A DNA stretch of 64,000 nt from a virus. Taxonomy: Duplodnaviria; Caudoviricetes. The notes beneath the pieces were generated by a model. That model was not told the origin of the DNA. It saw only the letters and a program-made list of their open reading frames with translations, and did not search any database. The translations under genes and the position numbers were made by a program. Shown here in pieces: positions 1 through 64,000 of the stretch. Each line of letters begins with the position of its first letter. Within the stretch, counting starts at the first letter, position 1. The stretch lies in IMG/VR virus record IMGVR_UViG_3300010340_001122. One strand, written 5' to 3'.

Positions 1-1
1 T

Positions 2-712
2 ACAGAATCTTTAAAATATGAAAGTAGGTCTAAATTAGCTTTTAATAATCCAAGTGTGTATAAAAAAGTAATTAAAAATGGATGGACTCATATGTTCTCA
101 CATATGAATAATAACTATGTTAATGATAAAAGATGTATTTATTCCTATGAATTCTCTGATAATAGTGTTTATATTGGATTGACAAAAAATATAGAGAATA
201 GAAATAGACAACACATGAATAAAGGTACAGTTTTTAACCATATTAAAAAGTGTAATTTGTTTAATTTTATTAAGCTAACTGATTATTTAGACATACAGGA
301 TGCTGTAAAAAAAGAGACTGAATATATTGATTTATATAAATCTAAAGGATTTAGTATTTTAAATAAAATAAAAGCTGGTGGTATTGGTAGTACTGGTAAT
401 TTATATAAAAGTACTTATTGGACAAAGGATAGGTGCTTTGAGGAATCTTTAAAATATAAATATAGGTCGGAATTTCAAAAAAAATCACAGAGTGCTTATC
501 GTTCCGCTCAAAAAAATGGATGGCTTAATGAAGTATGCTCTCATATGATTTTAGTGAGAAAACCAAAAGGTCACTGGACATTTGAAGAGTGTAAAAAGGA
601 GTCATTAAAATATAGAAATAAAAATGATTTTCAAAAAAACAACTCGAGCGCATATAGTGCTTCGTATAAAAATAAATGGTTAAATATTTTTTTCAATGAA
701 AACATACTGTAA
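2..712 (+). CDS. GIY-YIG homing endonuclease with repeated helical DNA-binding motifs (5' partial)
   Basis: CIYSYEFSDNSVYIGLT...R..QH core; repeated WT.E.C..ESLKY..R..F.K...SAY motifs; frame is open from base 2, so the gene starts before the window. Confidence 0.8.
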   Translation, partial: TESLKYESRSKLAFNNPSVYKKVIKNGWTHMFSHMNNNYVNDKRCIYSYEFSDNSVYIGLTKNIENRNRQHMNKGTVFNHIKKCNLFNFIKLTDYLDIQDAVKKETEYIDLYKSKGFSILNKIKAGGIGSTGNLYKSTYWTKDRCFEESLKYKYRSEFQKKSQSAYRSAQKNGWLNEVCSHMILVRKPKGHWTFEECKKESLKYRNKNDFQKNNSSAYSASYKNKWLNIFFNENIL

Positions 713-1352
713 AATTCCCTATTTTAACCAAGGATTATTTGGTGAAGACATCTACGCATTCGATAAATTAGATGGTAGTAATATTCGCGCCGAATGGAAT
801 CCCAAAAGAGGATGGTATAAATTTGGAACTAGAAATACAATGATTGATGAAAGAGATTTACAATTTGGAGGAGCTATCACACTATTCTTAAACAAATATG
901 GTGATAGTCTTCCAAAGGTATTCATAACAAATAAAAGTTATAAACGAATTGAAAGTTTTGTAGTATTTGCTGAATATGTTGGAGAACAATCTTTCGCTGG
1001 TCGTCATATTGATGGTGATCCAAAGGATATTATATTATTCGATGTTGATCAATATAAACATGGATTTGTTACTCCAAAAAACTTTATTGAAGATTTTGGA
1101 CATTTACATATACCGGATGTTATTTACAAAGGACCCTATACAATGGATTTTGTTCAAGATATTCGAAATAATAATCACAAATTAAAAGAAGGTGTTATTG
1201 TTAAGGGAGTTTATAAAACTAAGAATAAAAAAGATGAAGTATGGATGGTTAAAGTGAAAACTATTGATTGGCTTCAAAAAGTTAAAACACTACATGGTGA
1301 AAGGGCACTTCTTGAAGAACTTAATGGAGATAAAAGACTATTAGATTTATGA
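696..1352 (+). CDS. ATP-dependent RNA ligase-like nucleotidyltransferase
   Basis: Motif I DKLDGSN, FAEY, LFD, motif IV EGVIVK, motif V VKVK. Confidence 0.75.
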   Translation: MKTYCKIPYFNQGLFGEDIYAFDKLDGSNIRAEWNPKRGWYKFGTRNTMIDERDLQFGGAITLFLNKYGDSLPKVFITNKSYKRIESFVVFAEYVGEQSFAGRHIDGDPKDIILFDVDQYKHGFVTPKNFIEDFGHLHIPDVIYKGPYTMDFVQDIRNNNHKLKEGVIVKGVYKTKNKKDEVWMVKVKTIDWLQKVKTLHGERALLEELNGDKRLLDL

Positions 1353-1522
1353 AAAAGATAATATCAATATTAGAGATACTTGTAATCATTGGATTTATAA
1401 TCTATACATTTATGACCAATGATAGACCAACAGATAAAGTTTTCTTTTTTCTGTTAGAGTTAAGTGCTATATCAATATGGCACCTTTATGATAAATATAA
1501 AAACACAGAAAATGAAAATTAG
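1349..1522 (+). CDS. small membrane protein (57 aa), not in ORF track
   Basis: ATG overlaps the upstream TGA; MKKIISILEILVIIGFIIYTF...FFFLLELSAISIWHL gives two hydrophobic segments. Confidence 0.6.
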   Translation: MKKIISILEILVIIGFIIYTFMTNDRPTDKVFFFLLELSAISIWHLYDKYKNTENEN

Positions 1523-2201
1523 AAATATATCTCCAGATTATTGTAGAATACCACATTTTAGTAAAGAAATATCTAATATGACTCACGATGATATCGAATT
1601 AGATATTCCTATGCAGTTTCCATTTGAATGTCATATTCAAGAGAAAATTGATGGCGCAAATATGGGTATATCTTGGGTGGATGGTCCAATTCTTAGAAAT
1701 AGAAGTCATATTCTTAAAAAAGGATATACAAAAATACAAACACCTGCTAAAAAACAATTTACTTCGGCTTGGAATTGGCTTCATAAACATGAAGATGATA
1801 TTAAAATGGTTAGTGAATTATGTTATTCACCAATTACAATTTATGGTGAGTGGATGTTTGCAAAGCATTCATTATATTATGATAAACTTCCTGATTTATT
1901 TATTGCATATGACATATGGTGTGCTGAAGATTATGAGTTTTTATCACCGGAAATAGTTGAAGAATTATTATCTAAAACTGATATTAAATATATCAAACCG
2001 ATTAAAACACAAATTAATTCAATTTCAGATATTGTAGAATGGTCTGAAAAGAATTCAGATTATAGAAATGGAATTAGAGAGGGTATTGTTATTAAAACTT
2101 CAAATGGAAGATTTGTAGATAAATCTTTTAAAGTTGTGAATAAATATTTTGAAAGAAGAGATGATTTTAATGATGGTTTAATTAAAAATAAAAGAGTCTA
2201 A
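1512..2201 (+). CDS. RNA ligase family protein
   Basis: QEKIDGAN, YGEW, AYDI, EGIVIK, FKVV motifs; ATG at 1512 preferred to the GTG at 1464. Confidence 0.8.
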   Translation: MKIRNISPDYCRIPHFSKEISNMTHDDIELDIPMQFPFECHIQEKIDGANMGISWVDGPILRNRSHILKKGYTKIQTPAKKQFTSAWNWLHKHEDDIKMVSELCYSPITIYGEWMFAKHSLYYDKLPDLFIAYDIWCAEDYEFLSPEIVEELLSKTDIKYIKPIKTQINSISDIVEWSEKNSDYRNGIREGIVIKTSNGRFVDKSFKVVNKYFERRDDFNDGLIKNKRV

Positions 2202-2935
2202 ACAGACTCTTTTATTTTTAATCTATTATTAGATATATCAACATATTTAGACTCGATTTCACATCCAATCCATTTTCTATCTAAAATTTTAGCCGCAAAT
2301 AATGTTGAACCGCTTCCACAGAAAGGATCAAAAACAACTTCACCTGGATTCGATGATAGTTTAATCATATCTTTTAAACAATCTACATTTTTTTGATTTG
2401 GATGTAGTCTATCATGATTAAATTCTGATGCTTTTGTCCAATACCAATAATCCGGTAGTCTATATAACCATTCCTTTGCATTATATCTTTTATCTTTAAG
2501 ATAGGTTTCTGATGGTTTTAATATTTCTGTTGGATTAAATTTCCTTCCTTCTGTTCTATTGCCACGAGTTGCAAAAATAACATATTCAAATTGTTGTTGA
2601 AAGATTCGATCACCACCATTTCCTTTAATAGTTCTTGGAATACATAATAAATTTCTAACCTTCCAATATTTTCTTATTTCGACTAAAAAATCAGCAGACA
2701 TTTCAAAATCACAAAAGCAATAAAGATGTGATCCTTTTTTAACTACTCTAGATAATTCTTTAAAAAAGGGTGAGATCCAATCTTTATTATCATCATTTAC
2801 AATAGCACCAGATTTGGTTCTATAAGATGAATAATTAATGGTATATGGTGGATCTGTGATTGTTAAATCGATTGATTCATTTGCAAGAGATTTCATAAAA
2901 TCTATACAATCGATATTGTGAATTTGGTTTATCAT
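2198..2935 (-). CDS. DNA N6-A/N4-C methyltransferase (beta class)
   Basis: TDPPY catalytic motif precedes HPNQK and DPFCGSGS SAM-binding motif. Confidence 0.9.
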   Translation of the reverse strand: MINQIHNIDCIDFMKSLANESIDLTITDPPYTINYSSYRTKSGAIVNDDNKDWISPFFKELSRVVKKGSHLYCFCDFEMSADFLVEIRKYWKVRNLLCIPRTIKGNGGDRIFQQQFEYVIFATRGNRTEGRKFNPTEILKPSETYLKDKRYNAKEWLYRLPDYWYWTKASEFNHDRLHPNQKNVDCLKDMIKLSSNPGEVVFDPFCGSGSTLFAAKILDRKWIGCEIESKYVDISNNRLKIKESV

Positions 2936-2964
2936 AATATTTTTATAAATTTTATTAAATAAGT

Positions 2965-3723
2965 TTATGGTTCATAAATTATAATATCAGGAATTCTTTT
3001 TTTAATTACTTGACACCATTTTTCTTCTTTCTCTATTAAAATATATCGTCTATTTGTATTTTTTGCTGCTAAACCGGTAGTTCCACTCCCAGATGTATTA
3101 TCTAATACTAAATCACCCTCATTTGTATATGTTTTTATCAAATATTCACAAAGTGCTAATGGCTTTTGGGTTGGATGTATTGTTCCATCTAATTTATTTT
3201 TTTGTTTATCTGATGAAAAAACTAAAACAGATCTTGGATATCTATCAGTATCACCTCCGCCTGATATAATACGATTCATTTCTCCATATAATTCAGTTTT
3301 ATTCTGAACTTCTGGCCTTTTTGTATATGAGTGCATCGGTTTATGACCAGTAGTTTTTTGAGGATTGTAAGTTGGTGGGTTTTTATAGAAGACTAAGATA
3401 TTCTCATGTGATTTCATAGGCATCTTCTTAGCATTCAGCCATCCAGTTGCTTGTGTTTTTTCCCAGATCCATTCATACTTTAACCAATCTAAATTTGAAC
3501 AACCTAAAACTTTATCAAATGGTGTTTGTGCAAATAATAAAATAGCACCATTATCTTTAATAATTCTTTTATAATGTTCCCATAATAAATTTAAATCTAA
3601 TTGAATATCCCATTTCGCTCTTGTCGTATTATATGGTAAGTCACATAATATTAAATCTATTGATTTATCTTTAATTCTAGGAAATATATTAAAGCAATCA
3701 TCTTGATAAAGTATATTTTCCAT
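2965..3723 (-). CDS. DNA N6-A/N4-C methyltransferase (beta class)
   Basis: CDLPY, HPTQKP, DNTSGSGTT. Confidence 0.9.
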   Translation of the reverse strand: MENILYQDDCFNIFPRIKDKSIDLILCDLPYNTTRAKWDIQLDLNLLWEHYKRIIKDNGAILLFAQTPFDKVLGCSNLDWLKYEWIWEKTQATGWLNAKKMPMKSHENILVFYKNPPTYNPQKTTGHKPMHSYTKRPEVQNKTELYGEMNRIISGGGDTDRYPRSVLVFSSDKQKNKLDGTIHPTQKPLALCEYLIKTYTNEGDLVLDNTSGSGTTGLAAKNTNRRYILIEKEEKWCQVIKKRIPDIIIYEP

Positions 3724-3724
3724 T

Positions 3725-4927
<1,203 letters not shown>

Positions 4928-4966
4928 TTAACATTATTTTATAGATTTATAATAAAATAAGTTTAT

Positions 4967-5551
4967 TTAAGGTAAGTTTAATTTATATAGTTTATTCTCA
5001 TAATCATATGATACCATTCCTATCTTGAACAATTCAAATACTATTTTCTCTGATTTTGCATGGCAATTGTTATGTTGTGTAATAGTGCATAAATCTAAAT
5101 TGGATATGTTATTATTAAGTTTATCTCCATCTATATGATGTACCACTTCATCTTTATACAATTGTCTACCTATCTTTTCTTGTATTAAATAAATATGTTC
5201 TCTTATTCTACCTCCATATGTATTGGAGTATTTATACTCTGATCCGACATATATGGATATATACCCAGATGAATCTATGATTTTTGTACCCAATAAACTT
5301 CTTCTTCTATTATCCAGTCCTATTTGTCCAATTTTTCCTGCAAAGGATTGAGAGTCACCACAAGAATTACAGAAGTGTTTGAAATTATTATTTGCTCTTT
5401 TTTTTGAAAAGTTATCAGTAGTTCTTTCAAATTTTAATCCACAGTTATCACAAGATAAGTGGAAGACTTTTTTTCTACGAGTTTTTTTGTAATTTTTATG
5501 AGAGCCTTTAACCTCATACTCATTCTCAATATACGAAATTTCAATGAACAT
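4967..5551 (-). CDS. HNH homing endonuclease
   Basis: CDNC/FC..C zinc motif; EVVHHIDGDKLNN.ISNL...H. Confidence 0.85.
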   Translation of the reverse strand: MFIEISYIENEYEVKGSHKNYKKTRRKKVFHLSCDNCGLKFERTTDNFSKKRANNNFKHFCNSCGDSQSFAGKIGQIGLDNRRRSLLGTKIIDSSGYISIYVGSEYKYSNTYGGRIREHIYLIQEKIGRQLYKDEVVHHIDGDKLNNNISNLDLCTITQHNNCHAKSEKIVFELFKIGMVSYDYENKLYKLNLP

Positions 5552-5625
5552 AGTTTGTCTTTTTTATTTTATATATTAAAATCCAAAAGACATATTTATT
5601 TATTAATATATTCAGACATTTGTAT

Positions 5626-5952
5626 TTATATGGAGAATGATTCACCACAACCACAAACCCTCTTAGAATTTGGATTTATCCACTCAAAACCTTTACCGTT
5701 TAGACCATCGGAGTAGTCTAGTTCTGTTCCAATTAAATATAATAATGATTTTTTATTTGTTGCAATTTTCAAATCAAGATGTTCAAATATTTCATCATCA
5801 TCATTTGATTTGTTTGTCAAGTCCATGTTATATTTCAGCCCAGAGCATCCACCACCAACAACTTCAACTCTTAAAAAATAAGTTGAATCGTAGTTAGATT
5901 CTTTAATAAGGTGTTTGACTTTCTGATATGCTTTTTCAGATAGTGTGATCAT
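5626..5952 (-). CDS. iscA: A-type Fe-S carrier (IscA/HesB family)
   Basis: GGGCSG and C-terminal NPN...CGCGESF. Confidence 0.92.
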   Translation of the reverse strand: MITLSEKAYQKVKHLIKESNYDSTYFLRVEVVGGGCSGLKYNMDLTNKSNDDDEIFEHLDLKIATNKKSLLYLIGTELDYSDGLNGKGFEWINPNSKRVCGCGESFSI

Positions 5953-5954
5953 GA

Positions 5955-6578
5955 TTACTTGCTTAAAAGTTTAATTAAATCTTCTGTTATTTTAGAAATT
6001 AATTTTTTACCAGAAGCAATTTCAACATTTGGAATATTTTTTATTGAAGAAAATTCTTGGGCGCCACCGACCTCAATACATTCAATAAGTTTAATCATAT
6101 TTGGATCTTTAGAATATTGGTTCAAATAAAAAGTTTTCAATTCAAGAACAAATTTAACCATATCAAATCCTTTTTTATTATTATACTTAACCATCTGAAG
6201 CTCATTATCTTGCTTTTCAATAAGAATATACCAAATTGAGTTTTTAGAAATCTTAACATTTTCTAAAAAATTATAAGCTTTAGAAGCTTTTGTTTTTTTA
6301 GGAAATTTAGCAACTTTACCATAAAGTTTCACTTGATTATCTTCATTAGTTTTTTCACCCATTGTATTTTCTAATTCAATATTTTGATCTTTAGGTATAA
6401 TACCTTTACGAGATGGCATTTTTTGTATTTTTTTTGATGTATTTGTAATGTTTGGATTACCTGGTCTATCAGAATCTGTGACAGGCTCAACACTAAGTTT
6501 AACTTCTTCTAATTCTTTTTTTTCACTTTTCATATCTGTGAATTTTTTGAATCCTGATATTTTTTTATTATCTGCCAT
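5955..6578 (-). CDS. hypothetical protein
   Basis: 207-aa ORF after TAATATATA motif at 6602-6610. Confidence 0.6.
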   Translation of the reverse strand: MADNKKISGFKKFTDMKSEKKELEEVKLSVEPVTDSDRPGNPNITNTSKKIQKMPSRKGIIPKDQNIELENTMGEKTNEDNQVKLYGKVAKFPKKTKASKAYNFLENVKISKNSIWYILIEKQDNELQMVKYNNKKGFDMVKFVLELKTFYLNQYSKDPNMIKLIECIEVGGAQEFSSIKNIPNVEIASGKKLISKITEDLIKLLSK

Positions 6579-6632
6579 AGTTCTCTGATTTTCTTGTCTA
6601 TTATATATTATATAATAATAATGGTTTTTTGT

Positions 6633-6887
6633 TTATCCATTATGTTTATAGTAATATTTATCAACCATATAATTTTTAAAATTTTTAACAACATTCATTT
6701 GATCAAATAGTAATGATACTAAAGGTTGCATTTTATTCAACCATCCACTCATCATATCATTTTCATACATATATGGTGATAGTGAAGAATTTAATATTTG
6801 TTTTTCATAATTAACATATTGATCATTATTATCATGTCTGTGCTTCAAATAATGTAATTCCGGTATATCTTTTCTTTCGTATAACAT
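6633..6887 (-). CDS. hypothetical protein
   Basis: 84-aa ORF closely coupled in the baseplate operon. Confidence 0.55.
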   Translation of the reverse strand: MLYERKDIPELHYLKHRHDNNDQYVNYEKQILNSSLSPYMYENDMMSGWLNKMQPLVSLLFDQMNVVKNFKNYMVDKYYYKHNG

Positions 6888-6888
6888 A

Positions 6889-7596
6889 TTAAAATTTAAT
6901 TGATTTTATTTTTGGATTTTTAAGTTTAAATCTTTTATTATCAATTTTTGTAAAACTATCATAAGTAATTTCTTCAAAATAATCATTACAGAATTCTTTT
7001 AACAGACTTATTTGTTTTAAATAAACAGATTCTTCTTCTTTTAATGTGAATGTTAAATAATAATCATTATTAATTTTACTAAAATTAAATTCATTAAAAT
7101 AATTACCACCAATATAATCTGATATTAGATTTTTAAAGATATAATAGTAATCATCAGCGGATGGATCATTTTTAATAAAATTTACCAATATAGTTTGCCA
7201 ACTTGAACAACTTCCATGATCTAGTCTAATAAAGGACTGAGAATCTAAAATATTATTAACTCTATCAACCATAGATTTCAATTCACTTATAAAATCTACA
7301 AAATTTGAAAAATCATCATTACTAAATAAACATTTTTTAAAAGTAGTATATCTAAACTCCATTTCATAACCACATTTTACGACATCACCATCCCCAAAAT
7401 CATCGTAATTACGATTATCTTGATCAATATCATTGTTATTATCAAAATTATATCCCGAAAAATAAATATTATTCAATTTTATATCCAAACCTATATCTGA
7501 TAATCCAGTAAATATATCTTTAATACTCGATATTTCTTCTTCTATAAAAAGAATATCCGTTTTTTCATTTTCGAATATTTTTTTCAAATACCTCAT
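6889..7596 (-). CDS. hypothetical protein with CTS-like N-terminus
   Basis: MRYLKKIFENE; IKDIFTGLSD helix shared with paralogs. Confidence 0.6.
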   Translation of the reverse strand: MRYLKKIFENEKTDILFIEEEISSIKDIFTGLSDIGLDIKLNNIYFSGYNFDNNNDIDQDNRNYDDFGDGDVVKCGYEMEFRYTTFKKCLFSNDDFSNFVDFISELKSMVDRVNNILDSQSFIRLDHGSCSSWQTILVNFIKNDPSADDYYYIFKNLISDYIGGNYFNEFNFSKINNDYYLTFTLKEEESVYLKQISLLKEFCNDYFEEITYDSFTKIDNKRFKLKNPKIKSIKF

Positions 7597-9359
7597 ACCA
7601 CATTATTTCTCAATTTTGAATCAACAACACCTTTCTTTATTATATTAATTGATTTAAGTCCTGTGCTATCCATCTCATCTGAAAAATAAATTCCATTTCT
7701 ATCATACCAACCTCCTCTTATAATAGGAATTTCTTGAGGTTCAAATATAATATCACCCAAAACAGGATCTAATCCTAAAGTCGCATTGGGTTTATAGTCG
7801 GGATTTGTTTTAACAACTTCTATTCCAGAATTTGCAACAGGTATATCTTTATTTTTATTTGCACTTATATTAACATCAAATTTAGTCTCATTCATTCGTT
7901 TATCTTCTTGTCTTTTAATTTCTTCTCTATGATACTCCTCATTCTTTTTACAGATAAATTGCACATCAACTGAATGCACATCATTAATATTAGAAATTAT
8001 TTTAACTAAATCGGACTTAGGTATTCTATCAATTCTACTAAAATTTAAAAAATATTCCGAAACAACATCTATAACCTGAGATTGAACAGAATCATCAGTT
8101 GAGTCTGAATATCTTATGATAAATATATTCATCATATAATATGATAGTTTAGGTGAATCAATTCTATATTTTTTACTAATTTGTATATTACCATTTGTTC
8201 TTAAATATTTATCTATTTTAGATTTCTCATACCTATCTAATTCAAATGCTTTTACACCAACACTGAAATAATCAGCATTTTGATTTTTAAATAATCTTAT
8301 ATTTGGTGTTGCAACTATATAAACAATTCCCAAATCTTCGTAAGCATTAACATGTGAAAATACTCCTAGTTTTTTTATTTCATAAGCATATTGTTGTGGT
8401 AAACCCAAAACAAAATTATTTGAAACTATTGGTAATATATTTTTAGTAAATGTGACACTCTCTTTATTAGCGCCAAAATTAATATCATTAAATATTGCAA
8501 CATCAAATATCTTAGAAGCGTCGATAGTAGCACCAAATCCATCAATTGCATCATCTAAAAATTTCCAATCGTTGAATGTTCTTCTAAAAATATTTCCATC
8601 AGCGCCATCTGACACTATATAAGTAACTGAAATATTTGATCCAATTGTTGGTATTGATCCAAAACCACCATTTCCAAATATTATATCAATACCACCGTTA
8701 AATCCTGTTCTAACAACACAAGCTTCTTCATTAGGTTTTAACTCATATAAATGTTTTTTTGTTGTCCAATATGAACCATTTACTAAGACTTCGTAATTAA
8801 AATTCTCTATATCTTGTCTACCAGTCAATGAAACTTGAAAAGTCTGATTTGGATTCCCGGTTCCAGTAAATATGGTTGTTTTGAATTTACCTTGTATAAT
8901 AGGTAAAAATATTTGAGTATTTTTATTAACCATATATGTAATCTTGTCTTGTCCTAAATTAAGAGAATAATCTAATGAATTAGTTTTATTTTTTAATCCA
9001 CTTTTATTATTAAAAGTAATTCTTCCTCCTTTAAGTTCTTTTTCTAAGTCCACACCTGGTTTAACTGTTAATTTTAAGTTACCAGTTGCTGATATATTTC
9101 TACCTGGAATATGTCCAGCAAAAATAGCAGCATTTTTAATGATAGATTCATTGAGTGAATTTGGCTCACTTAAATCGAATTGTTTTATAGAATTTTTTAA
9201 ATATAAAAAAGATAATTGATGAAGATTTTCTAAAACTCCAAGAATTTGACCATATGGTGAAGCTGGAGAATATAAAAAACTAGATTTATTATGTTCTAAT
9301 TTTAAAAATCTTTCAACTTCTCCTTTAATATTACTAAATGAAATCTCAACAAACTTCAT
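7593..9359 (-). CDS. baseplate wedge subunit (T4 gp6-like)
   Basis: Size and motifs SI...A...GHIP.R.ISATG, IIFGNGGFG.IP..GS.I.VTY..SDG..GN. Confidence 0.75.
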   Translation of the reverse strand: MKFVEISFSNIKGEVERFLKLEHNKSSFLYSPASPYGQILGVLENLHQLSFLYLKNSIKQFDLSEPNSLNESIIKNAAIFAGHIPGRNISATGNLKLTVKPGVDLEKELKGGRITFNNKSGLKNKTNSLDYSLNLGQDKITYMVNKNTQIFLPIIQGKFKTTIFTGTGNPNQTFQVSLTGRQDIENFNYEVLVNGSYWTTKKHLYELKPNEEACVVRTGFNGGIDIIFGNGGFGSIPTIGSNISVTYIVSDGADGNIFRRTFNDWKFLDDAIDGFGATIDASKIFDVAIFNDINFGANKESVTFTKNILPIVSNNFVLGLPQQYAYEIKKLGVFSHVNAYEDLGIVYIVATPNIRLFKNQNADYFSVGVKAFELDRYEKSKIDKYLRTNGNIQISKKYRIDSPKLSYYMMNIFIIRYSDSTDDSVQSQVIDVVSEYFLNFSRIDRIPKSDLVKIISNINDVHSVDVQFICKKNEEYHREEIKRQEDKRMNETKFDVNISANKNKDIPVANSGIEVVKTNPDYKPNATLGLDPVLGDIIFEPQEIPIIRGGWYDRNGIYFSDEMDSTGLKSINIIKKGVVDSKLRNNVV

Positions 9360-9366
9360 GATTTAA

Positions 9367-9684
9367 TTAATTTTTTAAATATTCTTCTGAAAATCTATTA
9401 TTTATGATAATATCATCAATTATTAATCCAATACTTTCTACATCAGTATTTCTAGATATTAGATCAGAATTTTCATTTAGAGGATTTGAGTAATAATAAA
9501 AATTAAAATTATAGATATTATCAATATTTCTATAAGGAATAATAATTTTAACTTCTTTTGATTCTTTAATTAAGATTTCAAAATAATTTCCAAATTTCAA
9601 AGATGATTTTTCTTTTATTTCAACATCTTCATGTTTAGAAGAAAGTATTGAATGAATTCTATTAATATTATAACGAATATCCAT
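9367..9684 (-). CDS. hypothetical protein
   Basis: 105-aa ORF after TAATATATA at 9704-9712. Confidence 0.55.
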   Translation of the reverse strand: MDIRYNINRIHSILSSKHEDVEIKEKSSLKFGNYFEILIKESKEVKIIIPYRNIDNIYNFNFYYYSNPLNENSDLISRNTDVESIGLIIDDIIINNRFSEEYLKN

Positions 9685-9771
9685 AAGTTATTTAATTTTT
9701 AATTATATATTAATTGGGATATACCTTCTTAATATATAATTAAGAAGTGTTATTCACTATAATATTAAAAT

Positions 9772-9870
9772 ATGACTTAGGACCGCTAAGTTACAGACCA
9801 TGATGTGATTCGCTATCTCCATCAAGTGTCGCAAATCCCTTAGAATTTAAACACTAAGGGATTTTTGTTG
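9772..9870 (+). ncRNA. candidate small structured RNA ending in an intrinsic terminator
   Basis: Relatively GC-rich non-coding island with hairpins GACTTAG-gaccg-CTAAGTT and TGATG..GA-ttcgcta-TC..CATCA, then a terminator hairpin. Confidence 0.4.
9833..9870 (+). terminator. intrinsic terminator
   Basis: AAATCCCTTAG/CTAAGGGATTT 11-bp stem followed by a T-rich tract. Confidence 0.7.
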
Positions 9871-9892
9871 TTATTAAATTAATATATATTAT

Positions 9893-10618
9893 ATGGAGAT
9901 GCAAGATTTATACAAGATGTTGGAGGCTTATGGGATTAGAGGAGCAATATTTGGAATTATATTTTTCATTATTGGGACAATTATTAAAAGTAGTTGGTTT
10001 TCAGAATGGTGGTCCAAGACAACTGACAAAATTATTCAATTTTTTATGAAAAAGAAAGTTAAAGAAATTCCACATGGTGAAATTTCTGAGTCAGATATTA
10101 TAAATCATGACATTTTCAACTATATAGATTTTTGGACATATTCTAAAGTTCCAACTTTTCAATTTTCAACCGATTATAGAACAGTAATATTTAAAAAATA
10201 TTTAACTATTTTTTTAAAATGTTATAAAAAAGGACTCTCAGATTTTGTTCAAAATAGAGATTATCATAACATGGATCAATCACATCTTTGGAAGAGTTTA
10301 TTAGAATTAATAAATCGAATTGTATGGGATTATGAAAAAGAATGTGAAGAAGTAGGTATTCCGAAAATTATTCTTTTAAAGATGAAATCAAAAAATAATG
10401 ATACTATAACATTAACTATTGATTTAATTGAAAGTATTTCTAATTCTCAATTCTATGAAAGTGAAAAGAATCTTTTAAAAATGTATTCTATATTAAATAT
10501 TTTACTTTCAATATTAGAAAATACAATTTCAAATTCTCAAAGTGTTTGTAATTCAATAAATGGTCAATTAAAGGGTTTAAGTATAGTAGAAGGTGGTAAG
10601 AATTATAAAGAGCCTTAA
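9893..10618 (+). CDS. membrane-anchored protein (possible holin-like)
   Basis: Single N-terminal TM segment GAIFGIIFFIIGTII plus a soluble domain; late-type promoter at 9880-9888. Confidence 0.45.
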   Translation: MEMQDLYKMLEAYGIRGAIFGIIFFIIGTIIKSSWFSEWWSKTTDKIIQFFMKKKVKEIPHGEISESDIINHDIFNYIDFWTYSKVPTFQFSTDYRTVIFKKYLTIFLKCYKKGLSDFVQNRDYHNMDQSHLWKSLLELINRIVWDYEKECEEVGIPKIILLKMKSKNNDTITLTIDLIESISNSQFYESEKNLLKMYSILNILLSILENTISNSQSVCNSINGQLKGLSIVEGGKNYKEP

Positions 10619-11169
10619 TCCATTAAATTTATTATGTCATCAACCTCAAAATCTGGGTCTGTGATTTTCAAATCATAATCTCTGAAATCATTAAAATCTA
10701 ACTCATCAGCTTCTAGTCTTCTCATTACGGAATCATTATTATCATTTCTTCTAAGAATTCTACTTTCTCTTACTTTTCTATCTATATCAAGATAAACGAC
10801 AAAACACTTTTTTCTAAAAATAACATCTATTTGATTTAATTCACCAGGAGTCATTATAAATGCTTGTGAATTATTAAAATCTTCTTTTAAGATTCCATAT
10901 TTCCAAAGTTCTTTCTTATCATTAAAAAAATCTTGAGTCACAATTAAATCTAAATTATTAAATTCATCAAGTGTTTTAAAATAATAAGTGACACCATCTG
11001 TTTCATTTTCTCTTTTAGGTCTTGATGTTACTTTAATAGAAGTTTCTAATCCCTTCTTCCTCAATTCTCTTAATAGATGATCTTTACCTGATCCGGATTT
11101 ACCAACAATAATTAATTTTTCTAATTTATCATTTAACACATTAAAAGTTATATTTATATGGTATATCAA
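10615..11169 (-). CDS. gmk: guanylate kinase-like
   Basis: GKSGSGKD P-loop, TSRPKRENE.DGV.YYF, W.YG; true start may be slightly downstream. Confidence 0.85.
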   Translation of the reverse strand: MIYHINITFNVLNDKLEKLIIVGKSGSGKDHLLRELRKKGLETSIKVTSRPKRENETDGVTYYFKTLDEFNNLDLIVTQDFFNDKKELWKYGILKEDFNNSQAFIMTPGELNQIDVIFRKKCFVVYLDIDRKVRESRILRRNDNNDSVMRRLEADELDFNDFRDYDLKITDPDFEVDDIINLMD

Positions 11170-11185
11170 ATAAATATTAAAATGT

Positions 11186-11947
11186 TTAGGTTACCCAAGA
11201 TATATCAAATTCTGGATTTAAACAAAATTGAATATAATTAACTATATCTTTTTTATTATCATAATAACCTGTACTACGATGTCTATTGTAGTTTTTATGT
11301 ATTTTATATCTACCGGCATCTTCTGGTTTAGATGGTGGATAAACCCAATTTGTTGAAGAAGTTAATTCTACACCATTTATTTTAATATTTAAAAAATCTT
11401 CAATTGTTTTTTTCTGGTATGATTCAAGTTCTTCTTGATTTTTAAAATAAATATTTAATAATTTATTTATTCCAGTGGATGACATTGTTATTGTGCAATT
11501 TTTAGGTATTTTTAAGTATTCTTTTAAATTATCAAAATCTAATCTTAATAAACCATCTTTTCCTATTTTCCAAAAATCTCCAGACTCTGGTGTTCCTTCA
11601 TTTATATAAAGATCAATTTGAAGATCTCCATCACTATATTCACTATAATCAAAATTAATATCAATTTCTTCTGTGTGAGCTTTTCTTAGTCGTTCTAAAC
11701 TTTCTTTTATTTTTGATAAAACATCAAAATGTTTTTTCTTTTGATTAAAAAAATTATCAAATGATGAAGATGATGTTTTATCACATGGAACTGTACAACA
11801 TATTATTACAGATGACTTATATTCTTCTGCAAATTGTTCAGAATCTGCCAATTCCGCAATATCTTCATCAAATAAATCTTGAAAACATTCTTTAGCATTT
11901 TCAAGTAATTCTTCATTTTTGAAATTTTCAAATAATTTAATCCTCAT
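11186..11947 (-). CDS. hypothetical protein with CTS-like N-terminus
   Basis: MRIKLFENFKNEE. Confidence 0.6.
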   Translation of the reverse strand: MRIKLFENFKNEELLENAKECFQDLFDEDIAELADSEQFAEEYKSSVIICCTVPCDKTSSSSFDNFFNQKKKHFDVLSKIKESLERLRKAHTEEIDINFDYSEYSDGDLQIDLYINEGTPESGDFWKIGKDGLLRLDFDNLKEYLKIPKNCTITMSSTGINKLLNIYFKNQEELESYQKKTIEDFLNIKINGVELTSSTNWVYPPSKPEDAGRYKIHKNYNRHRSTGYYDNKKDIVNYIQFCLNPEFDISWVT

Positions 11948-11957
11948 GTTAAAACTA

Positions 11958-12794
11958 TTAAGAATTTTTTATAATATTTGTTATTTCAGATTTAATTTTA
12001 CCAAGTTCAGTATATTCAAACTCTTTTGGAAATTTATTTCCTTGTTTTTTAACACCTATATAATCTTCTCTGAACATAACTTGTGCGATATGTTCTCCAT
12101 CATAGTGAATTTCAAAATCACTACCAATTTTTTTAATTTTTGCACCCAATCCAGAAATATGAGATTCTATCTTATCTTGAAAAGATGATATTTTAATATC
12201 TCTATCTTTTGATGTAATTGCTTTATAAGCTTTGCCTTCTTTAACTTTTGTTACTTTTGTAGTAATATCTTTTTTCTCAAAATCGCTAAAATTCATTATC
12301 TTCCCTGAAGATTTTTTATTGGATATCATATCTTTAATTGTTTTCATATCTAATTGTTTATGTCTTGATTTTTTAGTGATTACATTTGGATCTCCTTCTC
12401 TTTTCTTTCTCATTCCAGATGGAATAGGCATTTTTTGAAACATTCTATTCGCACCACTCGGATTATAAGGTGCGGATATATCTCCCGATCCACCAGACCC
12501 ACCACCATTAATCCAATTAACTCCATTTAAGGATCCTGGAAAGGCTGATGGTTGTGATGATACAACTGCTCCCATTCCAGCAGTTGTTGCATTTGCAAGT
12601 GATACACCACCACCTCCAAATCCAACACTAGATGATCCGGCAGATCCAGAAGGACCTCCGGTAGCCGTGTCTTCAAAAATTCTTTCTTTTTTATCGATAA
12701 TTTTTTTCACTAATTCGATATCGGAAATATTATAATTTCCCTTTTCCATTTTTTCAAGTAGAACATAAAGTTCGTATAAAGAAATATTTTTCAT
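11958..12794 (-). CDS. Gly/Ser-rich hypothetical (probable virion) protein
   Basis: Low-complexity G/S segment; late-type promoter 12815-12823. Confidence 0.55.
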   Translation of the reverse strand: MKNISLYELYVLLEKMEKGNYNISDIELVKKIIDKKERIFEDTATGGPSGSAGSSSVGFGGGGVSLANATTAGMGAVVSSQPSAFPGSLNGVNWINGGGSGGSGDISAPYNPSGANRMFQKMPIPSGMRKKREGDPNVITKKSRHKQLDMKTIKDMISNKKSSGKIMNFSDFEKKDITTKVTKVKEGKAYKAITSKDRDIKISSFQDKIESHISGLGAKIKKIGSDFEIHYDGEHIAQVMFREDYIGVKKQGNKFPKEFEYTELGKIKSEITNIIKNS

Positions 12795-12856
12795 CTATAA
12801 GTCTGTTATTTTATTATATATTAAAACATCAATGTATTATTTTAATATGAATATAA

Positions 12857-13447
12857 ATGGCCAATCTTAAATATTTAGAATTTCAAAGATTAATTAAAGA
12901 ATTACAATTTGTTGAAACAGATTATCTATACCAATCAGAGATAATAAATCAAACTGATAAATTATTTTTAGATTCAGTAAATGTTGTTCTTGATAAATAT
13001 CCTGATCTTAAAAATATATGGACAGAAAAGCAGTTTTCTGAAGAATCTTCAAAAAATGATGATTCTATAATAGATGTTGAGATCAATGCTGAAATAGTAC
13101 CTACTAAACCCAAACATAGTTCCGAAATTAAAAAAATTTATAGAGAAATTGTAAAATCCACACATCCAGATAAAATCAAAAATTCAAAATTAAATGAATT
13201 ATATTTAGAAGCTACAGGGGCTTATGAGTCAAATGATTTAATTACATTATATAAAGTTTGTTCTGATCTAATGATAGATTTTGAATGGTCAGATGATGAG
13301 ATAATGAGAATTAAAGAAAGAGTTGAAAAATATAGAAATCAAATTAATTTTTTAGAATCAACATATACTTTTAAATGGTTAAAATCTGATGATGATGATG
13401 AGAAATTAAAAATAATTTTAAAATTTATTGAAAATAAAATTAAATAA
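12857..13447 (+). CDS. J-domain (DnaJ-like) protein
   Basis: IKKIYREIVKSTHPDK, with an HPD motif. Confidence 0.75.
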   Translation: MANLKYLEFQRLIKELQFVETDYLYQSEIINQTDKLFLDSVNVVLDKYPDLKNIWTEKQFSEESSKNDDSIIDVEINAEIVPTKPKHSSEIKKIYREIVKSTHPDKIKNSKLNELYLEATGAYESNDLITLYKVCSDLMIDFEWSDDEIMRIKERVEKYRNQINFLESTYTFKWLKSDDDDEKLKIILKFIENKIK

Positions 13448-14069
13448 TATTTAAAGTTACTTTATTATTGTCTAGAATTTCTTGTAGTTCTTCTTTTCTA
13501 AATGTTTTTTTATAAACATCATTACTTTTATCTGAATTTTGAAGTTCCCAATCATTCCCATTAGAAGTTGAGTAAATATAATTCTGATCTCCATCAACTA
13601 TTTCAATTGTTCTACTAGTTAATTTATCATAAAACTTTTTAATATCATCTTTAACTTTAAAAAGTTTAGTTTCATCCCATTTTTTCAAGGTTTCATTCCA
13701 AGTTTGGAAAAGAATATATTCTGGATTTTCTAATTCACTAGAATTAAAGTCATAAAGAAACATAAATTTACAAGGCTTATTAACAAATGTTTGAAAATCA
13801 TCAGAATTTTGTATTGTTGATTTTTTCAATCCAATAGATGACAATGAATTAATAAATTCTGTATTATCAGATAAGATATCTAAATCTAATTTATTTTTAA
13901 AGTCATCAGATAACTTAATTGTGGTTATCAAATCTACCCTTTCTGCTGATATTGATGTCATTAAAACATCATGCCATATATTTAATGATTCCATTAAATC
14001 TATTTGATTATATGTTAAATCAATATGTAATGATTCTTTATATTTTTTAAATCCTTTAATCCATCTCAT
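13440..14069 (-). CDS. hypothetical protein with CTS-like N-terminus
   Basis: MRWIKGFKKYKES; promoter 14074-14082. Confidence 0.6.
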   Translation of the reverse strand: MRWIKGFKKYKESLHIDLTYNQIDLMESLNIWHDVLMTSISAERVDLITTIKLSDDFKNKLDLDILSDNTEFINSLSSIGLKKSTIQNSDDFQTFVNKPCKFMFLYDFNSSELENPEYILFQTWNETLKKWDETKLFKVKDDIKKFYDKLTSRTIEIVDGDQNYIYSTSNGNDWELQNSDKSNDVYKKTFRKEELQEILDNNKVTLNII

Positions 14070-14102
14070 TTATTATATATTAATTACATTTAATCATATC
14101 TA

Positions 14103-16379
14103 TCATTCCGGAGAAGCCTGATCGTTAGGAGAGAGTTCATTAACATTATTTTCATTATTATTAACTCCTGATTTTTTATCTTTTCTTGATTTAGGTTCTT
14201 TAGATTCTTCTTGTAATAATGAAAGTTCTCTTTTTATAGCTTTCACTATTTGTTGAGTCTTACCTCCATCATAATCAAATTCGATACTTGTAATCAACCA
14301 GTCTCCAGATATTCTTTTATAAAATTCGTTTTGTATAGTAGGAGTTTGTTTTTGTGGAGAAAAATAAATAGGTATTTTTTGATAAACATAAAGATTAAAA
14401 TTATTACTAGGTAGTTTTAATACACAAGATACTTTAGTAATATCATCTAAATTTTGTCTATTCTGTGGTATTGAATAATTGAAGTTTTTATGAACATTTC
14501 CTTTACCATCATCGAATAAATCAAATTTACCAACATAGATATTATTAGTGTTCTCTTCAAAAAATTTTTCATCATTTACTGCGCCTTTTAATATTATCGA
14601 CTTACTACCATCTGATGTTTGTGATTCGACATCAAATATTAGTAATTCTTTTTTTATTGAATCATAATATTTAGTTCTTGTTCTATATGCCTTCTCTAAA
14701 GAAATTTTTGTTGATTTATTAACTATATCAAATTCTGAAAAATAAGCAATTGATTCTTTTATACTTCTATCATTAGATAAAATAAGATTTGTTGTTTCTT
14801 CATCTACATCAGGATCTTCTTCAGTTAGAAATTTATATCCAAATCCAGTTATCATTTTATCCTGTGAAACATCTCTTTCTAATTCTTTATTTAAATCCAT
14901 ATAACATAAATTATAATAATAATCAACATAACAATATTGAAAAGATGTTTCGGAAACATATGAGTTATTAATAACGTTTTCAATAAATTCTAAATTTTTA
15001 AAACCTGAATTTATCCAAGTCATTTTATCATCACTATTATTTATATTTGAACAAAATCCTAATTCGCAAATTTTAGCAACTTCCTGTAAGGTCTCATGTG
15101 ATGTTTTAGACCCGTAACTTAGAAATTTTCTCAAAAATATTTGAGGAATATTACATATTCCAGAGATAACATAAGTATTATTACCACTATCTTTAAAATC
15201 TAAAACTTTAAAATCCATATTTATTGATCTCAAATTTAAAGATTTCGAATTTAAATATATTGAAACAGTTGTATCATCATGTGGAAATCCATCTTCTCTA
15301 AGAATTCCCCAACTATCCAAAACAGTCATCTCTATAGCCGGTAAAATACCTTTATGATATAAATTAAATTTTAAAACATCTTGATATGAGATTTGAACAC
15401 CATTATACCAAACAAAAGGCATATAACCCGCTTGTTTAGCAATCTTACCCTTATCATTTCCACTAGCTTCAATATCAAATTGAATATTTGTGGGTTTAAT
15501 ATATGGTTTAAAAAATTGTGTTAGGTTTTTTATAGGCTGCCCATTATTTATTGGAGCATTATCAAAATCATTATCAGAAAATGTATTATCCTGTTCATTT
15601 TGATTTTCCTGTTCCTGTATTTTATTATCTGATGTATTATCAGGAGGTGGTGCAGTTGTTCCTTCTGGATTTTTTTCCAAATATTCAATTAAAAATCCAT
15701 GACATATTTTAGCTTTATCATAGTTATATCTAACGACTTGACTATTTGTTGAATTACTAAAACCAGAAGTCATATTTATTATACATAATAAAGCTTCATT
15801 CCAATCATTAAAATCATTAACAGATGATTTTCTAAATTTACTTTTTATTTTATCTTTACTTTTGAAATCACCATCAACGTAAAATGCAACACAAGAAACA
15901 GATGCTGGTCCTATTTGATTGAGTAAATCTGGATTTTCAAGTAATCCTGGTATATTTTTACCATATGATTTATAATTACTTTTAAAAGTAATTTGATTAA
16001 ATCCTCTTCCTCTATATTTCCACCCATCTCCTGGATTCTGATTACCCCCACGAGGTGATCCATAAATATAATTAGCTATTTTTTCTGGTTTTTTTGCATA
16101 ATCATTGGCATTAGTACCTGGTTTGGTATTTTTACCTCCAAAATATGAAGGAAATGTTTTTTTGAGTCCAGAGGCACTATAATTTAGATTTTCATTCTGA
16201 GGTATAAATCCTGATTCTTTTGATATGGTTGCTAAAATTGCAGCAATAATATACTTATTAGTAACACCTCTTCTTTTACATTCACCAATTATAGAATCTA
16301 CCGCTTGTTTATTAAAATTTCTTTTATTACCATCAGTTCCTTTAGCAACTATATTTCCATTTTTTATTTCGTAAGACAT
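14103..16379 (-). CDS. GH19 lysozyme/chitinase-like domain fused to a putative baseplate hub protein
   Basis: KESGF...ENLNYS, GDGWKYRGRGFNQIT; acidic linker; C-terminal domain ending SGDWLITSI as in hub proteins; baseplate context. Confidence 0.7.
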   Translation of the reverse strand: MSYEIKNGNIVAKGTDGNKRNFNKQAVDSIIGECKRRGVTNKYIIAAILATISKESGFIPQNENLNYSASGLKKTFPSYFGGKNTKPGTNANDYAKKPEKIANYIYGSPRGGNQNPGDGWKYRGRGFNQITFKSNYKSYGKNIPGLLENPDLLNQIGPASVSCVAFYVDGDFKSKDKIKSKFRKSSVNDFNDWNEALLCIINMTSGFSNSTNSQVVRYNYDKAKICHGFLIEYLEKNPEGTTAPPPDNTSDNKIQEQENQNEQDNTFSDNDFDNAPINNGQPIKNLTQFFKPYIKPTNIQFDIEASGNDKGKIAKQAGYMPFVWYNGVQISYQDVLKFNLYHKGILPAIEMTVLDSWGILREDGFPHDDTTVSIYLNSKSLNLRSINMDFKVLDFKDSGNNTYVISGICNIPQIFLRKFLSYGSKTSHETLQEVAKICELGFCSNINNSDDKMTWINSGFKNLEFIENVINNSYVSETSFQYCYVDYYYNLCYMDLNKELERDVSQDKMITGFGYKFLTEEDPDVDEETTNLILSNDRSIKESIAYFSEFDIVNKSTKISLEKAYRTRTKYYDSIKKELLIFDVESQTSDGSKSIILKGAVNDEKFFEENTNNIYVGKFDLFDDGKGNVHKNFNYSIPQNRQNLDDITKVSCVLKLPSNNFNLYVYQKIPIYFSPQKQTPTIQNEFYKRISGDWLITSIEFDYDGGKTQQIVKAIKRELSLLQEESKEPKSRKDKKSGVNNNENNVNELSPNDQASPE

Positions 16380-16385
16380 AATAGG

Positions 16386-16862
16386 TTATTTATTAAATAA
16401 TCCACTTCCGATCTTAATCGTGTCTCCTGATACAACAACTTGTTCAGTTGGTTTGTCCATTATAGTTGGTGGTAAAGAATAATTCTCCTCAACATACTTC
16501 TGTCTTGATGGATCTGGTGCTGAAGCTTTATTACCACTTGATAAACTAACTTGAACATTGTTATTTTTACTATCTTTTAATCTAAGTTCCGCGATAGAAT
16601 CAGCGCTTGGATAAATAATTATAGTTCCTTCCTTAACATTCAATGGATTACTTATATTATTAATATTTAAAATAATATCAATATAATCAACATTTCCATA
16701 TATGGACTGACAGATCAAATCTACTCTCATTTCTTCTCCTTTTTGAATTTTATATTCACCGAAATTCAAACCATCAAATGTTGATCTAAAGGTTAATTTA
16801 GTTAAATCATATAAATTATCATTTGTAGATTTTTTAAGTTTATCTATATCATCTATTTTCAT
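16386..16862 (-). CDS. baseplate wedge protein (gp53-like)
   Basis: EMRVDLICQSIYG...DIIL.IN.I.NP.....GTII.YP. Confidence 0.65.
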   Translation of the reverse strand: MKIDDIDKLKKSTNDNLYDLTKLTFRSTFDGLNFGEYKIQKGEEMRVDLICQSIYGNVDYIDIILNINNISNPLNVKEGTIIIYPSADSIAELRLKDSKNNNVQVSLSSGNKASAPDPSRQKYVEENYSLPPTIMDKPTEQVVVSGDTIKIGSGLFNK

Positions 16863-16863
16863 A

Positions 16864-18828
16864 TTATATAATTAATTTATCACCAACTTGAAGGAAGTCC
16901 GGATCACTATCTTGTCCTGATTTAACAATACCGTCTGCCTCGGCTGGATTTTTATTTTTATTTTTAGCAATAATTCTATTTTTCTCAGCATTTATTTCAG
17001 CATTTGTAGCATTTGGTCCTAATTTATTTTTAGCTATTTTCCAAATACTATCACCTGGCTTAACTGTATATTCTTCCTCACTTGATGTTGGTAATTCTGT
17101 TTTACCTAAAACTGGTTCTGAACTATTAGGATCAGGATTAACAGTCTGACCAGTTGTTGAGTCTGTGCCAGTTGAATTTTCACTACCAACTTTTGATTGG
17201 TCAGAACTAGATTGTACAACACCTGTTGAATTAGATTGAGTGTCTTCCTCTTTACTATCTGTTGGTGATACTGATGGTGATGCACCAGTTGTATTTGTAT
17301 CAATTTTATTAGTATTTTGTGTTGGTGGATATCCTGGATCTGGGTCAGCGTTCCAAAATGTTGGATGCTCGTTAGAAACTCTTACTCCACTACAACTTAA
17401 TTTCTCCATTATCTCATCTGTTCCTAGGTTTCTTGCACTCACAAGAGTAAATTCACATTCTATAAATGATGGTAAATCATTAAAAGCTAATTGTGGTCCA
17501 AAATTGACAGTCACATCTTGAGTTAACATATCACCACTTGAAAATATTGGTCTAAGTGGATTACCAATTGTAATATGCCATGGAGTTGATGGTAAACCCG
17601 TTAAAGTTGTAACAACACCAAGTGCTTGTATTCTATATTTTTTGATAACAGTATCGGCAAAGTTCTTTAATATACCTCCTATTTTAGTTTGAGTAGATAA
17701 AATTAAATTATCATTTTTTTCTTTTTCCGCTTTTGCTATTTCATCCTCATCTTTTGAACTATCAGAAGATCCTGAATCCTTCTCACCATAGGTCGAGTCA
17801 AAGAATTTACCAATTATAACAGCCACTTCGGTTATTATAGTTTTTAATGAATCTACAAATGCTTGTACAACTTTTTTTATTAATTCAGTTGCACCACCTG
17901 GCTTTAAAAAATCCTTTAAAACACCATCGAGTTTTCCTAAACTAGATCTTTTACCTAAATAAAAAACAGCCTGTGATCCACCAAATGATAATATAGTCTG
18001 TAAAATATCATAATAAATTAGGGTTGGATCAACACCTGATATGAATTTTTGTTCCCAAGAACATTTAACTTTAACAGAAAATTTACCAGTTAATCCTGAA
18101 CCTGCTTGATCTTCTTTAATTAATTGTCTTTGTTTAGATTCTTTAATTAAATTTGGAGTTCCTGATGGAATTATATCTGTTGATTTTGGATCGATAAATC
18201 CAGCTTTTGTTAATATCTGTCTTTGAAGACCTTCTGTGAATCCAGGAAGTGGAACTGCATTCATACCAGCTGATAAAACATCACCTAGTTTAAAATCAAT
18301 AGATTTTAGTCCTAGATCATCACCAACATCATTTAATAGTTCTTTAAATGATGGTTGTGAATCTACCCAAACCTCACCAAAGTTAAATGATAGTATATTT
18401 TCAGTATCTGGTACCCAGGAAATAAGCGTTGATATTGGTTCAGTATTTATATTAACACCAGCGAAGGTCAAATCATCAATAACAGGATGATCAAATCTTC
18501 TACAAACTACTAATCTGTTATTTGGATAAACACCAAAATCCCTACAATAGGCAAAATCTGCCCATTTTAGTTTCATTGTGTTATATTTTTCTAATTGTGT
18601 GATGATATTTGAAGTTGATATCTCATATACCGCATCCGCGTGAACCACATCTACCGATTCAAAACTTAATGGGTGTTTAACAAATCCATTTTCATTTTCA
18701 GGACTTTTATTTAAAAAGTTTTTTGTACTAAATCTTGATCCTTGAGGCCCATTTGTGCTACCAGACTGTTGATAACTGAATGATCCTTCTGATACTAGAC
18801 CTAGTGGTGATGCTGTATATTTAGCCAT
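16864..18828 (-). CDS. tail/baseplate protein with C-terminal LysM
   Basis: YTVKPGDSIWKIA LysM after an S/T-rich linker; WHITIGNPLRPI motif; structural operon. Confidence 0.6.
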   Translation of the reverse strand: MAKYTASPLGLVSEGSFSYQQSGSTNGPQGSRFSTKNFLNKSPENENGFVKHPLSFESVDVVHADAVYEISTSNIITQLEKYNTMKLKWADFAYCRDFGVYPNNRLVVCRRFDHPVIDDLTFAGVNINTEPISTLISWVPDTENILSFNFGEVWVDSQPSFKELLNDVGDDLGLKSIDFKLGDVLSAGMNAVPLPGFTEGLQRQILTKAGFIDPKSTDIIPSGTPNLIKESKQRQLIKEDQAGSGLTGKFSVKVKCSWEQKFISGVDPTLIYYDILQTILSFGGSQAVFYLGKRSSLGKLDGVLKDFLKPGGATELIKKVVQAFVDSLKTIITEVAVIIGKFFDSTYGEKDSGSSDSSKDEDEIAKAEKEKNDNLILSTQTKIGGILKNFADTVIKKYRIQALGVVTTLTGLPSTPWHITIGNPLRPIFSSGDMLTQDVTVNFGPQLAFNDLPSFIECEFTLVSARNLGTDEIMEKLSCSGVRVSNEHPTFWNADPDPGYPPTQNTNKIDTNTTGASPSVSPTDSKEEDTQSNSTGVVQSSSDQSKVGSENSTGTDSTTGQTVNPDPNSSEPVLGKTELPTSSEEEYTVKPGDSIWKIAKNKLGPNATNAEINAEKNRIIAKNKNKNPAEADGIVKSGQDSDPDFLQVGDKLII

Positions 18829-18868
18829 AATTTATCTATAATTATTTATAGATTTATATATTATGTAA

Positions 18869-19258
18869 TCAGTAATCTCTTATTATTTGTGAGTTTGAAA
18901 ATTTTGAAAGGTTTGAAAAAACATCATCCATGACTTCTTGATTTTTTCTAAATTCATTGTAGAATATTAAAACATTAAAATCATTTCCACCTAGTATCTT
19001 CTTTAAATTGAGTAGTTTTTCTATTGAGAATTCGTTATCAAAATCGGGAATATAATAAATATCCTTTTTCCTATCTATTGCTTGTTGTATTTTATTGAAA
19101 ATTAAAATTTTTAAATAAGTTCTATCATTTTTAAAATTGACTTCCTCTTCTTCGATAATCTTTTTAATATCGATTATATACTTATTCTTTATTCTATTGA
19201 CTTTAATAAACTTATCAAATTTTTTCCTTGTTTTACAGTAAACACAAAAAAACGTCAT
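18869..19258 (-). CDS. hypothetical protein
   Basis: Probable start MTFFCVYCK at 19258. Confidence 0.5.
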   Translation of the reverse strand: MTFFCVYCKTRKKFDKFIKVNRIKNKYIIDIKKIIEEEEVNFKNDRTYLKILIFNKIQQAIDRKKDIYYIPDFDNEFSIEKLLNLKKILGGNDFNVLIFYNEFRKNQEVMDDVFSNLSKFSNSQIIRDY

Positions 19259-19361
19259 TTTATTATCTATGTCCATATTAGACTACTCATTTTCTTTTAA
19301 TATTTTTATATATTCATCAACATGTCTTTCCTTCATAATATGTTAATTAAGATGTATATTT

Positions 19362-19370
19362 TAATATATA
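19362..19370 (+). promoter_or_regulatory. late-type promoter motif TAATATATA (representative copy)
   Basis: About 20 copies shortly upstream of structural or CTS-bearing genes, on the coding strand. Confidence 0.6.
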
Positions 19371-19376
19371 ACCAAT

Positions 19377-20753
19377 ATGAAAAAGTATTCCGAGAAATTT
19401 ATTCATGAGTATAGTAAGCTAGCAACAGCTAAGATTGGATTTGAATTTGAATTCTATATGAAAGATTTATCTTTCTATAAAACTATGGAGTTATTAAATA
19501 AAGAACTCGCTCCCGTTAAGGTACACGGTTTTAGACAGTATCACTCAGATTTTAAACCCGATGATAAAAACTTTAAAATAGAACCAGATTTATCAGGAGG
19601 ATCAAACATGGTTGAGTTAGTAACCGGACCAATGCATTATAATGATGCTAAATTCTATTTAATAAAAATATTGAAATTTATCCAAAACTACGGATACACA
19701 AATGATAAATCATCAATACATTTTAACCTTTCATTTTTTGGTGAGAAAAATCTAAATGATTTAAATGTTTTAAAATTAATATTAAATACTGATGAGGATG
19801 AAATTTATAGATTTTATCCTTCAAGAAAAGATAATATTTATGCCAAGTCTGTGAAGAAAGTTATACCATTTAAAGAATATGACTTTTTTAATATACCAAT
19901 TGATTCCGTTAAAAATAATTTAATTCTTCCGGATGATAAATATTATGGAATAAATTTCTTAAATATTAATAATAATAAAGAAAGTCAAAGAGTTGAATAC
20001 CGATATATTGGTGGAAAAGACTATGAATTAAATATTGGTAATATTGTTTATTTCTTAGATAGATTCATACTAGATACTTACAATTCAATTGATGTTGGAT
20101 TTAACCAAAATGATGCTGATAAATTGGAAAAATACTTAGAAGATAATATTGGTAAATTTAAAACATTTTCTAAATATGATAACTTCATTGTTGAATTTCC
20201 AACTATTCAAATACAAATCGATCAAAACCATATGTATGAATTAGTTAGTTCATATTTTGGTAGAATATACGAAAAACTGTGGGATATAGTTGAAGGTACT
20301 GATAATTTAAAAGATTGTATTATAAATTATATCACTGAGACACAAAAGATGGAAATTGTAGATGCTCAAATTAAATCTAATCTACCAATTGATTCTTTTG
20401 AATTTGTAAATTGTACAATATTAGATGGTATTTATGATAATTGTAATTTTTATGGATGTGAAATAAATAATACTCAAATATCTACATCCAAAATCGAATC
20501 ATCCGATGTTAATGGGAGTAAAGTTTTAAGTTGTAGGGTTGAAAATTCAACCTTAGTTAATTGTTATTTCATGAATGGATTCCTGAATGGTGATATGAAT
20601 GGTGGTATATTCAGAAGTGGTGAGTTAGGTCCATACGCATCTATATCACCTGATACTAAAATCGTTGGTAGCTCTGATAACTTCTTTGATACAAGATTTG
20701 ACTCACAAGATAAAGGCGATAAAAAAGGAGTTATAGATACATATAAAAAATGA
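19377..20753 (+). CDS. putative amidoligase (COOH-NH2 ligase-like) with C-terminal beta-solenoid repeats
   Basis: IGFEFE, VELVTGP, SIHFNLS, KYYGIN, VEYR; C-terminal pentapeptide-like NC.I repeats. Confidence 0.65.
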   Translation: MKKYSEKFIHEYSKLATAKIGFEFEFYMKDLSFYKTMELLNKELAPVKVHGFRQYHSDFKPDDKNFKIEPDLSGGSNMVELVTGPMHYNDAKFYLIKILKFIQNYGYTNDKSSIHFNLSFFGEKNLNDLNVLKLILNTDEDEIYRFYPSRKDNIYAKSVKKVIPFKEYDFFNIPIDSVKNNLILPDDKYYGINFLNINNNKESQRVEYRYIGGKDYELNIGNIVYFLDRFILDTYNSIDVGFNQNDADKLEKYLEDNIGKFKTFSKYDNFIVEFPTIQIQIDQNHMYELVSSYFGRIYEKLWDIVEGTDNLKDCIINYITETQKMEIVDAQIKSNLPIDSFEFVNCTILDGIYDNCNFYGCEINNTQISTSKIESSDVNGSKVLSCRVENSTLVNCYFMNGFLNGDMNGGIFRSGELGPYASISPDTKIVGSSDNFFDTRFDSQDKGDKKGVIDTYKK

Positions 20754-21115
20754 TTCATTTAAAACAGTTTGAAAATAGAGAAGAAATCTGGAATGTCAAT
20801 AGAGAAGATATAAAAGAAATATTTAATGACTTCATAGATGAGTTTGAACTTATAATAACTTTTGGTAAAAAACTACAAAAATCTAGTTTATCCACTGGAC
20901 CAGATATAGTATTTGGATTTAAACCATATATACAAATAAGATTAATATCTTTAGATAAAACTAGTCCTTATAGATTAAGTCAGTATATTAATTCTGGGGA
21001 ATTTTCAGAAAGAAAAAAAGAGATTACCTCTAAACTAGATTATAATGATTTATTCATTAATGAAGTTTACATTGAGGTTAGTTCAATAATATTTTTAATA
21101 TATACAAAAAAATAG
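20750..21115 (+). CDS. hypothetical protein with CTS-like N-terminus
   Basis: MIHLKQFENREE...EDIKEIFNDFID. Confidence 0.6.
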   Translation: MIHLKQFENREEIWNVNREDIKEIFNDFIDEFELIITFGKKLQKSSLSTGPDIVFGFKPYIQIRLISLDKTSPYRLSQYINSGEFSERKKEITSKLDYNDLFINEVYIEVSSIIFLIYTKK

Positions 21116-21123
21116 TAAATTAT

Positions 21124-22944
21124 ATGCAAAATTATAATTCATTCGTAAATGAAGAAGTGGGTATAAGAAATATCAAGAAAATAATCGGTGATATGAAAAC
21201 CGCTGAAATATATTTTCATAAAGATTTAGATGGTGTCACATCAGCACTTGCAATGAAATATTTCCTTGAAACATATTATCAAGTAAAAACTGTTGATGCT
21301 CACCAAATTCAATATGGTGGTATGGAATTTGCTATTAAAAATCATAAAGAAGGAAATTTATGTATTTTAGTTGATTTTGCACATGGTAAGCCAATGTTTC
21401 AAATACAATCTGATCACCATGATAAACAAGTAGGAGCTGGTGATACTCAAGCAACCTATTTTAAATCAGCTAGATCAAATGTTGAGATCATTTCTGGTGA
21501 AATTTCTTACTCAGATGTATTTACACCCGGTGATGTTGAGTTAATAAAAACTGTTGATTCTGCTAATTTCCTCACACATAATATAAAACCAGAAGATATT
21601 CAAAATTCTATTTTTAAATTTAAAAGAGAGTTATCAGGAGAGAAGAATAGATTTATGATGGGATTTGTTGTCAATAGATTATTATTAGCTTATAAAAATA
21701 AGAGAATTAGTGTTAAAAGTATGGATGGTAAGAGAGATCATATTAATAAAAATATTCTTGAGTGTATGGTTTTAGATTGTAACCCATCATTATACTCAAT
21801 GTTTAATAATATTAGACATTATGTTAATAATTCACGTGTATCTGATAGAGCTGGAGTTTTAGCTAAGCCAGATGTTTTAATGCAAAATCTCACTAATTAT
21901 ATAGAAAGAATGAAAAATTATAGATTCATTGAAGATCCAGATACTGGAGATGTTAGTGAATTTGATCCAACAAGTAGAAAACATCAATTCCTTTCATCTG
22001 TTAAAGGTGCAAAAGTTGGCAAAGGTGTTCATTATGATGATAAACATAAAATTATTATTCAATATGGTGGTGGTAATATGATGCAACCTGGATCATATGA
22101 TAGATATGTGCCTTTTAAAAACTTCCCAGATGCTAATTTTATTTGTATAATTTGGGCAATGGGTCTTATACAAGTAAGTTGTAATCCGTTTAAAGAAAAG
22201 AAATTAAAAGATATTAATCTTGGTGAAATTGCAAAAGAAGTTGTTTCCAAACATCAACCAATATTAACTAAAATTCTTGTTTCTTTAGATTGTATAAAAA
22301 AAGAATTTGAAACTTCACAAGATTGGAAGAAAATGCAAAAAGAAGAAGGTCCAGATTATGTTGGTGTTGGTTTTAAATATTCTGATTTAGAAGCTTTTTA
22401 TAATGATTGTGTTTATAAAAATGGAGAATTGGTTGATATAAATAATTCGAGTGTTAAAAGTGCAATGAATACAATCTATGATAAACTAGATGATAAACAA
22501 TTAAATATTCTTAAAGAATATAAAATTCCAGTTTGGGAACTTGTAACTAGAAACTCTGGAGGACATCCATCTATTACGAACTTACAAGGATGGGGATTCT
22601 TAAAATATAATAGCAATGCTATGAATGCCGCTTATGAAACTGATAAATACACAGATGTTATGAAAAAAGTGGCTCGTGAGTTTGTCGATAATCTTAAAGA
22701 TAAAGTAGAGTTATTTGAACAAGGCAAATCCGTTGAGTATGATACGAAAGGTGTTGAATTTACTGGACAAGATACTAATGAAAATTATGAATATTTTTTA
22801 GTTAATAAAGAAGGTAAAAGTAATAAAGTAACTAAAGATGATTTTGTTAAAGCTGGAGTTTCTAAAGCAATGAGACCTGATAAACCGGTTACCATTGATA
22901 GTGATAATAAGAGAATTATTGCAAAGTTTGAAAAATTTAGATAA
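21124..22944 (+). CDS. DHH-family phosphoesterase-like protein
   Basis: HKDLDG, LVDF, SDHH, SGGH motifs. Confidence 0.7.
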   Translation: MQNYNSFVNEEVGIRNIKKIIGDMKTAEIYFHKDLDGVTSALAMKYFLETYYQVKTVDAHQIQYGGMEFAIKNHKEGNLCILVDFAHGKPMFQIQSDHHDKQVGAGDTQATYFKSARSNVEIISGEISYSDVFTPGDVELIKTVDSANFLTHNIKPEDIQNSIFKFKRELSGEKNRFMMGFVVNRLLLAYKNKRISVKSMDGKRDHINKNILECMVLDCNPSLYSMFNNIRHYVNNSRVSDRAGVLAKPDVLMQNLTNYIERMKNYRFIEDPDTGDVSEFDPTSRKHQFLSSVKGAKVGKGVHYDDKHKIIIQYGGGNMMQPGSYDRYVPFKNFPDANFICIIWAMGLIQVSCNPFKEKKLKDINLGEIAKEVVSKHQPILTKILVSLDCIKKEFETSQDWKKMQKEEGPDYVGVGFKYSDLEAFYNDCVYKNGELVDINNSSVKSAMNTIYDKLDDKQLNILKEYKIPVWELVTRNSGGHPSITNLQGWGFLKYNSNAMNAAYETDKYTDVMKKVAREFVDNLKDKVELFEQGKSVEYDTKGVEFTGQDTNENYEYFLVNKEGKSNKVTKDDFVKAGVSKAMRPDKPVTIDSDNKRIIAKFEKFR

Positions 22945-22984
22945 ATTATTTTTTATTTGTATATTTAGTATTTAAATATTTAAA

Positions 22985-23590
22985 ATGATACCAACAGCGG
23001 AAGAAGTAATTAAAAGATCAAAAATACACCCAGTTCGTGTAAAAAACATCTATATATTTGGTAGTCAAGTATATGGGACTGCAACATATGGATCAGATTG
23101 GGATTTTATCATGATTGCTAATACACCAAATACCAATCAAGAAATTAGATCTGGTGATTTTAACATACATGTTATGACGGAAGAGCAATTTCTTAAAAAT
23201 CTAAAAGAACACCATTCGAGTTCAGTAGAAGCCTTTTTCACACCAAAAGAATTTAGACTACAAGAAGATATTAAATTTGATTGGAAGCCAAATATATCAT
23301 CTTTAAGACATTCATTTTCTCATATATCATCTAATTCCTGGGTTAAGTGTAAAAAGAAAATGGAACAAGGTGATTATTATATTGGTGTTAAATCATTATT
23401 TCATAGCTTAAGGATTCCTTTATTTGGAATACAAATTACCAAAACTGGTAATATTAATGATTTTTCAGAAGCTAATTTCATTCATGATAAAATATTTTCT
23501 AAAGAATGGACTTGGGAAGAATTAGACTCAGAGTTTAGAGGGTTAAGAAATAATATACTTAGTAAATTTAGAGCTGTTACTCAAAAGTAA
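22985..23590 (+). CDS. Pol-beta-superfamily nucleotidyltransferase
   Basis: IFGSQVYG...SDWD. Confidence 0.75.
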   Translation: MIPTAEEVIKRSKIHPVRVKNIYIFGSQVYGTATYGSDWDFIMIANTPNTNQEIRSGDFNIHVMTEEQFLKNLKEHHSSSVEAFFTPKEFRLQEDIKFDWKPNISSLRHSFSHISSNSWVKCKKKMEQGDYYIGVKSLFHSLRIPLFGIQITKTGNINDFSEANFIHDKIFSKEWTWEELDSEFRGLRNNILSKFRAVTQK

Positions 23591-23591
23591 T

Positions 23592-24155
23592 TTATTTTTC
23601 TGATTTATTAAATTTATCCAAATATTTCTCTGACATTTTTCTTATTATATCCGAATTAAAGTTATTATCATTCATCAAGGATTCGCAAGCTTTATATCTT
23701 AAAAAAACATTTTCAGATTTTTTAATTCTGTTTGCTGATCTTTCACACTGTTCCATTAAAAGATTTGTATCATATTTATATTTATTATATAAGGTTTTAA
23801 TAGCTAATTTATGTTTAAAAAGCCCTAATGGTTGTGATTTTATTAAATCTATTTCCTCATCAATTACTTGCCAATCTTTTATTTTATATTTTAAAGATTC
23901 TAATAATTTTGTCTTATCTTTATTAGAAGAATCACTTAAAAGGTCTAGAAGAGCTTCTAAAAATAATTCTTTACCAGCCACTTTCATAGTTCCAGCAACA
24001 TGATATCTTGTTATGGGTCCATACATCTGAACCTTTAAGAAATCATCCATAAGTCTCATAACTTTAGTTTTAAAGATATCCTCCTCATTTATTTTGATTT
24101 CAACTTTTGGCTCTTGATTAATTTTCTGACCTGTTACATTTGAGAATTTTTTCAT
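23592..24155 (-). CDS. hypothetical protein
   Basis: Start MKKFSN directly after TAATATATA at 24160-24168. Confidence 0.6.
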   Translation of the reverse strand: MKKFSNVTGQKINQEPKVEIKINEEDIFKTKVMRLMDDFLKVQMYGPITRYHVAGTMKVAGKELFLEALLDLLSDSSNKDKTKLLESLKYKIKDWQVIDEEIDLIKSQPLGLFKHKLAIKTLYNKYKYDTNLLMEQCERSANRIKKSENVFLRYKACESLMNDNNFNSDIIRKMSEKYLDKFNKSEK

Positions 24156-24165
24156 AGTGTATATA

Positions 24166-24549
24166 TTAAATTTGAATTGTAATTTTAACATTGATATCTA
24201 TTATTGAATAATCCCCTCCAAAATATTTATTTTCTTGTATTGATTCAAAACGGTGATAAACTTTTCCAATTGATCTTAAATGGCTTATTATATTTTGTAT
24301 ATTATTACTATGTTCTGATAAATATGTTAAATAATCATTATCATGTGATGATTTTTTATTTGTTAGTAGTATTTCTATTTTATAAATTCCTTTTGTATCA
24401 TTAAACTTATCAATATATACAACGTATTCTTCATCTTTTAAATCTACTAATATATCATTAATATTATTAATATCATTTTCTGTGAAGTAATCTCTCGCCA
24501 TGACTTTTCTCTTTGCAGCAGATTCATACAATTTGGAAAACTTTCTCAT
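24166..24549 (-). CDS. hypothetical protein, paralog of 24551-24982
   Basis: MRKFSKLYES; NIQNIISHLRSIGKVYH. Confidence 0.6.
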   Translation of the reverse strand: MRKFSKLYESAAKRKVMARDYFTENDINNINDILVDLKDEEYVVYIDKFNDTKGIYKIEILLTNKKSSHDNDYLTYLSEHSNNIQNIISHLRSIGKVYHRFESIQENKYFGGDYSIIDINVKITIQI

Positions 24550-24550
24550 A

Positions 24551-24982
24551 TTAATTTGGAAATATTTTAATTGAAGAAGCCATATTTACTCTACAATTCT
24601 TTTTAAAAAATCTATCTTCTAAATTTGATCCGTTTAAATATTCTCTCGAATACTCGATGGTTGTTTTATGAAAGACTTTTCCAATATCTTCTAAATGTGA
24701 AATAACATTTTGTATATTTTTATTAAAAAAATCCGATTCTGAAAAAAAATCATTATTATCTGATCTTTTACTATTGATTATAATAATCTCAATCCATACA
24801 AAAGTTAATTTTTCTCTCCAATCTGGTATATCTATACCATATGATAGTCCATTTGAACCCATGTTTGTTATTTTAACATCAAATTCTTCATCATCTTTAA
24901 AATCTGATAATATATCATTAACTTTATCGATATCACTTTTATCAAAATTAGCCGATTCGTTTATTTTTGAAAACTTCTTCAT
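24551..24982 (-). CDS. hypothetical protein, paralog of 24166-24549
   Basis: MKKFSKINES; NIQNVISHLEDIGKVFH. Confidence 0.6.
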   Translation of the reverse strand: MKKFSKINESANFDKSDIDKVNDILSDFKDDEEFDVKITNMGSNGLSYGIDIPDWREKLTFVWIEIIIINSKRSDNNDFFSESDFFNKNIQNVISHLEDIGKVFHKTTIEYSREYLNGSNLEDRFFKKNCRVNMASSIKIFPN

Positions 24983-25000
24983 AGACTATATATTAAAACA

Positions 25001-25028
25001 AAAAAGTCAGAGAGAACTCTGACTTTTT
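25001..25028. terminator. intrinsic terminator
   Basis: AAAAAGTCAGAG-agaa-CTCTGACTTTTT. Confidence 0.8.
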
Positions 25029-25035
25029 AATTTAA

Positions 25036-25251
25036 TTAGATCGTTTTTCTATAATCTTGAACATCATCTCTGATTTCTTGAGATTTTTTCTTAATCTCTT
25101 GCATAAATTTTCTAATTCTAGTAGCGGCAGTTTTATTTCCTTTAACGAAGAATTTATCAAATTCATCTTTAAGTAAATACTTTTTACCATCTATTTCAAT
25201 TTCTTCGGTTAATAACCTCAAAAGTTGATCATATTTATCAATGTACTCCAT
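25036..25251 (-). CDS. Hc1-like (histone H1-like) DNA-binding protein
   Basis: F.KFF.KGNKTAATRIRK.MQEIK...QEIR resembles the Bacteroidota Hc1-like family. Confidence 0.65.
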   Translation of the reverse strand: MEYIDKYDQLLRLLTEEIEIDGKKYLLKDEFDKFFVKGNKTAATRIRKFMQEIKKKSQEIRDDVQDYRKTI

Positions 25252-25294
25252 AAAAGTTTATTTTTTTAGTATATATTTCGTTTAGTATTTCCTA

Positions 25295-25777
25295 TTACTT
25301 TTTTATAGGTGTTTTTCTTGTAGTCGTTTTAGCAGAAGGCTTTTTTTCTTTTCTTTCTTTTGCTAAAGCTGCAGATTTTTTTCTTATTTCAGCCTTTTTT
25401 GCCAATTCTGGTGCTGCTTTTTCTTTACTATCTTTTTCAAGTTGATCTTTTATTTTATCAACTTCTTCTTTAGTTAAATCCATATAATAATATGGATAGC
25501 TTCTACCAGATTTAAAATCTTTAACACTAATATATTTAAAAGTTTTCTTTAACTCTTTATCGTTTTGATAAGCATGTATAGCATCAGTAGCGTTCTGACT
25601 AGACATATCATTATTTTTAAAATATTGAATTATACCAGACGCTGAATATATACTTTTTTGTGATTTATCTGATACTTTAACAGATGGTTTTTCAGAAAGA
25701 AGTTTTCCTAAAGTGTCTATTATATCTTTTTTGTCTTTTCTAGCTTCATTAATGAAGTCTGTGAATTTTAAAATCAT
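25295..25777 (-). CDS. basic hypothetical protein with CTS-like N-terminus
   Basis: MILKFTDFINEA; K/A-rich tail. Confidence 0.6.
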   Translation of the reverse strand: MILKFTDFINEARKDKKDIIDTLGKLLSEKPSVKVSDKSQKSIYSASGIIQYFKNNDMSSQNATDAIHAYQNDKELKKTFKYISVKDFKSGRSYPYYYMDLTKEEVDKIKDQLEKDSKEKAAPELAKKAEIRKKSAALAKERKEKKPSAKTTTRKTPIKK

Positions 25778-25823
25778 ATCTAGTATTTTAATTTATTTTA
25801 TATATAAAATACCAAATATGATT

Positions 25824-26177
25824 TTAATTAATTATATCAGATTTTTCAGGTATTTTATTTGGTATCAAATTACCACTAATTCTCTCCTTCCAAGTTAATT
25901 TTCTTGGTTTGGATATTTGGTCCATATCATTCTGAATATTTGCCTTTTCAGTTTGTGTTAGTATTAACTCTTTTTTAATACTCTCTATTGAACTATTCAA
26001 TATTCTGTTCTCTGATTCACTATTTGTCTTATATAATTGAAAATTACCATAAAGAATTTTATAAAAAAGTCTAAATTTAAATATTAAATATTTATAATCC
26101 TCTGGTCTATGATTTTCATTTATATCTGAAGTCATTAAATACTCCAATATTTCATCATCTTTTAGTTCTGATATCAT
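25824..26177 (-). CDS. coiled-coil hypothetical protein
   Basis: 117-aa ORF. Confidence 0.55.
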   Translation of the reverse strand: MISELKDDEILEYLMTSDINENHRPEDYKYLIFKFRLFYKILYGNFQLYKTNSESENRILNSSIESIKKELILTQTEKANIQNDMDQISKPRKLTWKERISGNLIPNKIPEKSDIIN

Positions 26178-26185
26178 AATAATAT

Positions 26186-27244
26186 TTATTTTAAACCTAA
26201 ATCGTCCTTTGAAGATTTTTTCTTTTTAGATCTCATAACATCTAAAAGTTTAGACTCACTTTTATGCTTTTTATTTATACCAATTGATTTACTCAATTCA
26301 GTTGCCATATCAGGAGGTATCATATCAAATTCTATAACATCTATTAAATTATTACAATCTAATAGATTCTCATCCAATTCTTCCTCATATACATTAAATA
26401 CTAATAAAAAATGAACATTTAAATGATCTGAGATAAAACCATCAACCAATTGTAAAATATTATTAGTGAAATAACTCATTTTACCATAAGCAGGATTATA
26501 AAGAAATTCACAATCATCTATAATTATAAGAGTTTTATCAAATTTTGATAAAACATTTTTAAAATCCGGACTATTAATTGTTTGATCTATCATATTAGTT
26601 GGAATAAAAATAGACATTCTATCTACTTTAGAAGCAACATATTTACAAATATTTGTTTTACCCAATCCTCTATCACCAGTAAATATACTTAATCCTTTAT
26701 TTTCTTTTTTAATAGTTTTTATTAATTTTTCAACATTTTTAATAACCATATCCGAATACATATTCTCAATAACTATATCTTCTTCAATGAATAATGGCTC
26801 TAAATCTATTGTATTATTAGTAATAGAGATTGTATTTGTTTTATTAATATTTAAATTATCATAATCAACAATACATTCAGTTATTTGAGCGATTAATTTT
26901 TCTATATCTTCCAGTTGATTTGTATTTTTATAGTAAAAACAAACCTCATTTACAATGAAATCTTCGGATTGTTTATTAATAATTACATATGATAACCAAA
27001 TATTTTCACTAATTTGTAAAAGCACTTTTTCATTTATGATATAATTATCATCACTTGGAATATATTCTGTTAAAAAGTTTTTTTCTAAATTTTCAGAAGA
27101 AGAAAAGTTATCAACTATATCATTAAATTCTTTCCCAGAGAACCTATCATGTAGGAGAACTCTACTGGGCCTTGATTTCATTGATTCAAAGATAATTAAA
27201 AAATCATTTATTCCAGGATCCTCTTGATTTATGTTTATATTCAT
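26186..27244 (-). CDS. AAA+ ATPase-like protein
   Basis: Walker A GDRGLGKT, Walker B IIIDDCE, ILQLVDG. Confidence 0.75.
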   Translation of the reverse strand: MNININQEDPGINDFLIIFESMKSRPSRVLLHDRFSGKEFNDIVDNFSSSENLEKNFLTEYIPSDDNYIINEKVLLQISENIWLSYVIINKQSEDFIVNEVCFYYKNTNQLEDIEKLIAQITECIVDYDNLNINKTNTISITNNTIDLEPLFIEEDIVIENMYSDMVIKNVEKLIKTIKKENKGLSIFTGDRGLGKTNICKYVASKVDRMSIFIPTNMIDQTINSPDFKNVLSKFDKTLIIIDDCEFLYNPAYGKMSYFTNNILQLVDGFISDHLNVHFLLVFNVYEEELDENLLDCNNLIDVIEFDMIPPDMATELSKSIGINKKHKSESKLLDVMRSKKKKSSKDDLGLK

Positions 27245-27489
27245 GTCATTTTTATTAATTTTTTATTAATATATAATAAAACATCAAATTTTTAGATGCT
27301 ATTAGAAAAAGATACAAATATAAAATCGATTTTATTAATTAATGACTATTTGAGTATTTGTAAGTTACAAAATCCAAATTGTTATAAAACTAAACTTGTC
27401 AGATTATATCTGACACATAGGTTAAACTCAATTAATAATTTAAAACCTAGTAAACCTAATTTTATATCTTATATTTTTACTTTATTATT

Positions 27490-27708
27490 TTAAATAATGG
27501 GACCACTACTCAAGTCTATCTGAGGACCTTGTGTAATTGGATTAATTTGTGGCAAATTATCAAAAAGTCCTTTTTGTTTTTCTTGTTCTATAAGACTCAT
27601 TATCATTTCTCTTTGATACTTTTCCTGTTTTTTCTTATCCTGTGATATTTTTTGTTTTCTCGCTTGAGATTTTTTCTTATGATCTTTTCTTTGTTTTGAT
27701 TTTGGCAT
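27490..27708 (-). CDS. small basic protein
   Basis: MPKSKQRKDHKKK. Confidence 0.55.
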   Translation of the reverse strand: MPKSKQRKDHKKKSQARKQKISQDKKKQEKYQREMIMSLIEQEKQKGLFDNLPQINPITQGPQIDLSSGPII

Positions 27709-27745
27709 ATCTTTAAAATTTAATATTTTAATTTATAGTATTTTT

Positions 27746-30700
27746 CTATTCAAGTGTTTCAAAATTTAAAAAATCAAAATCTAATCCTTTATTTTGTTCT
27801 ATTAATTTTTGAACCGATTCTCGATCTAAATCTTTTCTAACACTACCATCTGGTAATTTTACCTCATATATAAAATCATATGATGATCCTGTTGTCTCAT
27901 CTGATTTAGCCACACTTAACTCAGAATCTTTAAATAATCCACTAACCAAATCTCTTAGATCTCTCATATCAACATTTTCTGGTATTTTTTTACATAATTT
28001 AATCAAAGGTGGTGGGATTACAGCAGTTATACCCATTATAGACCAAATTAACATAATAAATGAATTTATTATTTTCTCTATAAAACAAAGAAATACGTTA
28101 AATATTCTAAAAGGTCTTAAACACAAATCTCGATACTGCTTTGCTGTATAGACTGGTAATTTAGCTTCAAATCCCACACTCAAAAACTCATTCAAATCAG
28201 CTATCACATAATCATCAGGTATTAGATACCTGCTAACATTTGGAACACTTCCGAAAAGTGGATTAGGCACATTAACTGCAGTGCACCATTCCATTAGTTT
28301 TTCTGGCTTAAATTTTATACCAGCTAATTCTAATATTCCTTTTGGTGTGAAAAATTGCATAATCCATTTAAATGATAAAAACTCAGCAATCAAACCTGGA
28401 AATTTTATCGGATTAACTAATTTTTTAAAAAAATCTACTAACCATTTAATTATACTAAAAACCACTTTTAATGGTAATGTTACTATACCTAATATTAGCT
28501 TAAATAAAGGTTGTGAAACTATATTTATTTTCGATTTTAATGCTTTTATTTTATCTAATAATAATTTTTTTAATGAATCTTTTGAATTATCATTTTTATC
28601 AATCATATCATATGCTTGTTGATATTTATCAGAAGCCAATTGTAAACTATCCAAAGGATTAGATGCTGTTCCTGAGAAGTCTATTTCAGATGTTTTATTA
28701 ATTAATTCGTCAGCTTCTCTAATGGTTTGTTCTATTTTCTGTGTTATATAAATATATTTATAATCAACTCCTTTAATAAATTTACCTGTTGAATATGTTG
28801 TTGTAACTTCTTCATAATATTCAACTTCTCCGTTTTTTGAAACTATTTTGTTCTTAATCGATTCATCTGGTTTAGTTAGGTCTATATTCTTTATTAATTT
28901 ATCATCTTTTTGATTTTGATCATTATTTTTATTTATTTCAAATTCATTAAAAAATTTATCAATATTCATATTAGTTGGTGAGTTAGAAAATATTGGCTTT
29001 ATAGGAACTCCACCATTAAATGCGTTAGTTATATTTAAATCTAGTCCAAATAATATTCCAAAAAATCCTATTAATGCCGGACCATCTATTACAAATTTAA
29101 AATCAGCATCATTATCAACATATAAATAATTTCCAATTTCTGATGATTTAACAAATTTTTTCATCTCTTCTAAAATTGAATATTTATCATCAATATTGGC
29201 ATTTTTAAAATTAGTTCTGAAATTATCCACTTTACTAATTATGTCAGTTACTCTTGGACTAAAAATCATAAAATGATCTTCTAATTTTGACTGTATTATT
29301 GTTGTGACAAACGATGCCGGATTTTTAATTAAAGAAATTAATTTATTTATTGCTGGAAAAAGCTTAACCGATAAATCTATTGTTAGTTCAATCATAACTT
29401 TAGTTATACCAACCGCCGCTGGCATTCTATAAAACCCTCCCCCGCTTGCTGACGAATTTGAGGATCCAACATTCGATTTATTTTCATCCTCTTCATTTTT
29501 TGATTTTTTATAGCCCTCGATTATATAATATGGTTCTATATCCAATTCAGTCATTTGAGATCTTCTATTATATCCAATAAATTGTGGATTATCAGGTTCT
29601 ATTATAGGATTGCCTTTGTCATCTAAGATTGGACTATTTTTATTATCAAAACAGGGTCCTCCTTTCCAACCAGCACCATATCTTCCTTTTGAGTATAACT
29701 TATCACTAGTTGATAACTCTTGTAAATTTTTGTTTAAAATTGATTTAATATCATAGTCTTTTGAGTTTATTAATTTTATACCAGAACCTGACTCACTTAA
29801 TTCTATCTGAAATCTTGGCAGGTCACTAATTGATATTGATGATGTTAAAGATGGAATATAAATCTCATCTATACCCTCTTCTTGAGATGAACCTAGATTT
29901 ATACTTAGTGTATTTTGTTTAAAAAACAGAGGTAAAATATTTACGCCATCTATTGATGTTGTATTATTAACAACTAATTCAAATATGATCCATTTATTAA
30001 CAAACCCATTTATTAATTCTAATTTAATATGTCCTAAATTAGGTGTTTTTAACGTAATTAAATTAGAACTTATTGTTGATGTTTCTATTGTATAATACTT
30101 ATAGAAATAGACACCAGCATCTAACTTTTCTATTGATTTTTTTAATAAGGATGATCCAGTAGGTGTTAGAATTCCCGCTACAATTGCTGATTTTCCTAAA
30201 GAAATTGACTCATCTAGTAAAACTTTATTTATAACTTTTTTATTCCAATACTTATATGTCAATTTTTCTACTCTAAAAGAATTTGACGAATTGGATAATC
30301 TAGATATACCTGTATCAATTTTTTCTAATTTAGTAGATTCAATCCTATCATTTACTGCTTCTGATAAAAATATCAGTCCATTTTCTTTCAGTCTATTTGA
30401 TAAGTCCTCACTTAAAGAATCATAGTTATTATTAATATTATTACTATAATCTTTATCTGGATAATATCTACCTGATAATAAATAGGGGATATTTATCATT
30501 TTTTGTATTTCGGATGGTAAATTATTAGATTCAAAATAGACTTTAAAATTGAATTCCAAATTTGTTTCATATTTTTCACCCGTAGTATTATCAAAATAAA
30601 CATTCCAATTTACCAAATCATATGATTCAAGATTATTATATGTATTTAAATTATCTCCTCGACTCACATCAATTGAAAATGGTAATGAATTACCAGATTT

Positions 30701-32467
30701 TGAAAAAATTTTAATAGTAAATTTATTTTTAACAAATGTTTTAATATTTGAATTTTTTTCCAAAGCTTTGTTAGCTGATATTTTACCATCTTCTGTTGTT
30801 ATGATACCATCGTTATATTTTAATCTTAAAACTGGATCTATTTTTATAACTTTAATATCATAATCACCCTCTGGATCAATCCATACTATTTTTCCATCTA
30901 TATCAAATCTCATTGGCTTGAATATCCTTCTTAATTCGTTTGGCAATTGATCATTCGGTGCCGTTGAATTATAGGACCAATCCTTTGAATCTATACCATT
31001 ATAATATGATGATTTAAAATCAGCATATTTTATAAGGTTTCTTAATTGTTCAACTATCTTATCATTTGGCAATTTTTCACTGAATAGTTTTTCTACTTGT
31101 TGAAGTATTTCAACTCTATCCTCTGCTGATACATTATTTTTATCAAATGATTGTTTAGTTAAAAATAAATAATATTCTCTATATTCATTTATGCTTGATG
31201 TTTCAAATTCCACAAAAAAATCATCCTCTAAATATTTTAAATATTGATTTTCTTCTTTATCAAAATTTATCACATCTTTATATTTTATTTTATCCCAACC
31301 ATCACCTGGACTATCTTTTTGTTTTAAAATTTTTCCATTTTTTTTCCAAGAATATATTGGAGAATCAAGAGTTTGCCAATTAATGGTGTTTCTATAATCA
31401 ATTGATTTATCAAAAATCCATTTTTCATTTTTTATCCAAGGAGCTTTTTCAAAAATTGACTCTTTTTTTTCTAACTCTGTTCCATTATAATTGATTCCCC
31501 AATATTGAACTTTTGAATTTGGATCAATTGCTGTTCCATTTTTATTAAAAATACCTAGAACTATTCTATCTGGAGAGTAATCAATCTCTGTTGACTCTGT
31601 AGGTGTTTTAAACTCTGGTAATTCTTGATCAGAGTCTATATCAATATATTTATAAATATAGTTTTCAGTTGGTTCAAATATTCCAGTTGAATAAATTGTT
31701 GATATTGTAACATATGTAAAGATTTTATTATCAAATGATTCAACTAATTTGTTATTCTCATTTAAAAATTCCTTTTTAACTTTAGTATATTTACCATTCT
31801 TATCAATTTTGAAACCATCCCCTTTTTGTAAAAGAGTAGAAAGATTATTTAATTTTTTAAAAACCTCTTCACTATTTTTATATCCCAAAGCTGGTGGTGT
31901 CCCATAAGGTCCCAAGGAACCACTAAGTGGTCCATTTCCTTTAGGTTTTCTAGATTTTATAGCAAGAGCTAAAGCGGGATTTGTGGCTGCTCCAATTAAA
32001 GGGCAAATTCTTGCGATTATATCCTCTATTTTAGAAAGGCTTTTTATAACAAATTGAGCAATTTCAAAATAAGGCTTTTGTGTTTCAAATATTGATGATA
32101 ATATTGCTTTTTCAATTGAAGGTAATCCAATTCCATCTTTAAATATTCCTGTTTTAGATCCTGATTGTCCATATAATTGATCAAAAGTTTCTCTAATTTT
32201 TGGATTTTTTATTCTAGCAATATTTTCCTGTTGACCTGATTTTAAAAGAGAATCGGATATACCCAATTCATAGTTTGCAAACCGTCTAATATATTCAACA
32301 TCTGGTATTAGAATAGATGATTTTGTATTTGGATAATTATTTTTTTTAGCAAAGTCTCCAATTTGTGGAAGATCCCATAATTTAGGACCAGGTATAGCCA
32401 ATGAAACATTATATTGTAAAAATGTTGATGATGGGTATAGTGGAAATATTGGTAATACTTTAGACAT
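27746..32467 (-). CDS. large hypothetical (probable virion structural) protein
   Basis: 1573 aa; late-type promoter 32487-32495; amphipathic/hydrophobic C-terminal helices. Confidence 0.55.
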   Translation of the reverse strand: MSKVLPIFPLYPSSTFLQYNVSLAIPGPKLWDLPQIGDFAKKNNYPNTKSSILIPDVEYIRRFANYELGISDSLLKSGQQENIARIKNPKIRETFDQLYGQSGSKTGIFKDGIGLPSIEKAILSSIFETQKPYFEIAQFVIKSLSKIEDIIARICPLIGAATNPALALAIKSRKPKGNGPLSGSLGPYGTPPALGYKNSEEVFKKLNNLSTLLQKGDGFKIDKNGKYTKVKKEFLNENNKLVESFDNKIFTYVTISTIYSTGIFEPTENYIYKYIDIDSDQELPEFKTPTESTEIDYSPDRIVLGIFNKNGTAIDPNSKVQYWGINYNGTELEKKESIFEKAPWIKNEKWIFDKSIDYRNTINWQTLDSPIYSWKKNGKILKQKDSPGDGWDKIKYKDVINFDKEENQYLKYLEDDFFVEFETSSINEYREYYLFLTKQSFDKNNVSAEDRVEILQQVEKLFSEKLPNDKIVEQLRNLIKYADFKSSYYNGIDSKDWSYNSTAPNDQLPNELRRIFKPMRFDIDGKIVWIDPEGDYDIKVIKIDPVLRLKYNDGIITTEDGKISANKALEKNSNIKTFVKNKFTIKIFSKSGNSLPFSIDVSRGDNLNTYNNLESYDLVNWNVYFDNTTGEKYETNLEFNFKVYFESNNLPSEIQKMINIPYLLSGRYYPDKDYSNNINNNYDSLSEDLSNRLKENGLIFLSEAVNDRIESTKLEKIDTGISRLSNSSNSFRVEKLTYKYWNKKVINKVLLDESISLGKSAIVAGILTPTGSSLLKKSIEKLDAGVYFYKYYTIETSTISSNLITLKTPNLGHIKLELINGFVNKWIIFELVVNNTTSIDGVNILPLFFKQNTLSINLGSSQEEGIDEIYIPSLTSSISISDLPRFQIELSESGSGIKLINSKDYDIKSILNKNLQELSTSDKLYSKGRYGAGWKGGPCFDNKNSPILDDKGNPIIEPDNPQFIGYNRRSQMTELDIEPYYIIEGYKKSKNEEDENKSNVGSSNSSASGGGFYRMPAAVGITKVMIELTIDLSVKLFPAINKLISLIKNPASFVTTIIQSKLEDHFMIFSPRVTDIISKVDNFRTNFKNANIDDKYSILEEMKKFVKSSEIGNYLYVDNDADFKFVIDGPALIGFFGILFGLDLNITNAFNGGVPIKPIFSNSPTNMNIDKFFNEFEINKNNDQNQKDDKLIKNIDLTKPDESIKNKIVSKNGEVEYYEEVTTTYSTGKFIKGVDYKYIYITQKIEQTIREADELINKTSEIDFSGTASNPLDSLQLASDKYQQAYDMIDKNDNSKDSLKKLLLDKIKALKSKINIVSQPLFKLILGIVTLPLKVVFSIIKWLVDFFKKLVNPIKFPGLIAEFLSFKWIMQFFTPKGILELAGIKFKPEKLMEWCTAVNVPNPLFGSVPNVSRYLIPDDYVIADLNEFLSVGFEAKLPVYTAKQYRDLCLRPFRIFNVFLCFIEKIINSFIMLIWSIMGITAVIPPPLIKLCKKIPENVDMRDLRDLVSGLFKDSELSVAKSDETTGSSYDFIYEVKLPDGSVRKDLDRESVQKLIEQNKGLDFDFLNFETLE

Positions 32468-32510
32468 TACTAAATTTTAATTTATTTATATATTAAAACT
32501 TAGTTTTTTC

Positions 32511-33899
32511 TCAAATTTCTTCTGATCCTTGTATTTCTGATATTATATAATTAAAATTTTCTGGTAAATCATATTTATATTTGGCATTTAGTTTACTAGA
32601 AAATTCACCACCAGAGAATCCAACTATTATTGACATGTTAACAATTTCTTTATCATCCAAAATTAATTTAATTTTAAATTTAAAATTATTATTTTCCTCT
32701 TCTGAGTCTATTTTAAATTTAACATGATAGTCAAATAATATTTCTATATTATTATAATTTTTTCTAAAAAATTCTCTACTTGGAATCTGTATAAAGTTAT
32801 TGCCACCGTTTGAAAGGTAATAAATAGGTCTTTCTAAACAATTCATTTTATTAACAAGAGTTTTCATCAATTTCATTTTAATAGTTCCTGATGATTTTTT
32901 GAATCCATCTTCTTGTTTTTCTATTTCTTCTAACTTATCTCTTTTTAATGATGTTGTAAATAGATGCTCAAGTATTCTAGAATTAAGTATTGCCACTTTA
33001 GTTTCATACCATTCTTTATTTGATCTTTCCAAGTCAATAAAATGAATATCTCTTTTTTTCCAAATTTCACTCATCAATTCAGAAAGTTTAAGAATATTTT
33101 TTTCAAATTCTTTCATATATTCACCAAGATATTTAAACCTTGGATCTCTGTGTCTTATATCAAAATATTCAAAATAACCAATAGCATCAATTCTTTTAGT
33201 GTCTATGAATTTCTCAATATATGATTGTATATTTTTATTTGAATTCTCATATACAATTCTAACCCATTCTTGAGTTAATTTATCCCACTTTTTAATATTT
33301 TCTTCATTAAATAAATTATCAATATCATTTGGAATTAGATCATCAGCAAATGTATTAAAACTTGCTGTTTTTTGTAAAGATAGATTTTTATTTAGATAAA
33401 AAGAGAATTGTGTCCCATCTGTTAATTCAATAACAATATCTTCTTGTATATTCTCATCTTTATTAGGACCTATCCAATATATTTTTGAAATTCTATCAGA
33501 TGTTAATTTCTCATTTGGTAATAGTTTATCAATTATATTTCTGGCAGTTTGTCTAGCATTTACTAATTGTTCCCAATTTTTCTCAATATCAAATTCAACT
33601 TTATCAAAAATAGAATTTATTTTTGATAATTCATCATCAGATTCAAATTTTTTACCTAAATATTTACCTAATTCTAATCTATTTTTTGTTAATAATAGAT
33701 TTTTCAAATCTGTTAAAAATACAGAAGAGTTTTCAGAATATCTTGCTTTTAGTCCTCTATCTAATAAATTATCTAGAAATTCATTATTCAAAAGAATCAT
33801 AGATGTACATATTTCAAAAACTAAATTTTTTGGTGTATAATATGTTTTAACATTACTAACATTAGATTCAAATAAATAGGAGCTCTTTAAAAATTTCAT
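32511..33899 (-). CDS. hypothetical protein with CTS-like N-terminus
   Basis: MKFLKSSYLFES; promoter 33921-33929. Confidence 0.6.
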   Translation of the reverse strand: MKFLKSSYLFESNVSNVKTYYTPKNLVFEICTSMILLNNEFLDNLLDRGLKARYSENSSVFLTDLKNLLLTKNRLELGKYLGKKFESDDELSKINSIFDKVEFDIEKNWEQLVNARQTARNIIDKLLPNEKLTSDRISKIYWIGPNKDENIQEDIVIELTDGTQFSFYLNKNLSLQKTASFNTFADDLIPNDIDNLFNEENIKKWDKLTQEWVRIVYENSNKNIQSYIEKFIDTKRIDAIGYFEYFDIRHRDPRFKYLGEYMKEFEKNILKLSELMSEIWKKRDIHFIDLERSNKEWYETKVAILNSRILEHLFTTSLKRDKLEEIEKQEDGFKKSSGTIKMKLMKTLVNKMNCLERPIYYLSNGGNNFIQIPSREFFRKNYNNIEILFDYHVKFKIDSEEENNNFKFKIKLILDDKEIVNMSIIVGFSGGEFSSKLNAKYKYDLPENFNYIISEIQGSEEI

Positions 33900-33963
33900 A
33901 AAAGTTTTAATACTTTTTATTATATATTAATTTCTAATATGTATTTAACTTGTTTAAATATAT

Positions 33964-35910
33964 ATGTTTATGGCAGATAGTTTAAATACCGGAATACAAA
34001 AGTTAGGAGATACTTTATCAAGTAAATTATTTAATAAAAAAGATAATCCTGAAGGATCCACTAATTTTAGTGGACTATATTCTGGACCAGGCGGAGGAAT
34101 CACTAGAAAAGATCTCAAAGGTGTTGATGAAGATCTATTTATAGATAATGGCCTTACTAGGATTGCAGCATTTACACCAGTTGGTTATTTTGATCAAACC
34201 AATCAATGGATAGATGATAAATTAAGTTCTGTTATAAAAGAAATTCCAGGTGTTTCAAGAACACTAGTTAGTGGTACAATTTTATCTCCTGCCAGTCCAT
34301 CTATACAATTAGTTGATGAGGATACAGGTGATTTATCACCATCAGGATTTACCCCAGTTGCTTATTATAGAACTGGCAAAGAAGTATATTTAGGATTGGG
34401 ATCACAAGCGATGTCAGGATTTGTTCCGAGTAGTAAATCTATTGGAATCGTAAGTAGTGAGGAATCTAAAAATTATACGAAAAAGACTGGTGAATCAGGG
34501 TTTTATGAAAATAAAGAATCTTCTGATTATAGGTTTAAATTCGGATTAGAAGATGACAACTTATTAAATACTACTGATAATTTATCAGTAACTCCAAAAG
34601 ATAATGAAGATCCGTTGTTTCTAGGATTTGAGGTTATAATAGATGTCCCAAACTCACCATTATTTAATGGGGAAGCAGCAAAATTTATTGATATGTTTAA
34701 GGGTAATAGTGAGATAAAATCAAGAGCTAGGATTTTAATAGACACTATAAATGAATTATCAAAATTTTTTAAATTTAATACGAGTGTTTCATCCAAATTT
34801 AGTGAAGATGATATGAATAATTCTATTTTTAATACTTCTCAAAATACTAAAAGACATTATATTAAAAAAATATCCGGACTTGATAAATTGGTTGAAGCTA
34901 ATACCCCATCTGCTCAATCATCTTTTGTTAAATATAGACAAGATTTGATAAAATTATCATTTTATGAAGATACTACTCTAAATCTCGGAACGGTTGCTTC
35001 TTTATATAAATTACTATATTGGTCTAGAATAAATGGTAAGAATATAATACCAGAAAATTTACTCAGATTTGATTGTTATATAATTGCATCTGAAGTCAGA
35101 AATTTAACAAGGGTTGTTAAAGCAGCTAATGGAAAAGCTGGTCTACAAACATTAAAAGAAAATGTTTCTAGATATGTTTATAATCTATATGAGTGTCAAT
35201 TTTTTTTCGATAAAATGACACATGGTGATTCTATTGATATCGGTGGTGGATCTTTGGGTAATCCGGATCCATTAGAAGTAACATTTAGTTATAAATTCTC
35301 AACTATGAGATTTGATAGATTTAATTTCACTTCTAATCAATATTCTTTTTTAAATAATGCTAGAAAAAATCCAACTGAATTAACTCCAAGTGATGCAAAA
35401 TCCGCCACACTAACTGGTGATGAAATAGTTCTTCTTGGTAAAAAAGTTATAAATCCTTTAAATAATGGATATTCCGGAAAAGATATTACAGAAATTGATA
35501 GGTCATCTCTAATCGAAGAAAGATCACAATCTGATATTTCGGGATATGAGACTGTAGTGTTGGATGACTTAAAAGGTAAGGAAAAGTTTGATATTTATAA
35601 TAGCCAATATTCAAAACAAATAATGGAGGATCCATCTACCAACAATGGTAATTTATTTAAAAATGCGGGTGAAAAACTTTTAAAAAATATTAAAAAATCT
35701 GCTCTAAATGAATCACAAAGACAATTAAATAATCAATTTAGGTTAGTAAATAATAGTCTTGATAAAGTTAGAAATTCCTTTGGGATCGGTAGAATTAGTG
35801 ACCCAGTGAATGTTTATGACAGTTCACTCAATCAACCATTCTTCTCGGATCTTAAAAATTCATTAAGAAATTTTGGGGGAGATGTTTTAGGTGGATTATT
35901 GGGAGGTTAA
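33964..35910 (+). CDS. probable tail/baseplate structural protein
   Basis: 648 aa, co-oriented with the gp5-like gene. Confidence 0.45.
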   Translation: MFMADSLNTGIQKLGDTLSSKLFNKKDNPEGSTNFSGLYSGPGGGITRKDLKGVDEDLFIDNGLTRIAAFTPVGYFDQTNQWIDDKLSSVIKEIPGVSRTLVSGTILSPASPSIQLVDEDTGDLSPSGFTPVAYYRTGKEVYLGLGSQAMSGFVPSSKSIGIVSSEESKNYTKKTGESGFYENKESSDYRFKFGLEDDNLLNTTDNLSVTPKDNEDPLFLGFEVIIDVPNSPLFNGEAAKFIDMFKGNSEIKSRARILIDTINELSKFFKFNTSVSSKFSEDDMNNSIFNTSQNTKRHYIKKISGLDKLVEANTPSAQSSFVKYRQDLIKLSFYEDTTLNLGTVASLYKLLYWSRINGKNIIPENLLRFDCYIIASEVRNLTRVVKAANGKAGLQTLKENVSRYVYNLYECQFFFDKMTHGDSIDIGGGSLGNPDPLEVTFSYKFSTMRFDRFNFTSNQYSFLNNARKNPTELTPSDAKSATLTGDEIVLLGKKVINPLNNGYSGKDITEIDRSSLIEERSQSDISGYETVVLDDLKGKEKFDIYNSQYSKQIMEDPSTNNGNLFKNAGEKLLKNIKKSALNESQRQLNNQFRLVNNSLDKVRNSFGIGRISDPVNVYDSSLNQPFFSDLKNSLRNFGGDVLGGLLGG

Positions 35911-35931
35911 AATTTAACAATATATAGGATT

Positions 35932-37485
35932 ATGTATGTTGATAGAACAAGAACCTATATTGGGATAGTTGAAGAAAATGAAGACCCTAAAAAGCTTGGT
36001 AGATGTAGAATAAGGGTTATAGATATTTTTGATAATATACCAAAAGATGATATACCATGGGCATCTCCTTGGAAAGATTTAAATGGAAACTCATTTAATG
36101 TTCCTGAAAAGGGTAAGATAGTCACAGTGGTTTTTGATTCTGGTAATATTTATAAACCTGAATATGTTTATGCTGAACACTATAATATAAATTTAGAAAA
36201 TAAACTACAAAAACTTTCAGGAAAAGATTATACTTCAATGAAGTCGTTATTATTTGATCATAAAACTCAAATATTTGTTAATGATTCCGAAGGACTTGTG
36301 ATTGATCATAAAATGAATCAGATGAATATCACTAATAATAGTATTAATTTAAACCTAAAAGATAATAATTCAAGTATAAATTTAGGACATGAAAGTGCAA
36401 ATCAACAAGCTATATTAGGTACTAATTTTATGAATTGGTTTGACGATTTTATATCTAATTTATTAGGTGAGAAAGGAGGTCCATATCTTGGTAATTTATC
36501 AGCACCAGTTGTTGCTAATCCTGATTTTATTGAAATTTGTCAAAAATATAGAGCATTAAAAGATCCTAAATTTCTATCACATAATGTGAATTTGAACGAT
36601 AATAAATTAATAGATTGTAGTGTTGTTAAAATTCAACAAGATAGAATACAAGATGGTCAAATTGGAGATAAATGGAAAACAACAAAAACAGGTGTTTCTG
36701 ATTTTAGTGGTGGTAATGATTCAGAACCTATTGATTTCGGACCTAAGGCAGCAATTGCTCCAGAAGGAAATCTAACCGAGGCAAGTGGATCACAAGATCC
36801 TAATCAACCAGATACTGAACAAAGAGAGATACCACCCGCTTCTAGTGAAAGTAATGATGATGGTTTATATATACTACTTCAATTAAAAAGACTAAATTAT
36901 GAGATATATTCAAGACCTTATGAGATGAATATAGTTGGAATTAGATATCAAAATTCCGGAGATCCCTACTCAAATAAATTTATTGATAGACTCTATTTGA
37001 TATATAAAAATGACCAAGGATCATTAAAAGCTCATTGGTATCCAATATCAACAGTACCTGGTAAATACGGATCAAGTAAAAGTAAAACATTACACAAAGA
37101 TCTTCCAAAAATGAAAGAAAGAGGTGGATTAGGTATATTACAACCAGCTCAGTATAAAAATTCTTGGACTATTAGTGATTATCATGGTGAAAAGTGTTTG
37201 AGACCTGGTAAACAAAAATTTTATAGAGATACTAATACGGGTGTTGATAAAATAACTTATTCTAAATCAGGAGAAGGAAACGCTGGTATGTTAATTCATA
37301 AAGCTTTCAATAGAAATCAGGGCAAAAACACATATGGTGTTAATAATTGGTCTGAGGGATGTCAAGTTATTCAAAGTCCAACAGATTTAGATCAAATATT
37401 TGGATTATTAGAAAAGCACAAAATGAAATATGGTAATAGATTTACATATACTCTGATAACCAAAAATAATGTTCCTGAACTTTAA
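35932..37485 (+). CDS. gp5-like baseplate spike with C-terminal peptidoglycan-active domain
   Basis: GIVE...DP.KLGRCRIRV...PWA.P...VPEKG..V.V.F gp5 OB-fold; C-terminal IH...WSEGCQV (YkuD-like His/Cys). Confidence 0.75.
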   Translation: MYVDRTRTYIGIVEENEDPKKLGRCRIRVIDIFDNIPKDDIPWASPWKDLNGNSFNVPEKGKIVTVVFDSGNIYKPEYVYAEHYNINLENKLQKLSGKDYTSMKSLLFDHKTQIFVNDSEGLVIDHKMNQMNITNNSINLNLKDNNSSINLGHESANQQAILGTNFMNWFDDFISNLLGEKGGPYLGNLSAPVVANPDFIEICQKYRALKDPKFLSHNVNLNDNKLIDCSVVKIQQDRIQDGQIGDKWKTTKTGVSDFSGGNDSEPIDFGPKAAIAPEGNLTEASGSQDPNQPDTEQREIPPASSESNDDGLYILLQLKRLNYEIYSRPYEMNIVGIRYQNSGDPYSNKFIDRLYLIYKNDQGSLKAHWYPISTVPGKYGSSKSKTLHKDLPKMKERGGLGILQPAQYKNSWTISDYHGEKCLRPGKQKFYRDTNTGVDKITYSKSGEGNAGMLIHKAFNRNQGKNTYGVNNWSEGCQVIQSPTDLDQIFGLLEKHKMKYGNRFTYTLITKNNVPEL

Positions 37486-39098
37486 ACTAAATTAACTTTA
37501 GTTAAAGTGTATGGATACTTTCTTTTTATATAAAACTTTTCTCTTTCTTTGAAATGTTTAAATAATGTATTTTTAGGATCATCTTTTGTAAAGACATCAA
37601 CCAAATCAAAAATCAAAGCTGTCTTCTTTTCTTCATGTAATCTAAGAGCTCTACCAATTGATTGAATAATAATTTGTTCGGATTTAAATGAATCTGCAAA
37701 TATTACATTAAATATCGCATTAATAGAAACACCTGTACTTAATGTACCAAAACTTGCTATTAGAATTTTGGTATTATTACCTGTTTCTTCCATAAATTTT
37801 TTAATAGCTTCTCTTTCTTTATTTCTAACCTCACCATCAATATAGAAAAAGTCTTTACTAGATACTTCAGTTCTTAACTTATTAAGAATTTTTTGACCAT
37901 ATTCAATACTATGAAAAAGAATAAGTGTATTTTTATCACATTTTTCGACAATTTTTTTAATAAAATTTAATCTTTTATCTGATTCATGTATAAAGCTTTT
38001 TTCTAAATCTAAAGCTTCTTTCCCCATCCCACCTCTTTTAATTATTTCAAGTCTTTCACCATAATCCAAATCTTGGTGATTCATTATAACAACCTTAACT
38101 TCCATCGGTGTGATAATACCCTTTTCTTTTAATTCACTTGCAGAAACTTCGGTTATTTTAGGACCTAAAACAGACTGTATTGTTAATATTTCACAAGATT
38201 CATCTGGTGGAAAAGTACCAGAAACTCCAAATCTTGAGTAAGCAGATCCAAATGTTTTGTGTAAAATACCAGTTATAGTTTTTGCTTTAGCTCCGTGTGC
38301 TTCATCACACGCCACCGTGTGAAATTGTTGAAAAAATTGTTTAGGCCATTTTTCTAATGATTGATAAGTACCAATATAAATATTTGGATTTTCAGTTCCA
38401 GAATATTTACGTGGTTTATCAGACATAACCTCTTCTATTCTTATATCACAAGAGGTATAATCTTTATCTGTTAATAACGATTCTATTTTTTTATTTCTAA
38501 TTTCTTCTAAGTTATTAACTCCATGGTTATATTCTATTATATTATCATAGAATTGAGTTACAAGTGTAATTGATGGTACTATCAAAAGAAATTTAGCATC
38601 TGATTTTAGATTCTTTAAAGTGTAAAATATAACTATTGATATAATCAATGATTTACCACCAGAAGTTGCAACCTCTGCCATACAAAATCTATTTTTAAGT
38701 ATTTTATAAGCGGCATCTATTTGATGATCATATGGATCAAATTGAATCCACTCACCTTTTTTATTTTTAACTTTGTGATCTTTAAAAAATTCTTTACAAA
38801 AGTCTTTAACTTTATCAAGAGTAATATCTCTGTTAACTGGAAAATCTTCTTTATTTTCTATAACAAATGGTACTTCTATTTCTTTACAACCTTTATAACA
38901 TTCTTTCCAAAGTCCAAGATTTATTCTACCATTTCTAAAATACGAATTCTGACCATTCCACACACCCAGTTTGAAAGCAGGCATATATCTATAACCTTTA
39001 ACATGTCGTGTTAGCCAAATATTCATTTGATGATATTCAACCCTTGTTGCATCAGATACAACTAATTCTTCGGTGAGTGGTTCATAACGAAACTTCAT
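37482..39098 (-). CDS. uvsW: UvsW-like SF2 DNA helicase
   Basis: ATSGGKS, DEAH, SGT, STG.SI, QSIGR.LR. Confidence 0.85.
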   Translation of the reverse strand: MKFRYEPLTEELVVSDATRVEYHQMNIWLTRHVKGYRYMPAFKLGVWNGQNSYFRNGRINLGLWKECYKGCKEIEVPFVIENKEDFPVNRDITLDKVKDFCKEFFKDHKVKNKKGEWIQFDPYDHQIDAAYKILKNRFCMAEVATSGGKSLIISIVIFYTLKNLKSDAKFLLIVPSITLVTQFYDNIIEYNHGVNNLEEIRNKKIESLLTDKDYTSCDIRIEEVMSDKPRKYSGTENPNIYIGTYQSLEKWPKQFFQQFHTVACDEAHGAKAKTITGILHKTFGSAYSRFGVSGTFPPDESCEILTIQSVLGPKITEVSASELKEKGIITPMEVKVVIMNHQDLDYGERLEIIKRGGMGKEALDLEKSFIHESDKRLNFIKKIVEKCDKNTLILFHSIEYGQKILNKLRTEVSSKDFFYIDGEVRNKEREAIKKFMEETGNNTKILIASFGTLSTGVSINAIFNVIFADSFKSEQIIIQSIGRALRLHEEKKTALIFDLVDVFTKDDPKNTLFKHFKEREKFYIKRKYPYTLTKVNLV

Positions 39099-39194
39099 TA
39101 TATGTTATATATCCAAAAGTGTTTTAAGTTTTTTAAGGTTTTTTACAAAAGGGACATGATATATGAGTATATATATTAAAAAATAATAAAATTT

Positions 39195-39551
39195 ATGAAA
39201 TTTATTAAATTCATTAAAAGTCTATTTAAAGGTTTTACTGAAGAATCAACTATGCCAGTAATCAACACACCAGTAACAAAGACCAAAGTTGAAGAGCCAG
39301 TTGTAATAGTTGAGGAAACACCAACTTTTACTAACGAGCCAGTTGTAAAAGTTGAAACAGATACGCCAGTTATTGTTGAATCTGATAAAAAAGAGATAGT
39401 AACTGAGACTCCTAAGGTTGAGGAATCGAAAACTGCTAAGGAAATTAAATCTAAAGTTAGAAAACCTAACCCAGATGTAAATCAACAGTCTAAGCCTAAA
39501 CCAAAAAGAAGAAGACCTTCTAAGCCAAAACAACCCAAACAAGGTGAATAA
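39195..39551 (+). CDS. low-complexity hypothetical protein
   Basis: E/V/T/P-rich with a basic tail. Confidence 0.55.
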   Translation: MKFIKFIKSLFKGFTEESTMPVINTPVTKTKVEEPVVIVEETPTFTNEPVVKVETDTPVIVESDKKEIVTETPKVEESKTAKEIKSKVRKPNPDVNQQSKPKPKRRRPSKPKQPKQGE

Positions 39552-39583
39552 AAAAAACCTCTGATTTATCAGAGGTTTTTTTT
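39551..39583. terminator. bidirectional intrinsic terminator
   Basis: A-tract CCTCTGAT-tt-ATCAGAGG T-tract between convergent genes. Confidence 0.85.
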
Positions 39584-39899
39584 ATTTTAAAAGTTTGATA
39601 TAAGATTTATAAGTTTTCCTATCCATAGTCATAATACAATATTTAGAATCTATTTCATTATAATAAGGGAAAAAGTAAAAACTATTATCTTGTTCATTAA
39701 AATTAAGTCCTAAAATCATTCTACCACCTTGTCTATATTTATCGCTATCTGATTTTAAAACAATAAAGTCATAATATATAATTTCTCTATGTAAAGACCA
39801 CCCATACTCTGATAATTTACACTCTAATATATGATCACCATCTTCATCTCTGAAGAGTAATCTATAGGATTTATTTTGTTTTAGAAGATTTTTCATCAT
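39582..39899 (-). CDS. hypothetical protein
   Basis: 105-aa ORF after TATATTTG box at 39916-39923. Confidence 0.55.
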   Translation of the reverse strand: MMKNLLKQNKSYRLLFRDEDGDHILECKLSEYGWSLHREIIYYDFIVLKSDSDKYRQGGRMILGLNFNEQDNSFYFFPYYNEIDSKYCIMTMDRKTYKSYIKLLK

Positions 39900-39935
39900 C
39901 TTATTATTAATATATCAAATATACGAAAAATCTTC

Positions 39936-40604
39936 TTATTTTTTCTTTTTTTTCTTAGTAATAATACTATCAATCATACCATAATCTAAAGCGGATTTAG
40001 CAGTCATCCAATAATCTCTATCACCATCTTTATAAACTTTATCATACTTTTGTCCTGTTCTATCTGATATTATTTCATATAGCTCTTTTTTAAGTTCATT
40101 TATTTCACGTGCTTCAATTTCCATATCTGATGCTTGTTGAACCCATCCACCATAACCAAGTGGTTGATGTATCATTGTCCTGCTTCTTTTAAGAGCTTTC
40201 CTTTTCCCCCTTGTTCCTGAACATAATATTATAGCAGCCATTGATGCTGCTAATCCAGTATTTATTGTTTCAATATCCGGTTTAATATATTCCATCACAT
40301 CTAATAGACCTAAACCACTATAAACAGAACCACCAGGTGAATCGATATAAATCGATATATCATCATTTGATGTATTTTCAAGATATAATAACTGAGCTTT
40401 AATTAAATTACAAACTCCAGATTCCAACTCTGTGTTTAGAAAAATAATTCTATCATTTAACATTTTATTAAAAACATCAAACATTGATGTTGAAAATCCA
40501 TCATCAATAAATTGGCTAGTTTTATTAGATATTTTATTAAAATAGTCATCAAAATAAAGACTATTTATATTGTGGTGTTTAGTAGCATATTTTCTAAAAT
40601 CCAT
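39936..40604 (-). CDS. clpP: ATP-dependent Clp protease proteolytic subunit
   Basis: YIDSPGGSV, AASMA (Ser), MIHQP (His), DRD (Asp). Confidence 0.95.
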   Translation of the reverse strand: MDFRKYATKHHNINSLYFDDYFNKISNKTSQFIDDGFSTSMFDVFNKMLNDRIIFLNTELESGVCNLIKAQLLYLENTSNDDISIYIDSPGGSVYSGLGLLDVMEYIKPDIETINTGLAASMAAIILCSGTRGKRKALKRSRTMIHQPLGYGGWVQQASDMEIEAREINELKKELYEIISDRTGQKYDKVYKDGDRDYWMTAKSALDYGMIDSIITKKKKKK

Positions 40605-40687
40605 ATATCATTTTTTTCTTATTATAGAAGGAATAAGGCTTTAAGTTTATTATATAAGTAATATATACATAAAGCTTTGTTAAATCT

Positions 40688-41299
40688 ATGAAAAGGTTTA
40701 TACTAATTTTACTAACATTAATACCTTCTATTTTATTTTCACAGAAAATAAGTTTTCATCTTGCTCCAACTTATTTTTATGGAAATTCCGTTATAGTTGA
40801 TAAAAATACATCTTTTACAAATTTTAGAAATGAATCTAAATTATTTAATAGTTCATCCAGTTATGGTATAAGTGGAACTTTTTTTAAAAGAGATAGATTC
40901 TCATATTATCAATCTAGACAATATGGTGTAAAAGTTTCTATTTTAAAATCAACATCTTCTCAAAAAATAGTTTATGATCCCAGTCCTAGTAGTAACTTAA
41001 ATGACATTTATATGGTTAAAAATACATATTCTTTTATTGAGATTCCTGTTTTATTCACTCAAGCTGCTACAAATCATCAAACATTTGTTGTTGAAGTTGG
41101 TCCAGTTTATTCTTATTATTTAAATGAAAAATCATCTAAAATTGGATTAATGTTAAAAGCAGGTATACACAATCATATATCGAAGAAACTTACATATTCT
41201 TTTTTATTTAGCTCAACTGGTACTAGACTAGGAGATAATTACTATCGATTATCTAATGGGTTTGAACTTAATCTAATATATAGATTAAGTAGGAAATAA
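40688..41299 (+). CDS. secreted outer-membrane beta-barrel-like protein (PorT-like)
   Basis: Signal peptide MKRFILILLTLIPSILFSQ; YSFIEIPV, EVGPVYSY, terminal ELNLIYRL strand. Confidence 0.55.
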   Translation: MKRFILILLTLIPSILFSQKISFHLAPTYFYGNSVIVDKNTSFTNFRNESKLFNSSSSYGISGTFFKRDRFSYYQSRQYGVKVSILKSTSSQKIVYDPSPSSNLNDIYMVKNTYSFIEIPVLFTQAATNHQTFVVEVGPVYSYYLNEKSSKIGLMLKAGIHNHISKKLTYSFLFSSTGTRLGDNYYRLSNGFELNLIYRLSRK

Positions 41300-41353
41300 A
41301 TTGATAAAAATTCATTTCCAATAAATAATATATAAAAAAAAATAGAAAATAAT

Positions 41354-41668
41354 ATGAAAACTACAATAGAAATAAACGGGTTTGAAATCGTTATTGAAGA
41401 AACTGATGGTCTTATTACTGTTAGTGCTATAAAAGACGAAGAAACTATCGAAGAATTTGAAGTACAATCTGGTGAGCAATCAGATGATGATGAGGTTCAG
41501 GGGTTTGATGATTTTGACGGAGAGGAATCTGATGATGGTAGCGAGTCTTTTGATGGAGAAGAGGAAGAAGATTTTGATGATGAAAGTGATGCGGATGATG
41601 ATATGGAAGAAGAGGAAGAAGAAGGTAAACTAGAATCTTTTCAATCTTTTCTTAAAAAAAGAAAATAA
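41354..41668 (+). CDS. highly acidic protein
   Basis: Long D/E tract; C-terminus KLESFQSFLKKRK. Confidence 0.6.
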   Translation: MKTTIEINGFEIVIEETDGLITVSAIKDEETIEEFEVQSGEQSDDDEVQGFDDFDGEESDDGSESFDGEEEEDFDDESDADDDMEEEEEEGKLESFQSFLKKRK

Positions 41669-41671
41669 TAA

Positions 41672-42802
41672 ATGATTTTAAAATTTAACATTTTCAAAGA
41701 ATCTGTTAATGGGCTGGAATTACATTATTTCGCATTTGATTGGGATGATAATATTCTTCACATGTCAACAACTATATTAATGGATAAAAAAGAAGGAGAT
41801 AAATGGATACCTGTTGAGGTATCAACCTCTGAATTTGCAACACTTAGAAATGATATAGATAATTATAGATTGAGAAATAATGATCCAATCATAGGATTTT
41901 CCGGATTTAGAGATACCGGACCTAGAGGATCAAATGCCTTTATCGATGATGTTAAAGTTGCGGTATCTAAAAAAGATTTTGGACCATCTTGGGATAAATT
42001 CATAAACTGCTTAAAAGAAGGAGCTATATTTTCAATAATAACAGCTCGCGGACATGAGCCAGAAACTATAAAAAAAGCTATTGAATATATTATAGATGAT
42101 ATTTTGTCTGAGGATGAACAATATTTACTCTATAATAATTGTCTAAAACACGTCTATTTATTTGGAAAAGATTCTGATTTTGATAGAATTCCAAAAGGAC
42201 CTGTTTCAAAGACAAAATTAATTCAAGCTTACTTGGATCATTGTGATTTTTATGGTGTTAGTTCTCAAACATTCGCCAGTAAATTTGGTGAGGCATCAGC
42301 ATCTAATCCAGAAAAAGCCAAAGAAATGGCACTTGATAAATTTATAGAAAAATGTAATAATTTTGGTAAAAATATTGGAGCAAAGTCAGTATCTATTGGA
42401 TTTTCCGATGATGATCCAAAAAATGTTGATCATGTTAGAAAATATTTTAAAGAAAAATCAGCATTATCTAACGATCTTAGTCACGAATTAAAACTATCAT
42501 TACATAAAACAACTGATAGAAGAATAAAAGGTGGAGAAATAACTAAATTCAGACAAGGAGAAGAAAAATATGAAGCAACCGATTCTATTCAGGCTCCAGG
42601 AATGGCAAGCTCAGTAATGTCTTTTAGCTCTTTTAATAATCAAGGATCTAGATTGTTTCCAAGTAATGTATCCGATAATGATCCAGTTGCTCATACTCAT
42701 AGAATGGCAACAGATTATATTTCAAAGAAATCTAAAGAATGGACAGAAGATTTCAAAAAAAGCTTAAAAAGTAGGAAGAAAAAAACTAAAACAAAAAAAT
42801 GA
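41672..42802 (+). CDS. HAD-superfamily phosphatase-like protein with CTS-like N-terminus
   Basis: FDWDDNI, ITARG, K, SDDD; MILKFNIFKES. Confidence 0.65.
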   Translation: MILKFNIFKESVNGLELHYFAFDWDDNILHMSTTILMDKKEGDKWIPVEVSTSEFATLRNDIDNYRLRNNDPIIGFSGFRDTGPRGSNAFIDDVKVAVSKKDFGPSWDKFINCLKEGAIFSIITARGHEPETIKKAIEYIIDDILSEDEQYLLYNNCLKHVYLFGKDSDFDRIPKGPVSKTKLIQAYLDHCDFYGVSSQTFASKFGEASASNPEKAKEMALDKFIEKCNNFGKNIGAKSVSIGFSDDDPKNVDHVRKYFKEKSALSNDLSHELKLSLHKTTDRRIKGGEITKFRQGEEKYEATDSIQAPGMASSVMSFSSFNNQGSRLFPSNVSDNDPVAHTHRMATDYISKKSKEWTEDFKKSLKSRKKKTKTKK

Positions 42803-43257
42803 AATATTTGAAAAGGTTTGAATCACACGAAGAATCTATGTCTAGAGAACAAATGTGTGATATTCTTTGTAATTGTGGTTATACAATTGAAGAACTTGAG
42901 AGCTGTTCTGATTATGAATTATCTGATATGTGTAAAACTTGCAATATGGATAGTGCTTTAGAAAATTTAAAAGAACAAAATAACTATATGTTCTTTGGTA
43001 ATTTGGAAACAATGAAAGATATGATTGATAAATTACTTCAAATGGATAAGTCTAAAATTGATTCAGTATTAAATGATCACGATTGGGCATCTGATCATAT
43101 ATCGGTTGCTAACGAGAATTTAGAACAAGTTTATAACTTTTTAAAAAATAATATCAATAATGAATTAATTGGAGGTCCAAAAGCCTCATATCCAAAAATA
43201 CAGGGACCGGAAGTTAAGAAAGTAAAACCTTATCAGATTAAAATAAAATCTGATTGA
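42799..43257 (+). CDS. hypothetical protein with CTS-like N-terminus
   Basis: MKYLKRFESHEES. Confidence 0.6.
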   Translation: MKYLKRFESHEESMSREQMCDILCNCGYTIEELESCSDYELSDMCKTCNMDSALENLKEQNNYMFFGNLETMKDMIDKLLQMDKSKIDSVLNDHDWASDHISVANENLEQVYNFLKNNINNELIGGPKASYPKIQGPEVKKVKPYQIKIKSD

Positions 43258-43261
43258 AAAT

Positions 43262-43291
43262 AAAAAAACCCACTCAAATGAGTGGGTTTTT
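43262..43291. terminator. bidirectional intrinsic terminator
   Basis: A-tract CCCACTCA-aa-TGAGTGGG T-tract between convergent genes. Confidence 0.85.
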
Positions 43292-43293
43292 AG

Positions 43294-44040
43294 TTACACA
43301 TTTCTGAATGTATTAACATCTAAACAAATGAATTCACAATCATTATGATAGAATTTATAATTTCTATGAAAATGTCCGTAATAGAAACCTTTTAATTTGT
43401 TATTATTCATAACTTCGGTTACCAATTTTGTCATATTTTCTCTTTCAGTTGTTAAATCACCTAGAAGTAAATCATCATTCTTAGCATAGTTATAAACAAG
43501 ATTATTAAATGTTAGGGGTTCAACAAAATCTGGACTTGTGTGACAAATCATTCTATCGATATCTCTCAATTCTTTAACAATTTCAAAGTCAAATTTAACA
43601 ATTTCATCTTCCCAGTATTTACCACCATACATTTTATTGTAATTTCGATCAATACTCACAGCACCACCAACAAAAAGTATATTCTCCCAGTCAATATTAA
43701 GAACAGTATAATCTGGAACAAAGAAAATATTAGTTAATTGTTCTTTATAAGTGTCATATTTATCACTTTGAAACCATTCTGGATCATCGTGATTACCGCG
43801 TATAATAAACAAATCACTTTCTCTTGTTGCTAACTCTTCATTAAGAACTAGAAGTTTTCTAATCTCTATCTCTACTTTATTATAGCCAATTCCAAAGTCA
43901 CCAACTTGAATATAACAGATGTTTCTTTTTTCTTCTAAATCGAAGTCACTAACTTTACGCAAGTGGTTTAGAATGACACTCCACTCTCCGTGGATATCAC
44001 CTAAAAAATACTTCTCTTTATATACAATATAATTTTTCAC
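43294..44040 (-). CDS. calcineurin-like metallophosphoesterase
   Basis: GDIHG, GDFG, RGNHD, GHFH. Confidence 0.85.
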   Translation of the reverse strand: MKNYIVYKEKYFLGDIHGEWSVILNHLRKVSDFDLEEKRNICYIQVGDFGIGYNKVEIEIRKLLVLNEELATRESDLFIIRGNHDDPEWFQSDKYDTYKEQLTNIFFVPDYTVLNIDWENILFVGGAVSIDRNYNKMYGGKYWEDEIVKFDFEIVKELRDIDRMICHTSPDFVEPLTFNNLVYNYAKNDDLLLGDLTTERENMTKLVTEVMNNNKLKGFYYGHFHRNYKFYHNDCEFICLDVNTFRNV

Positions 44041-44077
44041 GACACAAATATAAGGTTATTTTTTTATATATACTATT

Positions 44078-45937
44078 ATGTTAAAAAGTTTCCTTGAATA
44101 TATCTTTGAATCTGAATCAAAGTTAAGTCTACCAATATTTTATTCTAAAAGACTTAGAGATTTTTTCTATAAAATAGAAACATCTAGTAAAGATCCAGAT
44201 GTTGCTAGACTAGCAAGTGCTATTCGATTCTCCGAAAATTCAAATCAAATGTCATCTGATGTAACACTTATTGATATGACTGAAAAAAATGACATGTTAT
44301 CATTTATTCAAGTTAATAGAGTTAAAAGAAAATATGATGATCCTGGTAGTCATCCAAATCCTGAAAACTTTGACGATTTAAAATCTTGGGTTGAATATAT
44401 TTGGCAATATGATAATAAAAATTCACTATGGAATGATCGAAGAGGTGAAGTAAAGGTTGGTAAATTTTCTAAAAAGATTTTCAAGGATAATAATATATCA
44501 ACATCTGATGCAACAATCGAGAAATTCTCAAATGCTTATAAAGCCACTTTTGATTTTGATTTTAATCTTGACCAAAAGATGGATTTAGTATCGGGCGAAG
44601 ACATCAGAAAATGGTATTTAGTGACAAATTATTCAGAAGTAAAAGGACAATTGGGAAATTCTTGTATGAGACATGGTACAAGTCAGGACTTTTTGGATAT
44701 TTATGTTAAAAATCCAGAGGTTTGTAACCTATTAATAATGTATTCTGACCAATCTAAAACTAAAGTTTCAGGAAGAGCTCTTATTTGGAAAGATATCAAA
44801 GGTGAATTTATAATGGATAGAGTATATACAATAAATGACTATGATGTTGAAGTTTTTAGAAAATATGCATCATCAAAAGGATGGTCTGATATATCTAAAA
44901 ATTGGAAGAGAACTACGATTCAGTTAATAAGTGAAGTATATGATAAGTATCCATATATGGATAATTTTTATATTTTTGATCATGTCAATTTTAAACTAAC
45001 AAACGACGATATTTGGCCAAAAGAAGGACTTTATAAATTACAAAATACTGATGGAACATATACCGGTGATGATGATACTGTTTGGTCTGAGTATCATGGA
45101 GAACACATTAACAGAGAAGACGCCGTTTATTGTGAAAATGCTGACGATTATGTACATGTAGACTCCGCAATATATTTAGAATATTTAAGCATTTACGCTA
45201 GTCCAAATGAGGAAACTGCTTATTCTGAATGGTTTGATCAAACATATTATTTAGATGATGTCATACACTCGGAAATTATGGGTGATTATATTCCAACCAA
45301 TGATTCTATTTCAATTTTTATTAATTCTGTTGGAGATGAAGATTATATTGTAGCAGATTTTGCAAAAAAATCTTTAGTTACTCTTAATTTTGATGGTGAC
45401 GAAATAAAAACATTAAATAAATTTGTTATACTCGATCCAATAACTAGAGAATATCACTTCAGGGATGAAAAAGTAGATGGTATTAAAATACAAGATATTA
45501 TTCTTGATAAATTGAAAGATGTAGAAGTAGATACTGATAAGATAAAGAATTATTTAATAGAGAAAGAATTTACTATAGATAGAAGTAAATTAAATGATGC
45601 TATGTCAATTTATAAAGTTTGGCAGACACCAACAAACTTAGAAGGAGTTATTAAATATTTACTTTATGCTTATCCAAGTAGACCAAATCAAAGAGATGGT
45701 ATGCCTATTTTACCCCAAGAAAGAGGTCTTAAAAATTATGAAAAATATTCTATGTTTAAGTCCTCTATGTTAAAATTTGATCCTGAATTACTAGATATTT
45801 TTATTGATAAAAATAGTTTAGATAAATTAGGTAATGATATTATTTTTAATTTAACATGTCTTTCTCAATCTTTTGTAGAGGATGTATTTAAAGATACAGA
45901 GATATACAAGATGTGGTATAAGTGGAAGAATACTTAA
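44078..45937 (+). CDS. hypothetical protein with CTS-like N-terminus
   Basis: MLKSFLEYIFESE; NSCMR, GRALIW, MDRVY, YPYMD motifs; paralog fragment at 57895. Confidence 0.6.
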   Translation: MLKSFLEYIFESESKLSLPIFYSKRLRDFFYKIETSSKDPDVARLASAIRFSENSNQMSSDVTLIDMTEKNDMLSFIQVNRVKRKYDDPGSHPNPENFDDLKSWVEYIWQYDNKNSLWNDRRGEVKVGKFSKKIFKDNNISTSDATIEKFSNAYKATFDFDFNLDQKMDLVSGEDIRKWYLVTNYSEVKGQLGNSCMRHGTSQDFLDIYVKNPEVCNLLIMYSDQSKTKVSGRALIWKDIKGEFIMDRVYTINDYDVEVFRKYASSKGWSDISKNWKRTTIQLISEVYDKYPYMDNFYIFDHVNFKLTNDDIWPKEGLYKLQNTDGTYTGDDDTVWSEYHGEHINREDAVYCENADDYVHVDSAIYLEYLSIYASPNEETAYSEWFDQTYYLDDVIHSEIMGDYIPTNDSISIFINSVGDEDYIVADFAKKSLVTLNFDGDEIKTLNKFVILDPITREYHFRDEKVDGIKIQDIILDKLKDVEVDTDKIKNYLIEKEFTIDRSKLNDAMSIYKVWQTPTNLEGVIKYLLYAYPSRPNQRDGMPILPQERGLKNYEKYSMFKSSMLKFDPELLDIFIDKNSLDKLGNDIIFNLTCLSQSFVEDVFKDTEIYKMWYKWKNT

Positions 45938-46318
45938 TTACTTATCAAGTATCTCATTTAGCTTTTCCTCCCTTTTATGTTGTAAGGTATCATTAGATCC
46001 ACTTACCCATTTATCCTTATATTCATCACACATTCTTCTACCATCCTCAACGGATTGAACTTCTTTAGCGTGTTTTTGTATCGTATCATATGTTGCTTCC
46101 ATCGGAAATGAATGCCATTCATGTGTAAGTCGAAGATCACCATTTGGTGATGTTTTATATGATATCAAATAATATTTCCACCTACCAGTTCCACTATTTG
46201 ACGTGAATATACCATAGACACCTACATTCACATCATCACTCGATGATTTCATACCATCAACTTTGATACTGTATATCATTTTACCATGAATATTCATACT
46301 GTATAATTTAATTTTCAA
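45938..46318 (-). CDS. hypothetical protein
   Basis: C-terminal KREEKLNEILD motif; start may be the downstream ATG (MNIHG). Confidence 0.55.
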   Translation of the reverse strand: MKIKLYSMNIHGKMIYSIKVDGMKSSSDDVNVGVYGIFTSNSGTGRWKYYLISYKTSPNGDLRLTHEWHSFPMEATYDTIQKHAKEVQSVEDGRRMCDEYKDKWVSGSNDTLQHKREEKLNEILDK

Positions 46319-46372
46319 ATATACAAATTTTCTAAACTAAAAACAATTCGTTTAAATATAATATCATGACAT

Positions 46373-47557
46373 ATGGATAAAGTTTATATACAAAGTATTA
46401 TTCAAAATATATTAGATAAAGAGTTCTCATCACCGATATTTAGAAAAGTAAATACATATGAGGATCGTATAAATATGCGATGCCCATATTGTAAAGAAGG
46501 TCGATCTCAACATAAAAAGAGAGGTAATCTATATTTTAATAAATTATTATTCATCTGTTTTAGATGTGATAAGAAAACTTCTTTTGATAAAATGTCTCGT
46601 GATTTTAATGAGGCTATTGATCCTCAGAAAAAGCTTGAACTAATTGAATATCTAGACTCGGTTGTTGATTATTCAGATTATGATACAGACTTTAATGATT
46701 TTAAAGTCGATGACTTAATCGATATGAAAGACTTAGAAGAATTATTCAATGTTAAAAAGACTACACCTATATTTGATTTTGCACCAGTGAGTGAAAAGAG
46801 TGGAGTTTTTAAATATTTAATAGGAAGGGGAATTCCCAAAGAATTACATAAGAATATTTATCAAGCTAAATTTGCAAAAGGCGATGAGGGATTTGAACAT
46901 GTTATTATATTCTTAAATAGAAGAGGTGATAAAGTGCTAGGTCTTCAAGTTCGTAATCTAAAAGAAGGTCGTAGAAGATTTTTTGTTATTTATAATTGGG
47001 AATCTATCTATAAGTGGATTCATGGTGATGATGTTGAATTAGATATTCAAAAATCGGTTATCTATAACAAACTATCATATTTCTTTAATATATTGAATAT
47101 TGATTTTGAAAATACGATAACTGTTTTTGAGGGGTATTTAGACTCAATATTTTATCCAAACTCTATTGGAATAGTTGGAGTAAATACTGATTTAAGATTC
47201 CTTGAAAATAATAATTTAGAGTTACAATATTTTTTTGATAATGATGATGCTGGTTTTAATAAGTCTGAGGAAAAAATAAAAGAAGGTGGTAAAGTCTTTT
47301 TATGGAAAAAGTTATTTGAAGATATTGTTTCTAAAAAGAAAAGTGGGGATCCACATGAGTTACTTTATCGAATTTCAAAAGTTAAAGATTTAAATAAATT
47401 AAATGAATTGGTTCCAGGTGCTTTTAAAAAATTAAATATTTATAATTTTTTTTCAGAGGATTTATATGATTTGAAATATTTACCTAAAAAATTAAACAAA
47501 AGAAAAACTAAACCTGAAAAAGATTATTTAAAAGAATTTAAAAATCACGACTTTTAA
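46373..47557 (+). CDS. DNA primase (T4 gp61-like)
   Basis: CPYC/CFRC zinc ribbon; TOPRIM VFEGYLDS and FDNDDAG. Confidence 0.85.
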   Translation: MDKVYIQSIIQNILDKEFSSPIFRKVNTYEDRINMRCPYCKEGRSQHKKRGNLYFNKLLFICFRCDKKTSFDKMSRDFNEAIDPQKKLELIEYLDSVVDYSDYDTDFNDFKVDDLIDMKDLEELFNVKKTTPIFDFAPVSEKSGVFKYLIGRGIPKELHKNIYQAKFAKGDEGFEHVIIFLNRRGDKVLGLQVRNLKEGRRRFFVIYNWESIYKWIHGDDVELDIQKSVIYNKLSYFFNILNIDFENTITVFEGYLDSIFYPNSIGIVGVNTDLRFLENNNLELQYFFDNDDAGFNKSEEKIKEGGKVFLWKKLFEDIVSKKKSGDPHELLYRISKVKDLNKLNELVPGAFKKLNIYNFFSEDLYDLKYLPKKLNKRKTKPEKDYLKEFKNHDF

Positions 47558-48027
47558 ATATACGGTACTCTAGTATTTTTATATTTTATATTTTTGATTC
47601 TTAAATAATCTTTAAACTTTAAATCTCCTCTTTCGTTATTACAATCAAAACACACAACAACTAAATTAATTTGACAATTATTACCACCCTTTGATATTGG
47701 TATAATATGATCAGTTGTTGCATTAGATTCTGTTAGATATTTTTCACAATAGATACATTTGGCTTTATCATTATCCTTTAAATATTCTTTAGCAAAACCA
47801 CTTGTTCTCCTTTTAACATTTTTACCATTCCATTTAAGACCAACGACAACAATATTTTCAAGAAATTTATACTTTTTTCTATAAATTACACAAGGAACAT
47901 AATTCTTATTTAATCTAACAAATAATCTTATTACTATTGACCATTTTTCCCAAATTTCTTTATCTACCGATATAAAATGGTGGTCTTTTGACTTTCTAAT
48001 AAACTTGACAACTTCTATAATATTCAT
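47554..48027 (-). CDS. HNH endonuclease
   Basis: CIYC, TDHIIPISKGG, NL...CFDCN. Confidence 0.85.
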   Translation of the reverse strand: MNIIEVVKFIRKSKDHHFISVDKEIWEKWSIVIRLFVRLNKNYVPCVIYRKKYKFLENIVVVGLKWNGKNVKRRTSGFAKEYLKDNDKAKCIYCEKYLTESNATTDHIIPISKGGNNCQINLVVVCFDCNNERGDLKFKDYLRIKNIKYKNTRVPYI

Positions 48028-48095
48028 AATGTTAAAAAGTTATCTTCTTCTCTTAATTATATATTATAATATGATTTCTCCATTTTATGACTAAA

Positions 48096-48140
48096 ACAAA
48101 AAAGACTCAAAATTATTTGATAATTTTGAGTCTTTTTGTT
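48096..48140. terminator. intrinsic terminator
   Basis: AAAAAGACTCAAAATTAT/ATAATTTTGAGTCTTTTT inverted repeat. Confidence 0.75.
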
Positions 48141-48544
48141 TAGTTTTTACCTAGATATTCCAAAACTTCATCTATTGTTTTAAATTTCTTTTTATCAATA
48201 TGAAATGAATCTGTTTCTGAAAAGAAATTTATCTTCTTACCATTATATTCGATAGAATTATTAACGACTTCTGTTCCTAGTTTTTGAGATAATTCTTTCA
48301 TTAATTTAGTTCCTTCATATTCATGTCCTTCTTCCTCCTCAAATTCATCCTGACCAACTTTTCTTTCACCATCTAGTTCTCCAGTGATTTCATTTTCATC
48401 ATCAGCAAAAATACCTTTAGGTTTAGAAAAGTCCGGAGATGGAGATCCTGATCTTCTACCTACTGGTCTATTTGAGTTATTTTCAATATCATCAACTGAT
48501 TGAATATCTTCTTTGATATATTGATTATATTTTTTTAATTTCAT
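48140..48544 (-). CDS. hypothetical protein with CTS-like N-terminus
   Basis: MKLKKYNQYIKED; promoter 48564-48572. Confidence 0.6.
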   Translation of the reverse strand: MKLKKYNQYIKEDIQSVDDIENNSNRPVGRRSGSPSPDFSKPKGIFADDENEITGELDGERKVGQDEFEEEEGHEYEGTKLMKELSQKLGTEVVNNSIEYNGKKINFFSETDSFHIDKKKFKTIDEVLEYLGKN

Positions 48545-48569
48545 ATTTTACGATATTTTTTATTATATA

Positions 48570-49046
48570 TTAATCTTCATATTTATATTTTTCCTCTATT
48601 TGAGCAATTACATAATCTATAAAAGAATCTAATTCATATTCTAAACCACCACAAAATTCAAATATATCATATCCCTCTTTACTATAAAAATCGGGAGATA
48701 TGCTTCCATTTTCGAATTTTATAATTCTTCCTTCTAAACATCCTTCAATTATTTTACCACCAGATTCTAAATCCGGAACATATAAAGTTCCAATATAGTG
48801 TTGTTCATTGTCATAATCCTCCCAAGTTTCAAATTCAAATTTGAAATAATCATCTTCAAAAATTGTTTCAGATTCTTCGTTTGACATCTTATCATGTGTT
48901 TCTTTTTCAACTCCAGCTTTATGAGAATCTAAAAACTCTTTTTCTAAAGGTGTTAATGATATAATACCATATTTTGATATTTTGTCTAAAATATCATCCA
49001 TTCTTTCATTAGAAGTATATCCCTCATATCTCATTAGATGTTTCAT
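48570..49046 (-). CDS. hypothetical protein
   Basis: MKHLMRYEGY; MDDILDKISKYGI.SL...EK.FL. Confidence 0.6.
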   Translation of the reverse strand: MKHLMRYEGYTSNERMDDILDKISKYGIISLTPLEKEFLDSHKAGVEKETHDKMSNEESETIFEDDYFKFEFETWEDYDNEQHYIGTLYVPDLESGGKIIEGCLEGRIIKFENGSISPDFYSKEGYDIFEFCGGLEYELDSFIDYVIAQIEEKYKYED

Positions 49047-49065
49047 ATAGTATATATTTTATAGA

Positions 49066-49416
49066 TTATATGTGTTTTCTATCTATACCAGCAATTGGTT
49101 GCCATACTTGATAAGATTTGGTAAATTTATCTTTTAATATTTTAATAATTAAATCATCTTCTCCCTTAGATTGATATAACATCAGGTAGTTGTTATCTAA
49201 ATTTTCTAAAATATTATCAAAATCTTCAAATTTAGTATCTCCAAATATTGAATTTATCTTCATATCTCTTTTTATCGCATCTATCGAATCTATTAAAACT
49301 ATCATAATCCCGTTTTTACCGTCTTTTGGGTGATCTAAAACACGTTCTATGTCAAATCCTTTCCAAAATTTTACAACTTCACCAGAAGCATTTATTTCAT
49401 CTAAAAAAATCATCAT
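49066..49416 (-). CDS. hypothetical protein
   Basis: 116-aa ORF containing KRDMKINSI. Confidence 0.5.
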   Translation of the reverse strand: MMIFLDEINASGEVVKFWKGFDIERVLDHPKDGKNGIMIVLIDSIDAIKRDMKINSIFGDTKFEDFDNILENLDNNYLMLYQSKGEDDLIIKILKDKFTKSYQVWQPIAGIDRKHI

Positions 49417-49624
49417 CTAAAATATCATCTATTTTATTATCTCTAATTTCACTTTTAACCATCTCATCAATTCTAATTTTAAAATCTAATCCATATTTAT
49501 ATTGGAATTTGAAATCTTCAAATGAGGATTCAGACATTTTCATTAGTTTTTTAGCACCATTTGATATTCTTTTATTATCAATATAGATTTCATAAAATTT
49601 ATATAATTCATGATTTTTGAACAT
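49397..49624 (-). CDS. hypothetical protein
   Basis: C-terminal IRDNKIDDIL. Confidence 0.5.
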   Translation of the reverse strand: MFKNHELYKFYEIYIDNKRISNGAKKLMKMSESSFEDFKFQYKYGLDFKIRIDEMVKSEIRDNKIDDILDDDFFR

Positions 49625-49704
49625 GAATTATATATTGTTTATTTCATTATCACCTCTTTGGAAAAAGGATAATCTATCAAAAAAGGTAATAGATGGGAAA
49701 GTGT

Positions 49705-51167
49705 TTAAAATCCGTTGAATATGTCTAAAATAACACTCAATCTTTTAGTTATTTCTGGCATTCCAAGTGGAGTAATAATTGAGTTAATAGGACTTATAAT
49801 TGTTTTGAAAAATTGTAAATCATAATCAACTTCAGGTGCGAATTCAATAGGATATGATCCTCTAATAAATGCAAATATTTCATTTATTTTTTTATTATTA
49901 CAGTGATAATACTTAATTTTTGTTCCGGATTTAATAAATTCATACTTTGATTGTAATTCTTTATTTTGATTTAAAAGAAAATTATAGTAAGCTGCTGATT
50001 TAACCGCAAAGTGAGCACCAGATACAAAACTTAATCTATCTTTATCTTCTAAAACCTTTGTTTCATAGTTAGAGCAAGATGATTGCATTGATATATCATC
50101 AATATCAGCTAATTCAAATTCTTTTCTTAAATTCTTAACCAATTTAAGTAAGTCTTTAATATTAAAATTATCTGGATGTTCAAATAAATATTTAACAATC
50201 TGTATAATTTTCTCTCTTGCAAAAAGTGGTGTTGATGATCTAACAAGTTCAACTCCTTTAGGGAAAATATATGTCAATCTATCGAAGGGAATACCATCTT
50301 CATAAACAATATTTTGTATATATTTCTTTTTAGAAAAATTCAGAATAGATTCAGAAATTCTCTCCAATTCAAAATCCTCTCGATTTTTAACCCCGAAACT
50401 CTCAGCATACTCTTCAAGACAGTTTTTAAAGTATCCACCAAATCTAAATCCATCAATTCCATGAATAAAATCTAATTCATTAAACCAATTCCATCTTATT
50501 ACATTATTTTTTAATAAATCTTGCAATTCAGGAGAATTAAATGATCTATCTTTAACAAAATAACCATCAATAATTAAATGATCTACTTTGTTATTTTTCA
50601 AAAAATCTTTTAATTCATCCGGTTTTTTAAAAATACCTAAACAGTTAATATTGTCGGTTTTGGTTTCTTGTCTATACTCTAATATTACAAATGTTGTATC
50701 TACTTTATCTATATTTTTTAAGAATAGATTTTGCCATTCACAATGTTGAATTGCAGGTTCAAATGATACAAATAATGAATCAGTATCTGCATAAATACTT
50801 ACTTCTTCTCCATTCTTTTTAATAATTGGAGTAACATTTTTCACACCTAATCTGGCATGTAATTCATAATCTATGTGCCAATGAGAATACCAGTATTTCT
50901 CATTTACTGCATGCATAGTTTTTGTTAAATCACGACCCTGTGCAGTAATTGTACCAGCAACGTGTTGGTTAAATAGTATGAAATATTGCGTCGCAAATGC
51001 ACCATACGAACCATTTAATATAAGTTTTAGTCAATACCCCCTCAAATAAATTGAGGGGGTCAAAAAAGAGCGAGCTGTAAGGCATTGTAGTAATCACTTT
51101 CCCTTTTCAACTCGCTGGCTTTATTTTTTAATGACTCAATTTTTTTGAGTTTATCTTCTTTAGTCAA
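49705..51167 (-). CDS. family B DNA polymerase, C-terminal subunit (fingers/palm/thumb), interrupted by a 38-nt coding gap
   Basis: TTG at 51167 gives MTKEDK...NALQLAL, a gap, then KLILNGSYGAF...ITAQGR...YADTDS...KKKY...KGVELVRSSTP; joined product about 474 aa; no motif A or exonuclease domain. Confidence 0.85.
51028..51068 (-). other. 38-nt coding gap (candidate translational bypass element or micro-intron)
   Basis: CUU UUU UGA, 10-bp stem ACCCCCUCAA/UUGAGGGGGU, AU UGA, CUA AAA; CUU-to-CUA distance is 38 nt. Confidence 0.75.
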
Positions 51168-51245
51168 TTTTTTAATTATTTTTTAAATATATCCTTAAAG
51201 GAACATATGTTAATTTTATATATAATAAAATTAATTAGTTTTTAT

Positions 51246-52388
51246 ATGATAAAAGAAAAAAATGTTTTAGTCTCCGTAAATTCAAGAAACATATCACACT
51301 ATAAGTTATTGGGTTATGATATACATATTGGTGGGTTTTCAGATAAAAAACTATTAGAAGTAATTATTAAAGACATTCCAAAAAATTCAACGGTTAGAAT
51401 AACTGCTATTTGTGACTTGTGTAGTTGTGAAAAGTCTATTACACTAGCAAAATATTATAAAAATTTTGAAAGAGGTGGTTATAATTTTTATTCTTGTTTT
51501 GGTTGTAAAAATAAAAAGAAAGAAATGACTAATCTAAAATTGTTTGGTGTAAAGTCTTTTTCCGAAACTGATGTCTTTAAGGAAAAATATAACAAAACTT
51601 GTTTAGAAAAATATGGAGTTAAAAATCCAAATATGTTAAAAGATTTTAGAGAAAAAACTAAAAAAACTTGCTTGGAAAAGTATGGATTTACAAATCCATT
51701 AATGAGACCAGAAATTATAGATTCAAATAGGATATGGATGTCTTCTGATGAATTTAAAAATAAATCCAAATTAACGTTAATAAAAAACTGGGGATTTGAT
51801 TCATACTCAAAAACTGATGAATTTAAAAATAAAATTCAAGAGAATAAAGAAATGATTATTAGTAAAATAAAATCTTCGTTTTTAGAAAAATACGGAGTTG
51901 ATTCTATTTTTAAAACTAAAGATTGGAAAATTAACTTTATGAATAAAATAGATGAAATCCAAAAGAAGAAAAAGGATACTTGTTTAGAAAAATATGGATT
52001 TGAAAATGTTTCTCAAGTCTCTGAAATATATGACAGAATAATTAAAACTAAGATATATAATAATCAAATTATACCTGATTCATTATTATCAGATTGGAAA
52101 ATATATAAAAGAAAAGTTAGGAAAATAACAAACAAGAATAAAAAAACTCTTTATGAAAATTGGAACGGTAATGATTATTATGATGATGAAGTTATAAAGT
52201 CCTATCTTGCATACTCACACACACATAGGTTTTACCCTTGTATAGACCACAAGATTAGTGTTTTTTATGGATTTAATAATAACATAGATCCAGAAATAAT
52301 AGGAGATATTGATAATTTATGTATAACTAAAAGATTTTTGAACTCCATAAAAGGTAGTTTAATTGAAGAGGAGTTTCGAAAATTTTAA
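51246..52388 (+). CDS. freestanding HNH-type homing endonuclease with KTCLEKYG repeats
   Basis: CDLC/C..C; multiple (T)CLEKYG..N repeats; C-terminal IDHKIS..GF......IG...NL......N..KG. Confidence 0.7.
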   Translation: MIKEKNVLVSVNSRNISHYKLLGYDIHIGGFSDKKLLEVIIKDIPKNSTVRITAICDLCSCEKSITLAKYYKNFERGGYNFYSCFGCKNKKKEMTNLKLFGVKSFSETDVFKEKYNKTCLEKYGVKNPNMLKDFREKTKKTCLEKYGFTNPLMRPEIIDSNRIWMSSDEFKNKSKLTLIKNWGFDSYSKTDEFKNKIQENKEMIISKIKSSFLEKYGVDSIFKTKDWKINFMNKIDEIQKKKKDTCLEKYGFENVSQVSEIYDRIIKTKIYNNQIIPDSLLSDWKIYKRKVRKITNKNKKTLYENWNGNDYYDDEVIKSYLAYSHTHRFYPCIDHKISVFYGFNNNIDPEIIGDIDNLCITKRFLNSIKGSLIEEEFRKF

Positions 52389-52389
52389 A

Positions 52390-53172
52390 TTAATCCTCTT
52401 CGTTTGTAAAATCTTGTTCAAAACTAATCATTAAGTGACTTGTTTCATCTTTTGTTAAAATGAATGTATCAAAAACATAAAATTCAATTTTATCAGAATT
52501 ATCATTTATAGATGGGAGAAATGTTTTATTAAACATTAAATGTCTGTCTGTTAAATCCACTTCATCTACTTGAAATTCCCAAGTGGATAATTCAGATAAA
52601 ACAACTTTTTTATCTTCAACATTTAAATGTATTACTTTACCATCTGAATTAATTGATGATAACTTCTTAATATCTTGAAATTCTGATTTATCAATTTTAA
52701 AAGACCATTTACTATTTTTAATATCAACTCTTTTTGATAGAACTCCTTTTGGAATATCTCTAATTTCAGAAGATTCGCCTCCTTGAAGGCCAATTTTTAA
52801 CTTACCATTTTTAATTTGTGTAAAACGAACTATTGAAGAATCATCATCATCATTTTCACGATAATCAATATTCATTACGATTTTATCAGATGATGTTTTA
52901 ATAAATCCAAGATTTTTAACAAATCTTTTAGCACCAGAAATGATCATATCGAGTGTATTTTCTAATTCATCTTTCATTTCAAAATAGTCTTTAGTATCTA
53001 TTAGATAACTTTTAAATGCTAAAAGTATTGTTTCTCCAACAATAGAATACATTAGAATATTTTCCGAATCTATTTTTAATTTAATTGTATCACTTATTTT
53101 AGATAAGTCCTCTAACTTTGTTAGAAAGTCCTCGAATTTATCACGATTTAATTGTATAGTGAGTTTTGACAT
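52390..53172 (-). CDS. putative DNA sliding clamp (gp45-like)
   Basis: About 260 aa, acidic, two-domain alpha/beta pattern, upstream of the polymerase on the same strand. Confidence 0.5.
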   Translation of the reverse strand: MSKLTIQLNRDKFEDFLTKLEDLSKISDTIKLKIDSENILMYSIVGETILLAFKSYLIDTKDYFEMKDELENTLDMIISGAKRFVKNLGFIKTSSDKIVMNIDYRENDDDDSSIVRFTQIKNGKLKIGLQGGESSEIRDIPKGVLSKRVDIKNSKWSFKIDKSEFQDIKKLSSINSDGKVIHLNVEDKKVVLSELSTWEFQVDEVDLTDRHLMFNKTFLPSINDNSDKIEFYVFDTFILTKDETSHLMISFEQDFTNEED

Positions 53173-53217
53173 TTTAAATAATAGTTTTATATTATTAATA
53201 TATACAGAAAATTTAGT

Positions 53218-53582
53218 TTGTTTATTAAGTTTTAAAACTATTTGAAAAATTTAATGATGATTATGATGATGAACCATTATCAAGATCTGAAGAGATTTTT
53301 GGTAAAGATACTAGACTGGAAAAACAATTTTCAAAAATTGTTGTTTCAGGATTATCATCTGACTCTGAAGGTAGATATTGGTCAATATTTAATGCTTTAA
53401 AAATTGAGTTACAAGAGTTAATTGATAAAAAGGATCCTCTTTATAAGGAAATGATGCATAGAGTTGTTGAAGGAGAAGATCCAACAGAAGTAATTAGTGA
53501 TATTTTTAGTAAGGTTGGGAATAGTACAAGTGAATCTGAACGACTTTTAAATAAATTAAATAATTATAAAAAGAATAAATAA
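53218..53582 (+). pseudogene. frameshifted ORF lacking an in-frame start, not in ORF track
   Basis: 117 sense codons at 53229-53579 (VLKLFEKFNDD...) directly after TAA; upstream TTG TTT ATT AAG TTT TAA is one base out of frame. Confidence 0.45.
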
Positions 53583-53584
53583 TA

Positions 53585-54073
53585 ATGAAATATTTAAAAA
53601 TATTTGAGAATTCAAGATACCCCTCTGATGATCAACTTGATGGTACCAAATTAAGATTTTGGAAAAATCGTTTTAATTTAAAAAGAAATAATATGAAATA
53701 TTTAAATAACTTTAAATCATTTGAGGGTAAATATAATAATATGGAAGTTAATGTTTATGGACTTAAATGTGACAATACTAATTGTGACTATGAAGACATG
53801 TCTATTCCATTTTCCGACTATGAAAAATCCGTTGGTAAAGAATGTCCTAAATGTGGAGAAAATTTATTAACTCAAAAAGATTATGATGAAATAATTAATA
53901 TGATAGATTCTGCTGAGATTCTAAATATGTTTTCTCCAGAAGAGTTAGAAAAGATAGCAGGAAATCTTTCACCAGAAGAGGTAGATAAAGTTCTTGATAC
54001 TATCAATCTACTAAAGATGAAACACAAAGGTAAGACTGATGATGGTCGTGATATATGGACTGTTGGTGATTAA
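53585..54073 (+). CDS. zinc-ribbon protein with two tandem CTS-like starts
   Basis: MKYLKIFENS...MKYLNNFKSFE; CDNTNC...CPKCG. Confidence 0.55.
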   Translation: MKYLKIFENSRYPSDDQLDGTKLRFWKNRFNLKRNNMKYLNNFKSFEGKYNNMEVNVYGLKCDNTNCDYEDMSIPFSDYEKSVGKECPKCGENLLTQKDYDEIINMIDSAEILNMFSPEELEKIAGNLSPEEVDKVLDTINLLKMKHKGKTDDGRDIWTVGD

Positions 54074-54786
54074 TCATCTAAAAGTTCATCTAGTCTTTGA
54101 CCTCTATTTGGCATTATATTAGGTGATGTTGCTAATACATATCCATCTGAAAATTCTAATACTTGTGAATTAATATTATTATTAACTTTTAAAAGCTTAT
54201 AAAGAATCAACTCCTCACTGAAGTCATATATTCTTTTATATGAAAAATAGTTTTCTGTGTTTTCCCTAATAAATTCTAAAGATTCTATAAAATAATCAGA
54301 TTTATCATGTTTCAATGAAACAATAGATCCTATTTTATTTTTTATACTACATATCTCATTTCCATTCTCATCGAATCCATAAAAATCCCCTATTATTTTT
54401 ATAACATCTTTAATGGTTTGTATGTAAAGAATGCAAGGAATTGCTGGTAATTGTGAAAAGTTATAAGTATATTTTACAAAATCAACATTATAGGATCTAT
54501 GTTCTTGGATATCTTCTATTTCTTTAAAATAATTTAAATTTTCTTGACTAATCGAGCATTTTATAACCTCATGTCCAAGTAGAGATGAAAAGAATTCTAT
54601 TTTAAATTCTTCTTTAAGAAATCGATGTACAAGTTTTTCAAATCTATCAATATTATTTTTTGATATAGAAAAAGAAAAACGATAATCGATTTTTCTATTA
54701 TATACCTCTTTTATTTCCAAATAATGCAAACCACCAGATATCTTCTTAGACCATTCCTCAATTTCTATTTTTGATAAAATTCTCAT
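54070..54786 (-). CDS. hypothetical protein
   Basis: 238 aa; C-terminal RGQRLDELLDD. Confidence 0.55.
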   Translation of the reverse strand: MRILSKIEIEEWSKKISGGLHYLEIKEVYNRKIDYRFSFSISKNNIDRFEKLVHRFLKEEFKIEFFSSLLGHEVIKCSISQENLNYFKEIEDIQEHRSYNVDFVKYTYNFSQLPAIPCILYIQTIKDVIKIIGDFYGFDENGNEICSIKNKIGSIVSLKHDKSDYFIESLEFIRENTENYFSYKRIYDFSEELILYKLLKVNNNINSQVLEFSDGYVLATSPNIMPNRGQRLDELLDD

Positions 54787-55469
54787 ACTAATTCCACAAC
54801 TTTAATAGGAACTTCCGCTCTTTCTCTAATTTCCTCAAATGTCCATTCTTTTAAAATTCGACCATTTTCAAAAATTTTTACTAAAATATCATCACTAAAC
54901 TCGTTACAATGTTCAACAGTTTCATATTCATCACTATTATTATATCTATCAATATGATGTAAAAGTTTTAATCTACCAGCTTTTGATTTTTTAAAAGACT
55001 GAACTCTCTCACCATATTCATTAATTTCAATTGGATTTTTCTGAACTTCTACTTCTTCACCATTGATAACAATTGATGAACATTTGATAGCAAATTTCTG
55101 AGTATCTCTATCAACTTTTTGTAAAAGAGCACCACCCATACCAAATGCAATATTCTCTACTGCGAATCCTTCTTCAACCATCATATCTAAAATATCAATA
55201 ATAGACTCATAATTAACGCCATCACCCTGAATTACTCTAACATGTGGATCAATAACTTTAAATCCTTTTTTATTAATTGTTCCTCCGAATTTTTCCCAAA
55301 GAATATGAAAGATTTGCTTTAATGTTTGAATTGGATCACCACTATCCGGACGAATTACAAGACGACCATCTCTATTTAGAATTTTATCTCTCAAAGTAGT
55401 GCCCCAATAATCTCTACAAGCACGGATAATATCAAATGAGTCTGATAGTAATAGAATATTAGGTTCCAT
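54783..55469 (-). pseudogene. nadV: nicotinamide phosphoribosyltransferase, internally deleted
   Basis: SDSFDI, VIRPDSGDP, VIQGDG, AFGMGGALLQKVDRDT..FA.K, KKSK.GRL are C-terminal NAMPT motifs; only 228 aa. Confidence 0.75.
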
Positions 55470-55470
55470 A

Positions 55471-56592
55471 TTATGAATTTATTTTGTCAAAGTAATTTTT
55501 GAATATCTCATGTGGCACTGATACAGATATTCTTGAGTATTGTGTATTTACTGTTCTGTTAAGTGAAAACTTAAGTAAAGGTACGGATGATATTCGATTA
55601 AATAAAAGAATATCAAAATTTATATTAATTATAGCGAATGGTCCGGTTGGAATCGATGGATATTCATCAAATAAGAATCCTCTATCTTTAAGATATTGAA
55701 TATTCTTCTTTATACTATCCTGTGTTTTTATTTTATAGTTCTCTAAAGCTGCATTACCATTATTTGTTGTAAGAAGTTTCGTTATTACTTGTTGTGGAAT
55801 TGTTGAAATAGAATTATACTTATATAAGGAACGAATTTTCATTGAATTATATAATTCTTGATTTTTTGTTGCAATATATCCAATTCTAAGTCCTGATAAT
55901 CCCATTGATTTAGAAAATGATGATATAACAATTACATTATCATAGAATAACTCATGAATTGGATTATCAATATCATTGAATAAATAATAATATGGTAAGT
56001 CTAGAATAACTGTAATATTATGTTCTTTTGAATGATCTAAAAACGCCTTTAAATCTTCAAAATTAGGTGACCATCCTGTAGGATTTGAAGGGTAACACAA
56101 CATTACAACTTCCGATTCTTTTTCAAATGGTAGGATGTTAAAGTAATTTGTAAATGGGTCACAAACTTTAAAATTTCTAATATTAAAATCATCAAATTCC
56201 TTAATTTTTTTATTATGAATTTTAAGAATTTTATTCCAAGAACCCCAATGATATTTAGGAACCCAAAAATTTTCTTCATCTAATGAATTTATAACCAAAT
56301 CAAGTGTTGCCATTCCACCAGGAACAGTCATTACATAATGATCCTTTAAATGAAATTTGTTTTTAATAACATCAATTAAAACCGAATCGCCATCATTACC
56401 ACCATATTGTTGAACAGATTTTTGATTATAGTCAAAATCTCTCATGAATGAATTTAAGTCGATCATATCGACATCCATAACACCTCGATGTAGTTTTAAA
56501 TATGTTTCACCAGTTGCCTTTTCTAACTGTGAAGTTCTTTCACCTATCTCTACGATTGATGAATATGTTACGGGTGAGTGATTTATTTTCAT
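55471..56592 (-). CDS. PLP-dependent aminotransferase class I/II
   Basis: PSNPTG, D.PY, SFSKSMGLSGLRIGY, RIS. Confidence 0.85.
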   Translation of the reverse strand: MKINHSPVTYSSIVEIGERTSQLEKATGETYLKLHRGVMDVDMIDLNSFMRDFDYNQKSVQQYGGNDGDSVLIDVIKNKFHLKDHYVMTVPGGMATLDLVINSLDEENFWVPKYHWGSWNKILKIHNKKIKEFDDFNIRNFKVCDPFTNYFNILPFEKESEVVMLCYPSNPTGWSPNFEDLKAFLDHSKEHNITVILDLPYYYLFNDIDNPIHELFYDNVIVISSFSKSMGLSGLRIGYIATKNQELYNSMKIRSLYKYNSISTIPQQVITKLLTTNNGNAALENYKIKTQDSIKKNIQYLKDRGFLFDEYPSIPTGPFAIININFDILLFNRISSVPLLKFSLNRTVNTQYSRISVSVPHEIFKNYFDKINS

Positions 56593-57515
56593 ATATTTTT
56601 TAAAAACATTTTTAATAGTGGTTTATGTTCATCAACGATTGGTCCAATTACATTATCATAAATATCAATCCAAGATTGTGATATTTCATGTATATCCCAC
56701 CATTTCAGTTCAGATACATCATCTGAGGGTTCGATAATACCACCGATATATTTGGTTTTGTAGAAATTACTAATAATTTTATCTTCCTCTCCACGATATC
56801 TCCAATCTGGAACTAGTGTGCTACCAATATATTTTAGTTCAGATATTTCTAAACCATTACCAGCATCTTGAGAAATTTTCCTTTTTGCAGTTGATTCAAA
56901 TGAATCATCGGTTGGATGAGCGAATCCGCCAATGAATCTCCAACCATTTTCATAAGGTTTTTTTGCTAAAAGAATCTTATCATCATCATTCATAATAGCG
57001 ACATCTACACAAGGATGTACTTTTGGATATTGATTATATGCATTATAAATAACACCTGCTCTAAAATCTGGTGAGTTTTTGACTGTTTCAGATACTATTT
57101 TTCTAACCTCTGTTCCTGATACAAATGTATATTGGTCTAATTCTCTACAATCGAATTGCCCTTTACCTCTTTTATAATATGGTATGAATGAATCTCTACC
57201 CCCATAAAGAACCACATCACCTATTGGATAAACCTCTCTGATTCTTCTATCTAATTCTGATGTCCATTTAACATCATCTCCAAAATCGGGAAGTGCAAGA
57301 ATAACTGAATCTGGATAGGATGCTTGAATCATCTTTTTCCTAGAATCAAAATCTAAAGGATTCTTTTTAGTACCAACTACTTTAGGTACTCCTAAAAATA
57401 TAATTGATTTTTTATGATTATTAACGACTTGATCGATGATATATCGATGAGCATCGTGTAGATCATGAACTTGGAATCTACCAACTACCGATCCTATTGA
57501 ATATTCTTTATCCAT
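56589..57515 (-). CDS. bifunctional NMN adenylyltransferase / Nudix (NadM-Nudix, NatV-like)
   Basis: GRFQVHDLHDAH, NPLDF..R..M, SGTEVR; C-terminal Nudix fold GGF...SDD. Confidence 0.85.
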   Translation of the reverse strand: MDKEYSIGSVVGRFQVHDLHDAHRYIIDQVVNNHKKSIIFLGVPKVVGTKKNPLDFDSRKKMIQASYPDSVILALPDFGDDVKWTSELDRRIREVYPIGDVVLYGGRDSFIPYYKRGKGQFDCRELDQYTFVSGTEVRKIVSETVKNSPDFRAGVIYNAYNQYPKVHPCVDVAIMNDDDKILLAKKPYENGWRFIGGFAHPTDDSFESTAKRKISQDAGNGLEISELKYIGSTLVPDWRYRGEEDKIISNFYKTKYIGGIIEPSDDVSELKWWDIHEISQSWIDIYDNVIGPIVDEHKPLLKMFLKNI

Positions 57516-57519
57516 AATA

Positions 57520-57527
57520 CAAATATA
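57520..57527 (-). promoter_or_regulatory. Bacteroidota-type -7 box TATATTTG (representative copy)
   Basis: Also at 39916, 44045, 46316 and 63860, each upstream of a minus-strand gene. Confidence 0.6.
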
Positions 57528-57535
57528 TAAAAACT

Positions 57536-57850
57536 TTACAACATATCTTGTAAAGTTTTTCTTAAATAATTTTCTATCTCTTTTGCTTTTCTTGGTGTTG
57601 TTTTAACATCTAATTGAAGTCTATAATTTTTTATAGTATCCTCATCAGCCTCATCAAGAATTATTATATTAACTTCTAGTTCGTTTATTACTTCAATTTT
57701 ATCCTTTAAAGAATCTTTTGTGAAAGTCATTGGACCATATTCTGTAGATACTTTTATAGTATCATCATCATCAAATGATATGACTCCATTTTTAGGAAGT
57801 ATAATTGTATTAATTATCTTTAAATCTTCTGTTAATTTATAATTACTCAT
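57536..57850 (-). CDS. hypothetical protein
   Basis: 104-aa ORF. Confidence 0.5.
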   Translation of the reverse strand: MSNYKLTEDLKIINTIILPKNGVISFDDDDTIKVSTEYGPMTFTKDSLKDKIEVINELEVNIIILDEADEDTIKNYRLQLDVKTTPRKAKEIENYLRKTLQDML

Positions 57851-57894
57851 ATAATTTAATATATAGATAATATATTTAAAAATTAAGAAAGTTT

Positions 57895-58350
57895 ATGTTA
57901 ATAAAATATAATGATTTTATCATAGAAAAACAGGTTATTAATTTAATACTTGAAGGAACATTAGATGCATCTCCTGATTTTTTAAGTAGATTAAAATTAA
58001 TATCTACTAAAAATGAAATTGCTAAGTTATTATATGATAAATTTTATGATAGTAGTGATTATGAGTGGGAAGTTGAAAAGGATCTACCCCATAATTTTAT
58101 TGATATAACTGATAAGGATGATACGATATCATTTTTATCAGATGTTAAATCTAATAAGTTATCATATCCTGACACACAATACTCGGCGAAAGGTAGAGGT
58201 GAGATAAAAATTGGAAGATTTGTAAAATCATTCTTAACTGATAAAAAAATCCTAAATGATTTAGAAATTGATAAAAGTTTTTCTGATAAAGACTACGAAG
58301 AATTTGTAAATAAGGAATTAGAAAGATTAGAAATAAAATCATCTTCCTAA
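57895..58350 (+). pseudogene. truncated paralog of 44078-45937
   Basis: IDITDKDDTISFL and RGEIKIGRF match IDMTEKNDMLSFI and RGEVKVGKF, then the ORF ends at 151 aa. Confidence 0.45.
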
Positions 58351-58830
58351 ATAATTAAATAAATCTATTATATTTTTAATAGTGAATTGTAAGCTTTCTA
58401 AATTTTTATTAGTTTGTCTTAAATATTCAATATAATTTTCAATTAATTCAACATTTCTTTGTTCTTCAGCAACATGTGCTTCAATCAATAGTGACTTTTC
58501 ACCCATATTTGTTTTAACTCCAAAAGAAGTCGCATACCAAATAAATTTATCTTGTTTAATTCTTTTTAATTTAACATCTTGTTTAGAACGTCTATCTAAA
58601 AATGTGGAGATTTCTTCTGTTATTATTTGACGGTAGGTTAAACACAATGATTGTGTTTCCATTATTTTTTTAGAAGTGTGAGTAGTTATTTCAATTTTTA
58701 TTGTTTCGAACAGAGGTTCAATTTGTTTTTTCCAATTTTCTCTTTTCTCAGTAAAAAAAGTTTCTAATCTATCATTAGTTTCTTTTAATTTATTAATTCT
58801 ATCTACTTCTTCTGGTGTATATACATTCAT
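58339..58830 (-). CDS. UvsY-like recombination mediator
   Basis: Helical protein ending IEYL....K.L....F.IKNIID...YLG as in UvsY. Confidence 0.55.
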   Translation of the reverse strand: MNVYTPEEVDRINKLKETNDRLETFFTEKRENWKKQIEPLFETIKIEITTHTSKKIMETQSLCLTYRQIITEEISTFLDRRSKQDVKLKRIKQDKFIWYATSFGVKTNMGEKSLLIEAHVAEEQRNVELIENYIEYLRQTNKNLESLQFTIKNIIDLFNYLGR

Positions 58831-58891
58831 ACCTTATTATATGAAAAGTAATAAAAAAAGTTAAATATATACCTAAAAAATTATTAATATT

Positions 58892-59428
58892 ATGAGTGAT
58901 AAACCAACATTGGATAGAATAGAATTATTACATCCAGCAGTTAGACAAGAAGTTAAAGATATCTATTTAAATGAAATTGTACCTGCTTTAGCTGGAAAAG
59001 CAATATGCAGATTTGCATATACTTTAAGAACGTTTGCTGAGCAAGATGCACTTTATGCACAAGGTCGAACAAAATTATTTGACGCTAATGGAAAAAAATT
59101 AGGAGTTGTTACAAAAGCAAAAGGTGGTCAATCTATACACAATTTTGGATTGGCACTTGATATTGTCCTTTTAAAGGATACTAATGGTGATGGTACGTTT
59201 GAGTCTGCTTCTTGGGAAACAAATATAGATTTTGATAAAGATGGTAAAGCAGATTGGATGGAAATTGTAAATATTTTTAAAAAACATGGATGGGAATGGG
59301 GAGGAGATTGGAAATCATTTAAAGATCTTCCACACTTTGAAAAAACTTTTGGAAATACATGGAGAACATTATTACCAAAACATAATGCTAAACAATTTAT
59401 ACCTGGAACCACATATGTAAAGATCTAA
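58892..59428 (+). CDS. endolysin, M15 family L-Ala-D-Glu peptidase
   Basis: LRT..EQ..LYAQGRT, SIHNFGLALD, WGGDW..FKD.PHFE. Confidence 0.9.
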   Translation: MSDKPTLDRIELLHPAVRQEVKDIYLNEIVPALAGKAICRFAYTLRTFAEQDALYAQGRTKLFDANGKKLGVVTKAKGGQSIHNFGLALDIVLLKDTNGDGTFESASWETNIDFDKDGKADWMEIVNIFKKHGWEWGGDWKSFKDLPHFEKTFGNTWRTLLPKHNAKQFIPGTTYVKI

Positions 59429-59429
59429 A

Positions 59430-59461
59430 TAAAAAAACCACTCATTTTGAGTGGTTTTTTT
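59430..59461. terminator. bidirectional intrinsic terminator
   Basis: A-tract CCACTCA-ttt-TGAGTGG T-tract between convergent genes. Confidence 0.85.
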
Positions 59462-60611
59462 ATTTTAAAATATTTACTACTTCTGGATACCAATGACATT
59501 TTGTATCATCTTTATCATCATAATTTATTTTATCCAAAACATATCTCATTGCATTTAATCTTCCTATTTTTTTATCATTAGAATTTATTATTACCCAAGG
59601 AGACATTCTTGTTGATGTTTTATTAAACATCTGATTTTTATATTTAGTTATTATATCCCATTTATCAACAACTTTTGCATCGTTTGGTGAAAATTTCCAA
59701 TATTTAAGAGGAGATTGTTTTCTTAATTCAAATCTTAATTGTTGTTTTTCTTTAGTTATAGAAAACCAAAATTTAATTAAAATTAATCCTTTTTTTATTA
59801 AAGATTCTTCCCAATTTCCAACATTTTCTATAAAATCCATATATTGATCCTCTGTACAATATCCCATAGCTGGCTCAACGACTCCTCTATTATACCAAGA
59901 TCTATCAAAGAAAACAATTTCTCCATTATTTGGTAGATGTTTTTCATATCTTCCAAACCAATTATTTTTCTCTTCTTCTGTTGGTACTCCAAGAGCAACA
60001 ACTCTGAAGTATTTAGGATTTAAATATTCAATAAATCTTTTAATAGTTGAACCTTTACCAGCTGAATCTCTTCCTTCAAAAACAATAGCAACTCTCTGAT
60101 TTGTTCTAATAACCCATTCTTGTAATTTCATCAATTCAACCTGAATATCATATTTCTCATCTTCATATTTTCTACGAGTTATTAATGAGTGTTCTCCTTC
60201 GACTTTATCAAAATGATCTTCTTCTTTAGAATCTTGAGATTCCTCTTCAAATCTATTTTCTAGAGAAGAATAATAATTTAAAAACTCTTCTTTAATTTTC
60301 TTTTTAGTATTTCTTTTTTTTAAATCTAAAATTTGATTGATTTTTCTTAAAAAAGACACAATATTGAATTGTTCTACAATATCCTTTCCTAAATCCGAGT
60401 TTAATTGTGATATAATTTGAGGTATATTAATATTTGTAAAATCTTTATATTCAATTTTATTAGTTTTAAGATTATATTCAATATTGTGTAATATTGAATA
60501 TTTATATTGATCTAAATTAGTAATGATATTTATTAATAATTTATTAAAACTACTATCACTCATTTTACTAATATTTAATTCTTCTTTTATATGTTTTATA
60601 TAGTGTAACAT
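59460..60611 (-). CDS. ppk2: polyphosphate kinase 2 with N-terminal extension
   Basis: FEGRDSAGKG, FDRSWYNR, LKYWKFSPND, DKK.GRLN. Confidence 0.9.
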   Translation of the reverse strand: MLHYIKHIKEELNISKMSDSSFNKLLINIITNLDQYKYSILHNIEYNLKTNKIEYKDFTNINIPQIISQLNSDLGKDIVEQFNIVSFLRKINQILDLKKRNTKKKIKEEFLNYYSSLENRFEEESQDSKEEDHFDKVEGEHSLITRRKYEDEKYDIQVELMKLQEWVIRTNQRVAIVFEGRDSAGKGSTIKRFIEYLNPKYFRVVALGVPTEEEKNNWFGRYEKHLPNNGEIVFFDRSWYNRGVVEPAMGYCTEDQYMDFIENVGNWEESLIKKGLILIKFWFSITKEKQQLRFELRKQSPLKYWKFSPNDAKVVDKWDIITKYKNQMFNKTSTRMSPWVIINSNDKKIGRLNAMRYVLDKINYDDKDDTKCHWYPEVVNILK

Positions 60612-60621
60612 ATATTATATA

Positions 60622-61527
60622 TTAAATTTTCTTATCAAAGATATATAAATCATAAAGAGAATTACCTTTTACTTTAGTAATACTTTTCAATACTTGACCA
60701 GTTGTGGAATCTAAAACTTTATAAACTCCTAGATTTTTACCTTTATCATCTAAAACTTTAACTGTATTTCCAGGTTCTCCCATTGCTCCTAATATTGCAA
60801 GATATATGTTTCCATATATACTCTTTAAAAAGGATATTCTTACATTTTCAACATTTTTTAAATTATTAATATATGAATTTTCAAGTGGTTTATTCAAATC
60901 TAGTTTAGAATCTGTAATTTTTACTCTAATAGTAACAAATTTTCTTTCATCTTGACTCAAAGTCACCTCTTCCCTGTTTTGAATTACATTTTGTTGAACA
61001 AGATTTTGTTGATTTCTTCTAATAGCATTAAAATCAGCTTTAGCTATTATACCACCTCTCATTCCTTTATCATTCATATTATAACCAACTGGAGCTAATC
61101 TATAAAATGATCCAGTAAATGTCATAGATAATATTCTATCCGCTCTAAATAATCTCCAAATTTTATCAATATGTCTATTTTTAGAAACTGACCAACCATT
61201 TAAATGCCAACCTCTTATTAATGTTTTTCCTTGTGAAGATCTACCAATGACCATTGGATATATAACTCTCTCATGACCCGCAAAATGTTTATCTTTCTCT
61301 CCTTTATAATTTATTAAGAAAATCATTCCATATTGAATAGCTTTAATCATAAGCTTTTCATCATATTTAATAGGTTCATTAATTGGAATATTTTGAAAAT
61401 CTTTTATATTTTTTAAAGAAAATCTAGGAATAAACTCTCTATCTTCTTTTAAATCATTATAAGCCTCTTTGATAACAAATTCAACAGGTTTTCTATTATA
61501 GAAGGATTTTGCTTGAGATAAATTCAT
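60622..61527 (-). CDS. WYL-like domain protein
   Basis: I.Y...R.IYP..IG.....LIRGW...WRLFRADRI. Confidence 0.55.
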   Translation of the reverse strand: MNLSQAKSFYNRKPVEFVIKEAYNDLKEDREFIPRFSLKNIKDFQNIPINEPIKYDEKLMIKAIQYGMIFLINYKGEKDKHFAGHERVIYPMVIGRSSQGKTLIRGWHLNGWSVSKNRHIDKIWRLFRADRILSMTFTGSFYRLAPVGYNMNDKGMRGGIIAKADFNAIRRNQQNLVQQNVIQNREEVTLSQDERKFVTIRVKITDSKLDLNKPLENSYINNLKNVENVRISFLKSIYGNIYLAILGAMGEPGNTVKVLDDKGKNLGVYKVLDSTTGQVLKSITKVKGNSLYDLYIFDKKI

Positions 61528-61569
61528 TTACTTAATACTTTTCTTATATATTAAAACTTTTAAGTGCAT

Positions 61570-61598
61570 AAAAAACCCAGATATAATCTGGGTTTTTT
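61570..61598. terminator. intrinsic terminator
   Basis: A-tract CCCAGAT-ata-ATCTGGG T-tract. Confidence 0.8.
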
Positions 61599-61618
61599 AT
61601 TTTACATCAAATTTTAAA

Positions 61619-61786
61619 TTACTTTACAGTATCAACACAAGTTGTGTCACATTTTGTAGAATCAATGCATGTTGAATCTACTGAAACACTTGTTGAGTCT
61701 TTTTTAGTGGATTGTTCATCTTGAGAACTTCCACATGAAGACATTAAAATTGAAAAAAGGGTAACAGCTAAAATAGCTTTTCTCAT
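61619..61786 (-). CDS. small lipoprotein (55 aa), not in ORF track
   Basis: MRKAILAVTLFSILMSS-C signal and lipobox, then GSSQDEQ...DSTSVSVDSTCIDSTKCDTTCVDTVK. Confidence 0.75.
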   Translation of the reverse strand: MRKAILAVTLFSILMSSCGSSQDEQSTKKDSTSVSVDSTCIDSTKCDTTCVDTVK

Positions 61787-61865
61787 AATCAAATTAATTT
61801 TTATTATATATCAGAATAAAATACCTTTGTTTTAAATAGTGAAAAAAATATTTAATATATAATCT

Positions 61866-62591
61866 ATGATTCAGAATACAGAAGACGCAAATAAATACTA
61901 CCAACTTGTAAATCAATATATTGATGAGTATGTTGATAAATGGAAAATAAAACCAACTAATCTTAAAAATTACCTTTTAGGTAATAAATCAAGACTTGTT
62001 AATTTCTTAGAAAGAAAAGGACTTAAAGATATTGGTAATATAAACCGCGTAGTTTTAGATGTGGTTGAAGATAGGGTTGCTATGTATAGTGATGGTGTAA
62101 TGACATTCGAAAATTTTAAATTTTTTGAATCTGATGAATTTAAAATTATTGATATGAGACAATGTCTCTATAAAGGAATCGATAAAGCCACAATTGATCA
62201 TGAGAAAATATTAGCTGATTATTGGGATGCTTCTTTAAGTCAAATCGATATTGTATCTGCTGAAAAGCATATTTTTAAAGTAGATAAAGGATTATCATCC
62301 GGTGATGGTATGAATGTAGTAATTTATAATGAATCTGAACTTACTACTATTAAAGAAAATATTAAAGACTATGTTTTAAATCAAACATTTAACAAAACTG
62401 TAAAATTAGATTTAGGAAAATCTGACTTAGATTTAAATGTTAATATTAAAGATTTTATGAATGAAGATAAATTCAAAAATAAAATAGACGAAATATTAAC
62501 TCCTGAAAATGTCAAAAGTATTATTTCGTCTATTTTAGATTGTAAAGAAGAAAATAGCCAAGAAGGAAGTTTTATTGCTATTTTACAGTAA
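61866..62591 (+). CDS. hypothetical protein
   Basis: Promoter 61853-61861; internal VMTFENFKFFES. Confidence 0.6.
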   Translation: MIQNTEDANKYYQLVNQYIDEYVDKWKIKPTNLKNYLLGNKSRLVNFLERKGLKDIGNINRVVLDVVEDRVAMYSDGVMTFENFKFFESDEFKIIDMRQCLYKGIDKATIDHEKILADYWDASLSQIDIVSAEKHIFKVDKGLSSGDGMNVVIYNESELTTIKENIKDYVLNQTFNKTVKLDLGKSDLDLNVNIKDFMNEDKFKNKIDEILTPENVKSIISSILDCKEENSQEGSFIAILQ

Positions 62592-62633
62592 TTCATGTAA
62601 CATCATGATATCCATTTAAGATATATTATTATT

Positions 62634-63047
62634 TCACGCCATTGGTTTCAATTTAATTTCATAGATTATTATATCTGATGGATCTTTCATAAAGTAGAAT
62701 TTATCAACGATATCTAAAAATGATTTACCATTAAACCAAGAGACATTATCTTTTACATCTCTTTTTTTTCTCCAAACTATTTCATAATTTTGAAAGTTTT
62801 TCTTATAGTCCGACTTGATATAATCAATCATCTTATTTAAACAAGATAATTTATTTGAAGATTTTATCTTATGAAAAAGAAATCTTTCCCCGTGATTTTT
62901 AGAAATTGTTATAATTGAAAGTTCAGTATCTGATTCACTTTCTTGATAATCAAAATAAAGTGTGACATCATCAAGTTCTTTTCTGATAATATCTTCAGAT
63001 GTCATTTCTGCTAATAAAATTTCGGATGATTTGTTTAGTGAGTTCAT
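62634..63047 (-). CDS. hypothetical protein
   Basis: 137-aa ORF. Confidence 0.5.
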   Translation of the reverse strand: MNSLNKSSEILLAEMTSEDIIRKELDDVTLYFDYQESESDTELSIITISKNHGERFLFHKIKSSNKLSCLNKMIDYIKSDYKKNFQNYEIVWRKKRDVKDNVSWFNGKSFLDIVDKFYFMKDPSDIIIYEIKLKPMA

Positions 63048-63250
63048 ATTCCTAATATATTTAGTTTTTTTTCTCTTATTTGTTCGACGGTTAAGAATTT
63101 TGATTTTGAAATTCTTCTATAATCATGATTCTCATTTATTATCCAATATGAAGTTTCATCTGAAATTTTATCAATAAATGTTACCTCATACCAATTACCA
63201 ACCGTAATTGATAATGAAACATCTTTATTATCAATACAAAGTACCTTCAT
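63044..63250 (-). CDS. small hypothetical protein
   Basis: MKVLCID...IREKKLNILGI. Confidence 0.55.
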   Translation of the reverse strand: MKVLCIDNKDVSLSITVGNWYEVTFIDKISDETSYWIINENHDYRRISKSKFLTVEQIREKKLNILGI

Positions 63251-63855
63251 TATTCGTGATGATCAACTGGTGATATAATTTTATCATTCATAACTTTTTT
63301 AAGCTCTGAATATGATAGTGGTGTATAATCCCAACCATTTGTTCCAACATCAATTACTTTTCTTTTATAATACCAAGCCATTTCAGGATTTTTCATAATT
63401 GATTGATGGCAGTGTCCGTGAATATGCCAAGAACCATGATGTGATTTGTTCCAAGAAAGTATTGGGTAGTGACATAAGATTATATCTTGATATCCTCTAC
63501 TTGCATCATCATCCTTTACGGATATTGTAGCACCACCAAGAGTAGTATCATCACCAAATACTTTTTCAAATCCTAATTTAGATATATCTCTTATTCTATC
63601 ATGGTTTCCCATTATAAAATAAATCTTACCTTTTAATTGGTCTCTAAACCATTTTGCCTCACCTTTATCCTTAAAAGCAAAGTCACCTAAGTAAAATACT
63701 ATATCTTCATCATCAACTACTGTGTTCCAGTTTTTGATAAGTGTTTTATGCATTTCTTCCGTATTTGCAAACGGTCTTCCGTCAAATCTAATTACATTAT
63801 GATGACCAATATGGAAATCACTAGCAAAGTGTATGTTTTGATGTTCAATTCTCAT
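63250..63855 (-). CDS. calcineurin-like metallophosphoesterase
   Basis: SDFHIGH, LGDF, GNHD, HYP, HGHCH. Confidence 0.85.
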   Translation of the reverse strand: MRIEHQNIHFASDFHIGHHNVIRFDGRPFANTEEMHKTLIKNWNTVVDDEDIVFYLGDFAFKDKGEAKWFRDQLKGKIYFIMGNHDRIRDISKLGFEKVFGDDTTLGGATISVKDDDASRGYQDIILCHYPILSWNKSHHGSWHIHGHCHQSIMKNPEMAWYYKRKVIDVGTNGWDYTPLSYSELKKVMNDKIISPVDHHE

Positions 63856-63919
63856 ATGACAAATATACGAATTATTTTGATAAACAAATTTTAATATATA
63901 AAAAAAATAACATAAATAT

Positions 63920-64000
63920 ATGATAAAGTCATATTTAGAGTTTATTAAAGAAAATCAAACTCCACCAGGATCAGGAACCGCAAATACAACCTCTATATCA
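63920..64000 (+). CDS. CTS-like protein (3' partial)
   Basis: MIKSYLEFIKEN after TAATATATA at 63892-63900. Confidence 0.55.
   Translation, partial: MIKSYLEFIKENQTPPGSGTANTTSIS

What the first reader, a model, noticed from the sequence alone, without database searches (positions are those of the whole stretch)
51028..51068. 38-nt hairpin coding gap inside polymerase motif B: candidate programmed ribosomal bypass or micro-intron
Seen: the minus strand reads CAG CUC GCU CUU UUU UGA, then a perfect 10-bp stem (ACCCCCUCAA-uuuau-UUGAGGGGGU, starting at the A of UGA), AU UGA, then CUA AAA CUU AUA UUA AAU GGU UCG UAU GGU. The upstream frame (35 codons from TTG 51167) stops at UGA. The downstream frame is closed by a UGA just before CUA and has no ATG until 50916. 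Skipping exactly 38 nt, from Leu CUU (51066-51068) to Leu CUA (51028-51030), gives QLALKLILNGSYGAF. Established: this aligns without gaps to family B motif B (T4 gp43 QLNRKILINSLYGAL), whose Lys, Asn and Tyr-Gly are essential, so restarting at 50916 would give a dead enzyme. A stop codon near the take-off, a hairpin, synonymous take-off and landing codons, and a purine run ending 6 nt before the landing codon recall T4 gene 60 hopping and yeast mitochondrial byps. Inference: the gap is removed by ribosome hopping or by RNA splicing. Caveats: the codons are synonymous rather than identical, and a UUU codon sits between take-off and stop.
Basis: partly seen in the sequence, partly recalled or inferred. 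Interest (0 to 1): 0.95.

Follow-up and report, generated by a model that had tools for sequence, protein, structure and literature searches.

The report
Ribosome-hop hairpin gap in phage polymerase
The DNA polymerase gene of this huge uncultured phage is cut inside an essential motif by 38 untranslatable bases that form a hairpin. Dozens of relatives carry different hairpins at the same spot beside a selfish nuclease gene, so ribosomes most likely hop over the gap, which would be a new natural family of the rare trick known from phage T4 gene 60.

Summary
On the minus strand a 34-codon frame runs from TTG 51167 to CTT 51066-68. It is followed by TTT TGA, a perfect 10-bp hairpin (51036-51060), ATTGA and CTA (51028-30), then 441 codons of family B polymerase starting at motif B.

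- **The insert is real.** Contigs of three independent runs and a separate ENA assembly (L013) carry it.
- **Relatives.** Of 94 loci, 42 are gap-free (…QLALKL[IV]LNGSYG…) and 51 carry 37-49 nt gaps at four codons (Ala, Leu, Val, Tyr).
- **Restoration.** Deleting each singly parsed gap restores the motif exactly.
- **Hairpins.** Every gap folds into a different C-run/G-run hairpin, with covariation.
- **Codon match.** In 26 of 31 alleles the landing triplet shares its first two bases with the take-off codon (usually NNU to NNA or NNC).
- **Selection.** The upstream exon has dN/dS 0.175, as in gap-free alleles.
- **Nuclease link.** A homing-endonuclease homologue lies upstream in 22 of 34 gap-bearing loci and 0 of 29 gap-free ones.

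Best reading (about 0.72): programmed translational bypass within a mobile endonuclease cassette, working like T4 mobA/gene 60 but in another gene. No RNA or protein data exist, so RNA excision is not excluded. This scan's unchecked notes report similar candidates on other DNA.

The parts
51066..51167 (-). Exon 1 of the polB C-terminal gene: TTG start (51165-51167) plus 33 codons, ending ...DYYNALQLAL. The take-off codon CTT is at 51066-51068.
   Evidence: It is homologous to the first 34 codons of the uninterrupted 474-aa genes in L001/L002 and P0007. dN/dS is 0.175 with no stops in 32 distinct gap-bearing alleles.
51028..51065 (-). 38-nt coding gap, counted from after the take-off codon through the landing codon.
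   Evidence: Removing it restores YYNALQLALKLILNGSYGAFAT exactly. It is absent from 42 related loci, and at the Leu codon it is replaced by other hairpin gaps of 38-42 nt; across the family's four sites gaps span 37-49 nt.
51060..51065 (-). TTT sense codon followed by the 0-frame stop TGA (51060-51062).
   Evidence: A 0-frame stop lies two codons after take-off in 24 of 31 distinct alleles, one codon after in 3, and later in 4.
51036..51060 (-). Perfect 10-bp hairpin with a 5-nt loop (ACCCCCTCAA / TTGAGGGGGT). The 5' arm is a C-run and the 3' arm a G-run.
   Evidence: All 31 alleles fold into 10-19 bp hairpins of -17 to -34 kcal/mol. Covariation score is 0.491 against 0.14 in shuffles (0 of 500).
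51031..51035 (-). A/U-rich spacer ATTGA between the hairpin and the landing codon. It places TGA in the landing frame directly before CTA.
   Evidence: Tails are A-rich, mostly 5-8 nt, and free of cognate triplets in 28 of 31 alleles.
51028..51030 (-). Landing codon CTA (Leu), synonymous with the take-off codon CTT.
   Evidence: CTT to CTA in all 10 distinct alleles of the Leu class.
49705..51027 (-). Exon 2 of the polB C-terminal gene, from KLILNGSYGAF... to the stop codon. It holds motif B (from Lys), motif C (YADTDS) and the thumb.
   Evidence: PF00136 at 6e-14, PHROG 262 at 1e-42. The reading frame is intact in every gap-bearing locus except L008-10, where a split intein interrupts it.
51207..52388 (+). 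Free-standing homing endonuclease gene (393 aa), antisense and directly upstream of the polymerase gene. It is the proposed partner of the gap in a mobile cassette.
   Evidence: PHROG 3339 and 12131 'homing endonuclease' (4e-14, 2e-13) and DUF7487. Homologues occur in 22 of 34 gap-bearing and 0 of 29 gap-free loci. Endonuclease clades follow the gap site.
52390..53172 (-). Conserved 260-aa upstream neighbour. It marks the ancestral junction into which the endonuclease gene is inserted.
   Evidence: Homologues lie upstream of polB-C in 55 loci and are directly adjacent where no endonuclease is present. No Pfam or PHROG family matched.

Best explanation
**What it is.** The 38 nt form a programmed translational bypass (ribosome-hop) element in the C-terminal gene of a split family B DNA polymerase.

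**How it most likely works.**
1. The ribosome starts at TTG 51167 and translates 34 codons, so the nascent chain about fills the exit tunnel.
2. It stalls with peptidyl-tRNA-Leu on CUU.
3. The 10-bp hairpin begins 9-10 nt after the first base of the take-off codon. It is inferred to hinder decoding of the next codon. The UGA one codon further on terminates ribosomes that fail to hop.
4. The peptidyl-tRNA lets go of CUU, which is a wobble pair for a UAG-anticodon tRNA.
5. The mRNA slides through, and the same tRNA re-pairs with CUA, its Watson-Crick codon, five bases after the hairpin.
6. Decoding resumes at AAA, giving ...QLAL-KLILNGSYG..., an intact motif B.

**Why it is there.** The gap belongs to a selfish cassette together with the antisense homing endonuclease gene upstream. 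The nuclease is inferred to cut the conserved motif-B DNA of gap-free alleles. The gap disrupts that site and so protects its carrier, as with T4 MobA and the gene 60 gap.

**Shown:** the anatomy, the comparative pattern and the linkage to the endonuclease.

**Inferred:** hopping itself, the identity of the tRNA, the role of the hairpin, and the nuclease's target.
For: **1. The gap is real and persistent.** It is identical in L013. Contigs of three runs from different studies, 2016-2022, carry it without indels.

**2. It is a non-decoded insert in a functional gene.**
- 42 related loci read YYNALQLALKL[IV]LNGSYG without interruption.
- 51 loci carry gaps of 37-49 nt, covering all residues modulo 3. 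Removing the gap restores that peptide exactly in every singly parsed allele.
- Exon 2 is intact in the gap-bearing loci; the one exception, L008-10, is interrupted by a split intein, not by decay.
- Exon 1 has dN/dS 0.175 and no stops, the same as in gap-free alleles.

**3. The codon pattern follows tRNA logic.**
- In 26 of 31 distinct alleles the landing triplet shares its first two bases with the take-off codon. Control triplets do so 3.4% of the time (permutation p <= 1e-4).
- Only 3 of 31 pairs are identical.
- The rule is NNU to the Watson-Crick cognate: CUU to CUA in 10 of 10, GUU to GUA in 4 of 4, UAU to UAC in 7.
- This fits re-pairing by one tRNA. It does not fit a target-site duplication.

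**4. A stop codon follows take-off.** A 0-frame stop lies one or two codons after take-off in 27 of 31 alleles.

**5. Every allele has a hairpin.**
- Stems are 10-19 bp and -17 to -34 kcal/mol.
- Stem sequences differ between alleles: 98.3% of cells paired, 5 of 10 pairs with compensatory changes, score 0.491 against 0.14 (0 of 500 shuffles), slid controls <= 0.097.

**6. The 3' tails fit scanning for a landing codon.**
- They are A-rich and lack premature cognate triplets in 28 of 31 alleles.
- The distance from G-run to landing codon varies from 5 to 16 nt, so landing is set by the codon rather than by a ruler.

**7. The gap goes with the endonuclease.**
- Homologues lie upstream in 22 of 34 gap-bearing loci and 0 of 29 gap-free loci (naive Fisher p = 1.3e-8).
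- The short endonuclease clade goes with the Tyr-site gap. The long clade goes with the Ala, Leu and Val sites.
- Gap state needs at least 16 changes on the polymerase tree.

**8. Precedent.** The T4 gene 60 family shows the same set of features and the same loss of the nuclease with retention of the gap (bioRxiv 10.1101/2022.08.31.505936). Stem-loops 11-12 nt from the P-site codon block A-site tRNA binding (bioRxiv 10.1101/2020.02.05.936120).
Against: - **No direct evidence.** There is no RNA, ribosome-profiling or peptide data. The RNA run that was laid gave nothing.
- **Poor landing matches in some alleles.** Five of 31 alleles have weak matches: UAU to AAA, AAC or AGC, and GCU to UCU. For L014 and L018 an alternative pairing, GUU to GUG, would insert two residues into motif B.
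- **The stop is usually one codon late.** It sits two codons after take-off, not directly after as in T4.
- **The G-run may not act as a Shine-Dalgarno mimic.** The window's genes lack Shine-Dalgarno sequences: 1 of 69 ORFs has one, against a 7% background.
- **Weak phylogenetic control.** The control for the endonuclease link is underpowered: 4.2 pairs go the same way and 0 the opposite way, p about 0.125.
- **High efficiency would be needed.** An essential polymerase must be made in adequate amounts, and two alleles (L028, L080) would need two hops within ten codons.
- **Host unknown.** The host and its tRNA set are not known.
Confidence: 0.72

Rival explanations
1. RNA-level excision (a hairpin micro-intron). 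An unknown endonuclease and ligase, from the phage or the host, would cut out the 37-49 nt around the hairpin from the mRNA, and translation would then be ordinary.
For: - Exact restoration of the protein in all alleles is equally well explained.
- The hairpin is the only universally conserved feature.
- Five alleles tolerate landing triplets that match the take-off codon poorly.
- Huge phages carry many RNA-processing genes (general knowledge).
Against: - No Rfam family matched.
- The gaps are far below the size of group I or II introns.
- Predicted folds show uninterrupted 10-19 bp stems. They lack two 3-nt bulges around a 4-bp helix, so they are not bulge-helix-bulge substrates.
- The distance from hairpin core to the 3' boundary varies from 5 to 16 nt, so no ruler from the hairpin sets the cut.
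- Splicing does not need a synonymous codon at both borders, a directional NNU to NNA/NNC rule, a nearby 0-frame stop, or the absence of cognate triplets in the tail.
Confidence: 0.1
2. Termination and re-initiation. The gap would be an intercistronic spacer, so that a 35-residue peptide and a separate 441-residue protein are made and assemble non-covalently.
For: - The polymerase is already split into distant N- and C-terminal genes.
- It is further split by an intein in L008-10.
- There is a stop codon, and a G-run 5-7 nt before the resume site, in many alleles.
Against: - The resume codons are CTA, GTA, GCT, TAC, TAA and the like. None is a start codon. They track the take-off codon instead.
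- The genome does not use Shine-Dalgarno sequences.
- The break would fall inside the motif-B helix, between the catalytic Lys/Asn and Tyr-Gly, at four different places.
Confidence: 0.05
3. A dead gene or an assembly artefact. The insert would be a recent disabling insertion or a chimeric assembly, with polymerase supplied from elsewhere.
For: - The gap is not a multiple of three and carries a stop.
- Only 64 kb of this genome could be searched.
Against: - Independent assemblies across studies and years carry the identical insert.
- 51 loci at 60-93% protein identity keep both exons open and under purifying selection.
- No second copy was found in 172-kb and 137-kb gap-bearing contigs.
Confidence: 0.02
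4. Stop-codon readthrough plus frameshifting through the insert, translating it into extra residues.
For: Some alleles have gaps that are multiples of three with a single stop, for example L011 with 39 nt.
Against: - Gap lengths cover all three residues modulo 3.
- All three stop codons are used.
- The encoded peptides would differ between alleles.
- They would add 12-16 residues inside motif B.
Confidence: 0.02

Closest known systems
Phage T4 gene 60 50-nt translational bypass with the MobA HNH homing-endonuclease cassette, and its homologues in myovirus topoisomerase genes (Manning & Atkins, bioRxiv 10.1101/2022.08.31.505936)
   Same: - A non-coding gap lies 30-45 codons into the downstream part of a split replication gene.
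[quoted passage not shown]
- There is a stop codon near take-off.
- There is a stem-loop at take-off with compensatory changes.
- A G-rich triplet lies 5-7 nt before landing in many alleles, followed by an AU-rich spacer.
- A free-standing homing endonuclease lies next door, and some lineages have lost the nuclease but kept the gap.
   Different: - The host gene is the polB C-terminal subunit, not topoisomerase.
- The endonuclease is a different family (DUF7487 / PHROG 3339), antisense and upstream.
- The polB split predates the cassette, because gap-free alleles are split too.
- There are four insertion codons across ten codons of motif B, and sometimes two gaps in one gene.
- The stop is usually one codon after the A-site codon.
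- The hairpin starts after the take-off codon rather than containing it, in most alleles.
- Codon pairs are almost never identical (NNU to NNA/NNC).
- The genome lacks Shine-Dalgarno use.
Mitochondrial 'byps' of the yeast Magnusiomyces capitatus (cited in PMC10732093 and bioRxiv 10.1101/2022.08.31.505936)
   Same: - Short GC-rich, hairpin-forming inserts in an AT-rich genome.
- They are bypassed between matched or wobble-related codons.
- They are tolerant of imperfect landing matches.
- They are evidently mobile.
   Different: Byps are scattered through many genes of one genome, with up to 12 in one coding sequence. Here the hairpins were found only in the polB motif-B region: 34 of 40 C-run/G-run hairpins in 532 kb of loci, the other 6 being intergenic terminator-like stems. 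They are also linked to a homing endonuclease.
Streptomyces phage Hau3 terminase bypass of 10-nt inserts triggered by the rare UUA codon (PMC10732093)
   Same: A phage essential gene is interrupted by short inserts. Bypass is supported by a junction peptide in a heterologous host. Local RNA structure brings the landing codon near.
   Different: Those gaps are 10 nt and are driven by a hungry codon as a regulatory sensor. Here the gaps are 37-49 nt, with strong hairpins, stop codons and linkage to an endonuclease.
Split gp43 genes and inteins/homing endonucleases in polymerase genes of T4-related phages (my own knowledge, not checked here)
   Same: Selfish elements target the conserved motifs of polB. 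The polymerase is encoded in pieces.
   Different: Those cases rely on separate subunits, self-splicing introns or inteins. None uses an untranslated hairpin gap.

Membership tests
Programmed translational bypassing (functional class, T4 gene 60 type) | A non-coding gap inside an ORF whose deletion restores a conserved protein | tested here: met
   42 gap-free relatives exist. Deleting the gap restores YYNALQLALKL[IV]LNGSYGAFAT in the window and in all 44 singly parsed gap-bearing loci.
Programmed translational bypassing (functional class, T4 gene 60 type) | Take-off and landing codons that the same peptidyl-tRNA can pair with | tested here: met
   Window: CUU to CUA. In 26 of 31 distinct alleles the first two bases are shared, against 3.4% for control triplets (p <= 1e-4). 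Five alleles match poorly.
Programmed translational bypassing (functional class, T4 gene 60 type) | A stop or slow-to-decode codon in the A site directly after the take-off codon | tested here: inconclusive
   The stop is directly adjacent in only 3 of 31 alleles. In 24 of 31, including the window (UUU then UGA), it is one codon further on. Whether the hairpin replaces the A-site signal is inference.
Programmed translational bypassing (functional class, T4 gene 60 type) | A stem-loop at the take-off site maintained by compensatory changes | tested here: met
   All alleles have 10-19 bp hairpins. Covariation score is 0.491 against 0.14, with 0 of 500 shuffles as high.
Programmed translational bypassing (functional class, T4 gene 60 type) | A Shine-Dalgarno-like element 5-7 nt before the landing codon | tested here: inconclusive
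   The G-run ends 6 nt before CTA in the window and 5-8 nt before landing in most alleles, but 10-16 nt in others. The window's genes lack Shine-Dalgarno sequences, 1 of 69.
Programmed translational bypassing (functional class, T4 gene 60 type) | mRNA retains the gap and a single polypeptide spans it | not testable with these tools
   No RNA run holds the sequence. No proteomic data are available.
MobA / gene 60 cassette (homologous family of Manning & Atkins) | Inserted in the large subunit gene of type II topoisomerase, with cassette homology to T4 gene 60 | tested here: not met
   The host gene is family B polymerase. That paper reports cases only in topoisomerase genes and never uses the word 'polymerase'.
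Free-standing homing endonuclease | Nuclease-family membership, plus patchy presence at one genomic slot next to a conserved target gene | tested here: met
   PHROG 3339 and 12131 'homing endonuclease'. The gene is present in 22 of 63 loci at the same slot, scattered on the polymerase tree. The catalytic motif was seen only by eye (C-terminal ...DHK...NL...N..K), and no PDB relative was found. Cleavage activity was not testable.
Self-splicing intron (group I or II) or archaeal bulge-helix-bulge intron | A match to an intron RNA family, or a helix-bulge-helix-bulge-helix geometry at both borders | tested here: not met
   No Rfam match at gathering thresholds in the window, L009 or L012. Gaps are 37-49 nt. 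Predicted folds are uninterrupted stems without paired 3-nt bulges.
Dispersed mobile hairpin elements (mitochondrial byps, MITE-like GC clusters) | Many copies in different genes of the same genome | tested here: not met
   There is one copy in the 64-kb window. In 532 kb of related loci, 34 of 40 such hairpins lie in the polB gap and the other 6 are intergenic terminator-like stems. The loci cover only about 6 kb each.
Family B DNA polymerase, motif B (KxxxNSxYG) | Pfam PF00136 match, with motif B aligned to a solved polymerase | tested here: met
   PF00136 at 6e-14, starting at profile position 157. P0007 aligns ALQLALKLILNGSYGAF with VVQRAMKVFINATYGVF of 1s5j.

The most novel reading that the evidence does not exclude
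The hairpin gaps are not skipped by ribosomes but are cut out of the mRNA as 37-49 nt hairpin-defined micro-introns, by an unknown endonuclease-ligase system of the phage or the host. That would be a new class of bacterial or phage mRNA splicing. The evidence here disfavours this reading (codon-pair logic, stop codons, variable 3' distance) but cannot exclude it without RNA data.
Probability: 0.1. Interest if true: 0.95.

Novelty: new variant of a known kind. Interest (0 to 1): 0.85.

Why it matters
**Rarity.** Long-range programmed bypassing has long rested on a single well-studied system, T4 gene 60 and its homologues in topoisomerase genes. The other cases are yeast mitochondrial byps and one short-gap phage candidate.

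**What this family adds.**
- It is an independent, abundant natural family in a different essential gene.
- It has more than 30 naturally varied alleles at four codons, which amounts to a ready-made mutational series.
- It suggests testable rules:
  - take-off from a wobble-paired NNU codon and landing on the Watson-Crick cognate;
  - a hairpin starting 9-10 nt from the P-site codon, with the stop one codon beyond the A site;
  - function in a genome that does not use Shine-Dalgarno sequences.

**Generality.** It extends the idea that homing endonucleases protect their own genomes by planting untranslated gaps in the most conserved coding DNA.

**Practical consequence.** Gene callers truncate these polymerase genes: proteins of 403-440 aa were called instead of about 474. 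Such gaps are therefore systematically mis-annotated in phage metagenomes.

Tried and rejected
- **Whole genome.** None is held for this window, so a second polB copy and the N-terminal gene could not be sought in this phage. The N-terminal part was located only in the relative LR756502, about 133 kb from the C-terminal gene.
- **RNA evidence.** No RNA holder was listed. The one metatranscriptome run that was laid (X23) gave no contigs. This says nothing about expression or splicing.
- **TGA as Trp.** Reading TGA as Trp gives QLALFWPPQFIWGGID and then TAA, so it does not rescue the frame (reasoned).
- **Take-off at the codon next to the stop.** Taking off from UUU (or GUU and the like in other alleles) was rejected. 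No matching landing triplets exist, and the product would gain residues inside SYG or QLALK.
- **Repeated element in the window.** Nothing found.
- **Exact search of IMG/VR for the window's hairpin.** 0 hits.
- **Rfam.** No match.
- **tRNA genes in the window.** None found.
- **PDB sequence search with the endonuclease.** No hit.
- **MAFFT alignment of all 31 hairpins.** It misregistered stems of unequal length, so covariation was counted only on the 12 alleles with a 10+4+10 layout.
- **Phylogenetically controlled test of the endonuclease link.** The direction was consistent but the test was underpowered.
- **Endonuclease ORF extraction.** My script failed for L087, L088, L091 and L092, so these are missing from the endonuclease tree.
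- **One call failed on wrong coordinates**.
Full report
**1. Observation**

- TTG start at 51167-51165, followed by 33 codons ending ...GAT TAC TAC AAT GCC TTA CAG CTC GCT CTT (CTT = 51068-51066).
- Then TTT and TGA (51062-51060).
- A perfect 10-bp stem with a 5-nt loop at 51060-51036.
- ATTGA, then CTA (51030-51028), then AAA CTT ATA TTA AAT GGT TCG TAT GGT.
- The stretch from after CTT through CTA is 38 nt.
- The landing frame has TGA just before CTA and no ATG until 50916.

The hairpin stands out in its setting.
- The window is 26.5% GC, and this is its only strong GC-rich hairpin apart from one terminator-like stem.
- The pattern is expected 0.00 times by chance.
- It folds at -19.2 kcal/mol, z = -2.47.

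The downstream frame (P0001, 441 aa) is family B polymerase.
- PF00136 scores 6e-14, beginning at profile position 157. PHROG 262 scores 1e-42, covering positions 516-839 of 856.
- A gap-free homologue aligns ALQLALKLILNGSYGAF with the motif B segment of Sulfolobus PolB1, 1s5j.

**2. The insert is real**

- A separate ENA assembly (L013) has the identical sequence including the 38 nt.
- Contigs from three DNA runs of different studies cross 51028-51068 with no indel: an anaerobic digester (2022), a run labelled marine at 37x (2021), and activated sludge (2016).
- The 37x contig has seven substitutions in 1.2 kb, none of them in the gap.
- These are contigs, so minor variants cannot be excluded.

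**3. What the gene looks like elsewhere**

- The closest database phages are 630-735 kb uncultured phages.
- In LR756502 and LR745206 the gene is an uninterrupted 474-aa ORF. It starts about 35 codons before motif B and reads ...YYNAMQLALKLVLNGSYGAF.
- The polymerase is therefore ancestrally split. In LR756502 the N-terminal PF00136 segment lies about 133 kb away.
- A protein search found 1376 homologues at E < 1e-20. Called lengths cluster at 473-477 aa, or at 403-440 aa for N-terminally truncated calls.

I collected 93 loci from GenBank phage records, one ENA assembly, IMG/VR and JGI/NCBI/ENA metagenomes and parsed the junction.
- 42 loci are gap-free.
- 51 loci are gap-bearing, counting the window.
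- 1 locus is truncated and could not be classified.
- There are 34 distinct single-gap alleles and two alleles with two gaps each (L028, L080).
- Gaps are 37-49 nt and cover every residue modulo 3.
- In every singly parsed allele, deleting the gap restores YYNALQLALKL[IV]LNGSYGAFAT exactly.

**4. Anatomy of the family**

The gaps sit after four codons of the motif. The first three sites share a simple codon pattern.

| Site | Take-off to landing codon |
|---|---|
| Ala8 | GCU to GCU or GCA; GCC to GCU; GCU to UCU |
| Leu9 | CUU to CUA in all 10 distinct alleles, including the window |
| Val12 | GUU to GUA in 4 alleles |

At Tyr17 the landing triplets are more varied:
- UAU to UAC in 7 cases.
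- UAU to UAU in 1 allele.
- UAY to UAA in 4 cases.
- UAU to UAG in 1 allele.
- UAU to AAC or AAA in 3 alleles.
- UAU to AGC in 1 allele.

These Tyr17 counts include the second gaps of L028 and L080, and L064.

Codon match:
- The first two bases match in 26 of 31 alleles, against 3.4% for other triplets within the gaps (permutation p <= 1e-4).
- Only 3 of 31 pairs are identical.
- The direction is consistent. Take-off ends in U. Landing carries the base that pairs by Watson-Crick with the first anticodon base of the only tRNA able to read both codons: UAG, UAC, UGC or GUA. This last step is inference from standard decoding rules.
- A target-site duplication would give identical triplets. A spliced intron would need no relation between the two at all.

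Stop codons: a 0-frame stop follows take-off by one codon in 3 alleles, by two codons in 24 (the window: UUU UGA), and later in 4.

Hairpins:
- Every gap folds into a 10-19 bp hairpin of -17 to -34 kcal/mol, always with a C-run in the 5' arm and a G-run in the 3' arm.
- On 12 alleles of identical layout, 98.3% of cells pair and 5 of 10 pairs show changes on both sides. The covariation score is 0.491, against 0.14 in shuffles (0 of 500 as high) and at most 0.097 when the partner is slid.

Tails:
- After the hairpin comes an A-rich tail, usually 5-8 nt. It is longer when the stem extends outward.
- The tail lacks triplets cognate to the take-off codon in 28 of 31 alleles.

**5. Both exons are used**

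- Exon 2 is open for about 414 codons after the ITAQGR anchor in the gap-bearing loci. The exception is L008-10, where a split intein interrupts it.
- Exon 1 (32 codons compared) has no stops. Its dN/dS is 0.175 in 32 distinct gap-bearing alleles, identical to the 39 gap-free alleles.
- No second polymerase C-terminal gene was found in the gap-bearing 172-kb and 137-kb IMG/VR contigs. These are estimated to be only 60% and 44% complete.

**6. Link to a homing endonuclease**

- The + strand ORF 51207-52388 (393 aa) matches PHROG families annotated as homing endonuclease (4e-14, 2e-13) and DUF7487.
- It lies between a conserved 260-aa gene and the polymerase gene. These two genes are directly adjacent in many relatives.
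- Among loci with at least 1300 nt of upstream sequence, a homologue is present in 22 of 34 gap-bearing loci and in none of 29 gap-free loci (naive Fisher p = 1.3e-8).
- In independent pairs on the tree, the traits go the same way in 4.2 pairs and the opposite way in 0. With so few pairs, p is about 0.125.
- Gap-free loci hold other genes at that slot: IF3, a lysozyme-like gene, and in L023 an unrelated small HNH gene.
- On the polymerase tree, gap state needs at least 16 changes, of which 12 are forced by supported branches.
- The window's nearest relatives carry gaps at other sites: L014 at Tyr, L016 at Ala.
- On the endonuclease tree two deep clades separate. The short proteins (277-290 aa) go with Tyr-site gaps in 10 of 11 loci. 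The long ones (332-404 aa) go with the Ala, Leu and Val sites. This needs 7 class changes, against 12.4 in shuffles (0 of 200 as low).
- This is the pattern of a mobile nuclease-plus-gap cassette, with occasional loss of the nuclease.

**7. Mechanism**

The best-supported reading is programmed translational bypass, as set out under Best explanation.

The features match those that define the T4 gene 60 family:
- paired codons allowing wobble;
- a one-codon shift of the site between clades;
- a stop near take-off;
- a compensated stem-loop;
- an AU-rich approach to the landing codon;
- an adjacent homing endonuclease.

Differences from T4:
- The stop is usually one codon beyond the A site.
- The stem begins 9-10 nt after the first base of the take-off codon. 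Published work shows that stem-loops 11-12 nt from the P-site codon block A-site tRNA binding by docking into the A site. I therefore infer that the hairpin, not the stop, is the primary stall signal, and that the stop is a fail-safe.
However, Shine-Dalgarno-like 4-mers precede only 1 of 69 window ORFs, so a Shine-Dalgarno role is doubtful. The fixed C-then-G orientation of the arms remains unexplained.

**8. Rivals**

- **RNA excision.** It cannot be excluded without RNA data. It would not explain the codon rule, the stops or the variable 3' distance, and nothing resembles a known intron.
- **Re-initiation.** It fails for lack of start codons at the resume sites.
- **Pseudogene or artefact.** It fails on selection and on independent assemblies.
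- **Readthrough or frameshifting.** It fails on gap lengths.

**9. Novelty**

- Full-text searches found bypass only in T4-type topoisomerase genes, the Streptomyces phage Hau3 terminase, and yeast mitochondria.
- The main comparative paper on gene 60 does not mention polymerase.
- This scan's own unchecked notes list similar candidates in at least 38 other genomes, including two polymerase motif-B cases. I treat these as leads only.
- I class the finding as a new variant of a known kind.

**10. Limits**

- The loci were chosen by similarity to the window protein.
- Trees were built with the quick method, and co-conversion may blur them.
- The host and its tRNAs are unknown.
- Everything about translation is inferred from sequence comparison.

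Noticed in passing
L095 (LR756502.1 254948-255340) versus L001 5902-7326: The family B polymerase is encoded by two distant genes. In the gap-free relative LR756502 the N-terminal PF00136 segment (a 515-aa frame) lies about 133 kb from the C-terminal gene. No N-terminal part is in the window.
   Followed up: partly
L012 3250-3723; L009 3244-3743: Motif C (YADTDS) of the same gene is another hot spot. L012 has an in-frame mini-intein (PF14890, 1.3e-12). L008-L010 appear to have a naturally split intein: ...IYGD|SVDG...IIHN, a stop, then MKKENYK...ILVHN|TDSIFV. Those phages would therefore need both a hop and protein trans-splicing to make the polymerase.
   Followed up: partly
L037 1619-2158, also L047, L051, L053: Gap-free relatives carry a translation initiation factor IF3 gene (PF05198 plus PF00707) in the slot between the 260-aa gene and polB-C. 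In the window the endonuclease occupies that slot.
   Followed up: partly
window 51161-51170 and 51026-51035 (minus strand): The 10-mer ATTGACTAAA occurs both at the TTG start and at the landing site. In relatives both places read ATGACTAAA (for example L034). The window is the only allele with TTG at both places. This could be chance, or the landing region may mimic the gene's own initiation region.
   Followed up: partly
window about 51193-51204 (minus strand) and upstream of polB-C in most loci: A conserved motif, GT(C/T)CC(T)TT(A/G)AA(ACTTTT), lies 25-45 nt upstream of the polB-C start, followed by TATA(T/A)-rich sequence. It looks like a promoter and was seen in the upstream sequences printed.
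   Followed up: no
window-wide; ORF starts: Shine-Dalgarno-like 4-mers occur upstream of only 1 of 69 ATG ORFs of 100 aa or more, against 7% of background 17-mers. This suggests a host with Shine-Dalgarno-independent initiation, as in Bacteroidota.
   Followed up: partly
window 47554-48027 (minus strand): A second, unrelated small HNH endonuclease gene (157 aa, PF01844-type PHROG hits) lies 1.7 kb downstream of polB-C. A similar HNH gene sits upstream of polB-C in the gap-free locus L023.
   Followed up: no
window 39547-39586, 59427-59465, 61568-61600, 43264-43291, 2181-2222: Bidirectional terminator-like hairpins of the form A-run, short GC stem, T-run lie between genes. They differ in form from the polB gap hairpin.
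   Followed up: no
L028 and L080, junction region: Two alleles carry two hairpin gaps within ten codons, one at the Leu site and one at the Tyr site. The L080 second-gap hairpin (CCCCCTCAA-GAAA-TTGAGGGGG) has the same stem as the window's Leu-site hairpin, which suggests that hairpin modules move between sites.
   Followed up: partly

Follow-up and report, generated by a model that had tools for sequence, protein, structure and literature searches.

An HNH nuclease gene and a hairpin-forming insert in motif B of a family B DNA polymerase gene travel together as a mobile cassette among related large aquatic phages. This cassette is made up of the nuclease gene, the adjoining intergenic region and the initial part of the polymerase gene (about 190 nt) with the insert, which appears as a gap in the coding sequence. 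The same nuclease/insert logic has been established for the MobA element and the 50-nt bypass of gene 60 in phage T4 (Bonocora et al., 2011, cited in bioRxiv 10.1101/2022.08.31.505936). According to the survey of Manning and Atkins, the T4 cassette is unique and known only from the topoisomerase gene (bioRxiv 10.1101/2022.08.31.505936). Among dozens of related phages, the nuclease gene was almost never found without the gap, which points to a second, independent cassette of the T4 kind. The full explanation, in which the nuclease gene homes, the gap confers immunity and ribosomes bypass the gap, is the one we favor, with moderate confidence; cleavage, immunity and bypassing are all inferred, without bench evidence.

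Organization of the nuclease and polymerase genes

The window, by which we mean the whole 64,000-nt stretch of phage DNA analyzed here, carries the intact nuclease gene (51246..52388, + strand) between a sliding-clamp gene (52390..53172, - strand) and the gene for the C-terminal half of a split family B polymerase (polB-C). The nuclease gene is convergent with the clamp gene, which bounds the nuclease insertion on its upstream side (the two stop codons are 1 nt apart), and divergent from polB-C. The 260-aa clamp protein had no match in Pfam or PHROGs; its structure model resembles beta-clamp/PCNA structures (Foldseek probability 1.0, E about 1e-8), and its orthologues are encoded upstream of polB-C in most relatives. 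The starts of the nuclease and polymerase genes enclose a divergent intergenic region (51168..51245) of conserved geometry: the nuclease gene has the same position and orientation in all carriers and, in every nuclease-bearing locus, its start lies on the strand opposite to the YYNA codons and 105-157 nt upstream of them. This region likely holds promoters and ribosome-binding sites, an inference resting on a promoter scan that returned only consensus promoter-like matches. The gap lies 181 nt from the nuclease start (51246) and 142 nt from the upstream ATG. No tRNA genes were found within the 64-kb window.

The polB-C gene is read from the - strand in two coding parts. The first (51066..51167) has 34 codons, from a TTG at 51167 to the putative take-off codon CTT (51066-51068), and encodes (M)TKEDKLKKIESLKNKASELKRESDYYNALQLAL, ending in DYYNALQLAL. 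It is homologous to the N-terminus of uninterrupted 474-aa genes in two relatives (L001 and L002). The second part (49705..51027) has 440 codons, matches Pfam DNA_pol_B and PHROG DNA polymerase families, and spans motif B (KLILNGSYGAF), motif C (YADTDS) and the thumb domain, with no start codon before 50916. Between the two, a 38-nt gap (51028..51065, - strand) interrupts motif B. Two relatives lack exactly these 38 nt, and both read QLALKLVLNGSYG without interruption. Within the gap, on the same strand, are a TTT followed by the stop TGA (51060-51062), a 10-bp C5/G5 hairpin (51036-51060) and, after a spacer (ATTGA), the putative landing codon CTA at the gap end (51028-51030). The 101-nt stretch around the gap folds with -26.7 kcal/mol (z -3.4), and no second hairpin of this kind exists in the 64-kb window (0 expected by chance). 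A terminator scan excluded an intrinsic terminator, the hairpin having no T tail on either strand. Searches with Pfam and PHROGs did not find the N-terminal polymerase half in the window; the polymerase of this phage group is already encoded as separate halves, and gap-free, nuclease-free relatives have it split at the same place.

An initial annotation, made from sequence alone, had described a freestanding HNH-type gene with KTCLEKYG repeats, in opposite orientation between a clamp-like gene and the polymerase and about 180 bp from a 38-nt gap at motif B. All of these elements held: the arrangement is as described, the structure model supports the clamp, the relatives without exactly these 38 nt define the gap, and the nuclease has five DUF7487 repeats and an HNH fold. 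The annotation had also asked whether gap-free genomes have the clamp gene next to polB; they do not always, as other small genes lie in between in some of them.

Variation of the motif B gap among related phages

Relatives provided 48 distinct gap sequences of 36-48 nt, inserted at five codon positions (types i to v) that all fall within 27 nt of motif B, in the most conserved DNA. The gaps can be in any frame, with the three classes of length modulo 3 represented 20/14/14, and therefore any reading in which the insert is translated is ruled out. A -1 frameshift at C-UUU-UUU-G was also rejected in its own right; it runs into a TGA just before CTA, would require sense decoding of TGA and would put 12 extra residues into motif B. 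An alternative genetic code was discarded as well: the other open reading frames of the window are normal under table 11, and the gaps hold TAA, TAG and TGA in various frames.

Every variant contains a hairpin of 9-16 bp that always begins 5-6 nt past the take-off codon, while the spacer between the hairpin and the 3' junction varies from 4 to 10 nt. Compensatory changes were found in 8/11 pairs of the stem. Across 1.3 Mb of related loci, hardly any similar hairpins occur away from motif B, and the window has just this one; a dispersed family of mobile hairpins was dismissed on these grounds. The take-off and landing codons are synonymous in 37/48 variants, and in one genome (L119) both have changed (TTT/TTC), the residue at that point being Phe. 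The unmatched landing codons (11/48) comprise all eight type iv variants (TAT versus AAC, AGC, CAA or TAA) and three of type i. A stop codon is found no more than two codons from the take-off codon in 42/48 variants, most often one codon past it rather than immediately after (35/48), and two of the 48 gaps have no in-frame stop at all. Both coding parts are under purifying selection, with dN/dS values between gap-bearing pairs (about 0.08 for the first part and 0.05-0.18 for the second) far below 1.

These data bear on whether the gap-bearing gene yields one protein. It could be a decaying pseudogene, or translation could stop at the TGA and restart, giving a 35-aa peptide and a separate protein from motif B onward. 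The separate encoding of the polymerase halves in this phage group speaks for two products, as does the G-rich 3' arm of the hairpin, which, 5-10 nt ahead of the resumption codon, looks like a ribosome-binding site. Against them stand the strong purifying selection on both parts, the open state of both frames in 48/48 variants, the position of the break in the middle of the motif B helix and the resumption codons themselves (CTA, GCT, GTT, GGT, AAC and others), which are never start codons. We consider this alternative all but excluded. The polymerase of these large aquatic phages is probably intact despite its appearance of a frameshifted pseudogene, a conclusion for which there are no RNA or protein data. 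Support for skipping of the insert is indirect as well, drawn from the any-frame gap lengths, the dN/dS below 1 on both sides and the lack of a start codon in the second part.

Skipping could also occur at the level of RNA, if the cassette is real and the 38 nt are removed from the mRNA as a micro-intron or by a hairpin-guided cut-and-ligate reaction. Such removal would accommodate gap lengths without frame constraint, the conserved and co-varying hairpin, and the 11/48 unmatched landing codons, which are irrelevant to splicing. However, inserts of 36-48 nt are far below the size of self-splicing introns, no Rfam family matched in a search of positions 50700-51400, and a 3' junction that wanders 4-10 nt from the hairpin is hard to fit with a cut measured from the structure. 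Nor would splicing have a role for the synonymous codon pairs (37/48), the joint change in L119 or the frequent nearby stops. To our knowledge, no bacterial or phage system splices inserts of this kind from mRNA, and we regard mRNA removal as very unlikely. Ribosomal bypassing remains the preferred route, because the mostly synonymous codon pairs, the nearby stops and a co-varying hairpin at a fixed distance form a bypass signature. Points against it are the unmatched landing codons, the two gaps without an in-frame stop and a stop placement that differs from that of gene 60.

The nuclease is a DUF7487-repeat protein with an HNH domain

The longest open reading frame for the nuclease (51207-52388, + strand) encodes 393 aa, and alignment with 15 homologues placed the real start at M14 (MIKEKNVL, 51246), giving a protein of 380 aa. 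It consists of an N-terminal zinc-ribbon-like region, five CLEKYG repeats (of the xxCLEKYGxxN type) and a C-terminal HNH domain. The repeats match Pfam DUF7487 above the gathering score (81.2 bits against a cut-off of 27, E 1.4e-22), and the PHROG matches of the protein are to families of homing endonucleases. The HNH (beta-beta-alpha-metal) domain covers residues 279-380 (52080..52385, + strand) and carries the invariant motif IDHK..S..G....I....NLC(I/V)TKR..NS.K, in which D334, H335, N357 and N366 are unchanged in 16 homologues. The Pfam HNH models themselves did not match the nuclease, its profile had no meaningful match among PDB sequences, and Foldseek with the whole, elongated model returned nothing significant; only a domain-level VIA search was informative. 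With this approach (model pLDDT 82), VIA-align matched the HNH domain best to the Gme HNH nicking endonuclease (4h9d, Z 8.0 over 85 residues), followed by the HNH domains of GVE2 HNH, Cap5, McrA and Cas9 (including 5h0o, 7rwk and 6ghc). The nuclease thus meets membership of the HNH fold on both counts, the beta-beta-alpha-metal fold by structure alignment and conserved catalytic residues in 16 homologues. On these grounds the enzyme is likely active, as inferred from its sequence and predicted fold; there are no cleavage data.

The nuclease gene and the gap tend to be gained and lost together

To relate the two elements, we combined a polymerase tree with contingency counts for 44 related contigs. 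Both elements were present in 17 contigs and both absent from 15; the gap alone was present in 12 and the nuclease gene alone in 0 (Fisher p 7.9e-5). Approximately 11 phylogenetically independent pairs differ in the nuclease gene, and the gap changes in the same direction in about 7 of them and in the opposite direction in 0 (median p 0.016). The tree ruled out clade-specific vertical inheritance as the source of the association. A wider census retrieved only 80 of 324 nuclease matches, so that its 37 distinct intact nuclease genes next to polB-C are a lower bound; 35/37 accompany a gap. In the two exceptions (L112 and L148) an intact nuclease gene adjoins a gap-free, uninterrupted motif B, and the gap is therefore not indispensable. 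Conversely, 12 of the 29 tree contigs that carry a gap, or about 40% of such lineages, have no nuclease gene. One genome (L054) keeps the gap beside pseudogene fragments of the nuclease, and therefore some of the nuclease-free gap carriers are former nuclease carriers. On the nuclease tree, the gap type changes 13 times, so a given lineage of nuclease genes is not bound to any single gap position.

Mobility is apparent from both the tree and close relatives. The polymerase tree records 15 changes of state for the nuclease gene and 14 for the gap. Two genomes (L032 and L036) are about 95% identical save for a clean insertion of approximately 870 nt with the nuclease gene, plus the gap; L032 versus L034 and L050 versus L045 are likewise clean present/absent pairs for the nuclease gene. 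The same site is thus occupied or empty in close relatives, with clean borders, as is the criterion for a homing gene. Recombination breakpoints fall just 3' of motif B. In L047 and L049, for example, the sequence is identical to that of L048 from approximately 60 nt past motif B onward and unrelated upstream, and the gap types differ. Synonymous divergence is also higher in the first polymerase coding part than in the second. When the window was compared with L132, the HNH 3' ends of the nuclease genes were 89% identical in nucleotide sequence, the DNA-binding parts were different and the gap positions differed. The cassette region therefore has a history different from that of the rest of the polymerase gene.

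The initial annotation had proposed that the gap and the nuclease form a mobile cassette, and the clean gains and losses and the separate history of the region support it. Its suggested check, co-occurrence across related genomes, was positive (17/0/12/15; p about 0.016 for the independent pairs), and the gap and the HNH gene are not independently distributed. Its further claim, that the nuclease cuts gap-free polB alleles at motif B and that the insert is the immunity element, stays an inference.

Linkage could arise without immunity if the target of the nuclease were the intergenic insertion site or the polymerase gene at its 5' end and the gap, 140-180 bp away, hitch-hiked as an unrelated element, either a selfish insert or one that regulates polymerase dosage through translation. 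Co-transfer of flanking markers is known for freestanding homing endonucleases (PMC2988022), and this alternative draws further support from the 12 tree contigs with a gap and no nuclease gene, the two nuclease genes without a gap and the loose tie between gap type and nuclease lineage (13 changes). Co-conversion alone could possibly produce a linkage over 140-180 bp, and no cleavage site is known. Yet hitch-hiking leaves unexplained the clustering of five independent insertion positions in 27 nt of invariable DNA, the near-absence of such hairpins from 1.3 Mb of other sequence and the zero gap-free tree genomes with a nuclease gene, and the L054 remnants identify a former nuclease carrier among the gap-only genomes. 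Linkage without immunity is for these reasons unlikely. We prefer a target at motif B, since five positions cluster there within 27 nt and the hairpins are nearly absent elsewhere, with the caveat that the cleavage site is inferred.

A model for homing, immunity and bypassing

In the model that we favor, a freestanding homing endonuclease gene would have settled immediately upstream of polB-C. During mixed infection, the enzyme would cut or nick polymerase alleles with uninterrupted motif B DNA, and repair of the cut allele would copy the cassette from the donor. The carrier genome would be protected by the 36-48-nt insert, which splits the recognition sequence. The insert would have to be skipped in expression because the motif B protein is inferred to tolerate no change, and the most likely route is ribosomal bypassing. 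The peptidyl-tRNA would leave the codon before the gap (CUU in the window) while the hairpin 5-6 nt downstream and the nearby stop codon block normal decoding; the ribosome would then slide over the gap and re-pair at the synonymous CUA just before the AAA of motif B. The predicted product is the normal 474-aa protein, with the junction peptide ...QLALKLILNGSYG... After fixation, the nuclease gene may decay and the gap stay.

A bolder reading is that polB motif B hosts a second, evolutionarily independent cassette of homing endonuclease and ribosomal bypass with dozens of natural variants (48 gap sequences, five positions of take-off and no fewer than 37 nuclease variants, among which the DNA-binding parts have been swapped). 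We find this reading only slightly easier to accept than to doubt. What is known of efficient long-range bypassing in bacteria and phages derives essentially from a single experimental system, T4 gene 60. A cassette of independent origin would offer another target gene, nuclease family and RNA design, along with rich natural variation. General features of bypassing (hairpin position, stop placement, codon matching and leader peptide) could then be tested, and the variants would serve as a natural library for the rules of take-off, sliding and landing, including non-matching landing codons. If the reading is true, translational bypassing would be a recurrent way to immunize unchangeable coding DNA against homing endonucleases, and the idea of bypass elements as immunity devices in homing-endonuclease arms races would become testable. 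One could also test how often gene callers wrongly call essential phage genes broken.

Comparison with known bypass and homing elements

As with T4 MobA and gene 60, a freestanding HNH-type gene neighbors non-coding DNA inserted into a highly conserved region of an essential replication gene. Nearly all nuclease-bearing genomes have the insert, some genomes keep it where the nuclease gene is lost or only a pseudogene, and the same site has been invaded repeatedly and independently. The insert comes soon after the start of the downstream gene piece (34 codons here, 46 in gene 60); its take-off site has a stop codon and a stem-loop, and the codons of take-off and landing mostly match. Unlike in T4, the target is motif B of a family B polymerase rather than the large subunit of topoisomerase II, the DNA-binding part of the nuclease consists of DUF7487 repeats, and the nuclease gene, which is read from the other strand, was not what split the polymerase gene. 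Whereas gene 60 has one 50-nt gap at one position, the gaps here are of 36-48 nt at five positions; their C5/G5 hairpin stem begins 5-6 nt past the take-off codon, the stop usually comes one codon later, and the landing codons are unmatched in 11/48 variants. The polB system also differs from gene 60 in having no bench evidence. A tblastn search of 50,697 phage records with the 380-aa nuclease matched 93 records but no T4-type Mob gene; the matches were DUF7487-type proteins labeled homing endonuclease or zinc-ribbon in Lak, jumbo, Lactococcus and other phages. The polB target, the absence of a Mob match in this search and the different gap architecture support the origin independent of T4 that had been suggested initially. 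A remote kinship of the nuclease with Mob through the HNH core remains possible. The literature that we searched contained no description of a polB motif B gap.

The nuclease gene also resembles the T4 Seg and Mob genes that act without a bypass (PMC2988022) in its intergenic position beside a conserved gene, its patchy presence in close relatives and the co-conversion of its flanks. Carriers of those genes are protected by nucleotide substitutions in the target, whereas protection here appears, by inference, to come from a skipped non-coding insert; the gap-free carriers L112 and L148 may possibly use the classical substitution route. The "byp" elements of Magnusiomyces mitochondria are reported to be translational jumps of 27-55 nt (Lang et al., 2014). 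Like them, the inserts described here are short, G+C-rich hairpins in an A+T-rich genome that occur in any frame, are skipped (by inference, in our case) and usually have matching triplets. Unlike byps, which are found in many genes and have no tie to an endonuclease, they are limited to one 27-nt target and linked to a nuclease. Inteins and group I introns in the catalytic motifs of polB are likewise selfish, occupy the most highly conserved codons and are eliminated in the course of expression, as we infer for the gap; in contrast to them, the 38 nt have no capacity for protein splicing or ribozyme activity, and the nuclease is encoded outside the insert. Relatives of the phage were also seen to carry inteins at polymerase motif C.

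A coding gap in motif B

On the minus strand, the ORF at 49705-50916 encodes the C-terminal part of a family B DNA polymerase (polB-C; Pfam DNA_pol_B, PHROG DNA polymerase). Upstream of this ORF the same frame stays open, without a start codon, through motif B ('KLILNGSYGAFATQYF...') until it is closed by a TGA immediately preceding a CTA codon. The first coding part lies in another frame, where it encodes (M)TKEDKLKKIESLKNKASELKRESDYYNALQLAL from a TTG at 51167 and then reaches TTT TGA. The window (G+C content, 26%) has as its closest DNA relatives the uncultured huge phages LR745206 and LR756502 (634-642 kb), whose homologue is an unbroken ORF of 474 aa (...DYYNA(L/M)QLALKLVLNGSYGAF...). A three-way DNA alignment with these relatives revealed exactly 38 surplus bases in the window. 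This gap (51028-51065, minus strand) runs TTT, TGA, a perfect 10-bp hairpin (ACCCCCUCAA/UUGAGGGGGU) and AUUGA CUA; a 101-nt stretch spanning it folds at -26.7 kcal/mol (z -3.4). polB-C is a free-standing gene, starting with TTG in the window and ATG in relatives. The N-terminal polymerase half, with the exonuclease domain and motif A, is neither encoded within the 64-kb window nor adjacent to polB-C in relatives. Because relatives without gap or nuclease have the polymerase split at the identical codon, the split is older than the putative nuclease-gap cassette.

To sample gap variants, we queried IMG/VR with the polymerase part, used both alone and in an alignment, and added the two GenBank phage records identified by DNA similarity. 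This polymerase-based sampling comprised 43 distinct related contigs. Motif B codons were located with a script and both reading frames were compared with the unbroken sequence YYNALQLALKLVLNGSYGAFAT. The gaps occupy five different codon positions, all inside 27 nt: after A8 (type i), L9 (type ii, the window's own), V12 (type iii), G15 (type v) and Y17 (type iv). Together with a metagenome scan, the related contigs yielded 48 distinct gap sequences, between 36 and 48 nt in length, that represent all three residue classes modulo 3 (20/14/14); the insert is, therefore, untranslatable. Every gap folds into a C-run/G-run hairpin of 9-16 bp (-17 to -31 kcal/mol) that begins 5-6 nt past the last coding codon, with a mostly A-rich spacer of 4-10 nt after it. 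Alignment of 46 variants identified compensatory double changes at 8 of the 11 pairs of the consensus hairpin. Synonymous codons stand before the gap and at its end in 37 of the 48 variants (GCT/GCT or GCA; CTT or CTG/CTA; GTT/GTA or GTT; GGT/GGT). In contig L119, where residue 9 is Phe instead of Leu, both codons have changed jointly to TTT/TTC. A stop codon lies no more than two codons from the take-off codon in 42/48 variants.

In gap-bearing pairs, dN/dS of 0.05-0.18 reveals strong purifying selection on both coding parts. Thus, the gene is functional, and its expression requires that the insert be skipped. Termination at the gap followed by re-initiation, or decay of the gene into a pseudogene, is accordingly very unlikely. 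Beyond motif B, such C-run/G-run hairpins hardly ever occurred, whether in the remainder of the window or across 1.3 Mb of related loci, which disfavors a dispersed hairpin element and favors selection on the motif B DNA.

Two minor observations concern the hairpins. The only other C5/G5 hairpin in the polymerase-neighborhood loci is CCCCCTAAATTTTAGGGGG (L004:10781-10799, equivalent to L007:10892), about 50 nt upstream of the homologue of the small HNH gene described below. The gaps of contigs L009 and L010 (~5855-5885) are identical to that of L008 but for one G in the G-run (41 vs 42 nt); this could be natural length variation tolerated by skipping or a homopolymer sequencing error.

The nuclease gene and its neighbors

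The nuclease ORF is divergent from polB-C and, in its longest form, spans 51207-52388 (plus strand), yet homologues place the true start at M14 (51246), giving 380 aa. Pfam assigns the five 'CLEKYG' repeats to DUF7487 (1.4e-22), and in PHROG the protein matches homing-endonuclease families. Its C-terminal 100 residues contain an invariant DH...N...N motif and, in an AlphaFold model (pLDDT 82), align structurally with HNH nucleases, led by 4h9d (Z 8.0) and followed by the GVE2 HNH, Cap5, McrA and Cas9 HNH domains. The gene is intact in the window. On its other side, the product of the minus-strand gene at 52390-53172 had no match in a family search; its model resembles beta-clamp and PCNA structures. 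The initial annotation had described an HNH gene in opposite orientation between a clamp-like gene and the polymerase, some 180 nt from the gap, and every part of that observation held.

Another HNH protein, small at 157 aa (Pfam HNH_5, HNH), is encoded at 47554-48027 (minus strand). It is conserved (51-74% identity) in most relatives within a few kb of the polymerase gene, and this conservation suggests a gene with a fixed function, not a mobile homing one. One subgroup of relatives (L033, L036, L034 and L032) has a 177-aa ORF (LNKKQPNNKRKHKINDDIKSFEVRLIV...; L033:4188-4721) between the clamp gene and polB-C, a putative translation initiation factor IF-3.

Linkage of nuclease and gap

Searches of IMG/VR with the nuclease protein, and of metagenome contigs with a nuclease alignment, retrieved homologues at 42-94% identity. 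All those with sufficient flank occupy the identical site on the opposite strand and start 105-157 nt upstream of the YYNA codons. The nuclease-protein search also supplied the 44th contig (L015) of a polymerase tree built without the motif B columns. Seventeen of its contigs have both nuclease and gap, none the nuclease without the gap, 12 the gap only and 15 neither (Fisher's exact test, p 7.9e-5). The two traits have a very patchy distribution over the tree, which implies 15 changes of state for the nuclease gene and 14 for the gap. Among ~11 phylogenetically independent pairs differing in the nuclease, the gap differed the same way in ~7 and the opposite way in none, and was unchanged in ~4 (median p 0.016). 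Nuclease and gap are, by these measures, linked.

Considering distinct intact nuclease proteins adjoining polB-C, 35 of 37 have the gap beside them. The exceptions (L112 and L148) encode an intact enzyme with the catalytic motif next to an unbroken motif B (YFNATQQALK... and YYNALQNALK..., respectively). A less likely reading is that the gap merely hitch-hikes with the nuclease gene, without conferring immunity.

Homologues at 30-38% identity occupy other contexts (L023:3000-4804 and L135-L175), not beside a polymerase gene; the neighbor in L023 resembles a DNA methyltransferase. Several copies of the family are also present in Lak megaphages and other jumbo phages. The family presumably has targets besides the polymerase gene.

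Mobility of the nuclease and gap

Comparisons of close relatives gave evidence that nuclease and gap are mobile as a unit. Contigs L032 (nuclease, type iv gap) and L036 (neither) are ~95% identical on both flanks and differ by a clean insertion of ~870 nt, a 39-nt gap and an intervening stretch of reduced identity. Contigs L047 and L049 (nuclease, type i gap) are identical to L048 (no nuclease, type iv gap) from ~60 nt past motif B, whereas the upstream sequences are diverged or unrelated. L034 lacks a nuclease gene but shares both its gap variant and its 5' haplotype with L043. Further, L054 retains a type ii gap beside nuclease pseudogene fragments, which are rearranged upstream of the gap-bearing polymerase gene (L054:4269-4685): an N-terminal piece with a stop lies on the expected strand, and the middle and C-terminal pieces are inverted.

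The nearest polymerase relative of the window, L132 (83% nt identity), has a type i gap. The HNH-coding 3' end of its nuclease gene is 89% identical to the window's (52088-52382 vs L132:3019-3313), whereas the 5' DNA-binding part is unalignable, which suggests that the specificity domain has been exchanged as a module. This difference coincides with a shift of the gap from the type ii to the type i position. dS was 1.6 in the 34-codon first part and 0.75 in the rest, an approximately twofold difference.

Comparison with the T4 MobA/gene 60 element

We favor, with some reservation, a cassette of nuclease and gap as the best explanation, because the pattern matches the T4 MobA/gene 60 element as Manning & Atkins describe it. 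In both systems the insert comes with almost every nuclease gene copy and outlasts the gene in some genomes, and the site, in a conserved essential gene that remains functional, has been invaded repeatedly. In T4 itself, mobA is a pseudogene and the gene 60 gap next to it persists, as in L054. The polB cassette differs from T4 in target gene, gap length, hairpin design and nuclease orientation, and a tblastn search with the nuclease found no similarity to Mob proteins of T4-type phages. In the full-text literature searched, no gap in motif B of polB is reported, nor does a 2025 study of large aquatic phages (PMC12619734) mention one.

Under the cassette reading, the enzyme would recognize unbroken motif B DNA and the insert would make its carrier resistant, as the initial annotation had proposed; both steps are inferred, without cleavage data. 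The ribosome is likewise only presumed to do the skipping, as there are no bench data on bypassing. Several features argue against a plain gene 60 mechanism: the stop is mostly one codon after the take-off codon, the landing codon is mismatched in all eight type iv and three type i variants, and two variants have no in-frame stop inside the gap. Excision of the insert from the mRNA, the alternative to ribosomal skipping, is improbable.

Inteins in related polymerases

Inteins interrupt motif C of the polymerase (YGD|S...HN|TDS) in some relatives, at L008:6001-7811 (also in L009 and L010), L012:5788-7713 and L148:255-2177. Those of L012 and L148 are contiguous mini-inteins. In L008-L010, ORF 1 ends in ...RVIIHN* and, after 26 nt, ORF 2 opens with MKKENYKLLEIE...ILVHN|TDS. 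This is probably a naturally split intein, as inferred from sequence alone, and the polymerase there would, therefore, be encoded in at least three pieces. Larger inserts (1.6-2 kb) occupy the same motif C site in L014 and L016.
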